Below are positions 1 through 64,000 of a stretch of DNA of 64,000 bases, one piece after another; the first letter of the stretch is position 1, and every line of letters starts with the position of its first letter. Location: the NCBI GenBank assembly GCA_903892305.1, contig CAITHQ010000066.1, positions 688 to 64,687 of the forward strand, given 5' to 3'. The notes beneath the pieces were generated by a model that did no database searches, was not told the DNA's origin, and saw only the letters and a list, made by a program, of their open reading frames with translations. A program made the translations under genes and the position numbers. The stretch is from an uncultured Alphaproteobacteria bacterium. Its GTDB lineage: Bacteria > Pseudomonadota > Alphaproteobacteria > Caulobacterales > Caulobacteraceae.

Positions 1-691
1 CCAGGGCTTGATTTTGAGAGGTCGTATTATGGTCAGTGACGGAGATAAAATCCAGCTGACGACCTCTTGCGGCCTCTAAGGTCTTGAACACCGGACAGGG
101 CACGCGCCGCCCTTGCATAGACAAACAGCTGCCGTCGGAATGCGCGGAATGGGCGTGGAGATCCCCGCGAAACCATCGTGGCTCTGCTTGGGGCGCAGGG
201 ACGAGATAGCCCGGAAACGGGGTTCCAGATGGATCGAACCAGATCTTTGCCGTGTAGGTCGCCTGGGTGGCCTTGCGAATATTCGGGACCCCAATCACCA
301 GATGCCACTGGCCGCTTAGAATAGGCCCTGGCAGATAGGAAGGGGTTGCGTAGGCGGTTTCGACGATCACCTGGTCCTTATTGCCACCGCTCCACCCGCG
401 AAAACGCTCGGGATCCCTTAAGCCAATGTCGAGAGTCGTTCGCTGCGCCTTGCCGGTATATTCAAATGCCACCATCAACCGCTCGGTGCCTTTGGGCACC
501 TTAAACGAGACCTCTCGGTATTTTTGATGATCCTTCTGGCTCATCGTGCCGCTTAACACTAAGTCTGGCACCCGCTCAGGGATCGGGGCCTGGGCTTGCG
601 CCGAGCAAGCCGGCGCGATGGCCCCCAGCAATAAGAGCAGGCTTGCGAAAGCGCCAAGCCATGACACGCCATTTCTTAGGCCAGCGAACAT
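1..691 (-). CDS. PHP-domain (CehA/McbA-like) metallohydrolase, probably secreted; 3' end runs off the window
   Basis: Hand translation of the minus strand from ATG (complement of CAT 689-691) stays open to base 1. It is absent from the ORF track because it has no stop in the window. Signal-like N-terminus LGAFASLLLLLGAIAPACSAQA. PHP motif RGDLHAHSAHSDG followed by ISVTDHN near the window edge. Confidence 0.7.
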   Translation of the reverse strand, partial: MFAGLRNGVSWLGAFASLLLLLGAIAPACSAQAQAPIPERVPDLVLSGTMSQKDHQKYREVSFKVPKGTERLMVAFEYTGKAQRTTLDIGLRDPERFRGWSGGNKDQVIVETAYATPSYLPGPILSGQWHLVIGVPNIRKATQATYTAKIWFDPSGTPFPGYLVPAPQAEPRWFRGDLHAHSAHSDGSCLSMQGRRVPCPVFKTLEAARGRQLDFISVTDHNTTSQNQAL

Positions 692-1001
692 TGTGATTTC
701 CGTTGTTTTGCCCCGGAACATTGCGCCCGGAAGGACGCCGCAGCCCTGAACATGGCTTCGCAAAGTTAACAGGGCAATTGTGGATGATCTAGCACCTAGG
801 ATTTGTGACAACCGTCCAATTTTCGCGGCCAAACACCTAACTCGGCGGTCATTTATGCGCCCCAGGCTCCTCTATCAGACACCTGCTGATGAAGCCGACC
901 CTGAGTCATCAATCCTTAAGGACGCTCCTTCACGTCGCCTCAACTTCGGCATTGCAATATACTTTGGAGATTCAAAACGTCTCTGAAGCTTTGTTTTTTA
1001 A

Positions 1002-2519
1002 ATGATCTCTCTTCGGACACTGGCCAAATGGCGCAATAGCCTATGCGCGAGCATGGCTGGTTTTCGCAATGCCACAGGTGGATCGATTGCTTTGACCTAC
1101 GCGATCATGGGCGTCGCGATCGTCGGCATAGCCTTTACAGGCGTTGATATGACGCGTGTGGCGATGGCCCGCTCAAAGCTGCAGGACAGTCTTGATTCAG
1201 CAACCTTGGCAGCAGCGGCTTCGGCGACAACTGAAACGTCAGTCATCAACGCCACAGGGAAGAAGTACCTGTCTGCGGCGCTAACCAACGACACTATGCT
1301 TCTGAACCTTAGCTCGACCTTCAGCCTCACTTCCAAAAAATTGACCGGTTCCGCAACAGCCGAGGTCGAACCCATCGTGATGGGCCTGTACACAGGCAGC
1401 AATATAACCATCAAGGCTCAATCGGAGGTCGTGCGTAGACAGGACATGACAGTCGAACTGGCGCTGGTGCTCGACACCACTGGCTCCATGGCCGGCACTA
1501 AGATGAGCACCCTAAAGACGGCGGCGACGGATCTGGTTAAAACCGTGCTGGGGGGCGCGAACGGAGACAAGGTCAAGATCGGGATCGTACCCTTCGCCCA
1601 GCATGTGAATTTGGGAATCGCGTCACGCAATGAGGCCTGGGCCGACGTGCCCGCCGAAGTCCATCTTTATCACCCCTCATCCTACATGCCCTCGTGCACC
1701 AAACAGCAATGCACCACGTCACAGGTATCGTGTCGGATTCCCGATTACTCACCCAGCACATGCACGGGCATCAATGATGGCGTGCCTTATAGTTATGCCT
1801 GCCAGGTCCAAACAGGATCACACCAGGGCCTTTGTAATGTATCTTCAAATTGCACCACCGTGCAGTTGAACCCATGCCCAGGACCGGTCAACAATTCCTG
1901 GTGGGAGGACTCGCACTTCTATGGTTGCTACGGATCGCCAGCCTATCCAGACAATGTCAGCGACAATAATGCGAACCGGAAATATCCGGGCCTGATGAAC
2001 CTAACGTGCTCAGCACAAGTTCAGAACCTAACGACGAGTTCCGCACCACTTCTGGCGACAATAAACAGTCTCAACGCGAGTGGAGAGACCTACATACCTG
2101 CGGGTCTGGCCTGGGGCTTTAACATGCTGACTTCGTCTCAACCCCTGACAGACGCCCTGCCCTACGACACAGCTGGCCCAAACCTGAATCCGCGGAAAAT
2201 CATTGTTCTGATGACGGATGGGGCAAACACCAAACAAATGAATCATGGCGCAGGGGCCAGAGGCATCCATAATATTGCGGCCAATCCAGCCCCAGAGGCG
2301 AATACATATACGACTGAATTATGCAATAATATCAAAGCTAAAGGCATAGAAGTCTATACAGTGGCCTTTGATATCCAGAACAATGCCGCGGCAAAGACCC
2401 TCGTGCAGGCCTGTGCAAGCGACAGCAGCCACTTCTTTGATGCGTCAAACTCAGCGGCGCTATTGGACGCCTTCAGACAGATTACAAAGTCGATTCAAAG
2501 CCTACAAATTTCCCACTAA
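1002..2519 (+). CDS. TadE/TadG-like N-terminal domain plus von Willebrand factor A (vWA) domain protein
   Basis: N-terminal membrane/TadE-like segment GGSIALTYAIMGVAIVGIAFTGVDMTRV. vWA MIDAS start LVLDTTGSMAG. Later vWA strands IVLMTDGANT and VYTVAF. Cys-rich insert of about 100 aa between them. Confidence 0.8.
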   Translation: MISLRTLAKWRNSLCASMAGFRNATGGSIALTYAIMGVAIVGIAFTGVDMTRVAMARSKLQDSLDSATLAAAASATTETSVINATGKKYLSAALTNDTMLLNLSSTFSLTSKKLTGSATAEVEPIVMGLYTGSNITIKAQSEVVRRQDMTVELALVLDTTGSMAGTKMSTLKTAATDLVKTVLGGANGDKVKIGIVPFAQHVNLGIASRNEAWADVPAEVHLYHPSSYMPSCTKQQCTTSQVSCRIPDYSPSTCTGINDGVPYSYACQVQTGSHQGLCNVSSNCTTVQLNPCPGPVNNSWWEDSHFYGCYGSPAYPDNVSDNNANRKYPGLMNLTCSAQVQNLTTSSAPLLATINSLNASGETYIPAGLAWGFNMLTSSQPLTDALPYDTAGPNLNPRKIIVLMTDGANTKQMNHGAGARGIHNIAANPAPEANTYTTELCNNIKAKGIEVYTVAFDIQNNAAAKTLVQACASDSSHFFDASNSAALLDAFRQITKSIQSLQISH

Positions 2520-3280
2520 TCTAGGACGAGCAGGGCCTCGCCTAGGAGGTCCTGAAGGCGCGGCGTCGCCGGATAGGGATGGTGGCGATACTGGCGAAAG
2601 CCTTCGGCGAATTCGACAGAAAATAGCCTTCCCTGACGACGGGTCCATTTTTCCAATGAAGCCTGATGATTGGCGATTCCGTGCTGCCGCGCCACCCATT
2701 CGTCCTGGCTGACATGGGCGGCCAGCATGGACTGCTTGATCGAAAACGTTGTCGATACATCTGCCCCAAACTCTGGCGACACCTTGCGGCCTTCGCGATC
2801 ACGGCCACCAATGGGATCCATGAAATAGAGGTGGGGAATGGTCGCCAGGGCCTGGGCCTCACCGGTCTTATAGTTTGGGACCGAGGCCGCAAAACAGGCG
2901 TCGCGCACCAGCTGGCTGATGGCTTCGTGGTCGGGATGGTAGTCAGCCGGCGAGGCGGTGAGGACGATGTCAGCCTTGGACCGGCGAATAACCTCTGTCA
3001 CTGCGCGACGGGCGGCATCATCATTGAAGACTCCAAGGTCCGGAAGGCCGGCGCAGGCATAATCAGCCCCGATAAGGGCAGCTGCAGCGCTGGCCTCTGC
3101 CTTTCGAATTCGGGCCGTTTCATCAGGACTGGTGATATCAGATCCGCCCTCGCCTGCCGTTGCTGTGGCACACATCACCTGCGCACCTTGGGCCGACAAT
3201 AGGGCGAGGGTCCCTGCGCACAGAGTCTCGATATCATCAGGGTGGGCGTGAAAGGCTAAAATCCGTACTGGTCTTGTCAT
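2516..3280 (-). CDS. PIG-L/LmbE family deacetylase
   Basis: ILAFHAHPDDIE and HPDH motifs. Start moved to ATG at 3280 (AAGGGG about 9 nt upstream); the ORF-track start at 3307 has no RBS. Confidence 0.85.
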   Translation of the reverse strand: MTRPVRILAFHAHPDDIETLCAGTLALLSAQGAQVMCATATAGEGGSDITSPDETARIRKAEASAAAALIGADYACAGLPDLGVFNDDAARRAVTEVIRRSKADIVLTASPADYHPDHEAISQLVRDACFAASVPNYKTGEAQALATIPHLYFMDPIGGRDREGRKVSPEFGADVSTTFSIKQSMLAAHVSQDEWVARQHGIANHQASLEKWTRRQGRLFSVEFAEGFRQYRHHPYPATPRLQDLLGEALLVLD

Positions 3281-3348
3281 GACGAACTGCCCCTTAACCC
3301 TCGCCATGTCCGCCAGAGCAGATGGCCTCAGGCTGTCGGCGAAATCGT

Positions 3349-3399
3349 CCTAGAGCATGTGCCGATGGGTTGGAACCCGTTATCGGAACATGCTCTAGG
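3349..3399. repeat. 51-nt imperfect palindromic intergenic element
   Basis: Perfect 12-bp outer arms CCTAGAGCATGT (3349-3360) and ACATGCTCTAGG (3388-3399). Inner arms CCGAT/ATCGG and GGGTT/AACCC. The core recurs at 55326-55371. Confidence 0.6.
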
Positions 3400-3457
3400 C
3401 TTTGGAATGCGAGCCAATGTTTCGACTCTAACCAAGGTCGTCAGATCGACGAGGGCT

Positions 3458-4597
3458 CTAGCTCTCGTTTGTGAAGATCACAGTCCCGCTCGCCGCAAAC
3501 ATGCCGCCAACCCCATGGGCCACACTGATCTTGGCACCTTCGATTTGCGCCGCCGCAGTTCCACGCATCTGACGCACGCTCTCTTGCAGAGCATACATGC
3601 CGTACATGCCAGAGTGCATGTAAGAGAGACCGCCCCCGTTTGTGTTCAGCGGTAGCTTGCCGCCGATGGCGGTATTGCGCTCATTGATAAAGTCCTTGGC
3701 TTCCCCAGGCTTCACGAAGCCCAGGTCCTCCAGACCATAGAGTGGCAGGTGAGCGAAGGCATCGTAGATCATCAAGTGATCGACATCAGCGTGCTTGATC
3801 CCAGATTCCTCAAAGGCCTTCTTGCCCGAAACCCGGAAGGCCTTGGACGAGGTGAAGTCCTCCATCTGGCTGACCATGGGGGTCTCCACGCTTTCGCCGG
3901 TGCCCAGGATGTAGACAGGCTTCTGCGGGAAATCCTTGGCACGCTCGGCGCTGGTCAGGATCAGAGCTCCACCGCCATCGGTGACAAGGCAGCACATCAG
4001 CATGCGGAAGGGCCACGCGATCATCGGCGAGTTCAGAACATCATCCACCGTGATCGGATCCTTGAAGCTGGCCCGGGGATTCTTCGCTGCCCATTCACGC
4101 TGGATCACTGCGACATTGGCAAGATCTGCCTCGCTGACGCCATAGGTCTTCATGTAGCGCAGCACAGGGATGGTGAACATGGTTGGTGGGCTGGTCACCC
4201 CATAGGGCATTTCGAACTGCCCCATCAGGCTGGACGGCGCCCGGCCAAAACCGCCTGCGCCAACCCGGGAGCGGCCCGATTCGCCGTGGGTGATAAGGAC
4301 GGTCTTGCAGAGGCCCTCATTGATTGCCGCCGCCGCATGGCGGACGTGCAACATAAAGGAACAGCCCCCGACACTGGTACCATCGGCATAGGTGGGGGTA
4401 ATGCCCAGATAGTGCGCCAATTCAACGGGGCTGATCCCCGCCGTTGCAACGCCGTCAATGTCAGAGGGCTTAAGGCCCGCATCCTTCATGGCATTCAGGG
4501 CAGCATCGGCATGCAGACCAATGACGGAGACGTCTGGAATCTTGCCAAGACGGGTGGTTTCGGCGGCCCCAACGACCGCAATGCTCTTAGGTTTCAT
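3458..4597 (-). CDS. thiolase-fold protein, SCP-x/lipid-transfer type (acetyl-CoA acetyltransferase family)
   Basis: Thiolase-like layout with GGCSFM nucleophile region and C-terminal NTNGGGLS and HGVGGM. Start moved to ATG at 4597 (MKPKSIAVVGAAE; GAGGGG RBS). It lies 13 nt downstream of the DUF35 gene stop. Confidence 0.85.
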   Translation of the reverse strand: MKPKSIAVVGAAETTRLGKIPDVSVIGLHADAALNAMKDAGLKPSDIDGVATAGISPVELAHYLGITPTYADGTSVGGCSFMLHVRHAAAAINEGLCKTVLITHGESGRSRVGAGGFGRAPSSLMGQFEMPYGVTSPPTMFTIPVLRYMKTYGVSEADLANVAVIQREWAAKNPRASFKDPITVDDVLNSPMIAWPFRMLMCCLVTDGGGALILTSAERAKDFPQKPVYILGTGESVETPMVSQMEDFTSSKAFRVSGKKAFEESGIKHADVDHLMIYDAFAHLPLYGLEDLGFVKPGEAKDFINERNTAIGGKLPLNTNGGGLSYMHSGMYGMYALQESVRQMRGTAAAQIEGAKISVAHGVGGMFAASGTVIFTNES

Positions 4598-4610
4598 AGG
4601 TCTATTCCCC

Positions 4611-5015
4611 TCAGCCCTTGGCCGGTTCGAACAAAGGCAAAGAAATTTCATCAGTCTGCTTAGCGAAATGGACCTGCACGGGCATGTCCAGAACAAGCGC
4701 TTCAGGCGTCTGCGGGCAGCCGACAATATTGGTCATCATACGCGGACCTTCATCCAGCTGAACAACCGCTATGGCATAGGGCTCGGTTCCCATATCGGGA
4801 CGGGGGCGATGATTGATGACGTAGGAATAGAGAATCGCCTTGCCGCTGGCCTTGTAGATCTCGACCTCACGGCTCGCACATTTCGGACAGAAGGCCCGGG
4901 GTGGAAAATAGGTGTGCTTGCAGTCCGTACAGCGCTGCAACCGCAGCTCGCCGTCTCGGCATCCTTCCCAGAAATGCCGGGTCTCCGGCGTGGGTTCAGG
5001 CAGCATTCGAGCCAT
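4611..5015 (-). CDS. Zn-ribbon plus OB-fold protein (DUF35 family), thiolase partner
   Basis: Four-Cys zinc ribbon CTDCKHTYFPPRAFCPKC followed by an OB-fold-like region. It sits immediately upstream of the thiolase, the usual pairing for this family. Confidence 0.8.
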   Translation of the reverse strand: MARMLPEPTPETRHFWEGCRDGELRLQRCTDCKHTYFPPRAFCPKCASREVEIYKASGKAILYSYVINHRPRPDMGTEPYAIAVVQLDEGPRMMTNIVGCPQTPEALVLDMPVQVHFAKQTDEISLPLFEPAKG

Positions 5016-5036
5016 TTTGAAATTCGTCCCTAATTA

Positions 5037-5048
5037 AAAATGCATTTT
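5037..5048. promoter_or_regulatory. perfect 12-bp palindrome AAAATGCATTTT upstream of the DUF35-thiolase pair
   Basis: Read directly from the sequence. It lies 22 nt upstream of the DUF35 ATG (5015) in an AT-rich leader. Possible operator; no assigned regulator. Confidence 0.3.
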
Positions 5049-5203
5049 GGCGTCGGCTTTGACGCAATTGCCAGCAAAGCCGAGGCAGAGCCCCTTGTCG
5101 ATACTCTGGGCGCCGATTTATGGTCTCAATGACCCTCGAGGTCCAATTCCGACAGTGGCGGACTCGCTCCAGGGACACCCGAATTGGTATCGAAATCGCT
5201 GAA

Positions 5204-7258
5204 TTAGCCGCGAGCCTGATGGGCCCAGGCTTGGTCGACGCGCTCAGCCCCTGGTGCCCATTTCATCATTACGGTGATGAGGTCGCGGGGACTGATCGGC
5301 TTGAGGATCAAGTCATCAAACCCATCATTTAAGTCGCCGTCGGCAAGGTCGGCGTCCGCGCTGAAGGCCAGGATCGGAATGTTCAGGTTTGGCCCAGCCA
5401 GTGACTTGAGCCTGACCAGGGTTTCAGGGCCGCTCAGGCCGGGCATGCGAATATCAAGAAGGATAACATCGAAGGGGGCGGTCTTCGCCTCAACGAGTGC
5501 AGCGTGGCCGCTTTCAACATCTGTTACCACGACGCCTAACGGTTCCAAAACCGCCCGGGCGAGGTCTCGATTGGCTCTGTTGTCATCGACGATCAGCAAT
5601 CTCAGGCCTTCAATACCACCCTGCGCCGGGCCCTCGGCGACCGGTTCAGCTTCCTTGGATGGCATAGCCTGGACGGTGACGTGAAAGGCTGATCCCACCC
5701 CCAAAGCGCTGCTCACCCCGATCGTGCCGCCCATGCCTTCGGCCAGACCCTTGCAGATGGCCAGGCCAAGGCCAGTGCCCCCGTGCCTGCGTGTGGAAGA
5801 TCCATCAACCTGACTGAACCGTTTGAAAAGTTGGGCCCGCTGACCTTCATCCATTCCAATGCCTGTATCGGCGACCTCGACACGGATCTGGTTTAGGGGG
5901 CGCAGATAGGCGAGGCGGACGGTGACCGATCCAACGTCGGTAAACTTGACAGCATTGCCAATCAAGTTGAGCAAGATCTGCCTCAAGCGGTCAGGGTCGA
6001 CCATGACGTGGGACGGGACAGGGCCATCGACTTCGAAACCCAAGGTCACACCCTTGGTCTTGGATTCGGGAATGAACATGGCCAGGCTGTCTTCCACCAG
6101 CGGGCTTAAAGCCACTGATCTGGAACGGAATTCCACCTGCGCGGCCTCTAACTTCGAGAAGTCTAGAATATCATTGACGATGGCCAGCAGGGCCCGACTT
6201 CCAGAGGTAATCCTGTCCAGGTGTTGCCGCGCCGTCGCATTCAGATCCTGCCGCTCCACCAACAGCCCCGCAAAGCCCAGGATCGCCGTCAGAGGGGTAC
6301 GTATCTCATGACTCATATTGGCCAGAAAGGCGGACTTGACGGCAGAGGCGGCCTCGGCCTCCTCGCGCGCAGTGGCCAACTCGGCCTCCATAGCCTTGCG
6401 CTCGGTCACATCGCGGGCGACGTCCTGAAATTCAATCAGCTCTCGTGTCTCTGAATCGAAGACGGCGCGCGGCCGGGTCTCCAACCACACGATGGACCCA
6501 TCCTTATGCAGGGCGCGATATTCACATCGGAACGGCGGAGCGTTGGGGCCAGCCGCAGCGTGATCACGGAAAGCCCTAACAACCCTGCGAATATCGCCTG
6601 GGTGCATGTAGGCGATGGCCGGACGCCCAATCAGCTCTTCCGGGTCATAGCCCAATAGGGTCGTGACAGATGGGGATAGAAAACTGAAATGAGTATTGGG
6701 GGCATAACACGCGATTATGTCGTTGGCGTTTTCCGCCATCAGCCGAAATCGAGACTCGCTTTGGGCCAAGCGCGCTTCGGTGGCACGGCGCGCACTGATA
6801 TCTCGGAGGCTGTCTTGAAAACCAATGAGCTTGCCGGTTTCAGGATCATAGATAGCCTGAAGTCCGCCTTCCACCCAAAGGCTGATACCGTCTTTACGCA
6901 CCACCCTGAACTCGACGCGCAGCGGCGCTGTTTGCCGATAAGTGGCAAAGTGGTCTCCGATGGCCTTATTGAGTTCAGCTCGATCTTCGGGATGAACGAA
7001 GTTGGGCTTTTGGCCAACCAGATCGGCTGGCTGGTATCCAAGGACATCCCGGCAAGAGGGAGACACATAGGTCAAAATGCCCTCGGGATTACTGCAACAG
7101 ACCATGTCCAACAAATGGTCCACCATAAGCCGAAAGCGACCCTGCCCCCTCTCCGTGGAGGCCGAGGGCTGGTCCGATCCCATCTGTTCGTGGTGACCGG
7201 AAGACATAGACGTCTGGAGATCGTCGTTACAACGCATGGTAACAGGTTTAGCCGCCAT
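5204..7258 (-). CDS. hybrid sensor histidine kinase/response regulator with PAS domains
   Basis: Two PAS-like segments. H-box SHEIRTPL. N/G boxes NLIGNAVKFT, DTGIGM, GGTGLGLAI. C-terminal receiver LLIVDDN ... DVILLDIRMPG. Confidence 0.9.
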   Translation of the reverse strand: MAAKPVTMRCNDDLQTSMSSGHHEQMGSDQPSASTERGQGRFRLMVDHLLDMVCCSNPEGILTYVSPSCRDVLGYQPADLVGQKPNFVHPEDRAELNKAIGDHFATYRQTAPLRVEFRVVRKDGISLWVEGGLQAIYDPETGKLIGFQDSLRDISARRATEARLAQSESRFRLMAENANDIIACYAPNTHFSFLSPSVTTLLGYDPEELIGRPAIAYMHPGDIRRVVRAFRDHAAAGPNAPPFRCEYRALHKDGSIVWLETRPRAVFDSETRELIEFQDVARDVTERKAMEAELATAREEAEAASAVKSAFLANMSHEIRTPLTAILGFAGLLVERQDLNATARQHLDRITSGSRALLAIVNDILDFSKLEAAQVEFRSRSVALSPLVEDSLAMFIPESKTKGVTLGFEVDGPVPSHVMVDPDRLRQILLNLIGNAVKFTDVGSVTVRLAYLRPLNQIRVEVADTGIGMDEGQRAQLFKRFSQVDGSSTRRHGGTGLGLAICKGLAEGMGGTIGVSSALGVGSAFHVTVQAMPSKEAEPVAEGPAQGGIEGLRLLIVDDNRANRDLARAVLEPLGVVVTDVESGHAALVEAKTAPFDVILLDIRMPGLSGPETLVRLKSLAGPNLNIPILAFSADADLADGDLNDGFDDLILKPISPRDLITVMMKWAPGAERVDQAWAHQARG

Positions 7259-7300
7259 GGCCTAAACAGGGATTAACTCGACCACGTCATTCGATAAAAT

Positions 7301-7681
7301 TTATACGGGTGAACCCTGGGTGAGTCGACGTTCGGTTGAGACCACCAACTCAGTCCAAATGGCAGCCTCTAGCTCTGGATCACGAGCTTCAGCTGCAATG
7401 TGGCAGTCAATCAAATTGGCTCTCAGCCGCGCATTCTCTGCCGTCAAAGCGGAAATCCGAAAGTCCGACTCATCTCCCTCTAAATGAAGCAATTTACGGA
7501 GAGCACGATTTTCGATGACCAGTTGATGGGCGGCATCGTCCCAGGTCCGGCTTGCCATGGCTAGGAGGGCTGCCGTCAATCCGAGCGCCCCTGCCCGGTC
7601 GGCGGGAGGTATATCAGGGGCTGCATTGCGGGCCACAAGGCCAGACAGTTCCAACAGCACATCGGAAACATTCGGTTTCAT
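7301..7681 (-). CDS. hypothetical protein (126 aa), last gene of the P450 operon
   Basis: Start moved to ATG at 7681, which overlaps the upstream stop as ATGA. Helical, no recognised motif. Confidence 0.6.
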   Translation of the reverse strand: MKPNVSDVLLELSGLVARNAAPDIPPADRAGALGLTAALLAMASRTWDDAAHQLVIENRALRKLLHLEGDESDFRISALTAENARLRANLIDCHIAAEARDPELEAAIWTELVVSTERRLTQGSPV

Positions 7682-8706
7682 AGGCGACCCATAACCTTCA
7701 GCACCGCCCTGTCTTGGGCATTCTGCAGGGCCCAGGGTGGATAAACCATGATGGGTTCGCGATTGCCGCCATCGATCCAAGCCTTGGCCGAAGACACCCA
7801 AATCGCCTGGCCCTTCACGCAATTAAACAGGGTCCACCAATGAAGTGCGCCAGGGTCCGCCTTGAGGCCGCTGGATCTTTCCCAAACAGATACCGCAAGC
7901 GCATTGGAAACCAATCCGCCAGCCAGGTTCCGCCCAAAGGACCAGACGGGGTTCAAACTCCAGCCAAGGTCCTCCAGGGGATCGCCAAGGTGGGCCATTT
8001 CCCAATCGAGGACCCCGTGAATATTCCCTGCAGTATCGAAGAGAAAATTCCCGGTGCGATAATCCCCATGCACAAGGGCAATGGTCTTCGGCGGAGGCGG
8101 TGGATTGGCGCGCAGCCATCTAATGGCGGCGCGAATGATCGGTAGGGGCTCTGTCTGGTCATCATCGAGCACCTGCTCCCAATAGCCAAGTTCTCGCGAC
8201 CAGCAGTCGCCGGGGGCAACATTGGGCATCACTGAGGTCAAGCCCAGCGCGACGGGGTCTGCCTTAGCGATTTCACCCAGGATGGTCCATTTGCGCTCAG
8301 CGAGTTTTCCGTGGGACGGCAGATAGGGGTCGGTCCACAGCAGGGCAGGCGCGGCCTGGAAACCTTCGATCTCAGCGGCAATGAAGAAGGGATAATCGAG
8401 GGGCGCGCTGGACTCCTCCAGCCACAGCATTTCTGGCACCGGCACAGTTGAGCCGTAAAACGCACGATAGGCCTCAAATTCAATCCGACGCTCAGTATCG
8501 ATCAGACTGGCCGGCGGATCGCGGCGCAGGATGAGGGCGCGAGACTTGGATGCCCCGTGCTCGAGCCAGGACAGCCGAAACCGATAGGTCTCCCGCGACG
8601 CGCCACCAGAGATTCTGCTGAGACGATCGACCACAATGTCGGAAGCCTCCGGCATCTGTGTTGCAACATAGTCGGCGATCCGAGCCTCCAGGCTCATCTG
8701 GCTCAA
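7678..8706 (-). CDS. phosphotransferase-fold protein (APH/choline kinase family)
   Basis: Kinase catalytic loop HGDYRTGNFLF and metal-binding DWEMAHLGDP. The ORF-track start is TTG at 8706, overlapping the P450 stop. An alternative ATG at 8697 lies 5 nt after that stop. Confidence 0.85.
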   Translation of the reverse strand: MSQMSLEARIADYVATQMPEASDIVVDRLSRISGGASRETYRFRLSWLEHGASKSRALILRRDPPASLIDTERRIEFEAYRAFYGSTVPVPEMLWLEESSAPLDYPFFIAAEIEGFQAAPALLWTDPYLPSHGKLAERKWTILGEIAKADPVALGLTSVMPNVAPGDCWSRELGYWEQVLDDDQTEPLPIIRAAIRWLRANPPPPPKTIALVHGDYRTGNFLFDTAGNIHGVLDWEMAHLGDPLEDLGWSLNPVWSFGRNLAGGLVSNALAVSVWERSSGLKADPGALHWWTLFNCVKGQAIWVSSAKAWIDGGNREPIMVYPPWALQNAQDRAVLKVMGRL

Positions 8707-9983
8707 TCCATTTCAAAGCGTATGGGAACCGACTTTGGCCCATTCACGAAGACGCTCTGGCTCCAGACCGCCGGCCCATCGAGTTCCACCGATTTCAAGC
8801 GGGGCAACATTTCTTCCCAGAGAATGCGCATTTCCATCTTGGCCAGGTGCTGGCCCAGGCACAGATGGGCACCATAGCCAAAGGACAGCTGCTTGTTTGG
8901 CGCGCGATCCACCATGAAGTCATTGGGTCGGTCAAACACCGCTTCATCGCGGTTGCCAGAGGCATAGCAAAGCATGATCCAGTCATCCTTGCGCAGTTGA
9001 CGCCCGCCAAACTCCACATCCTCTGCGGCCGAGCGCATGAAGGTCTTGACGGGAGTCGTCCAGCGAATGGATTCCTCAACAAGGCTCGGGATCAGATCGG
9101 GATTGGCCTTGACCTTGGCCAACTGATCAGGCCGCTCTGCCAGGCCCCATAGGGCACCGGCTGTAGAGGACGAGGTCGTGTCGTGCCCGGCGGTGGCGAC
9201 GATGATGTAATACCCTAAGGCCTCGAATTCCGAGATGGGATTGCCGTCAATCTTGGCATTGGCAATGACGCTGGCGAGGTCGTCCCGTGGCTGAGCCCTG
9301 CGGCTGGCAGACAGGGCCGTGAAGTAGTTGAAAAAGTCAGTGATGACGCTGAGATCGAAAGTCTGCTCACCCTTTTCGTCGACTTGCGGTTTGCGGCCCA
9401 GCTCAGGATCAGACGCCCCGAATAGCTCTTGGGTCAGCATCAGCATGCGCGGCTCGTCCTCTTCGGGCACGCCCATAATTTCCATCACGACATGCAACGG
9501 ATAGTGCAGGGCGACCTCCTTGACGAAGTCGCACTTGCCGCCGGTTGCGGCCATCCGGTCAACAGAGGCTCGGGCGATCTTGCGAATACGATCTTCGTGG
9601 CTGCGCAGGTTCTGGGGCATGAACCAGGCCTGGGTCAGGGCGCGATATTTCGGATGATCTGGGGCATCCATCTGGACCAGGGTGCGCAGCAGGTGCGGGC
9701 TACCGCCCATGCGCTCGCGCACCCGCTCATCCACGGCCTTACTGACCATTGTCGTCGAGCGCGCGCCGCTCAGGAACAGGGAATTCTGCCGGCTGATTTC
9801 CAGAATATCGGCGTGCTTGGTGGCCACCCAGAAGGGATCGACTCCCTCGATCTCCGCCCGGCCAAAGGGATTATTGGCGCGCAGCCACGCATAGGTGTCG
9901 TAGATCCGACCGTCGGCATAGGCCAAGGCTTCAACCAGGGTATTAGCCTTGTCTTGAGGAATATTGATGTCGGCTGTGGTCAT
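8703..9983 (-). CDS. cytochrome P450
   Basis: I-helix AGHDTTSS, ExxR motif EESIRW, heme-thiolate loop FGYGAHLCLGQHLA. Confidence 0.95.
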   Translation of the reverse strand: MTTADINIPQDKANTLVEALAYADGRIYDTYAWLRANNPFGRAEIEGVDPFWVATKHADILEISRQNSLFLSGARSTTMVSKAVDERVRERMGGSPHLLRTLVQMDAPDHPKYRALTQAWFMPQNLRSHEDRIRKIARASVDRMAATGGKCDFVKEVALHYPLHVVMEIMGVPEEDEPRMLMLTQELFGASDPELGRKPQVDEKGEQTFDLSVITDFFNYFTALSASRRAQPRDDLASVIANAKIDGNPISEFEALGYYIIVATAGHDTTSSSTAGALWGLAERPDQLAKVKANPDLIPSLVEESIRWTTPVKTFMRSAAEDVEFGGRQLRKDDWIMLCYASGNRDEAVFDRPNDFMVDRAPNKQLSFGYGAHLCLGQHLAKMEMRILWEEMLPRLKSVELDGPAVWSQSVFVNGPKSVPIRFEMD

Positions 9984-10169
9984 GATGCATCGCCGTTCCG
10001 GACCTTGCTAGCAGCGCGCGCGATTCGCGCAGCGCGGTGACCCTTGGTCATCGAAATTCGGCTTCTCCCTTCCGTTGTTATCTGCGTTCACTTAGTGATT
10101 AAGTCTGACATCAGCGCAACGAGACTGACAAGGGACGATCCGAAGATCGCCCACTCCGGAGGACCGCCC

Positions 10170-11252
10170 ATGCTCACCAAGGCCGATGACTTTCCGATTC
10201 ACCAGACCCCAGAGCCCATCGCTTATTCGGGGACCGACAGGAATTTCTACGATCGCTATTTTTTCAATGGCTACCAGCCAGACGGAACCGAATTTTTCGC
10301 CATCGCCTTTGGCGTCTACCCCCACCTAAATGTCGCCGACGCCCACTTCTCCGTCATCCGCAATGGGGTGGAGCACTGCCTCCACGCCTCACGCCTCTTG
10401 AACATGGAACGGATGGATCTTGAGGTCGGGCCGATCTCTATTTCGGTCCTGGAGCCTCTGCAAAAGCTCAAGGTGACAGTAGCTCTAAGCGAGGGGATTG
10501 CTGCGGAGCTGATCTTTGAGGGCCGCACCTTCCCAATCGAAGAGCCGCGGTTCATGCGCCGCATCGGGCCTCGGGCCTTTATGGACTATACCCGTCTCAC
10601 CCAGAACGTCCGGATCACCGGCTGGATTGAAGTTGATGGCGTACGGAAAACCCTCGACGCCGGCACCGTCGGTACCCGGGATCGGTCCTGGGGCGTCCGT
10701 CCCGTAGGTAATCCAGACTCTCAGCCAACCGTGCCCGAACAGGTGGGTGGCTTTTTCTGGCAGTGGACTCCCTTGAATTTCGCCGACAAGTCCGTCTTTT
10801 TCCATGTGAATGCCGATCCGGACGGCGTGCCTTGGAACACCCGAGCGGTCATCCTGAAAGACGGCGCAGGACCCAACGAGGGGCACCACACAGACACAGC
10901 CACCATCGAAGATGTCACCATGATCCCAGGTACCCGGCATGCCCAGGGCGGGACCCTGGTCGTACCCCTGAAGCAGGGCTCAGCGAAGGTGAAGTTCGAA
11001 CCCTTCCTTACCTTCCTGATGCGGGGCATTGGCTATGGCCATCCCAACTGGCGCCATGGGGCCTATAAGGGGGTTCTGGTGGTAGAGCGCGAGGACATTG
11101 ATCTGGCCAAGGTCAACATGGCCAGCCCGGAAAACTGGCACATTCAAGCCCTGTCCCGGGTGACCCTAAGCCTACCGGGCGAAGCCTCAGACGTGGGCAT
11201 GGGCGTCTTCGAGCAATTGATCGCAGGACCCTATCGACCTTACGGTCTCTAA
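10170..11252 (+). CDS. conserved hypothetical protein, divergent from the P450 operon
   Basis: Start moved to ATG at 10170 (GGAGGA at 10158-10163). No signal peptide. Predominantly beta-like sequence; the RDRSWG segment is the only motif-like feature I see. Confidence 0.7.
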   Translation: MLTKADDFPIHQTPEPIAYSGTDRNFYDRYFFNGYQPDGTEFFAIAFGVYPHLNVADAHFSVIRNGVEHCLHASRLLNMERMDLEVGPISISVLEPLQKLKVTVALSEGIAAELIFEGRTFPIEEPRFMRRIGPRAFMDYTRLTQNVRITGWIEVDGVRKTLDAGTVGTRDRSWGVRPVGNPDSQPTVPEQVGGFFWQWTPLNFADKSVFFHVNADPDGVPWNTRAVILKDGAGPNEGHHTDTATIEDVTMIPGTRHAQGGTLVVPLKQGSAKVKFEPFLTFLMRGIGYGHPNWRHGAYKGVLVVEREDIDLAKVNMASPENWHIQALSRVTLSLPGEASDVGMGVFEQLIAGPYRPYGL

Positions 11253-11261
11253 TCGATCGCA

Positions 11262-11290
11262 CTTGCCTAACCCAAGGTGGGTTGGGCAAG
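11262..11290 (+). terminator. stem-loop downstream of the 10170-11252 CDS
   Basis: 12-bp stem CTTGCCTAACCC / GGGTTGGGCAAG (one G-U pair) with a 5-nt loop, 10 nt after the stop. No clean U-tract. Confidence 0.45.
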
Positions 11291-11333
11291 GTAGGCAAAT
11301 TATCATTCCAAAGGCGCGCTAATTGCGCCGATT

Positions 11334-12311
11334 TTGAAAGAAGATCCTTTGACGACTTCGTCTCCCGCGGCGCTTTCGGTCGCGAACGCCGACTCCATGG
11401 CCTCTGTTAGTGCATTGATTCAAGGTCTGGAGAGCGTGGGCTATATTGCCTCTCGCCGGATCGCCACCGCCCTTTTCATGGCGGTGAATTTGCAAAAGCC
11501 TATTCTGGTGGAAGGCTCCGCTGGCGTTGGCAAAACTGAATTGGCCCTGTCCACCGCCGCCTTGCTCGGCCTGCCTCTGATCCGCATGCAGTGCTATGAG
11601 GGCCTCGATGAGTCCAAGGCACTCTATGAATGGAAGTATGGCAAGCAGCTGCTTTACACCCAGATCCTGAAGGACCGCATGGGGGCCAGTTTGGCCGACG
11701 CAGTCGATATGGATGCCGCCATGGACCGGCTTCATGGCATGGGCGACCTGTTTTTCTCTGAACCCTTCCTTGAGCCCCGTCCGCTGATGAAGGCCCTGCA
11801 GGAGGATGACGGCTGCGTCCTGCTGATCGACGAAATCGACAAGTCCGACGAGGCGTTCGAAGCCTTCCTTCTGGAAGTCCTTTCGGCCTATCAGGTCTCT
11901 ATCCCAGAAATTGGGGTGCTGAAGGCCAAGACGCCACCTATCGTCTTCCTGACCTCCAATAATGTTCGCGACCTAGGTGACGCCCTTAAGCGCCGCTGCC
12001 TGCACCTCCACATCCCCCTGCCCGACGCAGCTCTGGAACGTCGTATTGTTGCCAGCCGCGTGCCGGGCATTGAGGCCGATCTCGTCAGCCAATTGGTCAG
12101 TTTTGTTCAGTCTCTTCGGACCCTGGACCTACGCAAGTCGCCTTCCATCTCTGAGACTGTCGACTGGGCGCGAGCCCTGATCCTGCTGAACGCCGACGCC
12201 CTGGAGACCGAGGTGGTGCGCGACAGTCTCAATGTCCTGCTGAAGTTCGAACAGGACATCCAAGCCATTGAGCCGCAGATCGCTGAGCTCATCCGTAAGC
12301 CCTTGGCCTGA
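11334..12311 (+). CDS. MoxR/CoxD-like AAA+ ATPase
   Basis: Walker A GSAGVGKTELA and Walker B VLLIDEIDKSD. About 325 aa, typical of MoxR-class ATPases. Confidence 0.9.
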   Translation: MKEDPLTTSSPAALSVANADSMASVSALIQGLESVGYIASRRIATALFMAVNLQKPILVEGSAGVGKTELALSTAALLGLPLIRMQCYEGLDESKALYEWKYGKQLLYTQILKDRMGASLADAVDMDAAMDRLHGMGDLFFSEPFLEPRPLMKALQEDDGCVLLIDEIDKSDEAFEAFLLEVLSAYQVSIPEIGVLKAKTPPIVFLTSNNVRDLGDALKRRCLHLHIPLPDAALERRIVASRVPGIEADLVSQLVSFVQSLRTLDLRKSPSISETVDWARALILLNADALETEVVRDSLNVLLKFEQDIQAIEPQIAELIRKPLA

Positions 12312-12317
12312 CCGGTC

Positions 12318-13682
12318 ATGCAGGGCGCTCTCGAAGACTTTTTTCGGGCGCTAAGGGCCTCGGACGTTCGGATCTCCCCGGCCGAGGCCATTGACGCCCA
12401 CCGCACGGTGGCCACCGTCGGTTTCGCCGACCGCGAACTGTTCAAGGACGCCCTTTGCGCCACCTTGGCAAAAACCGCCGATGAGGTGGAAAGGTTTGAT
12501 CGGACCTTTGATACCTTCTTTACACGACAGGCCTTCATGGCTGCCTCGCCGCCGCCAGAGGACGGCGACCGTGACCCTATGGACGGCTTGCCCCAAGAGG
12601 GCGACCCCAGTGAACTGGCTCGGATGCTTATGGCGGGCGATGCTTCGGCCCTGGCTCAAGCCATGGAAGAAGCGGCAGAGCGGGCTCAGGTCTCCCAGAT
12701 ACGCCTGTCCACCCAAAGAAGTCGACTGACGCGAAAGCTGCTGGAGGAAATGGGCTTGGCGGAGATAGAGCGGATCATCGCCGCCGCACGCCGACTAGAC
12801 GATCCAAAGGGCCAAGCGGCAGGCGAACGTCTGGACGCCGCCCGTCAAGCCCTGGCCAAGGAAGCCTCAGCCTATGTGGAGCGCCAACACGAACTCTATG
12901 CCTCGGAGAGCGGCAAGAACCTTCGGGAAGAGCTGCTCGCGCGCAAAGCCTTGAATTCTGACGGCGGCATTGATCCCGTCGACCTTGCCATGATGCAGAC
13001 CCTGGTCAAGCGCATGGCCAAGCGTCTGGCTGACCGCTATTCCCGCCGGCGCAGCGTGGCCTGGACCGGGCACCTGGACGTCCGCCGCACCCTGCGCAAG
13101 TCCATGGGCTATGGCGGTATGCCCTTCGACATCGTCTTCAAGACCAAGAAGATCGACAAGCCGTCCATTGTGGCCATCTGTGACGTCTCGAAATCCGTGG
13201 CTGCCGCGGCTCAGTTCCTGCTGACCTTCCTCTATTCCTTGAACGAAGTGGTCGACCGGATGGAGGCCTTTGCCTTCTCTGGACGGATGATCAGCGTCAA
13301 TGCCCTGCTCGACGAGCACAAGGTCGAGACGGCGATTCTCGAAGTCCTGAAACAGATCGGCTTTCAGCAGACCGATTATGGTCGTTCCCTGGAAGACTTC
13401 TGCGATCAGCATCTAGATCAGCTCGACCGACACACCACGGTCATCTTCCTTGGCGACGCACGGTCGAACTATGCCGATCCGCGCTTGGACCTTCTGGCCA
13501 CCATCCAGAAGCGCTCCCGCGCCCTGATCTGGCTCAATCCAGAACCCGAAAGCTATTGGGGTCAGGGCGACAGCGTCATGCACCGCTATCAGCGGTTCTG
13601 CCATGTGGCCAAGCCGTGCAATACCTTGGGCCAACTGGAACGGATTATCGAAGACGTCCTGCGGACCTATATCCCGCATTAA
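12318..13682 (+). CDS. VWA domain protein (CoxE-like), MoxR partner
   Basis: C-terminal vWA with MIDAS-like ICDVSKS and IFLGDARSN. It starts 7 nt after the AAA+ gene. Confidence 0.85.
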   Translation: MQGALEDFFRALRASDVRISPAEAIDAHRTVATVGFADRELFKDALCATLAKTADEVERFDRTFDTFFTRQAFMAASPPPEDGDRDPMDGLPQEGDPSELARMLMAGDASALAQAMEEAAERAQVSQIRLSTQRSRLTRKLLEEMGLAEIERIIAAARRLDDPKGQAAGERLDAARQALAKEASAYVERQHELYASESGKNLREELLARKALNSDGGIDPVDLAMMQTLVKRMAKRLADRYSRRRSVAWTGHLDVRRTLRKSMGYGGMPFDIVFKTKKIDKPSIVAICDVSKSVAAAAQFLLTFLYSLNEVVDRMEAFAFSGRMISVNALLDEHKVETAILEVLKQIGFQQTDYGRSLEDFCDQHLDQLDRHTTVIFLGDARSNYADPRLDLLATIQKRSRALIWLNPEPESYWGQGDSVMHRYQRFCHVAKPCNTLGQLERIIEDVLRTYIPH

Positions 13683-13696
13683 AGCGGGCGAGATAA

Positions 13697-13727
13697 GCTC
13701 CCTCTCCCGCACGCCGAGAGAGGGAGC
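13697..13727. terminator. bidirectional stem-loop between convergent genes
   Basis: Perfect 10-bp stem GCTCCCTCTC / GAGAGGGAGC with an 11-nt loop. It sits in the 51-bp gap between the stops at 13682 and 13734. Confidence 0.6.
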
Positions 13728-13733
13728 AGATCA

Positions 13734-15914
13734 TCAAACCTTCAGTTGATCCTTGCTGATCGGCAGGCTGCGCAGCCGCTTGCCGGTCGCCGCAAAGATC
13801 GCGTTGCACAGGGCCGGAAGCACTGGTGGCAGGGCAGGTTCGCCCAGGCCCGTGGGTGCATTGTCCGTAATATTCCAGTGCACCTCTACCATTGGCGCAG
13901 ACTTCATCCTGAGCAGGGGATAGGTGTTGAAGTTCCGCTCCACCACGGCTCCGCCTTCAATGGATATCTTCTGGCCCAGGGCGGCCGAGAGACCATCAAT
14001 AACCGCCCCCTGGACCTGATTGAGCGCGCCGGTTGGGTTGATGATCTGGCGACCCACATCGGCGGCCACCCAGACTTTTTCCACCGTGACGTCACCGGCC
14101 TCTGACACATGGGCCTGCACCACCTCGGCGAAATACCCCAGATGGCTGAAGTGGAAGGCGACGCCCATGCCTTGGCGCGGGCCAAGCTTGGTCTTGCCCC
14201 AACCCGATTTGGCCGCGACCAATTCCAGCACGCCCTTCATACGGTGACCGTCATAGCCGTCCTTGCCAGCGGTGCCGACAAAGACCTGATCTCCCAGAAG
14301 GTTCAGGCGGAAGGTCACCGGATCGATCCCGGCACTATGCGCCAGCTCATCAATGAAGGACTGGACCACAAAGGCCAGGGCGTTTGACCCCGGTGCCCTT
14401 AAGGGCCCGGTTGGTATGCCGCACTCGATGACAGAGAGGTCATACTTAAAGTTCTCTACGAAGCGGGCTGGGAATTCCGTCGTAGCCATACCGGCGCTGC
14501 TAGCGGGCTTACCGGCGGTTCCCAGGGTGACAAAATGATCATGCCAGGCGGAAATTTTTCCAGACTTAGCAACGGCACCCTTTAGGTAATGCCAGCCCGC
14601 AGGACGATAGAAGTCGTGCCGCAGATCATCCTCACGGGTCCAGAGGAGTTTAACCGGCGCCCCGGTCTCCTTGGCGATCCAGGCCGCCTCGACCATGTAG
14701 TCATTGGCCAAGCGCCGACCAAAGCCGCCGCCGCAGCGGGTCATGTGTATGGTGATATCGGCGGGCTTGAGACCCAGGGTCTTGGCCACAAGCTGGCGGC
14801 CGGCGTCTGGGTACTGGGTCGGGGCCCAGATCTCCATCTTGCCGTCATGGAAGTGGGCCGTGCAGTTCTGGGGCTCCAGGGGTGCGTGGGCGATAAAGGG
14901 ATAGGCATAGGCCGCCTCAACCGTCGAGGTCGCGCCGGTGAACCCTGCGGCAACATCTCCGTCCTGACGCTCAGTCCGCAGTGGGGCTCCCTTGGAAAGG
15001 GCGTCAGCCTGGGCGGCAAAGCCTGAGCTGGACTGCTGGGCCGTAGGATGATCCTGCCACTTGATATTCAGCTTGTTGCGGCCCTGCCGCGCTTGCCACC
15101 AGCTGTCAGCCACCACGGCAACCCCAGGGAGCAGACCGTTGAGCTCGGGGCCGCCCCCAACCAGGAAGGCTTTACGAACCCCCTTGACCGCCAAGGCCGC
15201 GTCCAGGTCTGCGCTGGCCACACCGGCCCCAAACACCGGGGCCTTTTCAAAGGTGGCGTAGAGCATGCCAGGTACGACCACATCGATACCAAACAGGGGC
15301 TTGCCGCGTACAATGGCGGCGGTGTCCACCTGGGGCTTGGACTTACCAATGATCTTGTACGCCTTAGGGTCCTTGAGCACGATCGACTTAGGGTCCGGTG
15401 CAGGCAGGGTCGCGGCCTGGGCCGCCAGGGATCCATAGGTTGCTGAGCGCTTCGAGGCCTTGTGATAAACAACCCCTGAGGCCGTCGTGCATTCGCTCGC
15501 AGGAACCTTCCAGTTGGCAGCCGCTGCGGCCACGATCAGGGCCCGTGCCGTCGCGCCAACCTTGCGTAGCTGATCCCAGTTCATGGGTGTGGCCATACTG
15601 CCGCCAGCGAACTGCAGCCCATAAACGGCAGGCTTGCTGTCGGCCTGCTGTATGCGGACCTGAGCCCAATCCACATCCAGCTCTTCAGCGATGATCATAG
15701 GCAAGGAGGTCTTGATCCCCTGACCGATCTCTGGGTTCTTGGCGACAAGGGTCACCACATTGTCGGGTGCAATGGTCACATAGGCGTTGAGGACGGGGGC
15801 GGTCGTGCCGTCGGCCCGCGCCTTGCCAGCCACCGAGAAACTCAGCATCAAGCCACCGGCAGCAGCGCTGACCTGAACGAAGTGGCGGCGGGAGATATCG
15901 GTACCATCAGCCAT
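13734..15914 (-). CDS. molybdopterin-binding subunit of a xanthine dehydrogenase-family oxidoreductase (IorB/aldehyde oxidoreductase-like), Tat-exported
   Basis: Twin-arginine signal ISRRHFVQVSAAAGGLML. Large Mo-hydroxylase beta-subunit architecture. Start moved to ATG at 15914, 2 nt after the small-subunit stop. Confidence 0.9.
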   Translation of the reverse strand: MADGTDISRRHFVQVSAAAGGLMLSFSVAGKARADGTTAPVLNAYVTIAPDNVVTLVAKNPEIGQGIKTSLPMIIAEELDVDWAQVRIQQADSKPAVYGLQFAGGSMATPMNWDQLRKVGATARALIVAAAAANWKVPASECTTASGVVYHKASKRSATYGSLAAQAATLPAPDPKSIVLKDPKAYKIIGKSKPQVDTAAIVRGKPLFGIDVVVPGMLYATFEKAPVFGAGVASADLDAALAVKGVRKAFLVGGGPELNGLLPGVAVVADSWWQARQGRNKLNIKWQDHPTAQQSSSGFAAQADALSKGAPLRTERQDGDVAAGFTGATSTVEAAYAYPFIAHAPLEPQNCTAHFHDGKMEIWAPTQYPDAGRQLVAKTLGLKPADITIHMTRCGGGFGRRLANDYMVEAAWIAKETGAPVKLLWTREDDLRHDFYRPAGWHYLKGAVAKSGKISAWHDHFVTLGTAGKPASSAGMATTEFPARFVENFKYDLSVIECGIPTGPLRAPGSNALAFVVQSFIDELAHSAGIDPVTFRLNLLGDQVFVGTAGKDGYDGHRMKGVLELVAAKSGWGKTKLGPRQGMGVAFHFSHLGYFAEVVQAHVSEAGDVTVEKVWVAADVGRQIINPTGALNQVQGAVIDGLSAALGQKISIEGGAVVERNFNTYPLLRMKSAPMVEVHWNITDNAPTGLGEPALPPVLPALCNAIFAATGKRLRSLPISKDQLKV

Positions 15915-15916
15915 GA

Positions 15917-16384
15917 TCAGACTCCCGACTTCTGGCCTGAGGCCAATTTGATCGCCGCACGAATGCGAGTGTAGGTGGCGCAACGACAGATATTCCCGCT
16001 CATGGCGGTGTCGATATCAGCGTCCGTGGGTTTTGGGGTCTTGGTCAGCAGGGCTGTGGCCGACATGATCTGGCCAGGCTGGCAATAGCCGCACTGGGCG
16101 ACATCGAGCTCGGTCCAGGCCGCCTGGACCTTCTTGCCGATGGCGGTATCGCCGATGGCTTCAATGGTCGTGACCTTACCGGCACCAACCTTTTCCACCG
16201 GGGTCGCGCAAGACCTGACCGGGACGCCGTCAATGTGCACGGTGCACGCACCGCAAGAGCCGATCCCGCAGCCGAACTTGGGGCCTAAAATCCCCAGGCT
16301 ATCCCGCAGGGCCCAGAGCAGGGGTGTCCCTGGCTCCACATCGGCCTGCCGAACCTTGCCGTCTACATTTAGGCTGTAGGTCAT
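15917..16384 (-). CDS. (2Fe-2S)-binding small subunit of the Mo-hydroxylase (IorA-like)
   Basis: Two cluster motifs: CGIGSCGACTV and QCGYCQPG ... NICRCATY. Confidence 0.95.
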   Translation of the reverse strand: MTYSLNVDGKVRQADVEPGTPLLWALRDSLGILGPKFGCGIGSCGACTVHIDGVPVRSCATPVEKVGAGKVTTIEAIGDTAIGKKVQAAWTELDVAQCGYCQPGQIMSATALLTKTPKPTDADIDTAMSGNICRCATYTRIRAAIKLASGQKSGV

Positions 16385-16452
16385 AATGCGCCCCTCTCCC
16401 CGTCTAGAATGTCGAGATTCCTAACCCCAAACGCGCCTCAAGACCAGCAAGC

Positions 16453-17145
16453 TTAGGGGATGATCACCACCGAATCTGGCAACTCATTTGGATTATCGCC
16501 CGGGATGGCCGGGAAGTGTTCGGTGAGGATTTCTCCGCACATGGCAATGGCCTGCTCAAATCCTTCGGCAGGCCTATTGGCCTTGATACCACTGATTAGC
16601 CTGGCCATGGCGGCCTCCCAGACCTTGGGGTCCACCTTGGCGGCAATGCCTTCATCTGCAATCAGCTCGGCCAAGCGCTCCTTGGTTGAGACAAAGATAA
16701 GAATGCCCGTCCGCTCCCGGGTGACGTGCAGACCCTTGGCGAAGAACTGTTCCTGGGCCCGCCGGCGCACGCGCTCGCGCTTCAGGCTCTTGGGGGTCAG
16801 AACGCGGCGTAGGGGTGGGATAGAGGCCAGAACGGCCACCACCACGAACAGTACGGCCTGCAGCATGATGGCGCCGGCCACCGCCATGCGGGCGGCGGTC
16901 TGGGTCACCTCGCCCACCTGGGCCGAACTCCAGCCCTGATTAAACAGGTCCGGCACCGTCACATGAATACCCCCTGCTAAGAGGATGGCCGGCGCTGCCA
17001 GTGCCGCAAGGGCCGCCCAGGCAATGGGCACTTCACGATAGTCTGAGCATTCATTGGCCACGACGCAGAAGATTTCCCCCCGGGTCGGATCTTCCGCCGA
17101 CGCCACAGCCGCTTCAATGCGTTTGAGATCCTGATCTGTCAGCAC
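16453..17145 (-). CDS. TPM-domain membrane protein
   Basis: Start set to GTG at 17145 (VLTDQDLKRIEAAV), 1 nt after the upstream stop. TPM-like segments flank two hydrophobic helices. The long ORF-track extension overlaps the upstream gene. Confidence 0.75.
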   Translation of the reverse strand: MLTDQDLKRIEAAVASAEDPTRGEIFCVVANECSDYREVPIAWAALAALAAPAILLAGGIHVTVPDLFNQGWSSAQVGEVTQTAARMAVAGAIMLQAVLFVVVAVLASIPPLRRVLTPKSLKRERVRRRAQEQFFAKGLHVTRERTGILIFVSTKERLAELIADEGIAAKVDPKVWEAAMARLISGIKANRPAEGFEQAIAMCGEILTEHFPAIPGDNPNELPDSVVIIP

Positions 17146-17146
17146 G

Positions 17147-17941
17147 TCACCAACTCCCCGAAGATCCACCGCCGCCGAAAGATCCCCCGCCACCGGAGAA
17201 TCCGCCACCACCTCCGCCATCGCCCCAACCGCCATCGCCGCCGCGGCCTCCGCTGTTAAGCAGGAGCAGGGGCAGCCACCAGAGACCGCTGCCGCCACGA
17301 CGACCACCGCCACGCAAAACGCTGCTGATGACCCAAAACGCGATGAGTAGGACCAGGAAGGACGGGATATGACCCTTGCTGGAATGGGAGACTGGGACCT
17401 CGGCCACCTTGGCGACAACAGCCTTAGCTTCATCCTCGGGCAGGGCCAGCTGGTCAATGACCGCCTGGGCACCGGCGACGACACCTTGTTCGATATTCCC
17501 TGCCCGGAAATCTGGCAGGATCTTAGCCTGAATAATGTTGGAGGTCAGGGCGTCGGTCAGGACCGGCTCCAGACCATAGCCCACCTCGATCCGCACCTTG
17601 CGGTCATTGGGGGCGATCAGCAGGACCACGCCGTCATTGCGGGTCTTGTCGCCAATCCCCCATGCCCGACCCAGCTGATAGCCATAATCCTCAATGGCAT
17701 AGCCTTGCAGATCGGGAATGGTGGCGACGACCATCTGATGGCCGGTCTTGGCCTCAAGGTCTGCCAGCTTGCCCGTGAGGTCCTGTTGCGCCTGGGCGGA
17801 CAAGAGGTGTGCAGTGTCCACCACCCGCCCGGTCAGGGGCGGGAAGGTCGGGGCGGCCAGGGCCACCCCGTTGAACACCAAGGTGACGACGGCGAGGACC
17901 GCGACGGCGATTAGGCCGCGCGGTCCCTTTAAGGTTTTCAT
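17147..17941 (-). CDS. TPM-domain protein (YgcG-like) with signal peptide and Gly-rich C-terminal tail
   Basis: Signal peptide ending VALA. TPM core VVDTAHLLS ... VVATIPDLQG ... NDGVVLLIAPNDRKVRIEVGYGLE. One TM helix, then a GGGGSFGGGG-type tail. Confidence 0.85.
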   Translation of the reverse strand: MKTLKGPRGLIAVAVLAVVTLVFNGVALAAPTFPPLTGRVVDTAHLLSAQAQQDLTGKLADLEAKTGHQMVVATIPDLQGYAIEDYGYQLGRAWGIGDKTRNDGVVLLIAPNDRKVRIEVGYGLEPVLTDALTSNIIQAKILPDFRAGNIEQGVVAGAQAVIDQLALPEDEAKAVVAKVAEVPVSHSSKGHIPSFLVLLIAFWVISSVLRGGGRRGGSGLWWLPLLLLNSGGRGGDGGWGDGGGGGGFSGGGGSFGGGGSSGSW

Positions 17942-18600
17942 TTGGGCGGCGCGGAGCCGGGTGCCACAGCCGGTGCGGTCGGGGCAAAGCTAACGCTCGG
18001 CGCCGACTGAGCCTGGGCCGAAGCCGAGAACATTTCCATGGGCTTGGACCCCTGGTGCGCCATAGCCCAAAGCGAGTTCGGGAACAGCTTGAACTCGAGG
18101 TTATAGTCACGGACCGCTTCGTTATAATCGCGACGGGAAATGGTGATCCGGTTCTCGGTCCCCTCAAGCTGCGACTGCAGGGCCATGAAGTTCTCGTTGG
18201 ACTTCAAGTTCGGATAGCTCTCCTGGATCATCATCAGGCGACCCAGTACGCCCGACAGCTTGTCCTGGGCCTGCGAGTACTGAGCGAACTTGGCCGGATC
18301 GGTGAGGGTCGAAGCGTCGACCTTGACCTGAGTGGCCGAGGCGCGGGCCTCTGTCACTTCAACCAGCACGCCCTTTTCCTGAGCGGCATAGCCCTTGACG
18401 GTCTCCACCAGGTTCGGGATCAGGTCGCTGCGACGCTGATACTGGTTCTGCACCTCGGCCCACTGGGCCTTAGCGCGCTCTTCCTTGGTGGGAATATTAT
18501 TGATGCCACAACCAGCCAGCAGGGCCGGAATCAAGGCGATCATGGCGACGCGCGCGAGGCGCTGACGAAGTTTAGACAAGGCTATGGCTCCCCAAAGCAT
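17938..18600 (-). CDS. LemA family protein (lipoprotein-type signal)
   Basis: LemA core QWAEVQNQYQRRSDLIPNLVETVKGYA ... GTENRITISRRDYN. Lipobox LLAGC. Start set to ATG at 18600; TTG at 18579, preceded by GGGGAG, is an alternative. The ORF-track extension to 18954 overlaps the M28 gene. Confidence 0.85.
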   Translation of the reverse strand: MLWGAIALSKLRQRLARVAMIALIPALLAGCGINNIPTKEERAKAQWAEVQNQYQRRSDLIPNLVETVKGYAAQEKGVLVEVTEARASATQVKVDASTLTDPAKFAQYSQAQDKLSGVLGRLMMIQESYPNLKSNENFMALQSQLEGTENRITISRRDYNEAVRDYNLEFKLFPNSLWAMAHQGSKPMEMFSASAQAQSAPSVSFAPTAPAVAPGSAPPK

Positions 18601-18706
18601 ATGCCGCGACAGCGCGGCTCGCGAATATGTGGCCCCGCACGGTGCCGGGCGCAATGGGGCGGTGTGTTTCCTTGACCTGTATTCTTGTGGCGAGGGCGGA
18701 TGCGTC

Positions 18707-20350
18707 CTACCGCCGCGCTGCCGCCGACACATCCCGCGCTGCCTTGAACTCATTGCCCGGCTTCCATTCCGGCCAGGCCTTGGAGGTCGCGATCTTGCGG
18801 CCGACCACATAGAGCAGGTCGACATCGGCCGCCGCGCCGCGCAGGTCCCAGTCGGGGCTCCAGGCGTCGCAGGCCTTGTGATAGCAGTTGGCGGTATAGT
18901 CATTGACCCACTTGTCCCCGGCGGCGCGACCGCCTGTGACCAGGTCCGGACCACCGCCCAGACCCATCATCAGCAGGGCGGGCACGCCCTTTTTCGCCAG
19001 GGAGAAATGGTCGGCGCGGAAGGCCAAGCCCTTTTCCGGATGGGCGTCGGGGGTGACCGTGCGGCCCTTGGCCTTGGCCGCTGTGATCAGCTCATCGTCC
19101 AGCTGGCTCTGGCCATAGCCCACAAGCACCACGTCTTTGGACGGGCCCGCCGTCTGCAGGACGTCCATGGTCAGGTTGGCGGCCATCTTGGTGAGATCGG
19201 CGGTGGGATTGACCCCGTAGAATTCTGATCCCAGCAGGCCGCGCTCTTCGGCGGTCCAGGCGGCGAAATAGAGGCTACGGTCGGTGCGGGGCGCGGCCTT
19301 GAAGGCCCTGGCGAGTTCCAAGACCCCCGCCACACCGATGGCGTCATCAGCGGCGCCCGCCCGGATGGTTTTGCCGGCAGCATCTGGCGCGCCAATGCCA
19401 TAGGCGTCCCAGTGGGCGGCGAACATGACTGACTCTGCCGGGCGCTTGGCCCCGGTCAGCTTGCCGATGACATTGTGGCTGACCACCTGGCTGTGGGCGA
19501 CGCCAAAGTCAGCGCTGAAGGTGCTCGACAGGGTCACAGGCTGGAAGTCTGCCCGCCGGGCCCTGGCCTTCAGGGTCCCGAAATCTAAGCCGTCCTTGGC
19601 CAGCAGGCGTCGGGCGGCGTCGCCGGAGATCCAGGCCTGGAACTTCAGCCGGGCCTTGTCGGGATCGGCTCGGACAATGTCAAAGCCCTCGCCCCCCGCC
19701 GCCATCACCGTTGACCAGCCATAGCCGGCGCCGGGAGTCTCGTGGATGATCAAAGCCGCCACCGCCCCCCGGCGGATGGCCTCGTCATACTTGTAGGTCC
19801 AGCGGCCGTAATAGGCCTCGGCCTGACCGCCGAACTTGCCCGCCACGGCCTCGCCGGGGGCGGCTTCGAAGTCTGGGTCATTGATCAGGATGACGGCGAC
19901 CTTGCCCTTGAGGTCCACGCCCTTGAAGTCATCCCAGCCCCGCTCGGGTGCCGTGACCCCATAGCCCACAAACACCAGGGGAGCGTTTTCGATGCTCACC
20001 CGATCGACGGGTAGGAGGGAGATACCGGCAATGTCTTGGCCCAGGACCAGGGGCGATTTCCCATCACCAGAAGTCAGGCTGAAGGTGCCCTTGGGGTCCA
20101 CCTGGGTCTTTAGCAGGGGCACGTCCTGCAGGTAGCTACCCTGGGGCCCGGCGGGTTCCAAACCCAATGCTTTGAACTGGGCCACCAGATAGGCGAGGGT
20201 TTTCGCCTCCCCCGCCGATCCCGGGGCCCGGCCCTCGAAGTCATCAGACGCAAGGACCTTGACCGTGGCAGACAGCCGGGCCGGATCGGTGGCGGCGTTA
20301 GCCGCGCTGGCCATCAAGAGGGCGAGGGAGAAAGCAGCCGGGCGAAGCAT
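18707..20350 (-). CDS. secreted M28 family metallopeptidase with PA domain
   Basis: Signal peptide ending ANAA. PA-domain-like insert. M28 metal-ligand region AHWDAYG ... GAADDAIGVAGVLE ... TAEERGLLGS. Confidence 0.85.
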   Translation of the reverse strand: MLRPAAFSLALLMASAANAATDPARLSATVKVLASDDFEGRAPGSAGEAKTLAYLVAQFKALGLEPAGPQGSYLQDVPLLKTQVDPKGTFSLTSGDGKSPLVLGQDIAGISLLPVDRVSIENAPLVFVGYGVTAPERGWDDFKGVDLKGKVAVILINDPDFEAAPGEAVAGKFGGQAEAYYGRWTYKYDEAIRRGAVAALIIHETPGAGYGWSTVMAAGGEGFDIVRADPDKARLKFQAWISGDAARRLLAKDGLDFGTLKARARRADFQPVTLSSTFSADFGVAHSQVVSHNVIGKLTGAKRPAESVMFAAHWDAYGIGAPDAAGKTIRAGAADDAIGVAGVLELARAFKAAPRTDRSLYFAAWTAEERGLLGSEFYGVNPTADLTKMAANLTMDVLQTAGPSKDVVLVGYGQSQLDDELITAAKAKGRTVTPDAHPEKGLAFRADHFSLAKKGVPALLMMGLGGGPDLVTGGRAAGDKWVNDYTANCYHKACDAWSPDWDLRGAAADVDLLYVVGRKIATSKAWPEWKPGNEFKAARDVSAAARR

Positions 20351-20383
20351 GGGGGACTCTCAATCTGTCGTGTCCCCGTCAGC

Positions 20384-20989
20384 CTAGCCCTTCAGAACCT
20401 CTTCCTCCACCTGTCCTAAGCGTTCCTTGCCGAAGAAGATTTCATCGCCCACAAAAAAGGTCGGAATCCCGAAGGTTCCCCGGGCCGCAGCCGCATCGGT
20501 ATTGGCGACTAGCTCGGCCTTCACCTCAGGGTCCTGGGTGCCTTCGAGTATGGCCTTGGCGTCGAGGCCGGCGGCGGTCAGGACGGCGGCGGCGACTTCG
20601 GGATCGTCCATCTTCTGGCCGTCTTCCCACATGGCCTTCAGCACAGCCTCAAGATAGGCCTCGCCCACCCCCTGCCTTTGGGCGGCGATCAGGCCGCGCA
20701 TGATCAGCAGGGTATTGACCGGGAAGTGGGGATTGAAGGCGAACTTGGTCAGGCCGTGCTTTTCCACAAACCGCCGGGTCTCCAGGCTCTCATAGGCCAG
20801 CTTGCCCTTGATATTGCCGAAGGCGAGGTTGGGCGCCTGATTGCCGGTGATCTTGAAAATCCCCCCCAGCAGACAGGGGATCAGATTGATCTTGGCGCCT
20901 GTGCGCGCGGCGATCTCTGGCAAGACCTTCCAGGACAGATAGCCATTGGGGCTGCCAAAATCGAAGATGAAGTCGATGTTGCGCGTCAT
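20384..20989 (-). CDS. 2-hydroxychromene-2-carboxylate isomerase-like DsbA-family protein
   Basis: IDFIFDFGSPNGY N-terminus and C-terminal GTFGIPTFFV. Start moved to ATG at 20989 (GGAGA RBS). Confidence 0.8.
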   Translation of the reverse strand: MTRNIDFIFDFGSPNGYLSWKVLPEIAARTGAKINLIPCLLGGIFKITGNQAPNLAFGNIKGKLAYESLETRRFVEKHGLTKFAFNPHFPVNTLLIMRGLIAAQRQGVGEAYLEAVLKAMWEDGQKMDDPEVAAAVLTAAGLDAKAILEGTQDPEVKAELVANTDAAAARGTFGIPTFFVGDEIFFGKERLGQVEEEVLKG

Positions 20990-21000
20990 GGGGTGTCTCC

Positions 21001-21741
21001 TCACCAGGTCTCTGACCAGGGCCGCAGATCCAACTCATGGGTCCAGGCCGAGCGTTGTTGATTGTGCAGCCATACATAGTTGGCGGCGATTTCCTCGGGT
21101 TTCAGAATGGCGTCTGCCTCTAGCAGGCCTTCTACATCGGTGCGATTGGCCCGGGTGAAGTTGCCGTCAATGGCACCGTCCACCACCACATGGGCCACGT
21201 GAATGCCCTTGGGACCCAGCTCCCGGGACATGCTCTGGGCCACAGCGCGCAAGCCCGCCTTGGCGGCGGCGAAGGCTGCAAAGCCGTCACGCCCGCGGAT
21301 AGAGGCCGTCGCGCCAGTGAAGAGGATGGAGCCCCTACCCCTGGGAGCCATGACCCGGGCCGCCTCCCGCCCGGCCAGGAAGCCGGCGAAACAGGCCATT
21401 TCCCAGACCTTGGTGAAGACCCGCGAGGTGGTCTCGACAATGCCGAACCGGACATTGGCCCCGATGTTGAAGACCACCACCTCAAGGGGGCCGACTTCGG
21501 CTTCAATCCTGTCGAAGAGGGCGATGACCTCGCCTTCCTCCCGGGCGTCGACCCCAAAGGCGTGGGCGGTGCCGCCGGCGGCGCGAATCTCATCGGCCAG
21601 GCTGTCCAGCTGATCAAGATTGCGGGCGCGCCTTGTCATGCAGACGACGTAGCCCTCGGCGGCGAAGGCCTTGGCTATGGCCCCGCCAACCCCTTCGCCC
21701 ACCCCGACCACAAGGCAAGCGCCCTTGGAACCTGAAGTCAT
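21001..21741 (-). CDS. SDR-fold protein with non-canonical active-site positions
   Basis: Rossmann VVGVGEGVGGA. The segment ILFTGATASIRGRDGFAAFAAAKAGL aligns by eye to FabG IINIGSVVGTMGNGGQANYAAAKAGL, giving Ser->Ala and Tyr->Phe. Confidence 0.8.
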   Translation of the reverse strand: MTSGSKGACLVVGVGEGVGGAIAKAFAAEGYVVCMTRRARNLDQLDSLADEIRAAGGTAHAFGVDAREEGEVIALFDRIEAEVGPLEVVVFNIGANVRFGIVETTSRVFTKVWEMACFAGFLAGREAARVMAPRGRGSILFTGATASIRGRDGFAAFAAAKAGLRAVAQSMSRELGPKGIHVAHVVVDGAIDGNFTRANRTDVEGLLEADAILKPEEIAANYVWLHNQQRSAWTHELDLRPWSETW

Positions 21742-21825
21742 ATCTGCCCCGATCTTAGTCTTTTTCTTGACTAGATCAGGTTGGTCTTGAATCCCGCCTC
21801 AGTCAAAATAAGTCTTTGAGACCCC

Positions 21826-23934
21826 CTAAACCGCCAGCACCGCTGCGCCCCCTAGCGCAGGGTCGCTGATGCTGTCGCGGCCGGTTTCGAGGCGGCCGGC
21901 GAGGCGGCGGCGCCAGTCGGGGCGTTCGGGGCTGATGAGGGCGAGGTCGTACCAGCCGCCCAGGCGCGAGAGGGTCCAGGTCTGCGACTTGGTTTCGCCA
22001 GGCGCCAGGCTTGCGCGCCAGGGCTTCACCGCTGCGCCATAATTGGGCGAGGCGGTCACCAGGGACAGGATCTCCGTCGTCGGATTGCTGACCGTTAGGG
22101 TCAGCTTGCCCGCCGCTGAATCATAGGTCGTGACGAGGGCAAGGCCGGACTTTGCGCCGCCTTCGAACCGGCGGTGGAAGCCATTGGGGCCAAGCACCCA
22201 GAGGTCATAACTTGAATCAGTCAAGGCCCAGTCGCCGGTGAGGGACTTGCCCGCCGAGACCGTATAGCGACGAGGGACCGCCGTCAGATTGCGCTTGTCA
22301 TAGACCTGGAAGACTGCCGCCGCATTGCCGGTATTGGTGAAGGTCAGGCGCAGGCCCTCTGCAGCCTGCTGCAGATCAGCGGCCAGTTCGTAGGGAAGGG
22401 CGCGGGAGGGTTTGGTTCCGTGGGCCTGGACCGGCGCGGTGATGGTAAGCGGGGTCGGCGGGCGGGTGGTTTTGGCAAGGGCCTTGGCCTTGGCGGCCGC
22501 CTCCACCGTGGAGGGTAGTTTCGGCGTCTGACCCGCTCGATTAGGGGCCGCGAAGTTGAAGGCCGAAGTCAGGTCGCCGCACACCTCACGCCGCCAGGGG
22601 GTGATGTTGGGCTCTGCAACGCCAAACCTAGCTTCCAAGAAACGGATCACCGAGGTGTGGTCGAAGACCTGGGAATTCACATAGCCGCCCCGGGACCAGG
22701 GGGAGATCACATACATGGGCACCCTCGGGCCCAGGCCATAGGGTCGGCCCATGAGATCGGCCCGCTCAGCACCCACTTCGGGCCGACTGCGGACGCTATG
22801 ATGCTCGCCGGTCAGGTCGACGGTGGATCCACCCAGCAGGACACCGTCTGCCCCGAGGGAGGGAGGGGACGGCGGCGGCATATGGTCGAAGAAGCCGTCA
22901 TTCTCATCGAACATGACCAGCAGAACCGTCTTGGCCCAGACCTTGGGATCGGCGGTCAGGGCGTCGATCACCTGGGCCGTATAGTCCGCCCCTTGCGCGG
23001 GGCTGGAGGGGCCGGGATGCTCTGACGCGGCAGCGGGGGCGATCACGAAGGAGATCTGAGGCAGGTCACCTGCCAGAACGTCGGCCTTCAACTGATCAAG
23101 CTTGTGGGTGGTCATACCCCGGGCGGCAAGGTCGGGGTTGGAGCCGGGAGCACCGGCATGGGCATCGCGGAAGCTTTGGAACCCGGCCAAGGGATTGTCG
23201 GTGAAGTTGTCGGCCATGTCCTGGTAGTTGCGCCAGGTAACCCCTGCGGCCTGCAGCCGCTCTACATAGGTGGTCCAGCGATAGCTGTCGGGGGAACCGC
23301 CTTCCTTGGGGAGTCGGTCGTGGGTATTGGCCATGACCGGCCCGCCCAACTCGCCCGAGGGATTGGTCCCGCCAGTCCAAAGGAAAATCCGGTTGGGATT
23401 GGTCCCGGCCTGGATCGAGCAGTGATAGGCGTCACAGACCGTGAAGGCATCGGCCAGGGCGTACTGGAAGGGGATATCCCCCTGATCGTAATGGCCCATG
23501 GAGTGTTCGGTCTTGAAGGCTGGCCAGCGGTCCATCCGGCCTTCGTTCCAGGCGTCCTGGGCGTTGGGCCAAAGGTGGGGCGTGCCCTCAACCCGCATGT
23601 GGGCAAAGGTCTGACGGGTATTGAGGGCGAAGGGAGCGATCAGGGCTGGGCCCTTAGCCTTTGGGCTATTGGCCTGCACCCAGACCGAGGCCGACTTGCG
23701 CTCACCCACATCAGGAACCGGAATGGGGAAGCGGTCGCCAAAGCCCCGCACCCCGGCCATGGCTCCGAAATAGTGATCGAAGCTGCGGTTCTCCTGCATG
23801 AAGACGACCACATGGGCGACGTCTTTGATCGTGCCTGTGCGCACGTCAGCGTCGATCGCCCTGGCCCGCGCAATGGCCGGAAAAAGGCCTGCGCCTGCGA
23901 GCCCTGCGGTCAATAAGCTTCGTCTGTCGATCAT
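21826..23934 (-). CDS. phosphocholine-preferring (non-haemolytic type) phospholipase C, Tat-exported
   Basis: Twin-arginine signal IDRRSLLTAGLAGAGLFPAIARA. Phosphoesterase motif VVVFMQENRSFDHYFG. About 700 aa with a C-terminal duplicated beta-domain region. Confidence 0.9.
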   Translation of the reverse strand: MIDRRSLLTAGLAGAGLFPAIARARAIDADVRTGTIKDVAHVVVFMQENRSFDHYFGAMAGVRGFGDRFPIPVPDVGERKSASVWVQANSPKAKGPALIAPFALNTRQTFAHMRVEGTPHLWPNAQDAWNEGRMDRWPAFKTEHSMGHYDQGDIPFQYALADAFTVCDAYHCSIQAGTNPNRIFLWTGGTNPSGELGGPVMANTHDRLPKEGGSPDSYRWTTYVERLQAAGVTWRNYQDMADNFTDNPLAGFQSFRDAHAGAPGSNPDLAARGMTTHKLDQLKADVLAGDLPQISFVIAPAAASEHPGPSSPAQGADYTAQVIDALTADPKVWAKTVLLVMFDENDGFFDHMPPPSPPSLGADGVLLGGSTVDLTGEHHSVRSRPEVGAERADLMGRPYGLGPRVPMYVISPWSRGGYVNSQVFDHTSVIRFLEARFGVAEPNITPWRREVCGDLTSAFNFAAPNRAGQTPKLPSTVEAAAKAKALAKTTRPPTPLTITAPVQAHGTKPSRALPYELAADLQQAAEGLRLTFTNTGNAAAVFQVYDKRNLTAVPRRYTVSAGKSLTGDWALTDSSYDLWVLGPNGFHRRFEGGAKSGLALVTTYDSAAGKLTLTVSNPTTEILSLVTASPNYGAAVKPWRASLAPGETKSQTWTLSRLGGWYDLALISPERPDWRRRLAGRLETGRDSISDPALGGAAVLAV

Positions 23935-24006
23935 GAGATCACCCCTGCCCTCTTCAGTTTATCGGCGCAAGATCGCAGGGATATGACAAGCCAAATTCCG
24001 CGCAGA

Positions 24007-25593
24007 TTAAATCTGGCGGGTGCGACCTTCCCAATAGGGAGCACGAACCTTGTTGCGCTGGATCTTACCTGCCTCAGAACGGGGCAGGTCGGTGACGAAG
24101 TCGAGGCTGCGGGGTACCTTGAAGGAGGGCAGGCTGCGGCGACCGAAGTCGAGGATTTCCTGGGCCAGCTGATCTGAGGGCTCATAGCCGGGCTTTAAGA
24201 GAATGACCGCCTTGACCTGCTCGCCCCACTCATCGTGGGGAATGCCCACCGTGGCGCTGTCGGCCACGGCGTCATGCTTGATCAGTTCATTGTCGACTTC
24301 CTGGGGATAGATATTCACCCCGCCGGAAATGATCGTCTCGGCATTGCGGCCGGTGAGGAAGAGGTAGTCGTCCTCATCGAAATAGCCGACATCGCCCATG
24401 GTGAAGAAGCCGTCGACCCGGCTGGCATTGGTCTTGGCCTCGTCCTTGTAATAGGTGAAGCCGCCGCCCGGGGGCAGTTGGTGATAAATACCACCGGCCT
24501 GGCCATTGGGCAGGTCATTGCCACTTTCATCAAGGATGCGGACCTGCAGCAATTGCGGGCGCTTGCCGACGCTGCCGGGCTTTTTCAGCCACTCGTGGGA
24601 GTCGATGGTAAAGCCCGCGCCGCCCTCTGAGCCTGCATAGTACTCGCTGAGCTTGGGGCCAAACCACTCGATCATGGCGTGCTTGACCTCAGGGGGGCAG
24701 GGCGCGGCACCGTGGACGATATAGGTGACATGGTCGACAGGGTGCTTGGCCTTCACCTCGGCGGGCAGGGCCAGAAGACGCTGGAACATGATCGGAACCA
24801 GGTGGAAGTGGGTGACCCGCTTTTCGGCGATGGTGCGCAGGACCAATTCAGAATCCCACTTGTCGATGAAGATAAGGGGCACGCCAGCGCCCAGGGCGGC
24901 ACTGATGTCGAAGGCTAGAGGCGCGGCGTGATAGGCCGGGCCGGCGCACATCTGGACCGAGGTCTGATGGTCATAGCCGCGCAGGGCGTACATGGCCTGG
25001 GGGGTGATGGCGGGGACCGGACGGAAGACCCCTTTCGGGCGGCCCGTAGTGCCCGAGGTGTACATCATCTGATTGCCGAGCGTCGGATCGTCGATATCAG
25101 ACCCGTCCTGGCCGGCTATGGCGTCGTTATAGCTCTCAAAGCCGTCGATCAGCCCACCGACCGCTAGCTTGATTTGGACATCTGGACAGGCGGCCGTCGC
25201 AGTACCCACCGTCGCCACCCGGGCCTCGCCGACCACAATCTTGGCCTCGCAGTCCTGGATAATGTAGGTGATTTCGTCAGTGGTCAGGTGCCAGTTGACG
25301 GGGGTGAAGCGCAGGCCCGCCCGGCGCGAAGCCTGCAGGGCCTCAATGAACTCAACCCGGTTGGAGCAGACCACGGCGATGGAGTCGCCAGCCTTGATCC
25401 CGCGACTGCGGAACAGGCGGACCAGCCGGTTGGCATTGGCATTGACCTTGGCAAAGCTGTGGGCGGTTCCGTCTGGATCATAGACGGCGATCTTTTCGCC
25501 CTGGACCCTGGCCCAGACCGCGCCGGTCATGCCGACCATGCTCGCGGCTTCCAGCTCGTCAAGCAGACTCAGACTGGTGTTCAAATCGCCCAT
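24007..25593 (-). CDS. AMP-dependent acyl-CoA synthetase/ligase
   Basis: AMP-binding motif YTSGTTGRPKGV and C-terminal GKIQR. Start moved to ATG at 25593 (GGGAGGA RBS). Confidence 0.9.
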   Translation of the reverse strand: MGDLNTSLSLLDELEAASMVGMTGAVWARVQGEKIAVYDPDGTAHSFAKVNANANRLVRLFRSRGIKAGDSIAVVCSNRVEFIEALQASRRAGLRFTPVNWHLTTDEITYIIQDCEAKIVVGEARVATVGTATAACPDVQIKLAVGGLIDGFESYNDAIAGQDGSDIDDPTLGNQMMYTSGTTGRPKGVFRPVPAITPQAMYALRGYDHQTSVQMCAGPAYHAAPLAFDISAALGAGVPLIFIDKWDSELVLRTIAEKRVTHFHLVPIMFQRLLALPAEVKAKHPVDHVTYIVHGAAPCPPEVKHAMIEWFGPKLSEYYAGSEGGAGFTIDSHEWLKKPGSVGKRPQLLQVRILDESGNDLPNGQAGGIYHQLPPGGGFTYYKDEAKTNASRVDGFFTMGDVGYFDEDDYLFLTGRNAETIISGGVNIYPQEVDNELIKHDAVADSATVGIPHDEWGEQVKAVILLKPGYEPSDQLAQEILDFGRRSLPSFKVPRSLDFVTDLPRSEAGKIQRNKVRAPYWEGRTRQI

Positions 25594-25749
25594 TTTAAAT
25601 TCCTCCCGACGCTGCCTCATGCTGTGCAGCGTTTGATTTTCAAATCTGAAGAGGAGTCTTCCAAGGGTCAGCGCAGAGCGCAATATGCTCTGCGGCAAAG
25701 GCCCTCGCCTCTCCAAACCTCACCATGACAGGGGCGAAGCGGAACGACA

Positions 25750-25767
25750 ACGGGGCAGTTGCCCCGT
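25750..25767 (-). terminator. short GC stem-loop downstream of the DUF2177 gene
   Basis: CGGGGC agtt GCCCCG plus a flanking A-T pair, 16 nt after the stop at 25783. Followed on the minus strand by TTGTCGTTCCGCTT. Confidence 0.45.
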
Positions 25768-25782
25768 CGGCGGTGTTAGGCG

Positions 25783-26208
25783 TCAGCCGAACCGTTTCGC
25801 AGACAACCGCCAAGCAAAATATCCCAGGGTGCAGCCCGCAGCTGTGACGAAGGTGCCCCAACTGATATCGGCCAAAGTGATGTGGGTGGCCCAGACCTTA
25901 AGCGTCGCCTGATTGGTTAGGTCATAGGTGGCGTAGGCAAAAGCTCCGAGCATGGCACCCTTGCTCGCCGCCATCTTCCAGGACCCGGCCCGTCCAGCAG
26001 GGACCACCGCCATAACCACGAGGCCCAGAATATAGACCACGTAAAAGGCGATGGCCGCCGTGAAGTTGAGCTGGTCGGCCATGATCGGATTGAGGATGGG
26101 GCGATAGAGCCCGCTGGAATGGGTCAGCCAAACCAGGTCGATGGCCGCAAAGCCAAGGCCTGTGCCCAGATAGGTCAGTAGATATTTCAGCACGGGGAGC
26201 TCCAACAA
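25783..26208 (-). CDS. DUF2177 family membrane protein
   Basis: About 140 aa, four hydrophobic helices. N-terminus LKYLLTYLGTGLGFAAIDLVWL matches my recollection of this family. Confidence 0.7.
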   Translation of the reverse strand: MLELPVLKYLLTYLGTGLGFAAIDLVWLTHSSGLYRPILNPIMADQLNFTAAIAFYVVYILGLVVMAVVPAGRAGSWKMAASKGAMLGAFAYATYDLTNQATLKVWATHITLADISWGTFVTAAGCTLGYFAWRLSAKRFG

Positions 26209-26343
26209 GTTTGAGGACAGTCATACCGAGGTTGCAGACAAACGAAAGGATGCACCCGCAATCGCCACAGGCGTCAACTCTGCGCTAGCGCCCAGGGCAG
26301 GACGGCGCCAAACTTGGCGGCATTCAGTTTGGTGGATTAATTC

Positions 26344-28233
26344 ATGAGTCATTCCCACCCCTCCGGACGGGGTGCGGCGTCATCTGGGTCCATGGAATTT
26401 TCCACGGAGTCCAAGGTTGACGCCAAGGCCATGCCAAGGGTCCTGCAAAGGATCATTGGGCGAGCCTTGCGCTATCCGGGTTTATTGGCGTTCGCCATCC
26501 TCTGTACCGTCGGCTCATCCCTGGCGAGTTTGGCTCTGCCGCGCCTGTTCGGGCGCGCGGTGGATCAGGCCCATCACCTGCTGCTCAATGCCGGGGCTGC
26601 GCCGGACGCCGCCCGCAAGGCCCTCTGGGTCAGTGCCGGCCTGATTATCGCTGCAACCCTGATCCGTGGCTTGATGACCATGCTGTCGGGCTATTTCGGC
26701 GAATATGTCAGCCAGAAGGTCGGCTATGACCTGCGCCTGGAATTTTTCAGGCAATTGCAGAGACTGCCCTTCGGGTTTCACGATCGCATTCACTCCGGTG
26801 ATCTGATTACCCGAGGCATGCTGGACCTCGAAGGTGCGCGGATGTTCGTGCAGGGAGGGCTGATGATGGTCCTATCCCTGGTCCTTTTGCTGGTGTTTGC
26901 AGGCTGGCAAATGCTGAGGACAGATTGGGTCATGGGCATGATTGGCTTGGCCTTCGTGCCCATAGCTGCTGGCACCCTAGGCCGAATGGGCTTCTTGCTG
27001 CGGGTCACCTGGCTAAAGTTCCAGGAACTTATGGCGGTCCTGACCTTGACCATGGAAGAAAACCTGCAGGGTATTCGCGTGGTCCGCGCCTTTGCTGGTA
27101 AGACCTTTGAGTTGCTGAAGTTCGACCAGGCCTCCATCGACGCCCTGACCTACTCTTTCCACCGCATCACCCTGCGCCTGCGGGCCGTGGCAGTCATGCA
27201 GGTCAGCTTCAACGCCTCTATGGCTGGGATCATCTGGTATGGCGGCCATAAGGTAGCGGCCGGGACCATGACCGTCGGGACCCTGACCTCCTATCTTGGC
27301 TATATGTCCCTGCTGCAGGGGCCCGTCCGGCAGATCGCCATGATCTTCAATGCGGCAGCCCGCGCCACCTCGTCAGGAGCCAGGGTGTTCGAAATCCTCG
27401 ACTTGGTTCCAGAAATCACCGATGCGCCCAACGCCCAGCCACTAAAACCTACCCAAGGCGTCCTGGCCTTCGAACATGTCGATTTCGCCTACGCCCCGGG
27501 GGGCAAGGCCGTTCTGTCCGACATCTGTTTTGAGGTCCGGCCAGGCAAGACCTTGGGCATTGTCGGACCGCCCGGCTCTGGCAAGTCGACCCTAGCCAAT
27601 CTGGTTCCCCGTTTCTATGACGTGACTGGCGGACGGATCACCCTGGATGGCGTCGACATCCGCAATGTGACCCTGGCCTCCCTTCGCGAATTCGTGGGTC
27701 TGGTGCAGCAGGAGGCCTTCCTGTTCGATAGCTCCATCGGTCACAATGTCGCCTATGCCGATCCCTGGGCCGAGGAAGAGCGGATCATAGAAGCCGCCAA
27801 GGTCGCCCATATTCACGACCACATAGCTGGCCTGCCCGAGACCTATGAAACCCGGATCGGCGAGCGGGGCGTAGCCCTCTCCGGCGGTCAGCGCCAGAGG
27901 ATGAGCATTGCCCGGGGGGTGGTGCCGGGTCCAGGCGTCATGATCTTTGATGACTCTACCGCTGCCATTGATGCCGTCACTGAGCGGCGGGTCCGCGACG
28001 CCCTGGCTAAGGCCACAGCAACCAAGGCCACCCTGATCATCGCCCACCGCCTGTCGTCTCTGATGCACGCCGATGAGATCATCATCCTGGACGAAGGCCG
28101 CATTATCGAGCGGGGAGATCATACGACCCTGCTGGCCAGGGGCGGGATCTATGCTGAGCTCTATGAGCTTCAGTCACGGTCTGACGCCACAGCCACCCTG
28201 GACGATGACGCTCCAGTGGGAGTTCTCGTATGA
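26344..28233 (+). CDS. ABC exporter, fused permease/ATPase (half-transporter 1)
   Basis: Six-helix TMD, Walker A GPPGSGKST, signature LSGGQRQR, Walker B VMIFDDSTA. Confidence 0.9.
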   Translation: MSHSHPSGRGAASSGSMEFSTESKVDAKAMPRVLQRIIGRALRYPGLLAFAILCTVGSSLASLALPRLFGRAVDQAHHLLLNAGAAPDAARKALWVSAGLIIAATLIRGLMTMLSGYFGEYVSQKVGYDLRLEFFRQLQRLPFGFHDRIHSGDLITRGMLDLEGARMFVQGGLMMVLSLVLLLVFAGWQMLRTDWVMGMIGLAFVPIAAGTLGRMGFLLRVTWLKFQELMAVLTLTMEENLQGIRVVRAFAGKTFELLKFDQASIDALTYSFHRITLRLRAVAVMQVSFNASMAGIIWYGGHKVAAGTMTVGTLTSYLGYMSLLQGPVRQIAMIFNAAARATSSGARVFEILDLVPEITDAPNAQPLKPTQGVLAFEHVDFAYAPGGKAVLSDICFEVRPGKTLGIVGPPGSGKSTLANLVPRFYDVTGGRITLDGVDIRNVTLASLREFVGLVQQEAFLFDSSIGHNVAYADPWAEEERIIEAAKVAHIHDHIAGLPETYETRIGERGVALSGGQRQRMSIARGVVPGPGVMIFDDSTAAIDAVTERRVRDALAKATATKATLIIAHRLSSLMHADEIIILDEGRIIERGDHTTLLARGGIYAELYELQSRSDATATLDDDAPVGVLV

Positions 28234-30077
28234 CGCAAGCTCAGAAACGCTCCACACCCCGCGCCTCCCTGGGCAGCTCAGAAGGCGACGACATCTTTGG
28301 CACCTTCGATGTGGCCATCGCCCAGAGGTTCCTTGGCTATCTGAAACCTCACCGGAAGACCCTCCTTGCCGCACAGGCAGCCGTGCTGATTTCGGCAGGT
28401 TGCGGCATCCTCATTCCCAAGCTGACGGGCGAGGCGGTCAAGCATGCGGTGAGCGGCCAGGTGGGTTCTCTTGACAAAATTCTAGTCGGGTTCGGCCTGA
28501 CGGCGGGTGCCTATGCCCTGTTCTTTTTCATCGGCGAATTTCTGTCTTCGCGGCTTGCCCAGCAGGTTATTTTCGACATCCGGCGGGCCATGTTCTCGCA
28601 CTTCCAGGATGTTTCCTTGAGCTTCATGGACAAGACCCATGTAGGTCGGATCATGGCGCGGCTTCAGGGGGATGTGAACGCCCTGCAGGAATTCCTCGAC
28701 ACCATGAATGGTGCCGTGGGCGATATGGTGACCTTGCTGGGCATCACCCTGGTTCTGCTGTCCACAGACCTCAAGCTTGGCCTTCTGACCCTGACGGTCC
28801 TACCGGCTCTGGTGGCTGTACGGGCCGTCTGGCTGCCCTATTCTAAGCGAAGTTTCCGTCATGCACGGGACGCCTCGTCCTCCACCAATTCTGCCCTGGC
28901 TGAGAACATCAACGGTATCCGTACCGTTCAGGAAACCCGGCGGGAGGCGATGAATTTCGACCTCTATCAGGTCAAGGCTCAGGAAAATTTCCGCGCCCAG
29001 AATGCGGCCTCCTGGATGACCCAGGTCATGGTCCCTACCGTGGACATTCTCACAGGTCTGGCCATAGCCGTAGTCGTGGTGGTCGGCGGGCAGGAAGTCC
29101 TCGGCGGTCGCATGGATGTGGGGGTCATGGTCACCTTCATTCTCTATGTGCAAAGGTTCTTTGAGCCGGTCCGCCTGCTGAGCATGCAATACACCATCAT
29201 GCAGAGGGCCATGGCCGCAGGGCATCGGATTTTCGAGGTGATCGACGTGCCGGTGACCATTGCCGATAAGCCAGACGCCGTCGACCTGAAGGACGCCCCT
29301 GCCACGGTGGAGTTCCGTAATGTGACCTTCGGCTATGACCCGGCTAGGCCGATCCTGCACGACATCAACCTCATCGTCCGGCCCAAGGAGGTTGTCGCCC
29401 TGGTGGGCCCCACCGGATCGGGCAAGACCTCGATCATCGCCCTAACCCACCGCTTCTATGAGGTGGATCATGGCCAAATTCTGGTGGGCGGCCATGATGT
29501 GCGCGACATCAGCCTAGACAGCCTGGGCAAGACCATCGGCATGGTCCTGCAAGAGCCCTTCCTCTTCACTGGCACCATCGAACAGAACATCCGCTACAAC
29601 ACCGACGCCAGTCGCGAGCGGATCATCGAGGCAGCCAAGGCGGTCAGCGCCCATGATTTCATCATGCGCCTGCCAGAAGGTTATGACACGCCCCTGGGGC
29701 AGCGCGGCCGCAATATCTCTATGGGCCAGCGGCAATTGATTTCCTTCGCCCGGGCCCTGGTGGCTGACCCTCAAATCCTGATCCTCGACGAGGCCACCGC
29801 CAACATCGATAGCTTTACAGAAATGGCGATTCAGAGGGCGCTCAAGGTGCTTTTCGCCGGACGCACCTGCATGGTCATCGCCCACCGACTGGCCACCATT
29901 CGCGACGCCGACCGTATTGTCGTCCTGCAGCAGGGCCGTATTCTAGAACAGGGCAGCCACGATGTGCTGATGAAGACCGGCGGGCTCTACTCCCACCTTT
30001 ACACCTCGGCCCACGCCTCTTTTGACGATCAGGTGGTCGCCGTCACTGGCGACGCCGAATTCGCCACCCGGACTTAA
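28230..30077 (+). CDS. ABC exporter, fused permease/ATPase (half-transporter 2)
   Basis: Overlaps the upstream gene by 4 nt. Walker A GPTGSGKTS, signature ISMGQRQL, Walker B ILILDEATA. Confidence 0.9.
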   Translation: MTQAQKRSTPRASLGSSEGDDIFGTFDVAIAQRFLGYLKPHRKTLLAAQAAVLISAGCGILIPKLTGEAVKHAVSGQVGSLDKILVGFGLTAGAYALFFFIGEFLSSRLAQQVIFDIRRAMFSHFQDVSLSFMDKTHVGRIMARLQGDVNALQEFLDTMNGAVGDMVTLLGITLVLLSTDLKLGLLTLTVLPALVAVRAVWLPYSKRSFRHARDASSSTNSALAENINGIRTVQETRREAMNFDLYQVKAQENFRAQNAASWMTQVMVPTVDILTGLAIAVVVVVGGQEVLGGRMDVGVMVTFILYVQRFFEPVRLLSMQYTIMQRAMAAGHRIFEVIDVPVTIADKPDAVDLKDAPATVEFRNVTFGYDPARPILHDINLIVRPKEVVALVGPTGSGKTSIIALTHRFYEVDHGQILVGGHDVRDISLDSLGKTIGMVLQEPFLFTGTIEQNIRYNTDASRERIIEAAKAVSAHDFIMRLPEGYDTPLGQRGRNISMGQRQLISFARALVADPQILILDEATANIDSFTEMAIQRALKVLFAGRTCMVIAHRLATIRDADRIVVLQQGRILEQGSHDVLMKTGGLYSHLYTSAHASFDDQVVAVTGDAEFATRT

Positions 30078-30082
30078 GGCGC

Positions 30083-30514
30083 ATGGCCGACAACCCTCGC
30101 AATGGCGTCATGCTCATCGTGCTTGGGGCCGGACTGGCTGTCATGACCCATCTGCGTCCGCAGGGGCTTAACGTTCCGCCGCTCATCATGGACGCCCTAT
30201 GCCTAGCCATTGTTTCAGCAGGCGTCGCCGTTCTGCTGGGGGCCAGCGGCCGGCCGCGATTGCGGGCCTGGGCCATGGTCGCCTGTCTGGTCACCATGAC
30301 CGCAGGACCGGCCTGGATCGCCCTGGGCCCTGGGGGGCGAACCTGCAATGCTGGAACCAGCGCGCCCCTGTCGGCCGCCGTATTGAGCGGTCGCCAAAAG
30401 GTTCAGGGCGTGGGCTGTAGAATAGCCTTCGGGTTCGGCGGTCTTATCCTGGCTGGTATGGCCGTGGCCGCGGTAGTGATGGCCGTGAGGACTAAGCCCA
30501 CCGGGACTATTTGA
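30083..30514 (+). CDS. hypothetical membrane protein trailing the ABC pair
   Basis: Starts 5 nt after the ABC stop. About four hydrophobic helices. No recognised motif. Confidence 0.5.
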   Translation: MADNPRNGVMLIVLGAGLAVMTHLRPQGLNVPPLIMDALCLAIVSAGVAVLLGASGRPRLRAWAMVACLVTMTAGPAWIALGPGGRTCNAGTSAPLSAAVLSGRQKVQGVGCRIAFGFGGLILAGMAVAAVVMAVRTKPTGTI

Positions 30515-31316
30515 ACCAGCAGAGCTGTTCGGTTGTGGCCAGCAGTTTACCGTCGCGGCTCCAGAGGGTGGCGGCCTGATCGAAGAATCCGCTCTCGAAG
30601 CGTCGGGCCGACGCCTGGGCCAGGATGAAGTCTCCGCCAATGTCCGCCAGTTCTTCTGGGGTCGCGTGGAAGTAGATGGTCATGGACACGGTGGAGACCG
30701 GACGGCGCTCGGTGATCCGGTAGAATATCCGCGGCACGAAGACATCGGCCAGGGCCGCCAACAGGGGATAGTCCAGGGGCCGGGCCTGGGCGTCACGGAT
30801 CCAAGACAAGGTCTCGGTAGATACGTCCGGCTGGAGAGGCACCTGAGTCGTCACATATCGACTCTCGAACATGGCCCCGAAGGACAGCCCAGCCCGACGT
30901 GGGGGCTCAGGCAGGCTCTCTGGCGGCGGTGCTTCCGGCGCGGAGATTTCGTGGGTGGCCAAGGTCTCCCGTCTCTGGCCCAGGGTCACCATGGCCATAG
31001 CCGCAGAGGCCCCATCCTGGATGAGTTCGGAGGTCCAGAATTCCATGGACCGGCCCTGCCGCGCGGCACGGGTGGTCAGGGTCAGAGGGTCTTCGCTCAA
31101 GCCCCCCATCAGGTTCACCGTCATGGCGACGGGGGTTCCGGCATGATCGGGCTCTGCCAGCACCGCCTTCAACAGCAGGGCCACAGTCCATCCGCCCCAG
31201 GGACCGATGGCGTTCCAGTAGCGCTTGTCGATCTGGCTGGACCATTGCCGGGATCCGGCAGGAGACAGGATCAGGCTTGAGTCAAAATCGCTCAAGGCGG
31301 CCACCGGCGCGCTCAT
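30507..31316 (-). CDS. acyl-CoA thioesterase (TesB-like double hotdog)
   Basis: About 270 aa with the two-hotdog layout typical of thioesterase II-like proteins. By-eye family call only. Confidence 0.65.
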   Translation of the reverse strand: MSAPVAALSDFDSSLILSPAGSRQWSSQIDKRYWNAIGPWGGWTVALLLKAVLAEPDHAGTPVAMTVNLMGGLSEDPLTLTTRAARQGRSMEFWTSELIQDGASAAMAMVTLGQRRETLATHEISAPEAPPPESLPEPPRRAGLSFGAMFESRYVTTQVPLQPDVSTETLSWIRDAQARPLDYPLLAALADVFVPRIFYRITERRPVSTVSMTIYFHATPEELADIGGDFILAQASARRFESGFFDQAATLWSRDGKLLATTEQLCWFK

Positions 31317-31370
31317 GAAAACCTCACTGGAAAATCAATCCTGGATCAAAAAATAGTCGCGAATACAGGC

Positions 31371-32054
31371 CTATATCGCGCCGACAAGGGAGGCGCGCTG
31401 GGAAAGTTCGATCCAGTTGCCGTCCGGGTCGCGGACCATGGAAATCCGCGCGGTTGTGCCCAAGGTGGTTGGGGCCATGGCCTCGCGGCCGCCAGCGGCC
31501 AGGACCCTGGCATGGTCCTCATCGACCTTGAAAACCTGGAAGGTAATATAGCGCCAGCCCCGGCCGGTCATGCCGGCATCTGATGGCGCATCGGGGCTCT
31601 CGTCCAGCAAGAGCAGGGTTTCACCTGCACGAAAGGCCGCGCCCGTCGAACGGGGTTCTTCGGTCAGGCCCAAGGCCTCGGTATAAAACGTCCGGTGGGC
31701 AGCAAGGCTGCGCACGGCCATGCAGATGCCGATCTGGGTGACGCCATCGTGGCCGGGCGGGACCAGGGTCACCCGGTTGCCTTCCGGATCCTGCAGGGTC
31801 CTGGGCGCAGCCAGACCCTCCCGGGCGACGACCAGCTCCCGGTAGCCACCGGGCGGGGCATCGACAATGGGGGTTTCCTGGTGATTGATTTTTAACACCG
31901 AACCCAAGGCATCGTGGCGGTGCTGGTTGTGACCCCGACGGACCTTCAGCAGGTGATCAAAGGGAATCCCCGCCTCCCCTTGCCAGAAGGCCAGCATGGG
32001 TTCGATGTCATTAGTGGCCAGGCCGATATCGACCCTTGGCTTGGCGAGCTTCAT
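31371..32054 (-). CDS. VOC (glyoxalase/bleomycin resistance/dioxygenase) family protein
   Basis: Two tandem beta-alpha-beta-beta-beta-like modules. C-terminal DPDGNWIEL is typical of VOC proteins. Confidence 0.7.
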   Translation of the reverse strand: MKLAKPRVDIGLATNDIEPMLAFWQGEAGIPFDHLLKVRRGHNQHRHDALGSVLKINHQETPIVDAPPGGYRELVVAREGLAAPRTLQDPEGNRVTLVPPGHDGVTQIGICMAVRSLAAHRTFYTEALGLTEEPRSTGAAFRAGETLLLLDESPDAPSDAGMTGRGWRYITFQVFKVDEDHARVLAAGGREAMAPTTLGTTARISMVRDPDGNWIELSQRASLVGAI

Positions 32055-32173
32055 GACTTTGACCCTTCCTGAGCCATCGGGATGTCAGACGCGCACTTGC
32101 CCCCGAACCAAGGCCATGACAAGTCGTGATCCAAACAAATGTTTAAGCCAATATGTGATCCTGGGAGGGCGCA

Positions 32174-33139
32174 ATGAAGGCAGCGGTCTATTACGAGAAC
32201 GGTGGTCCCGAAGTTCTGAAATACGAAGAGGTTCCCGACCCCCAGCTTCACCCTAAGGGCGTCATCATCAGGGTCGAGGCCATTGCCATTGAAGGTGGCG
32301 ATACCTTAAGCCGCTGGCGAGGCCAGCTGGCCACCCGACCCCACATTGTCGGCTATCAGGCGGCGGGCGAAATCATCGAGGTGGGGACCGAGGTCCACCA
32401 TCTACATGTGGGCCAGAAGGTCGCAACCCTCAACTCCATCGGCAGCCACGCCTCCCTGCGCGCCGTACCAGCCCGCAATTGCTGGGTCGTTCCCGAAGGC
32501 TATGACCTGAAGAAGGCTGCGGCCATTCCGGTGACCTTCGGCACGGCCCATGACTGCCTGTTCGAATTTGGCCGCCTGCAAAAGGGCGAGACCGTCCTAA
32601 TTCAAGCCGGCGCCAGCGGCGTCGGCGTTGCGGCCATCCAGCTGGCCAAGCGAGCTGGGGCCGGGATGATCCTCGCCACCGCCTCATCCGACGCCCGGCT
32701 GGAGCGCCTCAAGCCCCTGGGGCTGGATCACGGCATCAATTACGCCGAAAAAGACGTGGTCAAAGAGGTCATGCGCCTGACCGATAACAAGGGCGCCAAT
32801 GTGATCGTCGACTCCGTCGGCGGCCCCACCCTGCAGGGCTCGATCAACAGCCTGGCCTATCGCGGCCGGGTCTCCATGGTCGGTGCGGCCGGGCGCGAGC
32901 CCATGGTGGTAGATGTGGGCTCAATGATGGGCGGCAACCGCACTCTGTCGGGAGTGTTCCTCGGCGCTGAAATCGGCACGGATAGGGTCCATGACAATAT
33001 CCAGCAACTGATCGAAGACGCCGCCAAGGGCGAGTTGGAAGTGGTCATCGACAAGGTCTTCGCCCTGTCTGACGCCGCCGCCGCCCACGCCTATATCGAA
33101 AGCCGCGCGGCCGTGGGCCGGGTGGTCATGGTTCCTTAG
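32174..33139 (+). CDS. NADPH:quinone oxidoreductase-like medium-chain dehydrogenase/reductase
   Basis: MDR layout with cofactor loop AGASGVGVAAIQLAK. No structural zinc Cys cluster. Confidence 0.85.
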   Translation: MKAAVYYENGGPEVLKYEEVPDPQLHPKGVIIRVEAIAIEGGDTLSRWRGQLATRPHIVGYQAAGEIIEVGTEVHHLHVGQKVATLNSIGSHASLRAVPARNCWVVPEGYDLKKAAAIPVTFGTAHDCLFEFGRLQKGETVLIQAGASGVGVAAIQLAKRAGAGMILATASSDARLERLKPLGLDHGINYAEKDVVKEVMRLTDNKGANVIVDSVGGPTLQGSINSLAYRGRVSMVGAAGREPMVVDVGSMMGGNRTLSGVFLGAEIGTDRVHDNIQQLIEDAAKGELEVVIDKVFALSDAAAAHAYIESRAAVGRVVMVP

Positions 33140-33157
33140 GAACCGGAGGAGGACTTC

Positions 33158-33994
33158 ATGCCCATAGCTAAAAACGGTGCCGTCGAGATCAATTACGAGA
33201 CCTTCGGAGAGGCGGGCGCTCCGACCCTATTACTGATCAATGGCCTCGGCTCACAGATGACCCGCTGGCCTGAAGCCTTCTGCGCCCTGCTGACGGCCAA
33301 GGGCTATCGGGCCGTGCGATTCGATAACCGCGACACCGGCGAGTCCACCTGGTTCAAGCCGGGCGAAACCTATAGTCTGTCGGACATGGCCGCCGACGGC
33401 ATGGCCGTGCTGGACGCCATAGGGGTCAAGACCGCCCATGTGGTTGGGGTCTCCATGGGCGGCATGATCGCCCAGCTGACCGCCATCGAGCACCCTGACC
33501 GGGTCCTGTCCCTCACCTCGATCATGTCCGCCACCGGAGCGGCCGGGACCCTGGACCCACGGCCCGACGCCGGGGCGACCCTGACGGCCGTCCCACCGGA
33601 TCCAGCGACGCACTACGAAGCCTATCTGGACCATGCCGTCGCAAGTGCCACGACAATCAGCAGCCCCGACCATCCCTGGCCGGAAGGTGCCCTACGCGCC
33701 CGGGCCGCAGCAGAACATGCCCGGGCCTACAACCCCACAGGTGCGGCCCGGCAGATGGGCGCTATTCGCGGGGACGGCGATCGTACTGAGCGGCTAGGCA
33801 AGCTGAATATCCCGGCCATTATCCTGCATGGCGCAGATGACCCTCTGGTCCAGTTGGCCGGGGGCGAGGCCACGGCCAAGGCGATTCTAGGCTCTGAACT
33901 GAGGGTTATTCCTGGCATGGGTCATGACATGCCGCCGGCCCTCTATGATATCTTCCTAGACGCCATTCTGGCGGCAGCGACCAAGACACACTGA
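33158..33994 (+). CDS. alpha/beta hydrolase
   Basis: Nucleophile elbow GVSMGG, oxyanion LINGLG, C-terminal GMGHD. Confidence 0.85.
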   Translation: MPIAKNGAVEINYETFGEAGAPTLLLINGLGSQMTRWPEAFCALLTAKGYRAVRFDNRDTGESTWFKPGETYSLSDMAADGMAVLDAIGVKTAHVVGVSMGGMIAQLTAIEHPDRVLSLTSIMSATGAAGTLDPRPDAGATLTAVPPDPATHYEAYLDHAVASATTISSPDHPWPEGALRARAAAEHARAYNPTGAARQMGAIRGDGDRTERLGKLNIPAIILHGADDPLVQLAGGEATAKAILGSELRVIPGMGHDMPPALYDIFLDAILAAATKTH

Positions 33995-34019
33995 TCTAGC
34001 GACAAGAAGGAAATCGGAT

Positions 34020-34805
34020 ATGGGACGTCTCTCCGGCAAGACCGTTGTGATCACCGGCGCGGGCTCGGGCATTGGCCGGGCCAGCTCTCTGCTTTTCGCC
34101 AGCGAAGGCGCAAGCCTGATGATCGCCGACAAATTCGAGACCGTGGATGAAACCGCTCAGATGGTTCGAGACGCCGGCGGCGTGGCAAAATCCATGGTCG
34201 GCGACGCCGGGGATGAGGCCTTTGTGGAGAGCCTGCTGGCCGCTGCAGTAACAGAATATGGCGGGCTGGACGCCGTCTGGGCAAATGCCGGTATTTCCGG
34301 CGGCTGGACGCCGTTTGAGGACCAGGACGCCGCCTTCTGGGCCGAAGTTCTGCGGGTCAATCTGATCGGCCCCTTCCTGGCCATCAAGCACGCCACCAAG
34401 ATCATGGTTCCCAAGGGCAAGGGCTCGATCATCTGCACGGCCTCGGTGGCGGGCATCCGCTCCGGCGCCGGCGGTTCGCCCTATTCGGCGTCAAAGGCCG
34501 GGGTGATCAACCTGGCCCAGACCTCGGCCAATGAGTTTTACGGCACCGGCGTGCGGGTCAACTGCATCTGCCCCGGCCTGATCGAGACCGGCATGACCAA
34601 GCCGATCTTTGACGGCGCCCGGGCCCGGGGCAATGAGGACCGGATCGGCCAGCTGAACCCCATGGCCCGCTATGGCGTACCTTCGGAAATCGCCCACGCC
34701 GGCCTGTGGCTGGCCTCGGATGACAGCTCCTATGTGAACGGTCAGGCCATTGTGGTGGATGGCGGCCTCTCCAGCTCCCACCCCGTGGTGCGCCGCAAGA
34801 AGTGA
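34020..34805 (+). CDS. classical SDR family oxidoreductase
   Basis: TGAGSGIGRA cofactor motif and canonical catalytic SVAG ... YSASK. Confidence 0.9.
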   Translation: MGRLSGKTVVITGAGSGIGRASSLLFASEGASLMIADKFETVDETAQMVRDAGGVAKSMVGDAGDEAFVESLLAAAVTEYGGLDAVWANAGISGGWTPFEDQDAAFWAEVLRVNLIGPFLAIKHATKIMVPKGKGSIICTASVAGIRSGAGGSPYSASKAGVINLAQTSANEFYGTGVRVNCICPGLIETGMTKPIFDGARARGNEDRIGQLNPMARYGVPSEIAHAGLWLASDDSSYVNGQAIVVDGGLSSSHPVVRRKK

Positions 34806-35377
34806 TCTATCTGCTGAGACACGGGCAGACGGCTTTCAACCTTGAGGGTCGGTTCCAGGGACACCTGGATTCGCCCCTGACCGACTTGGGCGTAGCTCAG
34901 GCCAACGCCATGGGCAAACGCTTGGCCGGCCTGATCCTAGACCCCAAGGACTGGCGCATCATCGTCAGTCCCCTGGGTCGCGCCCAGGCCACGGCAAGGA
35001 TTGTGGCTGACACCTTAAGTGTCGCGGAGATCGAGACCGACCCTCGGCTGATAGAAATCACGGTGGGCCAATGGGATGGCCGCCTGCGGGCCGAGGTCGA
35101 ACAGGAGGCTGGACCAAGCTTTACCGCGTCAGGCTGGGATTTCAGATCTCCGGACGGCGAGAGCTTTGACTCCACAGCAGCCCGCACCCGTGACTGGCTA
35201 GAGAGCCTGCCGCCGGAGTCTGAACGCCGGATCATCGCTGTCTCCCACGGCGTCACCACCCGGGTGCTGCGCGGTGTCTATGCCGGACTGAGCCGGGAAG
35301 AAACCTTGGCCCAGGCCGTGCCCCAGGACGCCTTGTTTCGTCTCGAAGACGGACAGATCACCCGCATCGAGGCTTAG
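34802..35377 (+). CDS. histidine phosphatase (phosphoglycerate mutase-like) family protein
   Basis: RHGQT catalytic motif at the N-terminus and SHG later. GTG start overlaps the SDR stop by 4 nt. Confidence 0.85.
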   Translation: MIYLLRHGQTAFNLEGRFQGHLDSPLTDLGVAQANAMGKRLAGLILDPKDWRIIVSPLGRAQATARIVADTLSVAEIETDPRLIEITVGQWDGRLRAEVEQEAGPSFTASGWDFRSPDGESFDSTAARTRDWLESLPPESERRIIAVSHGVTTRVLRGVYAGLSREETLAQAVPQDALFRLEDGQITRIEA

Positions 35378-35550
35378 CGACGATCGGTCGCCCGTAGAAC
35401 CGCCAGAACTCCCAGGGTCAAGGCGACCCCTAGGCTGAAGGCCGCAGCCACAGCTCCGCCGAGGGCCACCGGCGCTGGCGGGCGTTCCTGCCAGTGCACG
35501 ACAGGCTCATCGGGCGGGTCTTTCAGAACATCGATGTCGATCTTGGGCAT
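35374..35550 (-). CDS. possible small membrane-anchored protein (58 aa), below the ORF-track cutoff
   Basis: Hand translation: MPKIDIDVLKDPPDEPVVHWQERPPAPVALGGAVAAAFSLGVALTLGVLAVLRATDRR. GGGAGA lies 7 nt upstream of the ATG. One C-terminal TM helix. Its stop overlaps the convergent stop at 35375-35377. Confidence 0.4.
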   Translation of the reverse strand: MPKIDIDVLKDPPDEPVVHWQERPPAPVALGGAVAAAFSLGVALTLGVLAVLRATDRR

Positions 35551-35571
35551 AGGGGTCTCCCGGCTTGACGG

Positions 35572-35584
35572 GTGATCAGATCAC
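35572..35584. promoter_or_regulatory. perfect palindrome GTGATC-A-GATCAC in the divergent promoter region upstream of the YebC-family gene
   Basis: Read directly from the sequence. A TTGACG hexamer sits immediately upstream (35565-35570). Confidence 0.3.
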
Positions 35585-35609
35585 GGATCAGGGCGCGCTT
35601 CCTTGATCT

Positions 35610-35643
35610 GGAACACCTAACCCTCGCCAACGTCTGGTGTTCC
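35610..35643. promoter_or_regulatory. inverted repeat GGAACACC-N18-GGTGTTCC upstream of the YebC-family gene
   Basis: Perfect 8-bp arms at 35610-35617 and 35636-35643, 54 nt upstream of the ATG at 35697. Confidence 0.3.
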
Positions 35644-35696
35644 GTGCCTCCGAAGGCTAAAAGCGCTGTCCACCACAAACGCCTGATCGAGATTCC

Positions 35697-36443
35697 ATGG
35701 CCGGCCATTCAAAGTTCAAGAATATCATGCACCGCAAGGGCCGCGCCGACGCGGTCCGGTCCAAGCTGTTCTCCAAGCTGTCGCGCGAAATCACCGTGGC
35801 CGCAAAGTCGGGCATGCCTGACCCCAACATGAACGCTCGCCTGCGTCTGGCCGTCGCCAATGCCAAGGCCGAGTCCATGCCCAAGGACAATATCGACCGG
35901 GCCATCAAGAAGGCCACCGGCGGCGATGGCGAGACCTATGACGAAATCCGCTATGAGGGCTTTGGCCCTGGCGGCACCGGCGTCATTGTCGAAGTCCTGA
36001 CCGATAACCGAAACCGTGCGGCGGCCAATGTCCGCTCCATCTTCGCCAAGAACGGCGGCAATCTGGGGGAAACCGGTTCGGTGTCCTTCATGTTCGACCG
36101 GCTGGGCCAGATCACCTATCCGGCTTCCGTCGGCACCGAAGACTCCGTCATGGAGGCCGCCATCGAGGCCGGAGCCGAGGATGTTGAGTCCGACGAAGAT
36201 GGCCACACGGTCTACACCGCCTTCGACGCCCTATCGGAAGTCTCCCAGGCATTGGAAGCTAGCCTAGGCGTCGCCAAGTCTACCCATATCATCTGGCGGC
36301 CCAAGTCACTTGTGCCCGTCGAGGGCGACACCGTTGCCACCATGATGAAGATGATCGACGCCCTGGAAGACGATGACGACGTCCAGAACGTTTATGGCAA
36401 TTACGAAATTTCCGACGCCGATATGGACAAGTACGGCGGATAG
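35697..36443 (+). CDS. YebC/PmpR family DNA-binding transcriptional regulator
   Basis: N-terminus [15 protein letters not shown] ... and a 248-aa length are diagnostic of this family. Confidence 0.95.
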
Positions 36444-36449
36444 ATCGGG

Positions 36450-37613
36450 TTAAAGATTGCGCCCCGCATAGCTGCGAATGGCGCTGATCACCTGATCCTG
36501 ATCATCGGCGGTCAGATAGGGGTGCATGGGCAGGCTCATCACAGTCGCTGACTTAGCCTCCGTCACTGGTAGACCGCCTGGGGCGGGGTAGCCGCTATAG
36601 ACCCCCTGCTTGTGGATCGGGATCGGATAATAGACGGCGGTCGGGACACCAGCCTCCTTCAGGTGGGCGATCAGACCCTCGCGATCGCCGGTCTCGATGG
36701 TGTACTGAGCCCAGACACTGACCCCGCCGTCGATGACCAATGGCGTCGTCACCACATCCGACAGGCCCGCGGCATAGCGGTCAGCCACCCGGTTACGGGC
36801 CTCGATCTCGTCGGCGAAAATGCTGAGCTTCTGTAACAGGACAGCGGCCTGGATCGTGTCCATCCGACTGTTCATGCCGACCCGCATGTTCAGATATTTG
36901 GGATCGTGGTCGAAGGTTCTGCCCTCGATGTCGCCCTTCACCGCCTGACCATGGACCCGCAGGCTGACCAGCAGGTCATGGAAGGCGCTGTCCTTGCTCA
37001 GCACCGCGCCGCCGTCGCCATAGCAACCCAAGGGCTTGGCCGGGAAAAAGCTGGTGGTGGCCACATCGGCCCAGTGCAGCGGGTGATGGCCATTCAGGGT
37101 GCAGCCGAAACCCTGGGCGGAGTCGGCGATCAGCTTCAGACCATGCTTTGCGGCAACCGCGGCTAGGGCGGGATAGTCTGCAGGCTGGCCAAATAGGTCG
37201 ACGGCAATCACGGCCCTGGGCGTCAGCTTGCCCTCTGCCTTCACCGCCTCGATGGCGGCATCCAACTTGACCGGATCCAGATTGAAGGTGTCGGGCAGAA
37301 TGTCGACAAAGACTGGCGAGGCCCCGACCAGAGGCATGACCTCGGCCGTCGCCGCAAAGGTGAAGGACGGGCAGAACACCGCATCGCCCGGGCCAATGCC
37401 CCAGGCCATGAGCGGCAGTTGCAGGGCCTCAGTTCCCGACCCACAGGACAGGACAAACGGCGCCTCTCCAAACGCCCCCAAGGCCTTTTCAAAGGCAGCG
37501 ATCTCCGGGCCCATAATATAGGCACCCGACCGCACAACCTTCAGAATGGCGTCCTCTAGGGGCTGGCCAAGGCGAAGGCGCTGGGCCTGAAGGTCGATGA
37601 AGGGAATAGCCAT
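36450..37613 (-). CDS. DegT/DnrJ/EryC1/StrS family PLP-dependent sugar aminotransferase
   Basis: IPFIDLQAQ N-terminus and PLP-lysine region SFFPAKPLGCYGDGGA. Confidence 0.9.
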   Translation of the reverse strand: MAIPFIDLQAQRLRLGQPLEDAILKVVRSGAYIMGPEIAAFEKALGAFGEAPFVLSCGSGTEALQLPLMAWGIGPGDAVFCPSFTFAATAEVMPLVGASPVFVDILPDTFNLDPVKLDAAIEAVKAEGKLTPRAVIAVDLFGQPADYPALAAVAAKHGLKLIADSAQGFGCTLNGHHPLHWADVATTSFFPAKPLGCYGDGGAVLSKDSAFHDLLVSLRVHGQAVKGDIEGRTFDHDPKYLNMRVGMNSRMDTIQAAVLLQKLSIFADEIEARNRVADRYAAGLSDVVTTPLVIDGGVSVWAQYTIETGDREGLIAHLKEAGVPTAVYYPIPIHKQGVYSGYPAPGGLPVTEAKSATVMSLPMHPYLTADDQDQVISAIRSYAGRNL

Positions 37614-37754
37614 AGGGAATCAAACTCTGTCGAAGGGCGGCGGTTCATTGGCACGGTCAGGGGTCCGACGCCAAACACGGTTGTTTTCATAAGGTTTCGA
37701 GTGAGGCCTTCTCAGGCAGCTTGAGTTCCCAGCGGCCCTGGCCATATTGCCAGG

Positions 37755-38564
37755 GTGGCGAACCTGCGCCGCGCAGGATACCCGCCCTTGGTTTCACCTT
37801 CGCAGACGCCCACGGCGCTTTCTCCCGCCGGGAATCCCATCTTCCTGGTGATCACAATCTGGCTTGGCAGCGCCGCGGCCCTGACCCTTGCGCCGCAGTG
37901 GACAGGGGTCCTGACCTTTGCCTTTGTCATGTCGGGCTGGATCCTGGCGGTCGGCGTTCACGAGTTCGGTCACGCCCTGGTCGCCTATCTTGGTGGGGAC
38001 TGGACGGTGCGGAGCAAGGGGTATTTGTCCATGGACCCTCGCAAATATGCCGACCTGCAGACCACCTTGATCTTCCCCCTGATCGCCCTGGCCCTGGGTG
38101 GGATCGGGTTTCCCGGCGGCGCGGTCTACTTGCAGGAAAATCTAATGCGCAGTCGGCTCTGGCGATCCGCCTCGTCCCTGGCCGGGCCGGCTGGGACCTT
38201 GTTGGTTATGCTGATCCTCGGCGGCGCCTTGCAGATTTTTCCGCCACCAGCCTCGCAGGCAGCCCTGACCAATGCGGTGGGCTTTCTTACCTTTCTTCAG
38301 GCAACGGCCCTGGTTCTGAACCTGATCCCCCTGCCGGGATTTGACGGATATGGCGTGATCCGTCCCTTTCTGCCGGCGGGCGTCCGGGCCACCATAGGGC
38401 GTTTTGAGCCCCTGGCACCCCTGCTGCTGCTGGCGGCGATCTTCTTCATCCCGGCAGTCTCTGATGCCTTCTTTTTGGCAGCGTTCCAGTTGACCGAGCT
38501 GCTTGGCCTTCCGCAAATGGCCATAGTCCAAGGATTACACGCCTTCCAATTCTGGAAACTCTGA
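37755..38564 (+). CDS. site-2 protease (M50) family membrane metalloprotease
   Basis: HEFGHALVAYL zinc motif inside a TM helix; multiple TM segments. The true start is uncertain: GTG at 37755 is the longest ORF, and TTG or GTG starts further in are possible. Confidence 0.75.
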   Translation: MANLRRAGYPPLVSPSQTPTALSPAGNPIFLVITIWLGSAAALTLAPQWTGVLTFAFVMSGWILAVGVHEFGHALVAYLGGDWTVRSKGYLSMDPRKYADLQTTLIFPLIALALGGIGFPGGAVYLQENLMRSRLWRSASSLAGPAGTLLVMLILGGALQIFPPPASQAALTNAVGFLTFLQATALVLNLIPLPGFDGYGVIRPFLPAGVRATIGRFEPLAPLLLLAAIFFIPAVSDAFFLAAFQLTELLGLPQMAIVQGLHAFQFWKL

Positions 38565-39271
38565 TGAGCCCCGTACACGCCTTGGCGGCAGACCTTGCGG
38601 CCCGACGTCCATCAACTGGCCCGCTGATCGTTGGCCTCACGGGGGCCGTGGCCGCGGGGAAATCTACCCTGGCTGGGGAGCTGAAAACCGTCCTCGCAGA
38701 TCAGGCCAAGGTCGAGATCATCGCGACAGATGGCTTTCTGCGGCCCAATGCTGAGCTGACGGACCTCGGCCTGTTGGAACAAAAGGGTTTCCCGCCCACC
38801 TATGACAATGATCGGTTCCGCGCCGCCCTGACGGACATCCGGACAGGGCCCACCGTCTTTCCGACCTATTCCCATACCGCCTATGACATTGATGCCGCCC
38901 TAGCCCGGACCCTATCCCCACCGGACATCCTGATCGTGGAGGGGCTAAACCTGCAGCACCGGGCCATTGCGCCCAAAGCTGCCGATCCCCTAGACCTCCT
39001 GATCTATTTGGACGCTGATGAAGCCGATTTAGAGGCCTGGTATGTGGCACGGTTCCTGGAACTGTGGGAGGAAGCCGAACACGATCCGACCTCCTTCTAT
39101 GCCCGGTTCCGGTCCATGAGCCGCGGGCAGACAGAGGACCTGGCTCGGATGGTCTGGACCGGGGTCAATCTGAAGAACTTGAGGGAAAACATCATTCTCG
39201 CCCGGGATACGGCCGATCTGGTCGTCCGCAAGGCCGCCGACCATGCCATTGTTGAGGTCGTAAGGCGCTAG
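38564..39271 (+). CDS. coaA: type I pantothenate kinase, short form lacking the N-terminal ~70 aa of E. coli CoaA
   Basis: Collinear by-eye match to E. coli CoaA from the P-loop GLTGAVAAGKST, through TDGFLRPN, KGFPPTYD, YSH..YD and PDILIVEGLN, to the C-terminal KAADHAIVEVVRR. Confidence 0.75.
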   Translation: MSPVHALAADLAARRPSTGPLIVGLTGAVAAGKSTLAGELKTVLADQAKVEIIATDGFLRPNAELTDLGLLEQKGFPPTYDNDRFRAALTDIRTGPTVFPTYSHTAYDIDAALARTLSPPDILIVEGLNLQHRAIAPKAADPLDLLIYLDADEADLEAWYVARFLELWEEAEHDPTSFYARFRSMSRGQTEDLARMVWTGVNLKNLRENIILARDTADLVVRKAADHAIVEVVRR

Positions 39272-40002
39272 GTTTTGGCGACCCGCCCCGGTGCCGCCGA
39301 CACGAAACCCGTGGACTGGACCGCATCAAACACAGCCTCGCCGCCGTCAGCCTGTCCAGCCCGCAGGGCGGCCTTGATCCCGGCCAGGGCCTGACCGCGA
39401 TAACCCCCAAGGGTGGCCGCCAGCTCGCAGGCGCGGGCAGCGGTCTGATCGTCTGGAACCACCTCATAGGCTAGGCCCAGCCTGTGTAGGTCAGCCGCGC
39501 TGGTGCGACGCGCGCCGAGGGTGAGCTGTGCCGCCACAGCTTCGGACGTCCGTAATCTGAGCCAAGCAATGTTCATGGGGGCCAGCATGCCCAGGGCTGC
39601 CTCGCCCACCAAGAGGGTCGCGTTTTCACCGGCCACCATTAGGTCTGCTGCAAGCGCCATGGAGGCCCCGGCATTGATGGCATATTTTTCCAGGGCACAG
39701 ATGATCACCGCCGGGCAGCGATAGAGGGTCTTGTGCCAGTCCGCCCAGTCAGTCGGCCAGCTGGCCCGCCAGGCCGGAGCCGGATCCTCGGCAAAGGCGT
39801 CCACATCGAGACCCGAACAGAAAACCCCCTGGGCCCCGCGCAGAACCACCGCCTTGGCGCCCCCCGCCAGCAGGGTTGCAAGGCCAGACTGAAGATCGGC
39901 GACCATGGGGCCGATCAGGGCATTCTTGCGCTCTGGCCGCGACAGGATCAGTTCCCCCCAACCTTCGTGCAGGACAGGCTGGGCCATTGGAAGGGTGCTC
40001 AT
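39268..40002 (-). CDS. enoyl-CoA hydratase/isomerase (crotonase) family protein
   Basis: Oxyanion-hole region VVLRGAQGVFCSGLDV and crotonase-length fold. Confidence 0.85.
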   Translation of the reverse strand: MSTLPMAQPVLHEGWGELILSRPERKNALIGPMVADLQSGLATLLAGGAKAVVLRGAQGVFCSGLDVDAFAEDPAPAWRASWPTDWADWHKTLYRCPAVIICALEKYAINAGASMALAADLMVAGENATLLVGEAALGMLAPMNIAWLRLRTSEAVAAQLTLGARRTSAADLHRLGLAYEVVPDDQTAARACELAATLGGYRGQALAGIKAALRAGQADGGEAVFDAVQSTGFVSAAPGRVAKT

Positions 40003-40124
40003 GGGGACTCCTCTATTGAGGACAGACTAGAGCCCTGTTCGGCCATAGCGAAGCGCCTTCTTCTAGGGCGTTCACCCTCGAAACCTGCTGCCCTGAGCGG
40101 GTGGGCCTGATAGGGGATGGGCCT

Positions 40125-40598
40125 ATGATCCCGCCGATTCAGATTTGGACCCGCGCTGCGTGGCATCCCGCCTTCACCTGCGGGGGGTGGGCCTATGTCC
40201 GGTCCGGTGGCGAGCTCTCGGGCAAGGCGGGCGGTGAGCGCAATACCAGCCTTCAGCGCATGGTGCTGGCCGGCTTAACCACCAGCCTCACCGATCTGCA
40301 GCCTGGGCCGGTAGTATTTGACCTGGGAGATCGCACCACCGCCCAAGTCCTGGCGAAAATCCTCTCGGGTGCCCCCCTGACGGACGCCGAGCGGCCCGCC
40401 GAAGACCTTGATCTTTGGGCGCAATTGACCACGGGCCTTAAGGGACGGAGCGTGACCTTCAAACTGGGTGCCCTGACCGCCGGCGGTCCGGCCGCCTTTG
40501 CCCAAGCCTGGGCCGACCTCGCCCTTGAAAAGGCCAAGTCAGCGGGCACGTTTACGGCTGCAATTCCGAAACCGAACCTGGCTCGGATAAAGGCCTGA
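40125..40598 (+). CDS. RNase H-like fold protein with substituted catalytic residues
   Basis: By-eye alignment to E. coli RNase HI. IQIWTRAAW..GGWAYV matches VEIFTDGSC..GGYGAI. QRMVL matches NRMEL. DLWAQLTTGL matches DLWQRLDAAL. WADLA matches CDELA. Start set to ATG at 40125 (AGGGGA RBS). Confidence 0.55.
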   Translation: MIPPIQIWTRAAWHPAFTCGGWAYVRSGGELSGKAGGERNTSLQRMVLAGLTTSLTDLQPGPVVFDLGDRTTAQVLAKILSGAPLTDAERPAEDLDLWAQLTTGLKGRSVTFKLGALTAGGPAAFAQAWADLALEKAKSAGTFTAAIPKPNLARIKA

Positions 40599-40601
40599 GA
40601 C

Positions 40602-40820
40602 CTACTGGCCCTTTACCCCGCCAGGGCTTTGGGCCGTGGTGGTCATTTCCTTGGCCTCCTGGGCATCGCGCGCGATCTGCCCCTTGGTCTTGCAGGTCTT
40701 TACCGGCAAACGGGTCCCGAGGTTCGCCTCATACTTGCAGACCAATTTATTGTCATCGGCAACAGCCTGTGCCGGGGTCGTTGTCGCCACCGCAGCAGCG
40801 AAAAGCAGGGAAGCGATCAT
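40602..40820 (-). CDS. small secreted protein (72 aa) with two Cys
   Basis: Signal peptide MIASLLFAAAVATTTPAQA. Mature part KLVCKYEANLGTRLPVKTCKTKGQ. No assigned function. Confidence 0.55.
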   Translation of the reverse strand: MIASLLFAAAVATTTPAQAVADDNKLVCKYEANLGTRLPVKTCKTKGQIARDAQEAKEMTTTAQSPGGVKGQ

Positions 40821-40996
40821 GGGATGTCATCCTGGGCGGAAGGAAGCTGACCGGTGCATACCGCAATAAGCGCTGATCACCAAAGCCAAGCTAACCCAAG
40901 GGCAGTATTGAATCCCTAGCTGGGTTGCATAAAGGTGTTCGCCAACCCTGGGCACTGCCCGGCCCTAAGAATAGCTCATTAAAAGGAAACGCCCCG

Positions 40997-41974
40997 ATGA
41001 AGACCCGCATCACAGACTTGTTCGGTATCGAGCACCCCATCCTCCAGGGCGGCATGCACTTTGTCGGCCTGGCCGAAATGGCCGCAGCGGTCTCCAATGC
41101 GGGGGGTCTGGGGATCATCACCGGTCTCACCCAGCGCACGCCTGATGATCTGGCCAAGGAAATCGCCCGCTGCCGGGACATGACCGACAAGCCCTTCGGC
41201 GTGAACCTGACCTTCCTGCCCTCGGTCACCCCGCCGGACTATCCCGGCTATATCAAGGCCATCATCGAGTCTGGTGTGAAGGCCGTGGAAACCGCCGGCA
41301 ATAACCCGGCCAAGTATCTGCCCGCCCTGAAAGAGGCGGGGATCAAGGTGATCCACAAGTGCACCTCGGTCCGCCACTCGCTCAAGGCCGAGGCCATCGG
41401 CTGTGACGCGGTCAGCGTTGATGGCTTTGAGTGCGGCGGTCACCCCGGCGAAGATGACGTGCCCAACTTCGTCCTCCTGCCCCGAGCGGCTGAAGAGCTG
41501 AAGATCCCCTTCGTCGCCTCGGGCGGCGTGGCCAATGGTCGCCAGCTGGTGGCCGCCCTGGCCCTTGGCGCTGACGGCATCAATATGGGCACCCGCTTCA
41601 TCGCCACCCAGGAAGCGCCTGTGCACCACAATGTGAAGCAGGCCATTGTCGACGCCAGCGAGCTGGACACCCGTCTGGTCATGCGCTCCCTGCGCAATAC
41701 TGAGCGCGTACTGAACAATGCCGCCGTCGAGCGCCTACTGGAAAAGGAAAAGGCCCTGGGCGCCAACCTGAAGTTCGAAGACATCATCGGCGAAGTGGCC
41801 GGGGTCTATCCGATTATCATGCAGAAGGGCGAGATGGATGCCGGTGCCTGGTCCTGCGGCATGGTCGCGGGCCTGATCCACGACATCCCCACCTGCAAGG
41901 AACTGATCGACGGCATCATGGCCGAAGCCGACGCCCTGATCCGCCAGCGTTTGGCGGCATTTGCCACGGCCTAA
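40997..41974 (+). CDS. nitronate monooxygenase / FabK-like FMN-dependent oxidoreductase
   Basis: IEHPILQGGM, ASGGVANGRQ and GADGINMGTRF motifs. Start moved to ATG at 40997 (AAAGGAAA RBS). Confidence 0.9.
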   Translation: MKTRITDLFGIEHPILQGGMHFVGLAEMAAAVSNAGGLGIITGLTQRTPDDLAKEIARCRDMTDKPFGVNLTFLPSVTPPDYPGYIKAIIESGVKAVETAGNNPAKYLPALKEAGIKVIHKCTSVRHSLKAEAIGCDAVSVDGFECGGHPGEDDVPNFVLLPRAAEELKIPFVASGGVANGRQLVAALALGADGINMGTRFIATQEAPVHHNVKQAIVDASELDTRLVMRSLRNTERVLNNAAVERLLEKEKALGANLKFEDIIGEVAGVYPIIMQKGEMDAGAWSCGMVAGLIHDIPTCKELIDGIMAEADALIRQRLAAFATA

Positions 41975-41988
41975 GGGGAAGAGGCGAG

Positions 41989-42015
41989 GGGGTGGCCTTC
42001 CAGGAAGGCCGCCCC
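41989..42015 (+). terminator. GC-rich stem-loop after the nitronate monooxygenase gene
   Basis: 11-bp stem GGGGTGGCCTT / AAGGCCGCCCC (one G-U pair), 15 nt after the stop. Weak T-tract. Confidence 0.4.
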
Positions 42016-42059
42016 TTCACCCCGCCTTAACCCTTCCCCCCTCAACTGCGGCGCGGTAA

Positions 42060-42074
42060 GAACATAAGCTGAAC
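42060..42074 (+). promoter_or_regulatory. alphaproteobacterial-type LexA (SOS) box GAAC-N7-GAAC upstream of ruvC
   Basis: GAACATAAGCTGAAC read directly from the sequence, 22 nt upstream of the ruvC ATG (42096). It matches the direct-repeat GTTC-N7-GTTC / GAAC-N7-GAAC consensus reported for alphaproteobacterial LexA. Confidence 0.6.
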
Positions 42075-42095
42075 GCACGACTCAAACGGGGGCCT

Positions 42096-42602
42096 ATGGC
42101 TGCGATCCGCATATTGGGCCTGGACCCGGGACTTCGGCATACGGGCTGGGGCGTCATCACGGTGGAGGGCGCACGCCTGTCTCATGTGGCCCACGGGGTG
42201 ATCAACCCCAAGGACAGCCTGCCCTTTGCCGAGCGCCTGCGTCTGCTGTTTGAAGGCATTACCCGTGTGGTCGAGTTGCACGCCCCCCATGAGGCGGCGG
42301 TGGAAGAGACCTTCATGAACAATAACGCCGCCTCGGCCCTGAAGCTGGGGCATGCCAGGGCCATGGCCCTGGTGGTGCCTGCCCTGGCGGGTCTGCCCGT
42401 GGCCGAATACGCCGCCAAGGTCGTCAAAAAGGCTGTGGTGGGAACCGGCGGCGCCGACAAGGATCAGGTGGCCTTTATGATCGCCCGCATACTGCCGACG
42501 GCCGGACCGACCACGGCGGACGCCGCCGACGCCCTGGCTGTCGCCATTGCCCACGCCCATGCCCGCAAAGCCCGGCAGCTGACCGAAAGGTCCGCCGCAT
42601 GA
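42096..42602 (+). CDS. ruvC: crossover junction endodeoxyribonuclease RuvC
   Basis: [17 protein letters not shown]-terminus, EE.F.N and [11 protein letters not shown] motifs. First gene of the ruvCAB order. Confidence 0.95.
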
Positions 42603-43210
42603 TCGGGCGGTTGCGGGGTCTGGTGGCCGAGGTTGGCGAGGAAGAAGCCCTGATCGATGTGGGCGGGGTTGGCTATGTGGTCCGCTGCGGCGGCCGCACC
42701 CTGGGCCATCTGCCGGCCCTTGGCGAAGAGACCGTCCTGCACGTGGAAACCCAGTGGGCCGAGAGCACGGGCATGAAGCTCTATGGCTTTCTGGGCCGGG
42801 ACGAGCGCCGGGCCTTTGTCCTGCTGCAGTCCATCCAGGGGGTCGGGCCCAAGGCGGCTTTGAGTGTTCTCGACGTCCTGCCGCCGCCGGATCTGGCCGC
42901 CGCCGTGGCGCGAGATGACAAGGCCTCCGTGGGCCGGGCCAATGGGGTGGGGCCCAAGCTGGCCCAGCGCATTGTCACCGAACTGAAAGGCAAGCCGATC
43001 AGCGACGGCCCCGTGGCCGCCTTCCACGCCCAGGCCGCTGCCGCCCCGCCGCCGCCTTCGGCCGTGGGCGAGTCCGTGGCTGCCCTGCTCAGCCTAGGGG
43101 TCGCTGAGATCAATGCTCGCCGGGTGGTGGAACAGGCTGCCCTGCGGCTTGGGGATGACGCCACCGTCCAGGCCCTGATCAAGGCTGGCCTGCAGGAGCT
43201 GGGCCGGTGA
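42599..43210 (+). CDS. ruvA: Holliday junction branch migration complex subunit RuvA
   Basis: MIGRLRG...GVGY N-terminus and HhH motifs IQGVGPK / [11 protein letters not shown]. 4-nt overlaps with both neighbours. Confidence 0.95.
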
Positions 43211-44244
43211 GTGAGCGGCTGATTTCCGGCGAGCCTGCGCCGCTGGACCCTTCCGATCGCGCCCTGCGGCCCCAGACCCTTTCAGAATTCGTCGGTCAGG
43301 CCCAGGCCAAGGGCAATCTTTCGGTGTTTATCGAGGCCGCCAAGGCCCGGGGCGAGGCCCTGGACCACGTCCTGCTATTTGGGCCTCCGGGCCTGGGCAA
43401 GACGACGCTTGCCCAGATCATCGCCCGGGAGCTGGGGGTCAATTTCCGCGCCACCTCAGGCCCGGTCCTGGCCAAGGCCGGGGATCTGGCGGCCATACTG
43501 ACCAATCTGGAACCCCGGGACGTTCTCTTCATCGACGAGATCCATCGTCTGCCCGCCAATGTGGAGGAGATCCTCTATCCGGCCATGGAGGACCATGTGC
43601 TGGATCTGATCATCGGCGAGGGCCCTTCGGCCCGGTCGATCCGTATTGATCTGGCGCCCTTCACCCTGGTGGCGGCGACCACCCGGGCGGGCTTGCTGGC
43701 TACCCCCCTGCGCGACCGGTTTGGCATACCCCTACGCCTGGAATTCTATACCCACGCAGAGCTCAGCCAGGTGCTGAACCATGCGGCGGGCAAGCTGGGG
43801 CTGAGCCTTGCGCCTGATGGCGCTGCCGAGATTGCCACACGGGCCAGGGGCACCCCTCGCGTTGCCGGACGTCTGCTGCGGCGGGTGCGGGACTTTGCCG
43901 CCGCTGATGGGGTGAAGGTGATTGGTCAGGCCGCAGCCGCCCAGGCCTTGGCGCGGCTAGATGTGGACCCGGCAGGCCTGGACGCCCTAGACCGCCGCTA
44001 TCTCCGCGCCCTGATCGAGAACTATGGCGGCGGACCAGCCGGGGTGGAAACCCTGGCCTATGCCATAGCCGAAGCCCGCGACGCCGTGGAAGATGTGATC
44101 GAGCCCTTCCTCTTGCAGCAGGGCTTCATTCAGCGCACGCCTCGGGGCCGAATGGCCTGCGCCAAGGCCTATACCCATATTGGCCTCACCCCGCCGCCCC
44201 AGATGCCTGCGGGCGGCCAGGGCGGTCTGTTCGACGAGACCTAG
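43207..44244 (+). CDS. ruvB: Holliday junction branch migration DNA helicase RuvB
   Basis: [12 protein letters not shown], Walker [12 protein letters not shown], Walker [10 protein letters not shown], sensor ATTRAGLL. Confidence 0.97.
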
Positions 44245-44245
44245 G

Positions 44246-44695
44246 ATGGTTGAGATTCCAAGGGACACCGCCCCAACTGCGGGATGGATGGAAGGACGCG
44301 AGCACGTCTTGCCCGTCCGCATCTATTACGAAGACACCGACTTCACTGGGGTGGTCTATCACGGCAATTACCTGCGCTATTTTGAGCGGGGTCGCAGTGA
44401 TTTCCTGCGGGTAACCGGCGTGGCCCATTCTGCCCTTCTGGACCAGTCGGTGGCCTTTACTGTGGTGAAGATCAATCTGGAATTCCGCCGCCCGGCGCGG
44501 ATCGACGACGCCCTCCTGGTCAGGACGACCATTGATGGGGTCAAGGGACCACGCCTCAATTTCAGCCAGAAAATCTTTCGCGGCGAGGAGCTGGTTTGCA
44601 CCGCCCAGGTGGAGGCAGCCTGCATCCACATGAATGGTCGACCGTCTAAGCCACCGCCGAGCCTGATCGCGGCCTTGGCACCGCTGATCGGTTAG
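44246..44695 (+). CDS. ybgC: tol-pal associated acyl-CoA thioesterase YbgC (4HBT hotdog)
   Basis: VRIYYEDTDFTGVVYHGNYLRYFE motif. Positioned between ruvB and tolQ. Start set to ATG at 44246, just after the ruvB stop; a later Met is possible. Confidence 0.85.
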   Translation: MVEIPRDTAPTAGWMEGREHVLPVRIYYEDTDFTGVVYHGNYLRYFERGRSDFLRVTGVAHSALLDQSVAFTVVKINLEFRRPARIDDALLVRTTIDGVKGPRLNFSQKIFRGEELVCTAQVEAACIHMNGRPSKPPPSLIAALAPLIG

Positions 44696-44793
44696 AGGGC
44701 GAATTTTCAAGATCCTTAGCGAAACTTACCGCTTTGTCGCAACTTCGCCACCGATTAGGTCCAGTCTACACGTCGATTTCCGCCGGAGCGAAC

Positions 44794-45495
44794 ATGGATC
44801 CCACAGCCCTTACCCCTGAGAGCTTCTCATTCATCACCCTCTTTCTGCGCGCCGACTGGGTGGTGAAGAGCGTTTTGACCGGCCTCGCCCTCGCATCCTT
44901 GTGGTCCTGGAGCATAATTCTCGACAAGGTTTTTCGGTTCGGAGCCCTCAATCGAACATCTGCGAATTTCGAAAAAGAGGTGGCGTCAGGCCGCAGTTTA
45001 GAAGAGGTCGCGGCCAAGGCCGGGGACAATCCTGTCCATCCCCTGCCGCGAATGCTGCAGGGTGCCTTGCGCGAATGGCGGGAGGCCAGAAGCCGGGGCC
45101 AGATGAATGACGGACAGGTGGCCTTCCTGGTCCAGCGCATTGACCGGATCTTGGACACCACCGTGGCGCGGGAAATCGAGCGGGTCGAAGGGGGGCTCAG
45201 CACCCTGGCCATCATCGCCACCACCTCGCCCTTTGTGGGTCTGTTTGGTACGGTCTGGGGCATTATGCACAGCTTTCAGGCCATCGCGATCCAGAAGAAT
45301 ACAAACCTAGCTGTGGTGGCGCCCAGTATTGCTGAAGCCCTCTTTGCCACGGCCATTGGCTTGGCCGCTGCCATTCCCGCCTATATCGCCTTCAACGCCT
45401 TCTCCAACAGTGTGGCGCGCTACTCTGCCCGCCTGGAGAGCTTTGCCGACGACCTCACCACCGCCATTCAGCGGCGCTTGGCGGAGCGCGTCTGA
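44794..45495 (+). CDS. tolQ: Tol-Pal system protein TolQ
   Basis: MotA/TolQ/ExbB channel motifs (LATIATTSPFVGLFGTVWGI-type region ...AIIATTSPFVGLFGTVWGIM). Start moved to ATG at 44794 (GGAG RBS). Confidence 0.95.
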   Translation: MDPTALTPESFSFITLFLRADWVVKSVLTGLALASLWSWSIILDKVFRFGALNRTSANFEKEVASGRSLEEVAAKAGDNPVHPLPRMLQGALREWREARSRGQMNDGQVAFLVQRIDRILDTTVAREIERVEGGLSTLAIIATTSPFVGLFGTVWGIMHSFQAIAIQKNTNLAVVAPSIAEALFATAIGLAAAIPAYIAFNAFSNSVARYSARLESFADDLTTAIQRRLAERV

Positions 45496-45995
45496 TGGCA
45501 CTCTCGGCTCATGACGCCTTCTCTGCGGCAGGGGGTGGACGGCGGCGGCGGCGTGGCCGCAACCGCCGTGGAACCCTCTCCGAAATCAATGTGACGCCCC
45601 TGGTGGACGTCATGCTGGTCCTGCTGATTGTCTTTATGATCTCTGCCCCCCTGCTGACTGTGGGGGTATCGGTCGAGCTGCCGAAGACCGAAGCCGGGGC
45701 CATGCAGGATCAGTCTGAGCCACTGACGGTCTCGATTCGTGCCGATGGCGCGATCTATCTTCAGGACCAACCTGTGGCCTTCGCCAATCTTTCCGCGCGC
45801 CTGAAGACCATGAGCAAGGACCCCAAGCCGATCTATGTCAGGGCCGATGGCAAGGCGTCCTACGCCGTTGTCGCCCAGGTCATGGCAGCGCTTTCCACCT
45901 CGGGCTTCAAGTCGATCAACCTGATAACCGACACAGGCGGGCCCTCTTCGGGGGGTAAGGGCCCCGTCGCAACACCTCAGTTGCAGGAGCCCTAG
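45495..45995 (+). CDS. tolR: Tol-Pal system protein TolR (ExbD/TolR family)
   Basis: SEINVTPLVDVMLVLLIVFM TM motif with the conserved Asp. The ATG overlaps the tolQ stop. Confidence 0.93.
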   Translation: MALSAHDAFSAAGGGRRRRRGRNRRGTLSEINVTPLVDVMLVLLIVFMISAPLLTVGVSVELPKTEAGAMQDQSEPLTVSIRADGAIYLQDQPVAFANLSARLKTMSKDPKPIYVRADGKASYAVVAQVMAALSTSGFKSINLITDTGGPSSGGKGPVATPQLQEP

Positions 45996-45999
45996 GACC

Positions 46000-46821
46000 A
46001 TGGCGCGCGGCTCTGATCTTTCGCCAGCCATGGCGGGTTCAGTTCTTCTGCACGTGTCCGTGGCTGCAGCCCTGATCTTTCTCAAACCCTGGGCCCGGGA
46101 CATCCCCCCGGGAGCGGCGACACCCGTCACCCTGGTGACCACCGCCGATGTCCCCGATATTCGACCAGCAGACGCGGCACCGGTTGAGGAAACAGCCCAG
46201 ACTGAGGTGCCTGACCCCGCGGCGGCGTTCCAACCCCCTGCTGCAGCCCCTGCGCCAGACCCTCGTCCCACGCCACCCCCCATGCCAGTTCAAAAGGCGG
46301 TGCCACTTCAGACTGCGCCGAAGCTCGCCGCGGCCAAGCCACCCACACCCGTGAAACCGAGCCCACAGCCACCAACCAAGGCCCCGGTCAAATCCCTCAA
46401 CCTGGATGCCCTCGCAGCCACGGTCGCCAGGGTTGGCAAGACCTCGTCGGCCCCCAAGGGTCCATCGCGCCCGGAGACCGCACTCCAGGCGAGAGAGGCT
46501 GTCGGGGCCGCCAAGGGTCTTTCGGCCAGCGCCCTGGCGGGCCTGACCGATGAACTGCAAAGACGTTGGAATCCCAATTGCGAAGTCGAGGGTGGCAAGG
46601 ATGTCCGGATCCGCGTTACCTTCACCCTGGGCTTCGCCGGTCAGATCCTGGGACGGGTCGATGCCGGGGGCCAGGAAAATTCAGCGAATCCTGTCATTCA
46701 GACAGCGGCAGAGCGGGCCATTCGCGCCGTTCACCAAGCTGCCCCATTTTCGACTCTTCCTCGGGATTTGTTTGGGCAGAAGGTGGCGGTCAACTTCAAT
46801 GCCCGCGAAGCCTGTTCGTAA
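46000..46821 (+). CDS. tolA: TolA-like cell envelope integrity protein
   Basis: N-terminal TM helix, Pro/Ala-rich linker, C-terminal TolA/TonB-like domain. Positioned between tolR and tolB. Confidence 0.85.
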
Positions 46822-46837
46822 CTCTGGAGACCTGGCG

Positions 46838-48130
46838 ATGCGACTGACACGTCTGATCTTGGCCCTCTGCCTCGCCCTTGGCGGTATGGCGCTGACCACG
46901 ACCGCCCGGGCCGAGATCGAGGTCGACGTCAATAAGGGCGATGTTAAGCCCCTGCCCATCGCCATCCCGGCCTTTGGCGGAGACAGAGGTGTTGAAATTT
47001 CGCAGGTCATTTCCAGCAATCTTGAGCGCTCAGGTCTCTTCGCCCCCCTCGACCCCAAAAGCTTTACAGAGCAAAATCTGGAAGTCGCTGTTCAGCCGCA
47101 GTTTCCCCTTTGGAAGGCCATCAATGCTCAGGCCCTGGTCAATGGTCAGGTCACGGTGGATGGTGGTCGTCTACGGGTCGATTTCCGACTTTGGGACGTG
47201 TTTTCGCAACAACAGCTCTTAGGCCTGCAATTTACCTCGACACCCGAAAATTGGCGGCGCATCGCCCACAAGATTTCTGACGCTGTCTATGAGCGGCTGA
47301 CCGGTGAAAAGGGCTATTTCGACACCCGCGTGGTGTTCGTGGCCGAGAGCGGCGGGCGGCTCAATCGGACCAAGACCCTGGCCATTATGGATCAGGACGG
47401 TGCCAATCCTAGCTATCTGACCGATGGCAAGGCCATCATCATGTCGCCCAGGTTCTCGTCCAATAACCAGGAAATCACCTTCATGTCCCTGCGGCCTGAA
47501 GGATCATCCATCTATCTCTTCAACCTTGAAACTGCGCGACGGGAAAGCCTGGGTGAATTCCCGGGCATGGTCTTTGCACCACGGTTTTCGCCAGATGGCC
47601 GCAAGGTTGCCTTTGCAGTGGAACGTTCAGGCAATTCGGACATCTATCTGATGGACCTGCAAAGCCGTAAGGCCCAAAGGCTGACCTCTGACCCCGCCAT
47701 TGACACCTCACCGTCCTTTTCCCCGGACGGCGGTCGGTTGGTATTCAACTCCGACCGTGGGGGCGCGCCGCAACTCTATGTCATGAGCAGCGACGGCTCG
47801 GGCGCAGCGCGGATATCCTTCGGGTCTGGGCGCTATACCTCGCCGGTTTGGAGCCCAGCTGGAGACTTCATCGCCTTCACCAAACAGACCGGAAATACCT
47901 TCCACATCGGCGTCATGCGGCCTGATGGCTCCGACGAAAGGCTGTTGACCAACAGCTATCTGGATGACAGCCCAACCTGGGCCCCCAATGGCCGGGTGCT
48001 GATGTTCAGTCGCGAAACCCCAGGCGGTCCCTCCAGGCTTTGGACGGTCGACGTGACTGGACGGATCTTGCGGCCAGCACCCTATCCCGGGTCAGGATCT
48101 GACCCGGCATGGTCGCCCCTACTCAACTAG
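46838..48130 (+). CDS. tolB: Tol-Pal system beta-propeller protein TolB
   Basis: Signal peptide [25 protein letters not shown]. Repeated P.FSPDG / P.WSP propeller blades. Start moved to ATG at 46838 (GGAGA RBS). Confidence 0.95.
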
Positions 48131-48238
48131 AACCGGTATTGCTAAAACCATCTCGCAAGGTTCACGATTACGTCTAAACTATCCTGCAATATGGATTGCT
48201 ATCTCGCCCAAGACCTCAAGCTCATGGAGACCCCTGAA

Positions 48239-48790
48239 ATGATCTTCGAAGCCAGAACTGCCCTAAAGCTAACCCTCATCGCCACGGCGACCCTATCCAT
48301 GGCTGCTTGTGGCTCACGGCCCAAGCCACAATTGGTAACCCCGACCCCGCCCCCCGTGCAGCAGGAAGCTCCAGCACCAACGCCGCCAGCCCCTCGTCCG
48401 CCCGTAGACCAAGGGCCAATCGCTGGCTCGGTGCAGGACTTCGTGATCAAGGCCGGTGACCTTGTCTATTTCGACGTCGATCAATTTGATGTCCGCCCCG
48501 ATGCGATCGCCACCCTCAAGGCCCAGGCGGCCTGGCTGAACCGCTACCCCAATGTTCAAATTCGCATTGAAGGCAGTGCCGATGAGCGCGGAACGCGGGA
48601 GTATAATCTGTCTCTCGGCTCCCGCCGGGCCAATTCGGTTAGCGCCTTCCTAGTGTCGCAGGGCGTCGCTCCCAGCCGGATCACCACCGTGTCCTATGGG
48701 AAAGAAAAGCCGATCGATCCGGGTACCGATGAGAGCGCATACCAGCGCAATCGCAATGCCCACACGGCCCTGACCGGCGGCGCGCGATAA
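48239..48790 (+). CDS. pal: peptidoglycan-associated lipoprotein Pal (OmpA family)
   Basis: Lipobox LSMAAC. OmpA-like domain VYFDVDQFDV ... EGSADERGTREYNLSLGSRRA. Start set to ATG at 48239 (GGAGA 8 nt upstream). Confidence 0.93.
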   Translation: MIFEARTALKLTLIATATLSMAACGSRPKPQLVTPTPPPVQQEAPAPTPPAPRPPVDQGPIAGSVQDFVIKAGDLVYFDVDQFDVRPDAIATLKAQAAWLNRYPNVQIRIEGSADERGTREYNLSLGSRRANSVSAFLVSQGVAPSRITTVSYGKEKPIDPGTDESAYQRNRNAHTALTGGAR

Positions 48791-48799
48791 GCCACGACC

Positions 48800-49618
48800 T
48801 TGGCCTTGCTCCGTACGCCCTTGGCCCTTGCCCTCAGCCTTGTCCTGATCACATCAGGACAGGCTGGGGCGCAAACCCCCATCGACCCCTTGGACACCCG
48901 GGATGCAAAGCGCCTGGACAAGATGGAACAGGTGGTTCGTGAACTGCGAGCGATCGTCTTCCAGGGGCGGGATTCCGGAAAGCCTGTGGTGGTGCAGCCC
49001 GCTGAGACGGATTATTCGATCCAGGAATTATCCCGGCGTCTCAGCGACCAGGAACAGACCCTGATCCGGATGACCGGTCAGGTGGAAACGGCGACCCACG
49101 ATCTGGCCCAAGCTCGCAAAGAGCTTGAGGCTCAGCGCGTTGCCAATCGGGCCCTTGCCGATCGCCTTCAGGTTTTGGAACAGGCGGCAGCGGCAGCGGC
49201 TGCAGCGCCCACCCCGGCTGCTGAAGTGGTGCCCCCCTCAGAGGCCTTCAACCAGGCTAGGCAACTGGCGCTAGGCGGCGATTATGCCTCGGCTGAACCT
49301 GCTCTGCAGGACTATATCAGTCGGTATGGGGATGGACCAAAAGGACCTGAAGCTCGCTATTGGCTTGGCAAGGCTCTGGCAGCTCGGGCGGCGAATCCTG
49401 AGGCCGCTACTGCCTTCATCGGGGCCATTCGCGAGTGGCCGCAAGTTTCGTGGGCACCCGACGCTGTCGTTGAACTTTCCCGGGCCCTGGTGCGGATGCG
49501 TAAACCGGCTGACGCCTGCCAGACCTTGGACGAGTTCGCCCGGCGCTATCCCAAGGCGGCGCCAGCCGTTCAGGCCCGCGCCTCGGCGACCCGTGTCCTG
49601 GCGAAATGCCCAGCCTGA
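48800..49618 (+). CDS. cpoB: Tol-Pal system protein CpoB/YbgF
   Basis: Signal peptide, coiled-coil N-domain, C-terminal TPR-like repeats. Positioned after pal. Confidence 0.88.
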   Translation: MALLRTPLALALSLVLITSGQAGAQTPIDPLDTRDAKRLDKMEQVVRELRAIVFQGRDSGKPVVVQPAETDYSIQELSRRLSDQEQTLIRMTGQVETATHDLAQARKELEAQRVANRALADRLQVLEQAAAAAAAAPTPAAEVVPPSEAFNQARQLALGGDYASAEPALQDYISRYGDGPKGPEARYWLGKALAARAANPEAATAFIGAIREWPQVSWAPDAVVELSRALVRMRKPADACQTLDEFARRYPKAAPAVQARASATRVLAKCPA

Positions 49619-50838
49619 TTGACGCCGTCCATCAGAGTCTCGATCGACGTCTTGCAACCCACTGCGACCACCCCATAGCCCTGGCCCTGTCGGGCGGTGG
49701 CGATTCTGTGGCCTTGGCCCACATCGCCAAGGGCTGGGCGCAGACGCATGGGCGTCGCCTATTATGTCTAACGGTCGATCACGGCCTGAACCCGGCCAGC
49801 CTGGCTTGGACCGCAGCTTGCGGCGACCTGGCAGCGCAATTGGGCGCTGACTTCCAGGCTCTAACCTGGACGGGACCCAAACCCGTTACGGGCATACCGG
49901 CTGCTGCACGGGCGGCTCGCCACGCCCTTCTGGCCGACGCTGCGCGATCCGCTGGGGCGTCTGTGATTTTGATGGGACATACCGCCAGCGATCTGAGCGA
50001 ATCGGCCGTCATGCGTCTGGAAGGCTCATCCACACCGGACGCAAGGGAATGGTCACCCTCGCCGATCTGGCCACAGGGACGTGGCCTATTTCTCCTACGC
50101 CCCATGCTGGGGCTTGGTCGCTCTGAGCTACGGGCCTGGCTATCGCAGGAAGGCATTAACTGGATCGATGATCCGGCCAATGATGATCTGCGCTTCGCCC
50201 GAAGTCGCGCCCGACGCTTGCCTCAACCTACCGGACCGGCTGTACAGGCGCTTCCAACACTCATCCCAAGAGATTTGGCCCTGACGGTCGAAGAGGATTT
50301 TGGTCTTCGCATGCCTCGCCAAGCCTTGCTTAGCGTCGAGCCATCTGCTGCAGCTGCCCTGGTAGGGATCGCCTGTGTCTGCGCTGGTGGAGGCGATCGC
50401 CTGCCCGACCGCCAGCGACTGGTCCGTCTGACTGAGGCGCTCCGCAGCCAAAGGCCGGTCACGATGACCCTATCAGGGTCGCAGGTCTTGGCTGATCAGG
50501 ACACCATTCGATGGGTGCGGCCGGCTGGGGACATCCGCAGGTCAAGGTCTGAGGACCTTCACCTTGTCCCAGGCGAGGTGGGGGTTTGGGACGGAAGATA
50601 TGAAGTCAGGGCGCAGACCCGGACTTCCGTCAGCGCCCTTGCAGATCATCGTGCCGACCTTTCAAAGGCGGCCCGCGCTGAGCTAGCTCAAATCCCGGCA
50701 AGGGCGCGGGGTGCCTTACCGTTCTTCGCAGGCGAAACAGAACTTAGCGCACCACCAGGAACCGACGTCGCTTCCTTGGTTCTCCGCCGGTTTCAGGCCG
50801 CTGTCGGTCTGATCCAGCAGGAACCAGCAGCCGATTAA
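49606..50838 (+). CDS. tilS: tRNA(Ile)-lysidine synthetase TilS
   Basis: PP-loop ALSGGGDSVAL, GHTASD, IDDPAND motifs. Confidence 0.9.
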   Translation: MPSLIDAVHQSLDRRLATHCDHPIALALSGGGDSVALAHIAKGWAQTHGRRLLCLTVDHGLNPASLAWTAACGDLAAQLGADFQALTWTGPKPVTGIPAAARAARHALLADAARSAGASVILMGHTASDLSESAVMRLEGSSTPDAREWSPSPIWPQGRGLFLLRPMLGLGRSELRAWLSQEGINWIDDPANDDLRFARSRARRLPQPTGPAVQALPTLIPRDLALTVEEDFGLRMPRQALLSVEPSAAAALVGIACVCAGGGDRLPDRQRLVRLTEALRSQRPVTMTLSGSQVLADQDTIRWVRPAGDIRRSRSEDLHLVPGEVGVWDGRYEVRAQTRTSVSALADHRADLSKAARAELAQIPARARGALPFFAGETELSAPPGTDVASLVLRRFQAAVGLIQQEPAAD

Positions 50839-51716
50839 GCACTCAAGGCGTGATGGATCCCCTCAATGATCGGATCGGCGAATTTGGTCCCCAAGAGATT
50901 GGCATGGCCCGCCCCCTGAATGTCCCTCACATAGCCCTTGCGCGAAGCTCTGGCGGGGGCGGCCTGAAGTGACTTCAAGGCCGCAGACATGGGAACTGCC
51001 CCGGCACTGACCACGGCGACAGGCAGGTCTGGCGGATAGTTACCGATGTCGCGTCCCTGACATGAGGTGGGCCCCCACTGGGAGACTTCCTCAGCCGCCC
51101 ACCGGGCATGCGAAGCCAGACCATAAATGTGGCGCTTTTCCTTTGACGCTTCGCCTTCAAGGCCGATCTTGTCACCCACAACCCAGGCGACCGGACGCAT
51201 AAAGCCCAGACCGGCGTAACGGCCCACCAGATTCAGGGCACCCTGGAACCCGGCAATAGCGCGGGCCGCAGCAGGGTTTTCGATGGTCTCGGGTGTCACA
51301 GCATCGACGAGGACAAGGCCTGCGACTCTGTCCTGATTACGCCCGATAAAGACCCGCAGGAGTAGCCCGGCCATAGAGTGGCCGACCATCAAGAGGGGCC
51401 CCTCAATCCCCAGGTGACGCAAGAGTAACTCCAGGTCGGCGGCAATAGCGTGGCCGTCTCGGGGGGTTGGGCCTGGATCAGAATAGCCAAGGCCAGCGCG
51501 ATCATAGGCAAGGCTCGACAGGCCCTGCACGGCCAAGCGATCCTGGACCACGGCCCAGTCCGCCGCACAGCCAAAAGCACCACATTCAAAAACGATCATG
51601 GGGGCATCAGAGGGACTACCGGCCCGGACCACCCGCAGCCGACGCCCGCCAATATCTACCTGCTCGCCTCGATAGGCCTGAAAAGTCGCCCGACTCGCCA
51701 TGCGCCTCCACCCCAA
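50835..51716 (-). CDS. alpha/beta hydrolase
   Basis: Nucleophile elbow GHSMAG and C-terminal GAGHANL. Start is either TTG at 51716 or ATG at 51701. Confidence 0.8.
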   Translation of the reverse strand: MGWRRMASRATFQAYRGEQVDIGGRRLRVVRAGSPSDAPMIVFECGAFGCAADWAVVQDRLAVQGLSSLAYDRAGLGYSDPGPTPRDGHAIAADLELLLRHLGIEGPLLMVGHSMAGLLLRVFIGRNQDRVAGLVLVDAVTPETIENPAAARAIAGFQGALNLVGRYAGLGFMRPVAWVVGDKIGLEGEASKEKRHIYGLASHARWAAEEVSQWGPTSCQGRDIGNYPPDLPVAVVSAGAVPMSAALKSLQAAPARASRKGYVRDIQGAGHANLLGTKFADPIIEGIHHALSA

Positions 51717-51782
51717 GCTCGTCCCCTGGCTTACAGAGGCCTGTGCAAGGGGTGCAAGGCTTAGAGGAGACCCCTCGCTATT

Positions 51783-52274
51783 TCATTTCCATGTGACAGT
51801 TTCTGGGGCGCCTTCCGCTCCAAACACTATCTGCACTTCGGTAACGGCCTTAGCACCCTTTGGAATTGGGAATTCCGCGCGGCCCGAGGTTGGATGAACT
51901 GAGGCGGAGGCGGCACCGTCAAAGCTAACCCTGACCTCCCTGACCCCCTCTTCCGGGGTCTTCAGGTATGGCGGCAGGTCACCGGCGGTATTGCTGATGA
52001 CGAAAAACCGCTTGGTCTGGCTGAGGCCCGCAAACCAGACGATCTTGAAGGCCCCATTACCAACCCACCAGTTGGGGGTCATGGACACGCTGGCCAAAGG
52101 ACCGCCGGCCTTATCTTTCAGATTGGCGACCTGGGCGGTGAGAACACCGTGGCCTTCCTGGCCCAAGGGCAAGCTTAGGGCTGCTGGGCCAGTCGCGGCC
52201 GGTGCTTCAGGCTTAGAACAGCTGGAAAGCAGAAAACTCAAAGCGAGCACGAGCCCGCCAACGCGATAACGCAT
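51783..52274 (-). CDS. hypothetical lipoprotein
   Basis: Lipobox LLSSC after a signal peptide. No recognised domain. Confidence 0.6.
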   Translation of the reverse strand: MRYRVGGLVLALSFLLSSCSKPEAPAATGPAALSLPLGQEGHGVLTAQVANLKDKAGGPLASVSMTPNWWVGNGAFKIVWFAGLSQTKRFFVISNTAGDLPPYLKTPEEGVREVRVSFDGAASASVHPTSGRAEFPIPKGAKAVTEVQIVFGAEGAPETVTWK

Positions 52275-52337
52275 GGTCGTCCCTCCCGTTTATTGAAGGG
52301 GAGCATGCGCCTGACGTCCGAATCCCGCAAGCGGCGA

Positions 52338-53759
52338 TCAGAGCCCCTTGAGAATGCCTTCGACCATCTTCTTGGCATCACCAAACAGCATCATGGTGTT
52401 ATCCCGGAAGAAGAGTTCGTTCTCGACTCCGGCATAGCCTGAGCTCATCCCGCGCTTAACGAACAGCACGGTACGGGCCTTTTCCACATCGAGGATGGGC
52501 ATGCCGTAAATGGCGCTGGTGGGATCGGTTTTGGCGGCCGGATTGGTGACGTCATTGGCGCCAATAACAAAGGCCACATCCGCAGTCGGGAATTCGGCGT
52601 TGATGTCCTCCAATTCGAAGACCTCGTCATAGGGCACATTGGCTTCGGCCAGCAGGACGTTCATGTGGCCTGGCATACGGCCGGCGACGGGGTGAATAGC
52701 GTATTTCACCTCGACGCCTTCTTCCTTCAGCTTATCGCCCATTTCCCGAAGAGCATGCTGAGCCTGGCTGACCGCCATGCCATAGCCGGGGACGATGATG
52801 ACCTTGCTGGCATTCTTCATGATGAAGGCCGCATCTTCAGCTGAGCCCTGCTTCACCGGCCGGGTCTCGACCTTGCCGCCTGACGAAACCGCAGCGTCAT
52901 CAGCGCCAAAACCGCCCAGTATGACCGAGACAAAGCTCCGGTTCATAGCCTTGCACATAATGTAGCTCAGGATGGCACCCGACGAGCCCACCAGGGCGCC
53001 AGTAATGATCAGGGTGACGTTTTCCAGGGTGAAGCCCAACGCCGCCGCCGCCCAGCCGGAATAGCTGTTGAGCATGGACACCACCACCGGCATGTCGGCG
53101 CCGCCGATGGGGATGATCAAGGTGACGCCGACCAGCAGGCTGAGGGCGAAGATCCCCCAGAAGGCCCAAAGAGCCGAGCCGCCGCTCATCACTAGGACGA
53201 CGATCAGGGCGACAATGGCCAAAGCGATCAGAATGTTCAGCAGGTGACGGGCGGGCAATAGGATGGGCGCGCCGCTCATATTGCCGTTGAGCTTGGCAAA
53301 GGCGATGACCGAACCGGTAAAGGTCACGGCGCCGATGGCCAGACCTAGGCTGAGCTCCACCAGAGAGTTCAGATGCACCTGGCCGGTGACGGTATCTAAG
53401 ATGCCATAGGCCGCCGGAGTGTGGATGGCCGCCACAGCCACCAGACAGGCCGCCATGCCCACGAGACTGTGGAAGGCTGCCACCAGTTGGGGCATGGAGG
53501 TCATCGCCACCCGCCGGGCGATCAAGGCGCCAACGCCGCCGCCAATGGCGACCCCGCCGCCGATCAAGCCCAGGGTTAAGGGATCCAGCTTACCCTGGCT
53601 GAAGAGGGTGATCAGGGTCACGCCGACCGCGATCGCCATGCCGATCATGCCATTGCGATTGCCCGCCTGGCTGGTGGTCGGCGAGGATAGGCCCCGGAGC
53701 GCCAGAATGAACAGGACGCCGGAAACGAGATAAAGGATGGCCGCGAGGTTGGCGTTCAC
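52338..53759 (-). CDS. pntB: NAD(P) transhydrogenase subunit beta
   Basis: N-terminal multi-TM domain and C-terminal NADP(H)-binding dIII (IIVPGYGMAVSQAQH ... YAIHPVAGRMPGHMNVLLAEA). Confidence 0.97.
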   Translation of the reverse strand: MNANLAAILYLVSGVLFILALRGLSSPTTSQAGNRNGMIGMAIAVGVTLITLFSQGKLDPLTLGLIGGGVAIGGGVGALIARRVAMTSMPQLVAAFHSLVGMAACLVAVAAIHTPAAYGILDTVTGQVHLNSLVELSLGLAIGAVTFTGSVIAFAKLNGNMSGAPILLPARHLLNILIALAIVALIVVLVMSGGSALWAFWGIFALSLLVGVTLIIPIGGADMPVVVSMLNSYSGWAAAALGFTLENVTLIITGALVGSSGAILSYIMCKAMNRSFVSVILGGFGADDAAVSSGGKVETRPVKQGSAEDAAFIMKNASKVIIVPGYGMAVSQAQHALREMGDKLKEEGVEVKYAIHPVAGRMPGHMNVLLAEANVPYDEVFELEDINAEFPTADVAFVIGANDVTNPAAKTDPTSAIYGMPILDVEKARTVLFVKRGMSSGYAGVENELFFRDNTMMLFGDAKKMVEGILKGL

Positions 53760-54079
53760 TTCGCTTTCTCCTTTTTCTTGTACATGGCCAGCATGCGCTG
53801 GGTGACCAGGAATCCGCCGAAGATATTGACGGCGGCGAAGGCAGCAGCGATTGCGCCGGCCCCCTTGGAAATCAGGATGGAGCCGGTGAGGGCACCGCTC
53901 GGGCTATGGGCGGCAGCGGCCAGCAGAGCACCGACAATGATCACCGACGAAATGGCGTTGGTCACGGCCATCAGCGGGGTGTGCAAGGCGGGAGTCACGC
54001 TCCACACCACGTAATATCCGACAAAGATCGCCAGGACGAAGATCGCCAGGCGGAAGACTGTGGGGTCGACGGCTTCCAT
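53756..54079 (-). CDS. pntA: NAD(P) transhydrogenase subunit alpha part 2 (membrane dII segment)
   Basis: About 107 aa, three TM helices. 4-nt overlap with pntB. Split-alpha arrangement. Confidence 0.9.
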   Translation of the reverse strand: MEAVDPTVFRLAIFVLAIFVGYYVVWSVTPALHTPLMAVTNAISSVIIVGALLAAAAHSPSGALTGSILISKGAGAIAAAFAAVNIFGGFLVTQRMLAMYKKKEKAK

Positions 54080-54096
54080 GATTTCCTCCGCTGGGA

Positions 54097-55230
54097 TCAG
54101 GCGCTGAGCGCTGGGTGGACGACCTTGCCGCCCTGGGTCACCAGGGCCGCCTTGAGGATTTCGTCCTCAAAGTCAGGGGCGAGCTTGCCTTCCTTGTCGA
54201 GCAGGAGGGTCGAGAAGGCCAGAAGGTTGCGGGCATAAAGGGCCGAAGCATCGGTGGCGATCCGGCCGGGCAGGTTGGGAATGCCCAGAATCTTGACGCC
54301 AGTTTTGGTCACCAGGACCTCGCCGGGCTTAACCCCTTCCACATTGCCACCCTGTTCGACGGCCAGGTCCACCAGCACCGATCCCGCGCGCATGGAGGCC
54401 ACCTGGGCAGCGCTGACCAGTCGCGGCGCAGCCCGGCCCGGGATCAGGGCGGTGGTGATGACAATGTCCTGCTTGGCGATATGGCTGGAGACCAGCTCAG
54501 CCTGCTTGGCCTGATATTCGGGGCTCATCTCCTTGGCGTAGCCGCCAGCGGTCTGGGCGTTCTTGAATTCCTCGTCTTCCACCGCCAGGAACTTGGCCCC
54601 AAGGCTTTCCACCTGCTCCTTGGTGGCAGGACGCACATCTGTGGCAGTGACCACAGCGCCCAAACGGCGGGCGGTGGCTATGGCCTGAAGACCGGCGACG
54701 CCGACCCCCATGACAAACACCTTTGCTGCGGCGATGGTACCCGCCGCCGTCATCATCATCGGCAGGGCGCGACCATAGGCCTCTGCCCCTTCGATCACGG
54801 CCCGATAACCCGCCAGGTTCGCCTGGGAGGATAGGGCGTCCATGACCTGGGCTCGGGTGATGCGGGGGATGAATTCCATGGCAAAGGCGCTGGCGCCCTT
54901 GGCGGCTAAGGCGGCGACAACGGCCTTGTCCTGATGGGGATTGAGCAGGGCCACGACGATGGCACCCGATTTCAGCGCGGCGATCTCGGCATCGTCGGGC
55001 GCGCGGACCTTGAAAAGTATGTCGGCCTTTTCAACCGCAGCCTTGACGGTTTTGGCCAAGCTAGCGCCAGCAGCAGCATAATCAGCGTCAGGATAGGCGG
55101 CCGCCAGCCCAGCACCAGCTTCGACGGTCACCGAAAACCCGGCGGCAATCAGCTTCTTAACCGTCTCAGGCGTGGCCGCCACGCGGGTCTCTTCCGACCG
55201 GCGTTCCTTAGTGACGGCGATCATGGTCAT
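54097..55230 (-). CDS. pntA: NAD(P) transhydrogenase subunit alpha part 1 (dI, NAD(H)-binding)
   Basis: ETRVAATPETVKKL N-terminus and Rossmann VMGVGVAGLQAIATARRLGA. Start set to ATG at 55230 (GGGGA RBS). Confidence 0.95.
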   Translation of the reverse strand: MTMIAVTKERRSEETRVAATPETVKKLIAAGFSVTVEAGAGLAAAYPDADYAAAGASLAKTVKAAVEKADILFKVRAPDDAEIAALKSGAIVVALLNPHQDKAVVAALAAKGASAFAMEFIPRITRAQVMDALSSQANLAGYRAVIEGAEAYGRALPMMMTAAGTIAAAKVFVMGVGVAGLQAIATARRLGAVVTATDVRPATKEQVESLGAKFLAVEDEEFKNAQTAGGYAKEMSPEYQAKQAELVSSHIAKQDIVITTALIPGRAAPRLVSAAQVASMRAGSVLVDLAVEQGGNVEGVKPGEVLVTKTGVKILGIPNLPGRIATDASALYARNLLAFSTLLLDKEGKLAPDFEDEILKAALVTQGGKVVHPALSA

Positions 55231-55264
55231 GCTGAGAATCCCCAAAGCCCTTATCGGGCAACCC

Positions 55265-55315
55265 TAGAGCCTTTTCCCATTAGACGGTATCGTCTCAAGG
55301 GATGAAAAGGCTCTA
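55265..55315. repeat. long intergenic hairpin upstream of pntAA
   Basis: 12-bp outer stem TAGAGCCTTTTC / GAAAAGGCTCTA enclosing the inner hairpin AGACG gtat CGTCT. The left arm contains the CTAGAGC core. Confidence 0.55.
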
Positions 55316-55325
55316 ATTCAACAAG

Positions 55326-55371
55326 CTAGAGCATGTTTCAATCCGATAGCCGGTTCGCTCTATTCGGAACA
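55326..55371. repeat. degenerate second copy of the CTAGAGCATGT ... CCGAT ... TAT(T)CGGAACA element
   Basis: CTAGAGCATGT-ttcaat-CCGAT-N13-TATTCGGAACA here, compared with CTAGAGCATGT-g-CCGAT-N14-TATCGGAACA at 3350-3390. The closing arm is missing here. Confidence 0.5.
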
Positions 55372-55438
55372 AGCGCTCGTGAGGATCGGGAACCTTGGAC
55401 ACGGGCCAAGGCGTCCGATAATGCCGCGTGCACCGGAC

Positions 55439-55669
55439 CTAGTGGTCGGCTTCGGGCTTTTCCTTAAGGACAACCACACCGATCACGGTGACGACGATCC
55501 CAACGGCCGTTGCGCCGAGGAAGCCGGTGGGGGTGCAGAACCAGAGGACTAGCCAGGTCAGCAGGCCAGCAAGGGCCAGAGAGCCCCACTTGGTCAGGCC
55601 GTTGAACATAGCAAACGTCGCCGTCTGTTCCTGGATGTCCATTTCGCCGCGGTGATATTCGGAAGCCAT
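55439..55669 (-). CDS. small membrane protein of the bacterial aa3-type cytochrome oxidase subunit IV-like family
   Basis: HRGEMDIQEQTATFAMFNGLTKWGSLALAGLL pattern followed by a TM helix. Start set to ATG at 55669. Confidence 0.65.
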   Translation of the reverse strand: MASEYHRGEMDIQEQTATFAMFNGLTKWGSLALAGLLTWLVLWFCTPTGFLGATAVGIVVTVIGVVVLKEKPEADH

Positions 55670-55738
55670 GTCGGGATCTCTCGAGGGCAAATCGTTGGGT
55701 CGGGGTTACACGTTCCGCCGCAAGGTCTCAAGTAGGGC

Positions 55739-56794
55739 TTAAGACTTGGGCGGCCAGGATGATAAAAGTCCACGCAGGGCAGCGACCAGGGCGAGGGGCT
55801 GGTCGACCATCACATGGTGGGCCGAGTCGGGGATGGCGATCTCAAGGGTATGCTCGGGCAGGGGCGAAGCTTGAGCCGCGGCGCGCCTGGACATGACCAC
55901 GGATCGGTCGCCAAAGATATGCGCCAGGGGAATGGTCACCTGGGGCGGAGCCCCGTCCATAAGGCCACTCATGAGAGAGCGGTCCAGCTTGTTCCACATG
56001 TTGGGATCAAACCGCCAGGTCCAGCCCTCGCCGGAGCCATCTTCCAACGGTGCCTTTTTTAGAGACCGGCGAGCGATGAAGTCGGCAACAAATAGGTTGC
56101 CCGCTGCCTGAGGTGGCATGAACCGGAAGCGGGCCAGGGCGGCTTGCAGGGTCGGGTAGACCTTCTGGGCGCGATCTGCGGTGGGGATATTTCGAACACG
56201 CTCAGCCATTTCCTTGGCCTCTTTGGAATCCGGTGGTGGACCTCCAAATCCGGTATCCACCAGAATGGCAGCCCGCATGCGCTCAGGATGGCGGGCCGCG
56301 GCAAAGAACACCTGTGATCCGCCAAAGGAGTGGCCGATATAGATCGGCTTTACACCGCCCTCATAGAGTCCTGCCGCCTGGGCGACGGCCTCAGCGTCCT
56401 CAGCAAAGTCTTGGAAGGCGTAGGTATCGCGCCAATCTGAGGCGCCCATGCCGGCCAGGGACATGGAAGCAACCCGATAGTCCTGGGCCAGATAGGGAGC
56501 GATGAAGCTCCACCAGTCGGCGTGGGCGGAATTGCCATGAGCCAAGAGCAGGCCAGGCTTGCCGACCTCACCCCAGGCCAAGACTTCAATTTGCGTGCCC
56601 AGGGAGGTGACGAAGGATCGCTCCGGCTCTTGGGCTATGGCGTCGGTGAACCATTTTGGCGCGTCCGGCTCCTTGCCCTGGAAGGGTGCGAGCGGGGCCT
56701 GGACTTCAGGCGGCAAGGCGCCAGGTTCAGAATGGATTGGGCGGTCGTCATATCCGACGGGTGCGCCTTCCTTGATCGCGGGATCGAGTGCCAT
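55739..56794 (-). CDS. alpha/beta hydrolase
   Basis: HGNSAHADWW oxyanion region, nucleophile elbow GHSFGG, C-terminal SAHHVMVD. Confidence 0.85.
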   Translation of the reverse strand: MALDPAIKEGAPVGYDDRPIHSEPGALPPEVQAPLAPFQGKEPDAPKWFTDAIAQEPERSFVTSLGTQIEVLAWGEVGKPGLLLAHGNSAHADWWSFIAPYLAQDYRVASMSLAGMGASDWRDTYAFQDFAEDAEAVAQAAGLYEGGVKPIYIGHSFGGSQVFFAAARHPERMRAAILVDTGFGGPPPDSKEAKEMAERVRNIPTADRAQKVYPTLQAALARFRFMPPQAAGNLFVADFIARRSLKKAPLEDGSGEGWTWRFDPNMWNKLDRSLMSGLMDGAPPQVTIPLAHIFGDRSVVMSRRAAAQASPLPEHTLEIAIPDSAHHVMVDQPLALVAALRGLLSSWPPKS

Positions 56795-56797
56795 AAG

Positions 56798-57265
56798 CTA
56801 TCCTTTCGGCTCACGCTCGCCAGCCTTGCGCTGGATAGAACGTATGCCCTTGTAAACGCCCGTGCCGGTGATGAGGGTGCGATCGCCACACCAAATTCGG
56901 CCGCGGACCGTGAAAATGTCGTCCTGCTCAGAAATAATCTCGCTGTCGCCTTCCACCCAGTCGCCCATGTGAGCACCAGATAAGAAATCGGTCAGTAGCC
57001 TGACTGTGACCCAGCCAATTTCCTTCTTATTGGAAATCACCCGGCCCCAGGCCATGTCGGCAAAGCTCATCAGCATGCCGCCATGGCAATTGTTCATGCC
57101 ATTGGCATGATGCTCCTCAACGCGGAAGGCCATGACTTCGTCATTCTTAGAATCCCGCTTGGAATAAAACGGCCCAACTGTCCGGCCAAAACCCCGCTGC
57201 CACAGGTTTATGACATAACCGTCTGGTACGACGGCGGTCTGGCCTTCTGTTAAATCATCCGACAT
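56798..57265 (-). CDS. PaaI-type hotdog thioesterase
   Basis: [19 protein letters not shown] motif region. Start moved to ATG at 57265. Confidence 0.75.
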
Positions 57266-57400
57266 GGCGGCAGGGTGATGAACGCAGGTTTGAAACTTGG
57301 CAAGTCCTGAGCGATCCAAGGGACGTTTTGACCTGACGCAAGGCCCAACGCCGTTGGGACCCGCATACTCTTAGGCGTTTCCTTCCCCCGGGAGCTTGCC

Positions 57401-58090
57401 TTGACGTCCCTGACCCTATTGGGCGGTCTCATCCTCGGACTTGTGAGCTCTTTGCATTGCGTCGTCATGTGCGGCGGGGTGGGCGGTGCCCTGTCCATAT
57501 CCCTGGGACGCACCGGCGCCCTCTCTGATCGCGCACGCGCCTTGGCCATGGCCCAGATCGGAAAGCTGGTCGCCTATGTGACGGCTGGCGCTTTGGTCGG
57601 GGGCCTCGGGTCGACCCTTTATGGACTGTTTGATCAGCACGCCGCCTATGCGGTCCTGCAAAGGTTTGGTGCTCTGGTTTTGATATGGACCGCTATCTCC
57701 TTGACCGGCCTCCTACCCTCTCCGGCAATTCTTGGCCGAGCCTTCGCCCCGCTCAGCCGCTGGGCCTGGGCCGAACAGCGTCGCGGACAAGGTTGGGCGG
57801 CCCTGGTCGCCGGTTTGGTCTGGGGACTAATGCCCTGCGGCATGGTCTACGCCGCCTTGATGTACGCCATGTTGGCGGGAGACGCCCTGCGCGGTGCCCT
57901 TGTTATGCTGGGATTTGCCTTGGGAGTATCACCACTCCTGACTGCGTCGTCGCTCGGCGTGGCATGGCTTGGCAAGACTGACCGCCGCCCTGCTCTGCAA
58001 TGGGTGGCGGGGCTGGCCCTCATCGCGGTTTCGATCACAACCCTGGTCTGGCCCAATGTCGCGAGCACCCTTTGTCGCCCAAGCCTATAG
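57401..58090 (+). CDS. TauE/SafE- or DsbD_2-type membrane protein
   Basis: SSLHCVVMCGG motif in TM1 and a second MPCGMVY motif. About six TM helices. TTG start. Confidence 0.7.
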   Translation: MTSLTLLGGLILGLVSSLHCVVMCGGVGGALSISLGRTGALSDRARALAMAQIGKLVAYVTAGALVGGLGSTLYGLFDQHAAYAVLQRFGALVLIWTAISLTGLLPSPAILGRAFAPLSRWAWAEQRRGQGWAALVAGLVWGLMPCGMVYAALMYAMLAGDALRGALVMLGFALGVSPLLTASSLGVAWLGKTDRRPALQWVAGLALIAVSITTLVWPNVASTLCRPSL

Positions 58091-58171
58091 AAACCAATTC
58101 AGCCACAGGTGCTCAATGAATGGGAATTGCCGAGACTTTAGTTTTACGAGGAGCAAATTAAACCATCAGGA

Positions 58172-58249
58172 TTTAACCCTGTTTTCAGACCCTTGACGCA
58201 CATTGCACAAAACGGGTTTCGGCAGGAGCTTTCGCTGGACTTTAACCCT
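58172..58249 (+). promoter_or_regulatory. pair of direct repeats GGA(C)TTTAACCCT in the AT-rich leader of the paralog pair
   Basis: TTTAACCCT at 58172-58180 and 58241-58249, each preceded by GGA or GGAC, 69 bp apart. A TTGACG hexamer lies at 58193-58198 between them. Confidence 0.35.
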
Positions 58250-58344
58250 TAGATATCCCACCACCCCTAATTGTGTGGCCAACTTGTCAGGTGCATCCTG
58301 CGACTCTTGGCCGAAGGCGAGAGATAGGAAAGAAATAGGTCCGT

Positions 58345-59457
58345 ATGGCCGCTAGCTCAGATCGTTCAATCCGAAATCTGGGAGCCTTACAGAAGACGGC
58401 GTCAACCAGCCGTGTCCTAAATCTTCTGGCCGTCGGGGCAGAGCATCGGTCCGATCCTGAATATCTCAGCCATTCCTTTTTCAAAAACTCGATTTTGAAC
58501 GAGTCCCTTATCCTCAAGCACCGTCTGCGTGCCGATGAGCGGTTCGTCTTCAATGATCAAAGGCATATTGCGACCAAGGTCATCATCCCCTTTGAGCGTA
58601 GTGACCTACGCATGGGTGGCCGATCCTTTTTCGTGGGACAGCGAGGCTGGACCAGCATGGTGCAGGAGCTGACGGCCGATGGCGATAAGATCGATCGAGA
58701 TGTAGCGGTCCTTGAAGCTCTGGATGAAATTCCATCCCTTGACCCATTCCTGCTTCGTGAACATTTGAGCCGCCGCGGGTTCCCTATTTCTGCACTCTAT
58801 TTCGCCATTTCTGATGCAGACATGGAGCGCATGCAGGCTTTTGTCGGCGGGCAAATCTGCGAATTGATCGATATGGCCTTTCCGAAAGGCTCACATACCG
58901 GCTCTGAAAGAATGGCCACAGTGCTCTTATCCAACAAGATCGACGAGCGCCTAGAACCGCTTCGATTGGTTATGCGTCTGGACGCAGACACTTACCGGGA
59001 GGGCATCTTCTGCTGGAAGGGCTTCCTTTATTACAAGTGGGCCCTAGCCGATATGGCTCCCAAATTGGCCGTTGTACTTAAGGAACTACCCATGCTTCGC
59101 CCGGCTGGACACCGGGACAGGGAACTCTTGGTCTATATTGAGCAGGCGCGTGGTCGCCTGATGAAGGCCATTATGCAAAGACGTAAAGAGGTCACGGATG
59201 CCCTTACGGTCTATGACGACGCCTACCGGGATTTGACCAAGAACGGCAAGCCCATGGCCTTTCGTGACTTCCTGCTAAAGGCACCGACCATGTTCATGGT
59301 CCTTGGCGAGCGCATCGGCTCCATTTCGCATATTTCGAGCTTTTGGCGGTATCGATTTAAGGATCACCGCGATCTTGCGGCCCCGATCGAGGAAATCGTC
59401 GATATTCTATCGGACTTTGAATCCAACCTCGCCAGCTTCGAAAATTTCGCGGCCTAG
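58345..59457 (+). CDS. hypothetical protein, paralog 1 of a tandem pair (370 aa), no recognisable domain
   Basis: Long ORF with an ATG start. Coding status is supported by gap-free end-to-end similarity to the next ORF. No signal peptide, TM helix or catalytic motif recognised. A/T-richer codon use than the neighbours. Confidence 0.8.
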   Translation: MAASSDRSIRNLGALQKTASTSRVLNLLAVGAEHRSDPEYLSHSFFKNSILNESLILKHRLRADERFVFNDQRHIATKVIIPFERSDLRMGGRSFFVGQRGWTSMVQELTADGDKIDRDVAVLEALDEIPSLDPFLLREHLSRRGFPISALYFAISDADMERMQAFVGGQICELIDMAFPKGSHTGSERMATVLLSNKIDERLEPLRLVMRLDADTYREGIFCWKGFLYYKWALADMAPKLAVVLKELPMLRPAGHRDRELLVYIEQARGRLMKAIMQRRKEVTDALTVYDDAYRDLTKNGKPMAFRDFLLKAPTMFMVLGERIGSISHISSFWRYRFKDHRDLAAPIEEIVDILSDFESNLASFENFAA

Positions 59458-59493
59458 GCCATTATTCTGAAATTAACGGCAAGGACCCAAAGT

Positions 59494-59517
59494 ATTGCGG
59501 TGGTCACATACCGCAAT
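59494..59517 (+). other. perfect 8-bp inverted repeat between the two paralogs
   Basis: ATTGCGGT (59494-59501), 8-nt loop, ACCGCAAT (59510-59517). No U-tract follows, so it is not a canonical terminator. Confidence 0.45.
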
Positions 59518-59533
59518 GAGGCTTTGAGGATTA

Positions 59534-60652
59534 GTGAGCGTGCTAGGTGGAAATACCGATGGATCGGTCCGCAAACTAGACGAGCTTGAAAAAACAGCGT
59601 CAACGAGCCGCGTCCTGAACCTGCTGGCGATTGCGCGGGAGCACAAGCACGAGGCGGACTACCTGGCGCATCCGTTTTTCCGGAACCAGGTGTTGAATGA
59701 GGCCATTATCCTGAAACACAGGATCCGGCCGGACGAGCGGTTCGTGTTCGACTCGCCCAAGAATATCGGCACCAAAGTGATTATCCCTTTTGAGCGCTCT
59801 GATCTGGAGATTGGGGGGCGCTCGTTCTTTGTCGGACAAAGGGGTTGGACCGATCTGGTCCAGGAGCTGGCAGGCAGCGACCAGAAAATTCAGCACGATC
59901 TCACCGTCCTTCTTGCGCTGGATGAATTGCCGTCCTTGGACCCCTTCTTGCTGCGCGAGCATCTGAGCCGCCGCCAGTTTCACGTCTCAAACCTCTATTT
60001 CTCGATTTCCAGCGCAGACCTGGATCGCATGCAGACCTACGTGGCGTCCAAGATCATGCGCATTATCGAGATGGCGTTTCCCAATGGCGCAGACACGGGG
60101 ACAGTCAAACTCGCCTCATTACTCCTGATGTCACAGCTTGATGACCGCCTGGAACCCCTGCGCCTTGTGCTTCGCCTTGAGGAAGACGCTTATCTAGAGG
60201 GCATGTTTAGCTGGAAGGGCTTCCTCTATTATCAATGGGCGCTTGCAGACATCGACCCCCGACTGGCATCCATGCTGAAAGACCTGCCAAACCTACAAGC
60301 TTCTGGCCGCCAAGATGTCTCAAGAGCCCAATACATCCGGGAGGCAAAAATCCGGATTACACAAGGCGTTCGGGCGCGCAGGCACGAGGTTGCCCAGATT
60401 CTAGAGAGTTACCTTTCGGCCTATCGGGACCTGACCCAAAACGACAGGCCCATGTCCTTTCGCGACTTCATCTTGCAGGCACCCGCCAAGTTCATGGTCC
60501 TGGGGGATAAGATGGGGGCGATCTCCCACTTGGCGAGCTTCTGGAAATACCGCTTCGCGGGCACCAATGAACTGATCGCACCCATGGATGAGGTGCTCGC
60601 AATCCTGGAAGATTTCCAGAGCGCCTTAGGGTCACCGTCCTATGACCACTAA
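59534..60652 (+). CDS. hypothetical protein, paralog 2 of a tandem pair (372 aa), no recognisable domain
   Basis: Collinear with paralog 1. The ORF-track start is GTG at 59534. GTG at 59540 has better spacing to GAGGA (59526-59530). Confidence 0.8.
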   Translation: MSVLGGNTDGSVRKLDELEKTASTSRVLNLLAIAREHKHEADYLAHPFFRNQVLNEAIILKHRIRPDERFVFDSPKNIGTKVIIPFERSDLEIGGRSFFVGQRGWTDLVQELAGSDQKIQHDLTVLLALDELPSLDPFLLREHLSRRQFHVSNLYFSISSADLDRMQTYVASKIMRIIEMAFPNGADTGTVKLASLLLMSQLDDRLEPLRLVLRLEEDAYLEGMFSWKGFLYYQWALADIDPRLASMLKDLPNLQASGRQDVSRAQYIREAKIRITQGVRARRHEVAQILESYLSAYRDLTQNDRPMSFRDFILQAPAKFMVLGDKMGAISHLASFWKYRFAGTNELIAPMDEVLAILEDFQSALGSPSYDH

Positions 60653-60665
60653 TGGCGATCATTGA

Positions 60666-62822
60666 TTATGGCGCGATCAGGGTTCCCGTCAGCAGGACAG
60701 AGCCAGAAAGAGACATCTGTTGGGCGTTAGGCCCTAAGGTGACCTCCATCGGGCTTGGGTCAATCCGCCAACCCGGGACACCAACATCATAGGTCGCAAG
60801 CAGCCTTGGATCTGCGGTCACGGTCACTTGACGGCTTTCCCCGGCCTTTAGGCTGACCCTTGCCCACCCGATCAATCGAGACCCGCCCGCCACCCGGGCA
60901 TAGACCTGGGCCGTTTCAACGCCCTGTCGTGCACCTGTGTTGGTCACTTCGAATTTGGCAGTGATTGTTTCACCGCCTGTCAGGGTCAGGGCGCTATAGG
61001 CGAAATCCGTATAGGAAAGCCCAAAGCCGAAGGGAAACAAAGGCTTGGAACCCTGCCGATCATGCCATCTATACCCGATATCAGCGCCTTCTGGGTGGTC
61101 GACGGAAAAGCGACCCTTGTGTTGCTGCACATCCGGCCGGGTGGTGGGCAGGGTTTGACCCTCAATCGGCGGTCCGAAAATCAGCCCGGGAATTTCCGGC
61201 CTTACGAGGTCCTCGACGCTGCACGGAAAGCTGATGGGTAAGCGTCCCGACGGGTTTACCTCACCAAACAGGACCCGAGAAATCGCCTCACCGCCGCGGG
61301 TTCCAGAATACCAAGCCTGAAGAACGCCAGCGACCTGATCAAGCCAAGGCATAACCACCGGTGTTCCAGTCTCCAGCACCACAATGGTCTTGGTGTTCAC
61401 GCTCGCGATGCTAGCGATCAGTGCGTCCTGATCGTCAGGCAGGTTTAGGCTGGGGAGGTCTTCGGCTTCGGTCGCCCACTGGGTTGCAAAGACAATGGCA
61501 AGGTCGCAATTTCGCGCCAGATCCGCTGCGGCGGCCGGGTCAGATCCATCATTGAACATAAACTGGGTCTGCGGTGCCTCGGCTTCCATGGCGCGCAAGG
61601 GTGAAGACGGGTGGTATGTCACTTTGACAAAGGCTCCAGCGACGCCACCGACCTCCAGTTCAAGGCCGGGTACCCCCACGGGAATGACCTGTGACGACCC
61701 GCCGCCAGAGAGGACGCCCTGATCCGCATGCCCGCCAATGACGGCAATCCGGCGGACCTTGCGCGATAGGGGCAGGACGCTGTTCTGGTTCTTAAGCAGG
61801 ACAATACCGTGCTCAGCCGCCTTGAGCGCGACCTCGCCATTAGCGGCATAGTCTGTCTCTCGGCGCTCCGTCGGCGCGTCGAAGACCCCATGGTGAAACA
61901 GGCTGCGTAGAATGCGCTGGACCATGTCCGACAGGCGCTCAAATGGTACTTCGCCATCTTCGATGGCCACCTTCAAGGACGCTCCGAAATAGACCTGCTT
62001 GTCCAGCTGTTCGCCGCTCTCTTGATCCAGACCGGCCATGACGGCTTTGGCGGTCGAATGCACTGCGCCCCAGTCGCTCATCACCCAGCCGCGATACCCC
62101 CAGTCCTTCTTCAGGACCTGGGTCAGCAAGAACTCGTTCTCCCCGGCCCATTCGCCATTGACCTTGTTATAGGCGCACATGATCGAGCCGGGGTCGCCGT
62201 CTTCGATGGCGATCTGAAAAGCCAGCAGGTCGCTCTCGCGCAGGGCTGCCTCATCAATCCGTGCATCGACCACATGGCGGCAGGTCTCCTGGTCATTGAG
62301 CGCAAAGTGTTTGAGGGTGCAGACAATCTGGTTGGACTGCGCGCCCTTGATCCCTGCGCCCGCCAATTTCCCTGCGAGCAAGGGGTCTTCGCCCAGATAT
62401 TCGAAATTGCGACCGCAGCGTGGCTCGCGGGTCAGGTTGGCACCGCCGCCCAGCAGAACATTGAACCCCTTGTCTCGGGCTTCGGATCCCACCATGGCAC
62501 CGGCTTCATAGGCTAGGTCAATGTCCCAGCTGGAGGCCAGGGCGAGTCCTGAGGGAAGCCCTGTGGCGCCGTCGCCCGCGCGCACCCGGCGTGGATTGGC
62601 GATTCCCAGGCTGGCGTCAGTCTCATTCAGGGGCGGAATACCAAGCCTCGGGACACCTGGAATATAGCCCGCGCCCATGGCCGCATCCTCTGGCGGTGGA
62701 TTGCAGAGGGCCGGCATGGGGCCGTGGACAAGGCTGATCATTTCATCAAGGGTCAGCTGGGCGACCAATAGATCTGCGCGTTCGTCAGCCGATAGCGCCG
62801 TATTCATCCACGGTTGGGTCAT
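60666..62822 (-). CDS. glycoside hydrolase family 3 (beta-glucosidase-like)
   Basis: GH3 motifs KHFALNDQE and nucleophile region VMSDWGA. C-terminal beta-sandwich domains. Start moved to ATG at 62822 (MTQPWMNTALSADERA), 10 nt after the upstream stop. No signal peptide seen. Confidence 0.9.
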   Translation of the reverse strand: MTQPWMNTALSADERADLLVAQLTLDEMISLVHGPMPALCNPPPEDAAMGAGYIPGVPRLGIPPLNETDASLGIANPRRVRAGDGATGLPSGLALASSWDIDLAYEAGAMVGSEARDKGFNVLLGGGANLTREPRCGRNFEYLGEDPLLAGKLAGAGIKGAQSNQIVCTLKHFALNDQETCRHVVDARIDEAALRESDLLAFQIAIEDGDPGSIMCAYNKVNGEWAGENEFLLTQVLKKDWGYRGWVMSDWGAVHSTAKAVMAGLDQESGEQLDKQVYFGASLKVAIEDGEVPFERLSDMVQRILRSLFHHGVFDAPTERRETDYAANGEVALKAAEHGIVLLKNQNSVLPLSRKVRRIAVIGGHADQGVLSGGGSSQVIPVGVPGLELEVGGVAGAFVKVTYHPSSPLRAMEAEAPQTQFMFNDGSDPAAAADLARNCDLAIVFATQWATEAEDLPSLNLPDDQDALIASIASVNTKTIVVLETGTPVVMPWLDQVAGVLQAWYSGTRGGEAISRVLFGEVNPSGRLPISFPCSVEDLVRPEIPGLIFGPPIEGQTLPTTRPDVQQHKGRFSVDHPEGADIGYRWHDRQGSKPLFPFGFGLSYTDFAYSALTLTGGETITAKFEVTNTGARQGVETAQVYARVAGGSRLIGWARVSLKAGESRQVTVTADPRLLATYDVGVPGWRIDPSPMEVTLGPNAQQMSLSGSVLLTGTLIAP

Positions 62823-62832
62823 GATCTTCCAC

Positions 62833-63642
62833 CTAGTTGTAGGGCGAGGCCTTGGCCGTTTCAGCTTCGAGGGCGCAGGCGGCGGGGTCTGGCACCGGGC
62901 CCGCAAGGCGGGCCTTGGCGACCTCAGCCCGAGCGACGTCCAGATCCTTACGGAAAACCTCTGACCCGTGCAGGCCCGCCACCAGGATCGAGGCGTTGGT
63001 TCGACCCGACTCAACGGCGCTCATGGTGTGGACGCCGCAGACGAGGCGACTTTCGCCAAAGGCCCGGGCGCGGGCCAGAATTTCGGTGGCGCGATCAGGT
63101 GCCAGCTCAGCCAGGATCAGGCCAATCGTCCAGCCAAAGGTGACGTGTCCCGACGGGTAGTCCGAGCTGGCAGAAAGGGCGGCTGACTGCTCGACGCAGG
63201 TCGGGCCGGGATCGGTCAAATAGGGGCGCGGGCGCTTATAATTGTCTTTGGGGTTGTTGGTCGCCCAGGCGACGTCAGGGCCCAACTTGGCAATCATGGC
63301 GCTAAAACGAGGGGCGTTTTGCGGCGTGAGTTCGACGCCCACGGCGCAGCTCATATCCTTCACCGCCCCGCCAAGATTGACGTCATTGATCGCCATGGCC
63401 CAGCGGGGCGAGTCTTTCAGGCGACGGGTGGCCAGGAAGGTGGCCCGGTCAGACTCCCACCGAATGGTGCCAGGCGTCGGCGCAGGCGGTAGGATCTTGT
63501 AGGTGTCGGGTGCCGCCTTTCCGAGATAGCCGCTAGAGACGCCCAGGGTCATGGAGGCGGGCTTGGTCGCAACCTCCGCGAGGGCACCCCCCGCCAGAAC
63601 CGCCAGCACACCGACGAAAATTCCTGCTCTTGCCCTGGTCAT
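62833..63642 (-). CDS. class A (PAP2) acid phosphatase, secreted
   Basis: Signal peptide. PAP2 motifs KDNYKRPRP, YPSGH and SRLVCGVHTMSA. Start moved to ATG at 63642 (AGGGAGG RBS). Confidence 0.85.
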   Translation of the reverse strand: MTRARAGIFVGVLAVLAGGALAEVATKPASMTLGVSSGYLGKAAPDTYKILPPAPTPGTIRWESDRATFLATRRLKDSPRWAMAINDVNLGGAVKDMSCAVGVELTPQNAPRFSAMIAKLGPDVAWATNNPKDNYKRPRPYLTDPGPTCVEQSAALSASSDYPSGHVTFGWTIGLILAELAPDRATEILARARAFGESRLVCGVHTMSAVESGRTNASILVAGLHGSEVFRKDLDVARAEVAKARLAGPVPDPAACALEAETAKASPYN

Positions 63643-63823
63643 ATCATAGCCTCCCTTGATTGGGCCCATCATGCCCAGTGGCGAAGGCCTTGGGAACCGG
63701 TCTGATTGGTTTTCGCGCTTGGTCGGCCTGAAACGAGTTAAAGGAGACCTTGGAATTGATGCATTCAAGGTGCCAGTCTGGTGGGATATCTGTAATGTTG
63801 CAGAGCTGAACGTGGAACCGCGA

Positions 63824-64000
63824 ATGGATCCCGAACATCAGGATGGAAAGCGACCGCGGGCGGGTCACTATGAGGCCATGCGACAGCGGGCAGAACGCCT
63901 CGCCTGGCGGATTATTCCAGCTAGGCCGTTCGAACCCAGAGAGGTTCGCCTGTGGTTTCCCCTAACCCTGGTTATGGTCCTGCTCTCGCCCCTGCTCCTG
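63824..64000 (+). CDS. possible 5' end of a membrane protein gene running off the window
   Basis: Frame open from ATG at 63824 (in-frame GTGs lie further upstream) to base 64000. It ends in the hydrophobic stretch LWFPLTLVMVLLSPLLL. No RBS or homology support. Confidence 0.2.
   Translation, partial: MDPEHQDGKRPRAGHYEAMRQRAERLAWRIIPARPFEPREVRLWFPLTLVMVLLSPLLL

Follow-up and report, generated by a model that had tools for sequence, protein, structure and literature searches.

A tandem pair of paralogous genes from a large Caulobacterales protein family without a Pfam model

Two genes lie in tandem on the forward strand of the 64,000-nucleotide stretch of DNA that we analysed, hereafter called the window. 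Gene A (58345–59457, + strand) starts with ATG and, as judged from the ORF list, its homologues, the AF2 model and dN/dS ratios, encodes a soluble protein of 370 aa, the slowly evolving copy. Gene B, its faster-evolving paralogue, was mechanically called as an ORF from 59534 to 60652 (+ strand) with a GTG start and 372 aa; the coordinates and lengths given for both ORFs by an earlier, sequence-only reading of this DNA were correct. A second GTG, at 59540, is invariant in L001 and L003, the two related loci that carry B, as is the ribosome-binding core AGG that precedes it, and the upstream GTG at 59534 reads GTA in L001. Orthologues within the B clade are 370 aa long. These features suggest that B most likely starts at 59540 (59540–60652), which would also give 370 aa.

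BLASTP aligned A and B with 210 of 364 residues identical (58%), 78% positives and no gaps (E = 7e-166), residue 1 of A pairing with residue 4 of B when B is counted from 59534. The end-to-end alignment without gaps that had been read by eye was thus reproduced; the constant offset of three residues read along with it does not hold if B starts at 59540, since the offset is then one residue. Identity by ungapped column fell from 62% (columns 1–130) to 59% (131–260) and 49% (261–367), roughly as estimated before (two-thirds over the first ~130 columns, then fewer). No transmembrane segment was present, the highest Kyte-Doolittle mean over 19 residues being 1.08, in line with what had been claimed. 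The upstream neighbour of the pair is a DsbD_2 membrane protein according to Pfam. Downstream, a convergent GH3 gene lies 13 bp from the end of B; both this gap and the GH3 identity, which Pfam confirms, had been reported correctly.

The spacer upstream of A (58091..58344) measured 254 bp with a GC content of 0.476, matching the AT-rich intergenic region described ahead of the pair, and presumably contains the promoter and leader. No sigma-70-type promoter was matched on its + strand, and no Rfam family was found in it or across 57.9–60.8 kb. The spacer has diverged from those of L002 and L003 except for one block of 20 bp, TTAACCCTGTTTTCAGACCC (TTAACnnTGTTTTCAGAnCC), at 58173..58192 on the + strand, which we regard as a candidate regulator-binding site. 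This block is invariant in the window, L001, L002 and L003, and lies 165–184 bp before the start of A in the four syntenic loci. The window has a single copy of it, against a chance expectation of 0.06 matches. It holds TTAA-N7-TTCA, which we read as a CtrA-box-like element with one mismatch, the CtrA consensus being TTAA-N7-TTAA. The block was absent upstream of all of the ~80 other family genes examined. Because it is confined to the four syntenic A-type loci, the idea of a CtrA box as a family-wide feature was dropped.

The spacer between the genes (59458..59539, + strand) carries the conserved ribosome-binding core before B, and is 76 bp long when B is counted from 59534. A search for intrinsic terminators found no terminator-like site in it, which makes co-transcription of A and B plausible. 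A hairpin in the same spacer was discarded as a functional element, as it lacks conservation and has a z-score of no more than −1.8.

We searched the two proteins and their homologues against libraries of known domains. None of A, B and 118 further Caulobacterales members reached the gathering cut-off of any Pfam-A model (24,736 models). Ten members from Azospirillum and Nisaea gave only isolated matches far under the cut-off, and ten long members, searched for domain fusions, gave none above it. No family among the sub-threshold Pfam matches was common to more than two members; those of two Azospirillum-branch proteins to Plasmodium Wx5/PRESAN (18–20 bits against cut-offs of 24–25) were treated as compositional. 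With A and B as queries, zero NCBIfam families and no defence model of PADLOC-DB 2.0 matched at E ≤ 1. Sequence and profile searches of the PDB returned nothing better than E = 0.28.

The AF2 model of A reached a pLDDT of 92.9 and a pTM of 0.90, and the N-domain predicted separately a pLDDT of 87.5. In the model, an alpha/beta N-domain of ~95 residues (about residues 20–112) is followed by an all-helical domain of ~250 residues centred on a helical hairpin of ~40 residues (214–250 / 259–298). To count as a fold match, a Foldseek hit of a high-confidence query model needed E ≤ 1e-3 or a TM-score of more than about 0.5. By this measure the full model had no match in the PDB or BFVD, the weak top hits being helical bundles with E ≥ 0.35 and TM ≤ 0.22, and the best hit of the separately predicted N-domain in the PDB had E = 2 (TM ≤ 0.30). 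The fold of the family is confidently predicted and matches no solved structure. The earlier remark that the pair has no recognisable domain is borne out by the Pfam scan of 120 diverse members, by the profile searches of PDB sequences and by Foldseek against the PDB and BFVD.

Conserved polar residues are sparse across the superfamily. Three of them (T77, D119 and D133) never vary and three more (N26, N52 and K58) hardly do, and all six are located in the N-domain strands and the first helices past the N-domain. R23, H59, R62, E65 and K78 are also conserved within Caulobacterales, but the Azospirillum/Nisaea branch lacks R23, H59 and R62. The remaining conserved positions are mostly aromatic, Pro or Gly.

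Several known motifs and folds were considered and set aside. For HEPN (Rx4-6H), A has R322-x5-H328, with K in B, and neither residue falls in a column conserved at ≥90%. For PilZ, the second Arg of R62-x3-R66 in A varies across the family (consensus KHRLRxxE) and DxSxxG is missing; in addition, the N-domain is mixed alpha/beta without a barrel, and no PilZ Pfam model matched. The C-terminal two-thirds of the family, all-helical with a long antiparallel hairpin, resembles Hpt, CheA-P1 and chemoreceptor-type bundles, as do the helical bundles among the weak Foldseek hits. However, none of the 120 family members matches the Hpt Pfam model and no HxxKG-type histidine is conserved, and the Hpt motif was ruled out by residue conservation. 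A strand at 92–96 (RSFFV), the following GQRGW and a helix at 102–110 give a superficial likeness to ParB/Srx-like and DUF262-type N-domains. In those domains a strand-GxxR-helix motif binds phosphate, whereas the Arg is not conserved in the family (consensus FVGQxxx). There was no ParBc or DUF262 match, and a ParB/Srx-like N-domain was rejected because Foldseek found nothing in the PDB for the N-domain model.

The family occurs across the whole of Caulobacterales, and a distant branch of it is present in Azospirillaceae and Nisaea. At 90% identity it comprises over 3,269 clusters, each 'hypothetical' or unnamed and without precomputed Pfam assignments, and at 50% identity 798 representatives (E ≤ 1e-3); the RefSeq records of homologues carry the name 'hypothetical protein'. 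Nearly all of the 69 genome loci collected are labelled Caulobacterales, the few others being unclassified or probably mislabelled MAGs. The branch in Azospirillum and Nisaea shows 20–25% identity, and A is 16–23% identical to its members. Genomes carry several paralogues of the family. About 60 of the 69 loci hold a single copy, in varied contexts with mostly housekeeping neighbours. Tandem copies were confined to L001, L003 and L034; L007 has a divergent pair and L072 a fragment, and the A–B type of tandem pair is limited to a narrow Phenylobacterium-like clade. Adjacent pairs, which most homologues should form if pairing were obligate, thus occur in 4 of 69 loci, tandem and divergent ones together, and one member of the A clade that shares 77% identity with A stands alone at another locus. 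The pair had been put forward as a two-gene module; the ~60 single-copy loci in unrelated contexts and the unpaired close relative of A contradict this. Homologues that are mostly singletons in unrelated contexts are also the outcome that the sequence-only reading had named in advance as contrary to its proposal.

Neighbour clustering over the 69 loci revealed no conserved operon partner, only genus-level synteny with housekeeping-looking genes. In Brevundimonas the synteny around the family gene is genus-wide, and from their sequences we take the neighbours to be etfAB, cob(I)alamin adenosyltransferase, ahcY and bioB. Further neighbours of family members are purA, rpoH, der, ftsH and aroC. 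No defence-island context was seen, the neighbours being housekeeping or metabolic. Neighbours without Pfam matches in Nisaea, L079 and L080 were rejected as partners, being neither paralogues nor recurrent elsewhere.

We then compared the pair with its closest relatives. The flanks are 83–89% identical in nucleotides across L001, L002 and L003. L001 and L003 carry the A–B pair at the corresponding syntenic position, and L002 has a copy of A there, after which the contig ends. Between the window and L003, nucleotide identity is 70.5% in the pair versus 83% in the flanks. Both genes are under purifying selection, with dN/dS of 0.04–0.06 for A and 0.14–0.17 for B. B evolves about three times faster than A, and its dN to L001 is 0.117 versus 0.018 for A. 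The two proteins retain every family-invariant residue but two, and their clades are adjacent in the tree among several paralogue clades. The common site in L001 and L003, the selection on both copies and the retained residues bear out the suggestion that the duplication is old and that both copies have been retained together.

Signalling genes adjoin the family gene in some lineages. In the Caulobacter clade the gene order is purA, a hybrid kinase in some cases, the family gene and a response regulator, and rpoH follows either directly or a few genes on. C. henricii, C. ginsengisoli and a related metagenomic contig have the family gene flanked by purA, in some cases together with the hybrid kinase, on one side and by a CleD-type regulator on the other; the regulator of L070/L071 and L076 bears the arginine-rich motif YVGPDRRRF. 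L054 shows an unrelated arrangement, in which the family gene shares a strand with its neighbours, the genes of an Hpt protein and of a Cle-like regulator (YFGPCRRRR). Adjacency to Cle thus comprises two independent cases, with a rough post-hoc Poisson P of about 0.01. Counted up to two genes away from family members, two-component genes made up 6 of 176 neighbour clusters; in the background they made up 13 of 957 ORFs (odds ratio 2.6, Fisher P = 0.06), an enrichment that we treat as no more than a lead. The hybrid kinases adjoining family genes are not mutually orthologous and have the catalytic core alone in common. Most family contexts, this window included, have no signalling gene, and most members, this pair included, have no cle gene nearby. 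The likeness to Cle proteins is one of genomic adjacency only (cleD-type in the Caulobacter clade, Cle-like with Hpt in L054), but the family has neither a receiver domain nor the arginine-rich c-di-GMP motif.

In C. crescentus, purA is CCNA_03201, and the gene beside CC3101, CC3100, encodes CleD, a CheY-like protein that binds c-di-GMP (PMC5677366), so that CC3101 falls in the slot of the family gene. The C-terminal extensions of Cle proteins may recruit partner proteins (Nesper et al., 2017, PMC5677366). CC3101 is listed as 'hypothetical' among the signature proteins of Caulobacterales (Gupta & Mok, 2007, PMC2241609, Table 5). Its reported range of Caulobacter, Oceanicaulis and Maricaulis (PMC2241609) agrees with the loci of the family. 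By synteny, gene numbering and taxon range, CC_3101/CCNA_03199 is probably the C. crescentus counterpart, although it is a single gene at that site and not a tandem pair. The literature searched gave no functional data on CC3101/CCNA_03199, and a paper on HmrABCX proved unrelated.

Base composition bears on the origin of the pair. Computed GC was 0.51–0.56 over 58000–60750 versus 0.61–0.65 around it, and 0.532 in gene A, 0.559 in gene B and 0.614 in the remaining window. The low-GC pocket that had been claimed is therefore a real dip, the stretch of the pair lying 6–8 points under the window average. Over 67 family genes, total GC was on average 4.2 points under that of the flanks, and GC3 was not below flank GC3 (mean +0.9 points, 62 comparisons). 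The deficit of the pair within the window sits mainly at codon positions 2 and 1. GC3 of B is 0.697 against a window mean of 0.712; that of A, 0.615, is at the low end of 13 other window genes (0.613–0.785), yet within their range. Since family GC3 matches the flanks and the deficit is at GC2 and GC1, we conclude that the low GC of the pair is a family-wide effect of amino-acid composition. As had been stated, tRNA genes and flanking direct repeats are absent: a scan of 50–64 kb found no tRNA, and the repeat search found no flanking direct or inverted repeats, only the internal paralogous repeat and short matches of chance size. No relatives were detected by tblastn in 50,697 phage records or in IMG/VR, and PHROGs gave no family match (best E = 0.4). 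The pair shows none of the marks of a genomic island, namely deviant synonymous composition, a tRNA, integrase or repeats, and patchy presence in relatives.

These results weigh on the proposal that the pair is an old horizontally acquired or fast-evolving accessory module of two genes, for example for defence, whose products act as a hetero-oligomer. Such an import would fit the GC dip and the faster divergence of the pair than of its flanks between the window and L003. It would also fit the occurrence of some family members on Asticcacaulis and Azospirillum plasmids, one distant Azospirillum copy lying beside IS3 and toxin-antitoxin genes, and the strongly low GC3 of three Brevundimonas copies (L056, L061 and L062). 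However, family GC3 equals that of the flanks, the site and its neighbours are syntenic in relatives, and family members are mostly singletons in unrelated contexts. PADLOC, PHROGs, phage records and IMG/VR are without relatives; tRNA, integrase signature and flanking repeats are lacking; and the two genes, as paralogues that share their conserved residues, do not make up complementary halves of a system. GC3 parity, the lack of tRNA, repeats and phage relatives and the predominance of single-copy loci therefore do not support horizontal acquisition or an obligate module, and we consider such a module very improbable. Very probably the pair is neither a horizontally acquired island nor an obligate two-gene system. 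We hold with good confidence that the locus arose when a chromosomal gene of an undescribed alphaproteobacterial family, vertically inherited and as a rule stand-alone, underwent a lineage-specific duplication in tandem.

As to what the proteins do, we would guess, weakly and tentatively, at a stand-alone binding or adaptor protein in signal transduction. Each product would be soluble, cytoplasmic and two-domain, and the conserved residues might form one binding pocket on a rigid scaffold. The protein would then serve as a non-membrane binding or adaptor component in cytoplasmic signalling, in two-component, Hpt or CheY-like Cle circuits. A would retain the ancestral role, whereas B, though diverging, would still function and may use the helical domain to pair with A. 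Duplication together with such a role is the explanation that we somewhat favour as a whole. An equally good reading of the invariant Asp/Asp/Thr/Lys set is a catalytic centre, and an enzyme is possible, if on the doubtful side. Its active site would consist of T77, D119, D133 and K58, joined in Caulobacterales by R23, H59, R62, E65 and K78, and would lie where the N-domain meets the helical domain; it might serve phosphoryl or nucleotidyl chemistry, for instance, and A and B would be isozymes of diverged specificity. Strict retention of a few charged or polar residues despite 16–23% identity to the distant branch, strong purifying selection, stand-alone genes amid metabolic or housekeeping neighbours and several paralogues per genome, as in many enzyme families, are consistent with this. 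On the other hand, no catalytic family or fold was matched in Pfam, NCBIfam, the PDB or Foldseek, the basic residues R23, H59 and R62 are missing from the Azospirillum/Nisaea branch, the prevalence of aromatic, Pro and Gly among conserved positions is typical of a structural core, and there is no conserved metabolic operon. We judge it improbable that the pair is a cell-cycle or polarity factor of dimorphic Caulobacterales with a CtrA-dependent promoter at the conserved upstream block. The single mismatch of the block to the CtrA consensus, the centring of the family on Caulobacterales and the place of CC3101 among Caulobacterales-specific proteins (PMC2241609) point that way, but the box is missing upstream of the other family genes, the family also occurs in non-dimorphic Azospirillum and Nisaea, and the block could bind any regulator.

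Returning to the signalling adaptor, a bolder form of it is unlikely. The family would represent a new fold and a new cytoplasmic signalling class in Alphaproteobacteria, possibly the partner recruited by the C-terminal extensions of those Cle proteins, or by those Hpt relays, that tune the flagellar motor and surface attachment, and A and B would form a heteromer with split functions in the Phenylobacterium-like lineage. What is new here is a protein family and its predicted fold, unrelated to all families and folds compared; no new kind of biological system is shown. The tandem pair is an ordinary duplication, and its chief use is as a natural case of asymmetric paralogue divergence. The family as such spans several thousand sequences across Caulobacterales, the order of the cell-cycle model Caulobacter crescentus, without a Pfam or NCBIfam model. 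Its confidently predicted two-domain fold and strong purifying selection mark it as a well-defined part of the 'dark' proteome in a genetically tractable group, and one study of the inferred C. crescentus orthologue CC_3101, beside cleD, could assign a function family-wide.

The plus-strand genes A (58345-59457, 370 aa) and B (59534-60652 as called mechanically, 372 aa from a GTG start) were aligned by BLASTP at 58% identity and 78% positives with 0 gaps over 364 residues (E 7e-166), which bears out the ungapped paralogy noticed in the sequence-only reading. Identity also declines along the alignment, roughly as that reading had counted, being 62% over the first 130 columns and 49% over the last 107. 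Translation of B probably begins at the GTG at 59540, which would make B as long as A (370 aa): both this codon and the AGG preceding it are invariant in two related loci, L001 and L003, L001 has GTA in place of the GTG at 59534, and orthologs in the B clade have 370 aa. The spacer upstream of A (254 bp) and the gap between B and the convergent GH3 gene (13 bp) are as described earlier. No terminator-like site was found in the A-B spacer of 76-82 bp (76 bp to the mechanical B start), so co-transcription of the two genes is plausible. The same spacer holds a perfect 8-bp inverted repeat (ATTGCGGT...ACCGCAAT, 59494-59517) that is not followed by a T-run; L001 keeps only part of it and L003 lacks it. 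The folding z-score of the spacer is -1.8. A 20-bp block (TTAACnnTGTTTTCAGAnCC, 58173-58192), 165-184 bp upstream of the A-type gene, is invariant in the window and in the syntenic relatives L001, L002 and L003, among which the surrounding spacer has diverged. It occurs once in the window, is absent upstream of other family members, and resembles a CtrA box with one mismatch.

Neither A nor B contains a TM segment or matched any entry in Pfam-A, NCBIfam, PADLOC or PHROGs, in agreement with the earlier statement that no domain is recognisable. Pfam-A likewise matched no family for 118 further diverse members, 10 distant-branch members or 10 unusually long members, the last of which indicates that there are no domain fusions. 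Sequence and profile searches against all PDB chains gave a best E of 0.28. A very confident AlphaFold2 model from a 120-sequence alignment (mean pLDDT 92.9, pTM 0.90) comprises a small alpha/beta N-domain (strands 24-26, 55-60, 75-82 and 92-96) and an all-helical second domain with two helices of about 40 residues (214-250 and 259-298). Foldseek found no significant match for the full chain in PDB (best E 0.35, TM at most 0.22) or BFVD (best E 0.2), nor in PDB for the N-domain predicted on its own (pLDDT 87.5; best E 2). The protein family and its predicted fold are undescribed, and the novelty lies at the protein-family level; the tandem arrangement itself is ordinary.

The family is matched by more than 3,269 clusters at 90% identity, every one unnamed or 'hypothetical', and by 798 representatives at 50% identity at E<=1e-3 (253 at 1e-30). 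A search of one genome per species yielded 69 loci, nearly all labelled Caulobacterales (Phenylobacterium, Brevundimonas, Caulobacteraceae and one Maricaulaceae), with a few under unclassified or probably mislabelled MAG names. Asticcacaulis has copies on large plasmids, and a distant branch at 20-25% identity, mostly chromosomal, is found in Azospirillum and Nisaea. Only T77, D119 and D133 are invariant across the superfamily; N26, N52, K58, P82, G91, P130, F135, W224, G226, Y230, P303, L310 and G321 are nearly so, and R23, H59, R62, E65 and K78 are further conserved within Caulobacterales.

When A was compared by tblastn with all fetched loci, a single copy was found in about 60 of 69. Tandem copies are present in L001 and L003, close relatives of the window; L034 has a tandem pair made of two Brevundimonas paralog clades, L007 a divergent pair, and several MAGs carry 2-4 copies at separate loci. 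In L072 a paralog fragment adjoins a full copy: the 189-aa ORF at 6928-7497, directly upstream of the full-length gene, matches the family profile at E 1e-62 and is a truncated tandem paralog or pseudogene, showing that tandem duplication recurs in the family. A neighbour-joining tree placed A and B in two neighbouring clades amid several paralog clades of Phenylobacterium-like genomes, and one A-clade protein that shares 77% of its residues with A is encoded as a singleton in another context. Homologs are thus mostly singletons in unrelated contexts, the outcome that the sequence-only reading had named as refuting its two-gene module. That proposal of a module is not supported, and the pair is best read as a lineage-specific tandem duplication.

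That proposal had also made the pair horizontally acquired or fast-evolving. Its flanks are collinear in all three relatives, at 87-89% nucleotide identity in L001 and 83% in L003, both with the pair in place, and at 75-86% in L002, where the contig ends in the A gene. Between the window and L003, identity drops to 70.5% in the pair itself, which thus evolves faster than the genes around it. The low GC of the region (0.51-0.56 at 58.0-60.75 kb versus 0.61-0.65 nearby) is real, but the deficit lies chiefly at codon positions 2 and 1, and therefore reflects amino-acid composition: GC1, GC2 and GC3 are 0.588, 0.394 and 0.615 in A and 0.609, 0.373 and 0.697 in B, against means of 0.647, 0.482 and 0.712 in 13 other window genes. 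The GC3 of A is low, yet inside the window's range. Taken over the 67 family genes of the fetched loci, total GC averages 4.2 points below the flanks, whereas GC3 is no lower than in the ORFs alongside (mean +0.9 points). No tRNA or flanking repeats are present, as noted before, and no relatives were found among GenBank phages or in IMG/VR. On these grounds the pair does not appear to be an imported island, and import of a two-gene module is very improbable.

Some individual loci differ. Unlike the family rule, the copies at L056 3684-4784, L061 5744-6835 and L062 10001-11074 (Brevundimonas/Caulobacteraceae) have GC3 13-22 points below flanking ORFs, and so may have been acquired horizontally. 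A distant homolog on the conjugative plasmid p5 of Azospirillum argentinense (L075 7950-9104) adjoins an IS3 transposase and a closely packed series of toxin-antitoxin genes (VapC, MazF, HicAB, BrnT, Fic), in contrast to the housekeeping surroundings of chromosomal Azospirillum copies. The GH3 beta-glucosidase gene (window 60666-63014) is absent from L003 (12300-12369), where the gene directly after the pair is the homolog of the window's PAP2 phosphatase gene (62833-63768); the GH3 gene is thus an indel between close relatives.

Nei-Gojobori dN/dS was 0.04-0.06 for A orthologs and 0.14-0.17 for B orthologs. From dN between the window and L001 (0.018 for A, 0.117 for B), B evolves several-fold faster. 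All family-invariant residues are retained in both copies save K231Q and L310I in B, and both appear to be functional.

Neighbour genes differ between lineages. They are a DsbD_2 membrane protein upstream and GH3 downstream in the window, what we take to be etfAB, cob(I)alamin adenosyltransferase, ahcY and bioB in Brevundimonas, an SDR gene with aroC or ftsH in Azospirillum, and der, P450 and others elsewhere. In L078 (Nisaea acidiphila, 7001-10833) a distant member precedes two same-strand genes of 372 and 465 aa, which have no Pfam match, are not family paralogs and were seen in no other locus; this may be a lineage-specific three-gene cluster. In the Caulobacter clade the family gene sits between purA, in some cases followed by a hybrid kinase gene, and a response-regulator gene, and rpoH comes next downstream or a few genes further on. 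In the two Caulobacter genomes checked, this regulator has the arginine-rich motif YVGPDRRRF. In C. crescentus, where purA is CCNA_03201, CC3100 is CleD, a CheY-like motor regulator that binds c-di-GMP (PMC5677366), and CC3101 is listed as a hypothetical protein found only in Caulobacter, Oceanicaulis and Maricaulis (PMC2241609). From gene order, numbering and taxon range, we infer that CC_3101/CCNA_03199 is a candidate family ortholog. In a published table (PMC5172544), CCNA_03199 is listed with a hypomethylated GANTC site (NA1000 position 3359883) that lacks the MucR-target marks given to other sites there. Independently of the Caulobacter clade, L054 (8803-11107) carries on one strand a Cle-like CheY-type response regulator (motif YFGPCRRRR), an Hpt-domain gene that shares 4 bp with the regulator gene and, 140 bp further downstream, the family gene. 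A histidine kinase lies at most 2 genes from the family gene in a few other loci, and the adjacent kinases are not orthologous to one another. Two-component neighbours, the sole lead to a function, are weakly enriched (6/176 neighbour clusters versus 13/957 background ORFs, Fisher P = 0.06); for the two Cle adjacencies, P was estimated post hoc at ~0.01.

The observation of a paralogous pair is confirmed, and its earlier interpretation is partly supported. The family protein is soluble, two-domain and strongly constrained, and its gene usually stands alone. We infer that the N-domain and the first helices share one conserved polar site, set on a scaffold rich in aromatic residues. The site is compatible with a binding pocket or a catalytic site. 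Probability is spread over several readings, none well supported. The main rival, an enzyme of unknown activity, would use this site for catalysis and is rather doubtful. The reading adopted here, tentative and itself slightly less probable, is that the family protein binds or adapts other components of two-component/CheY-like (Cle, Hpt) signalling in the cytoplasm. A would then be the conservative copy and B the diverging one, which may form a heteromer with A.
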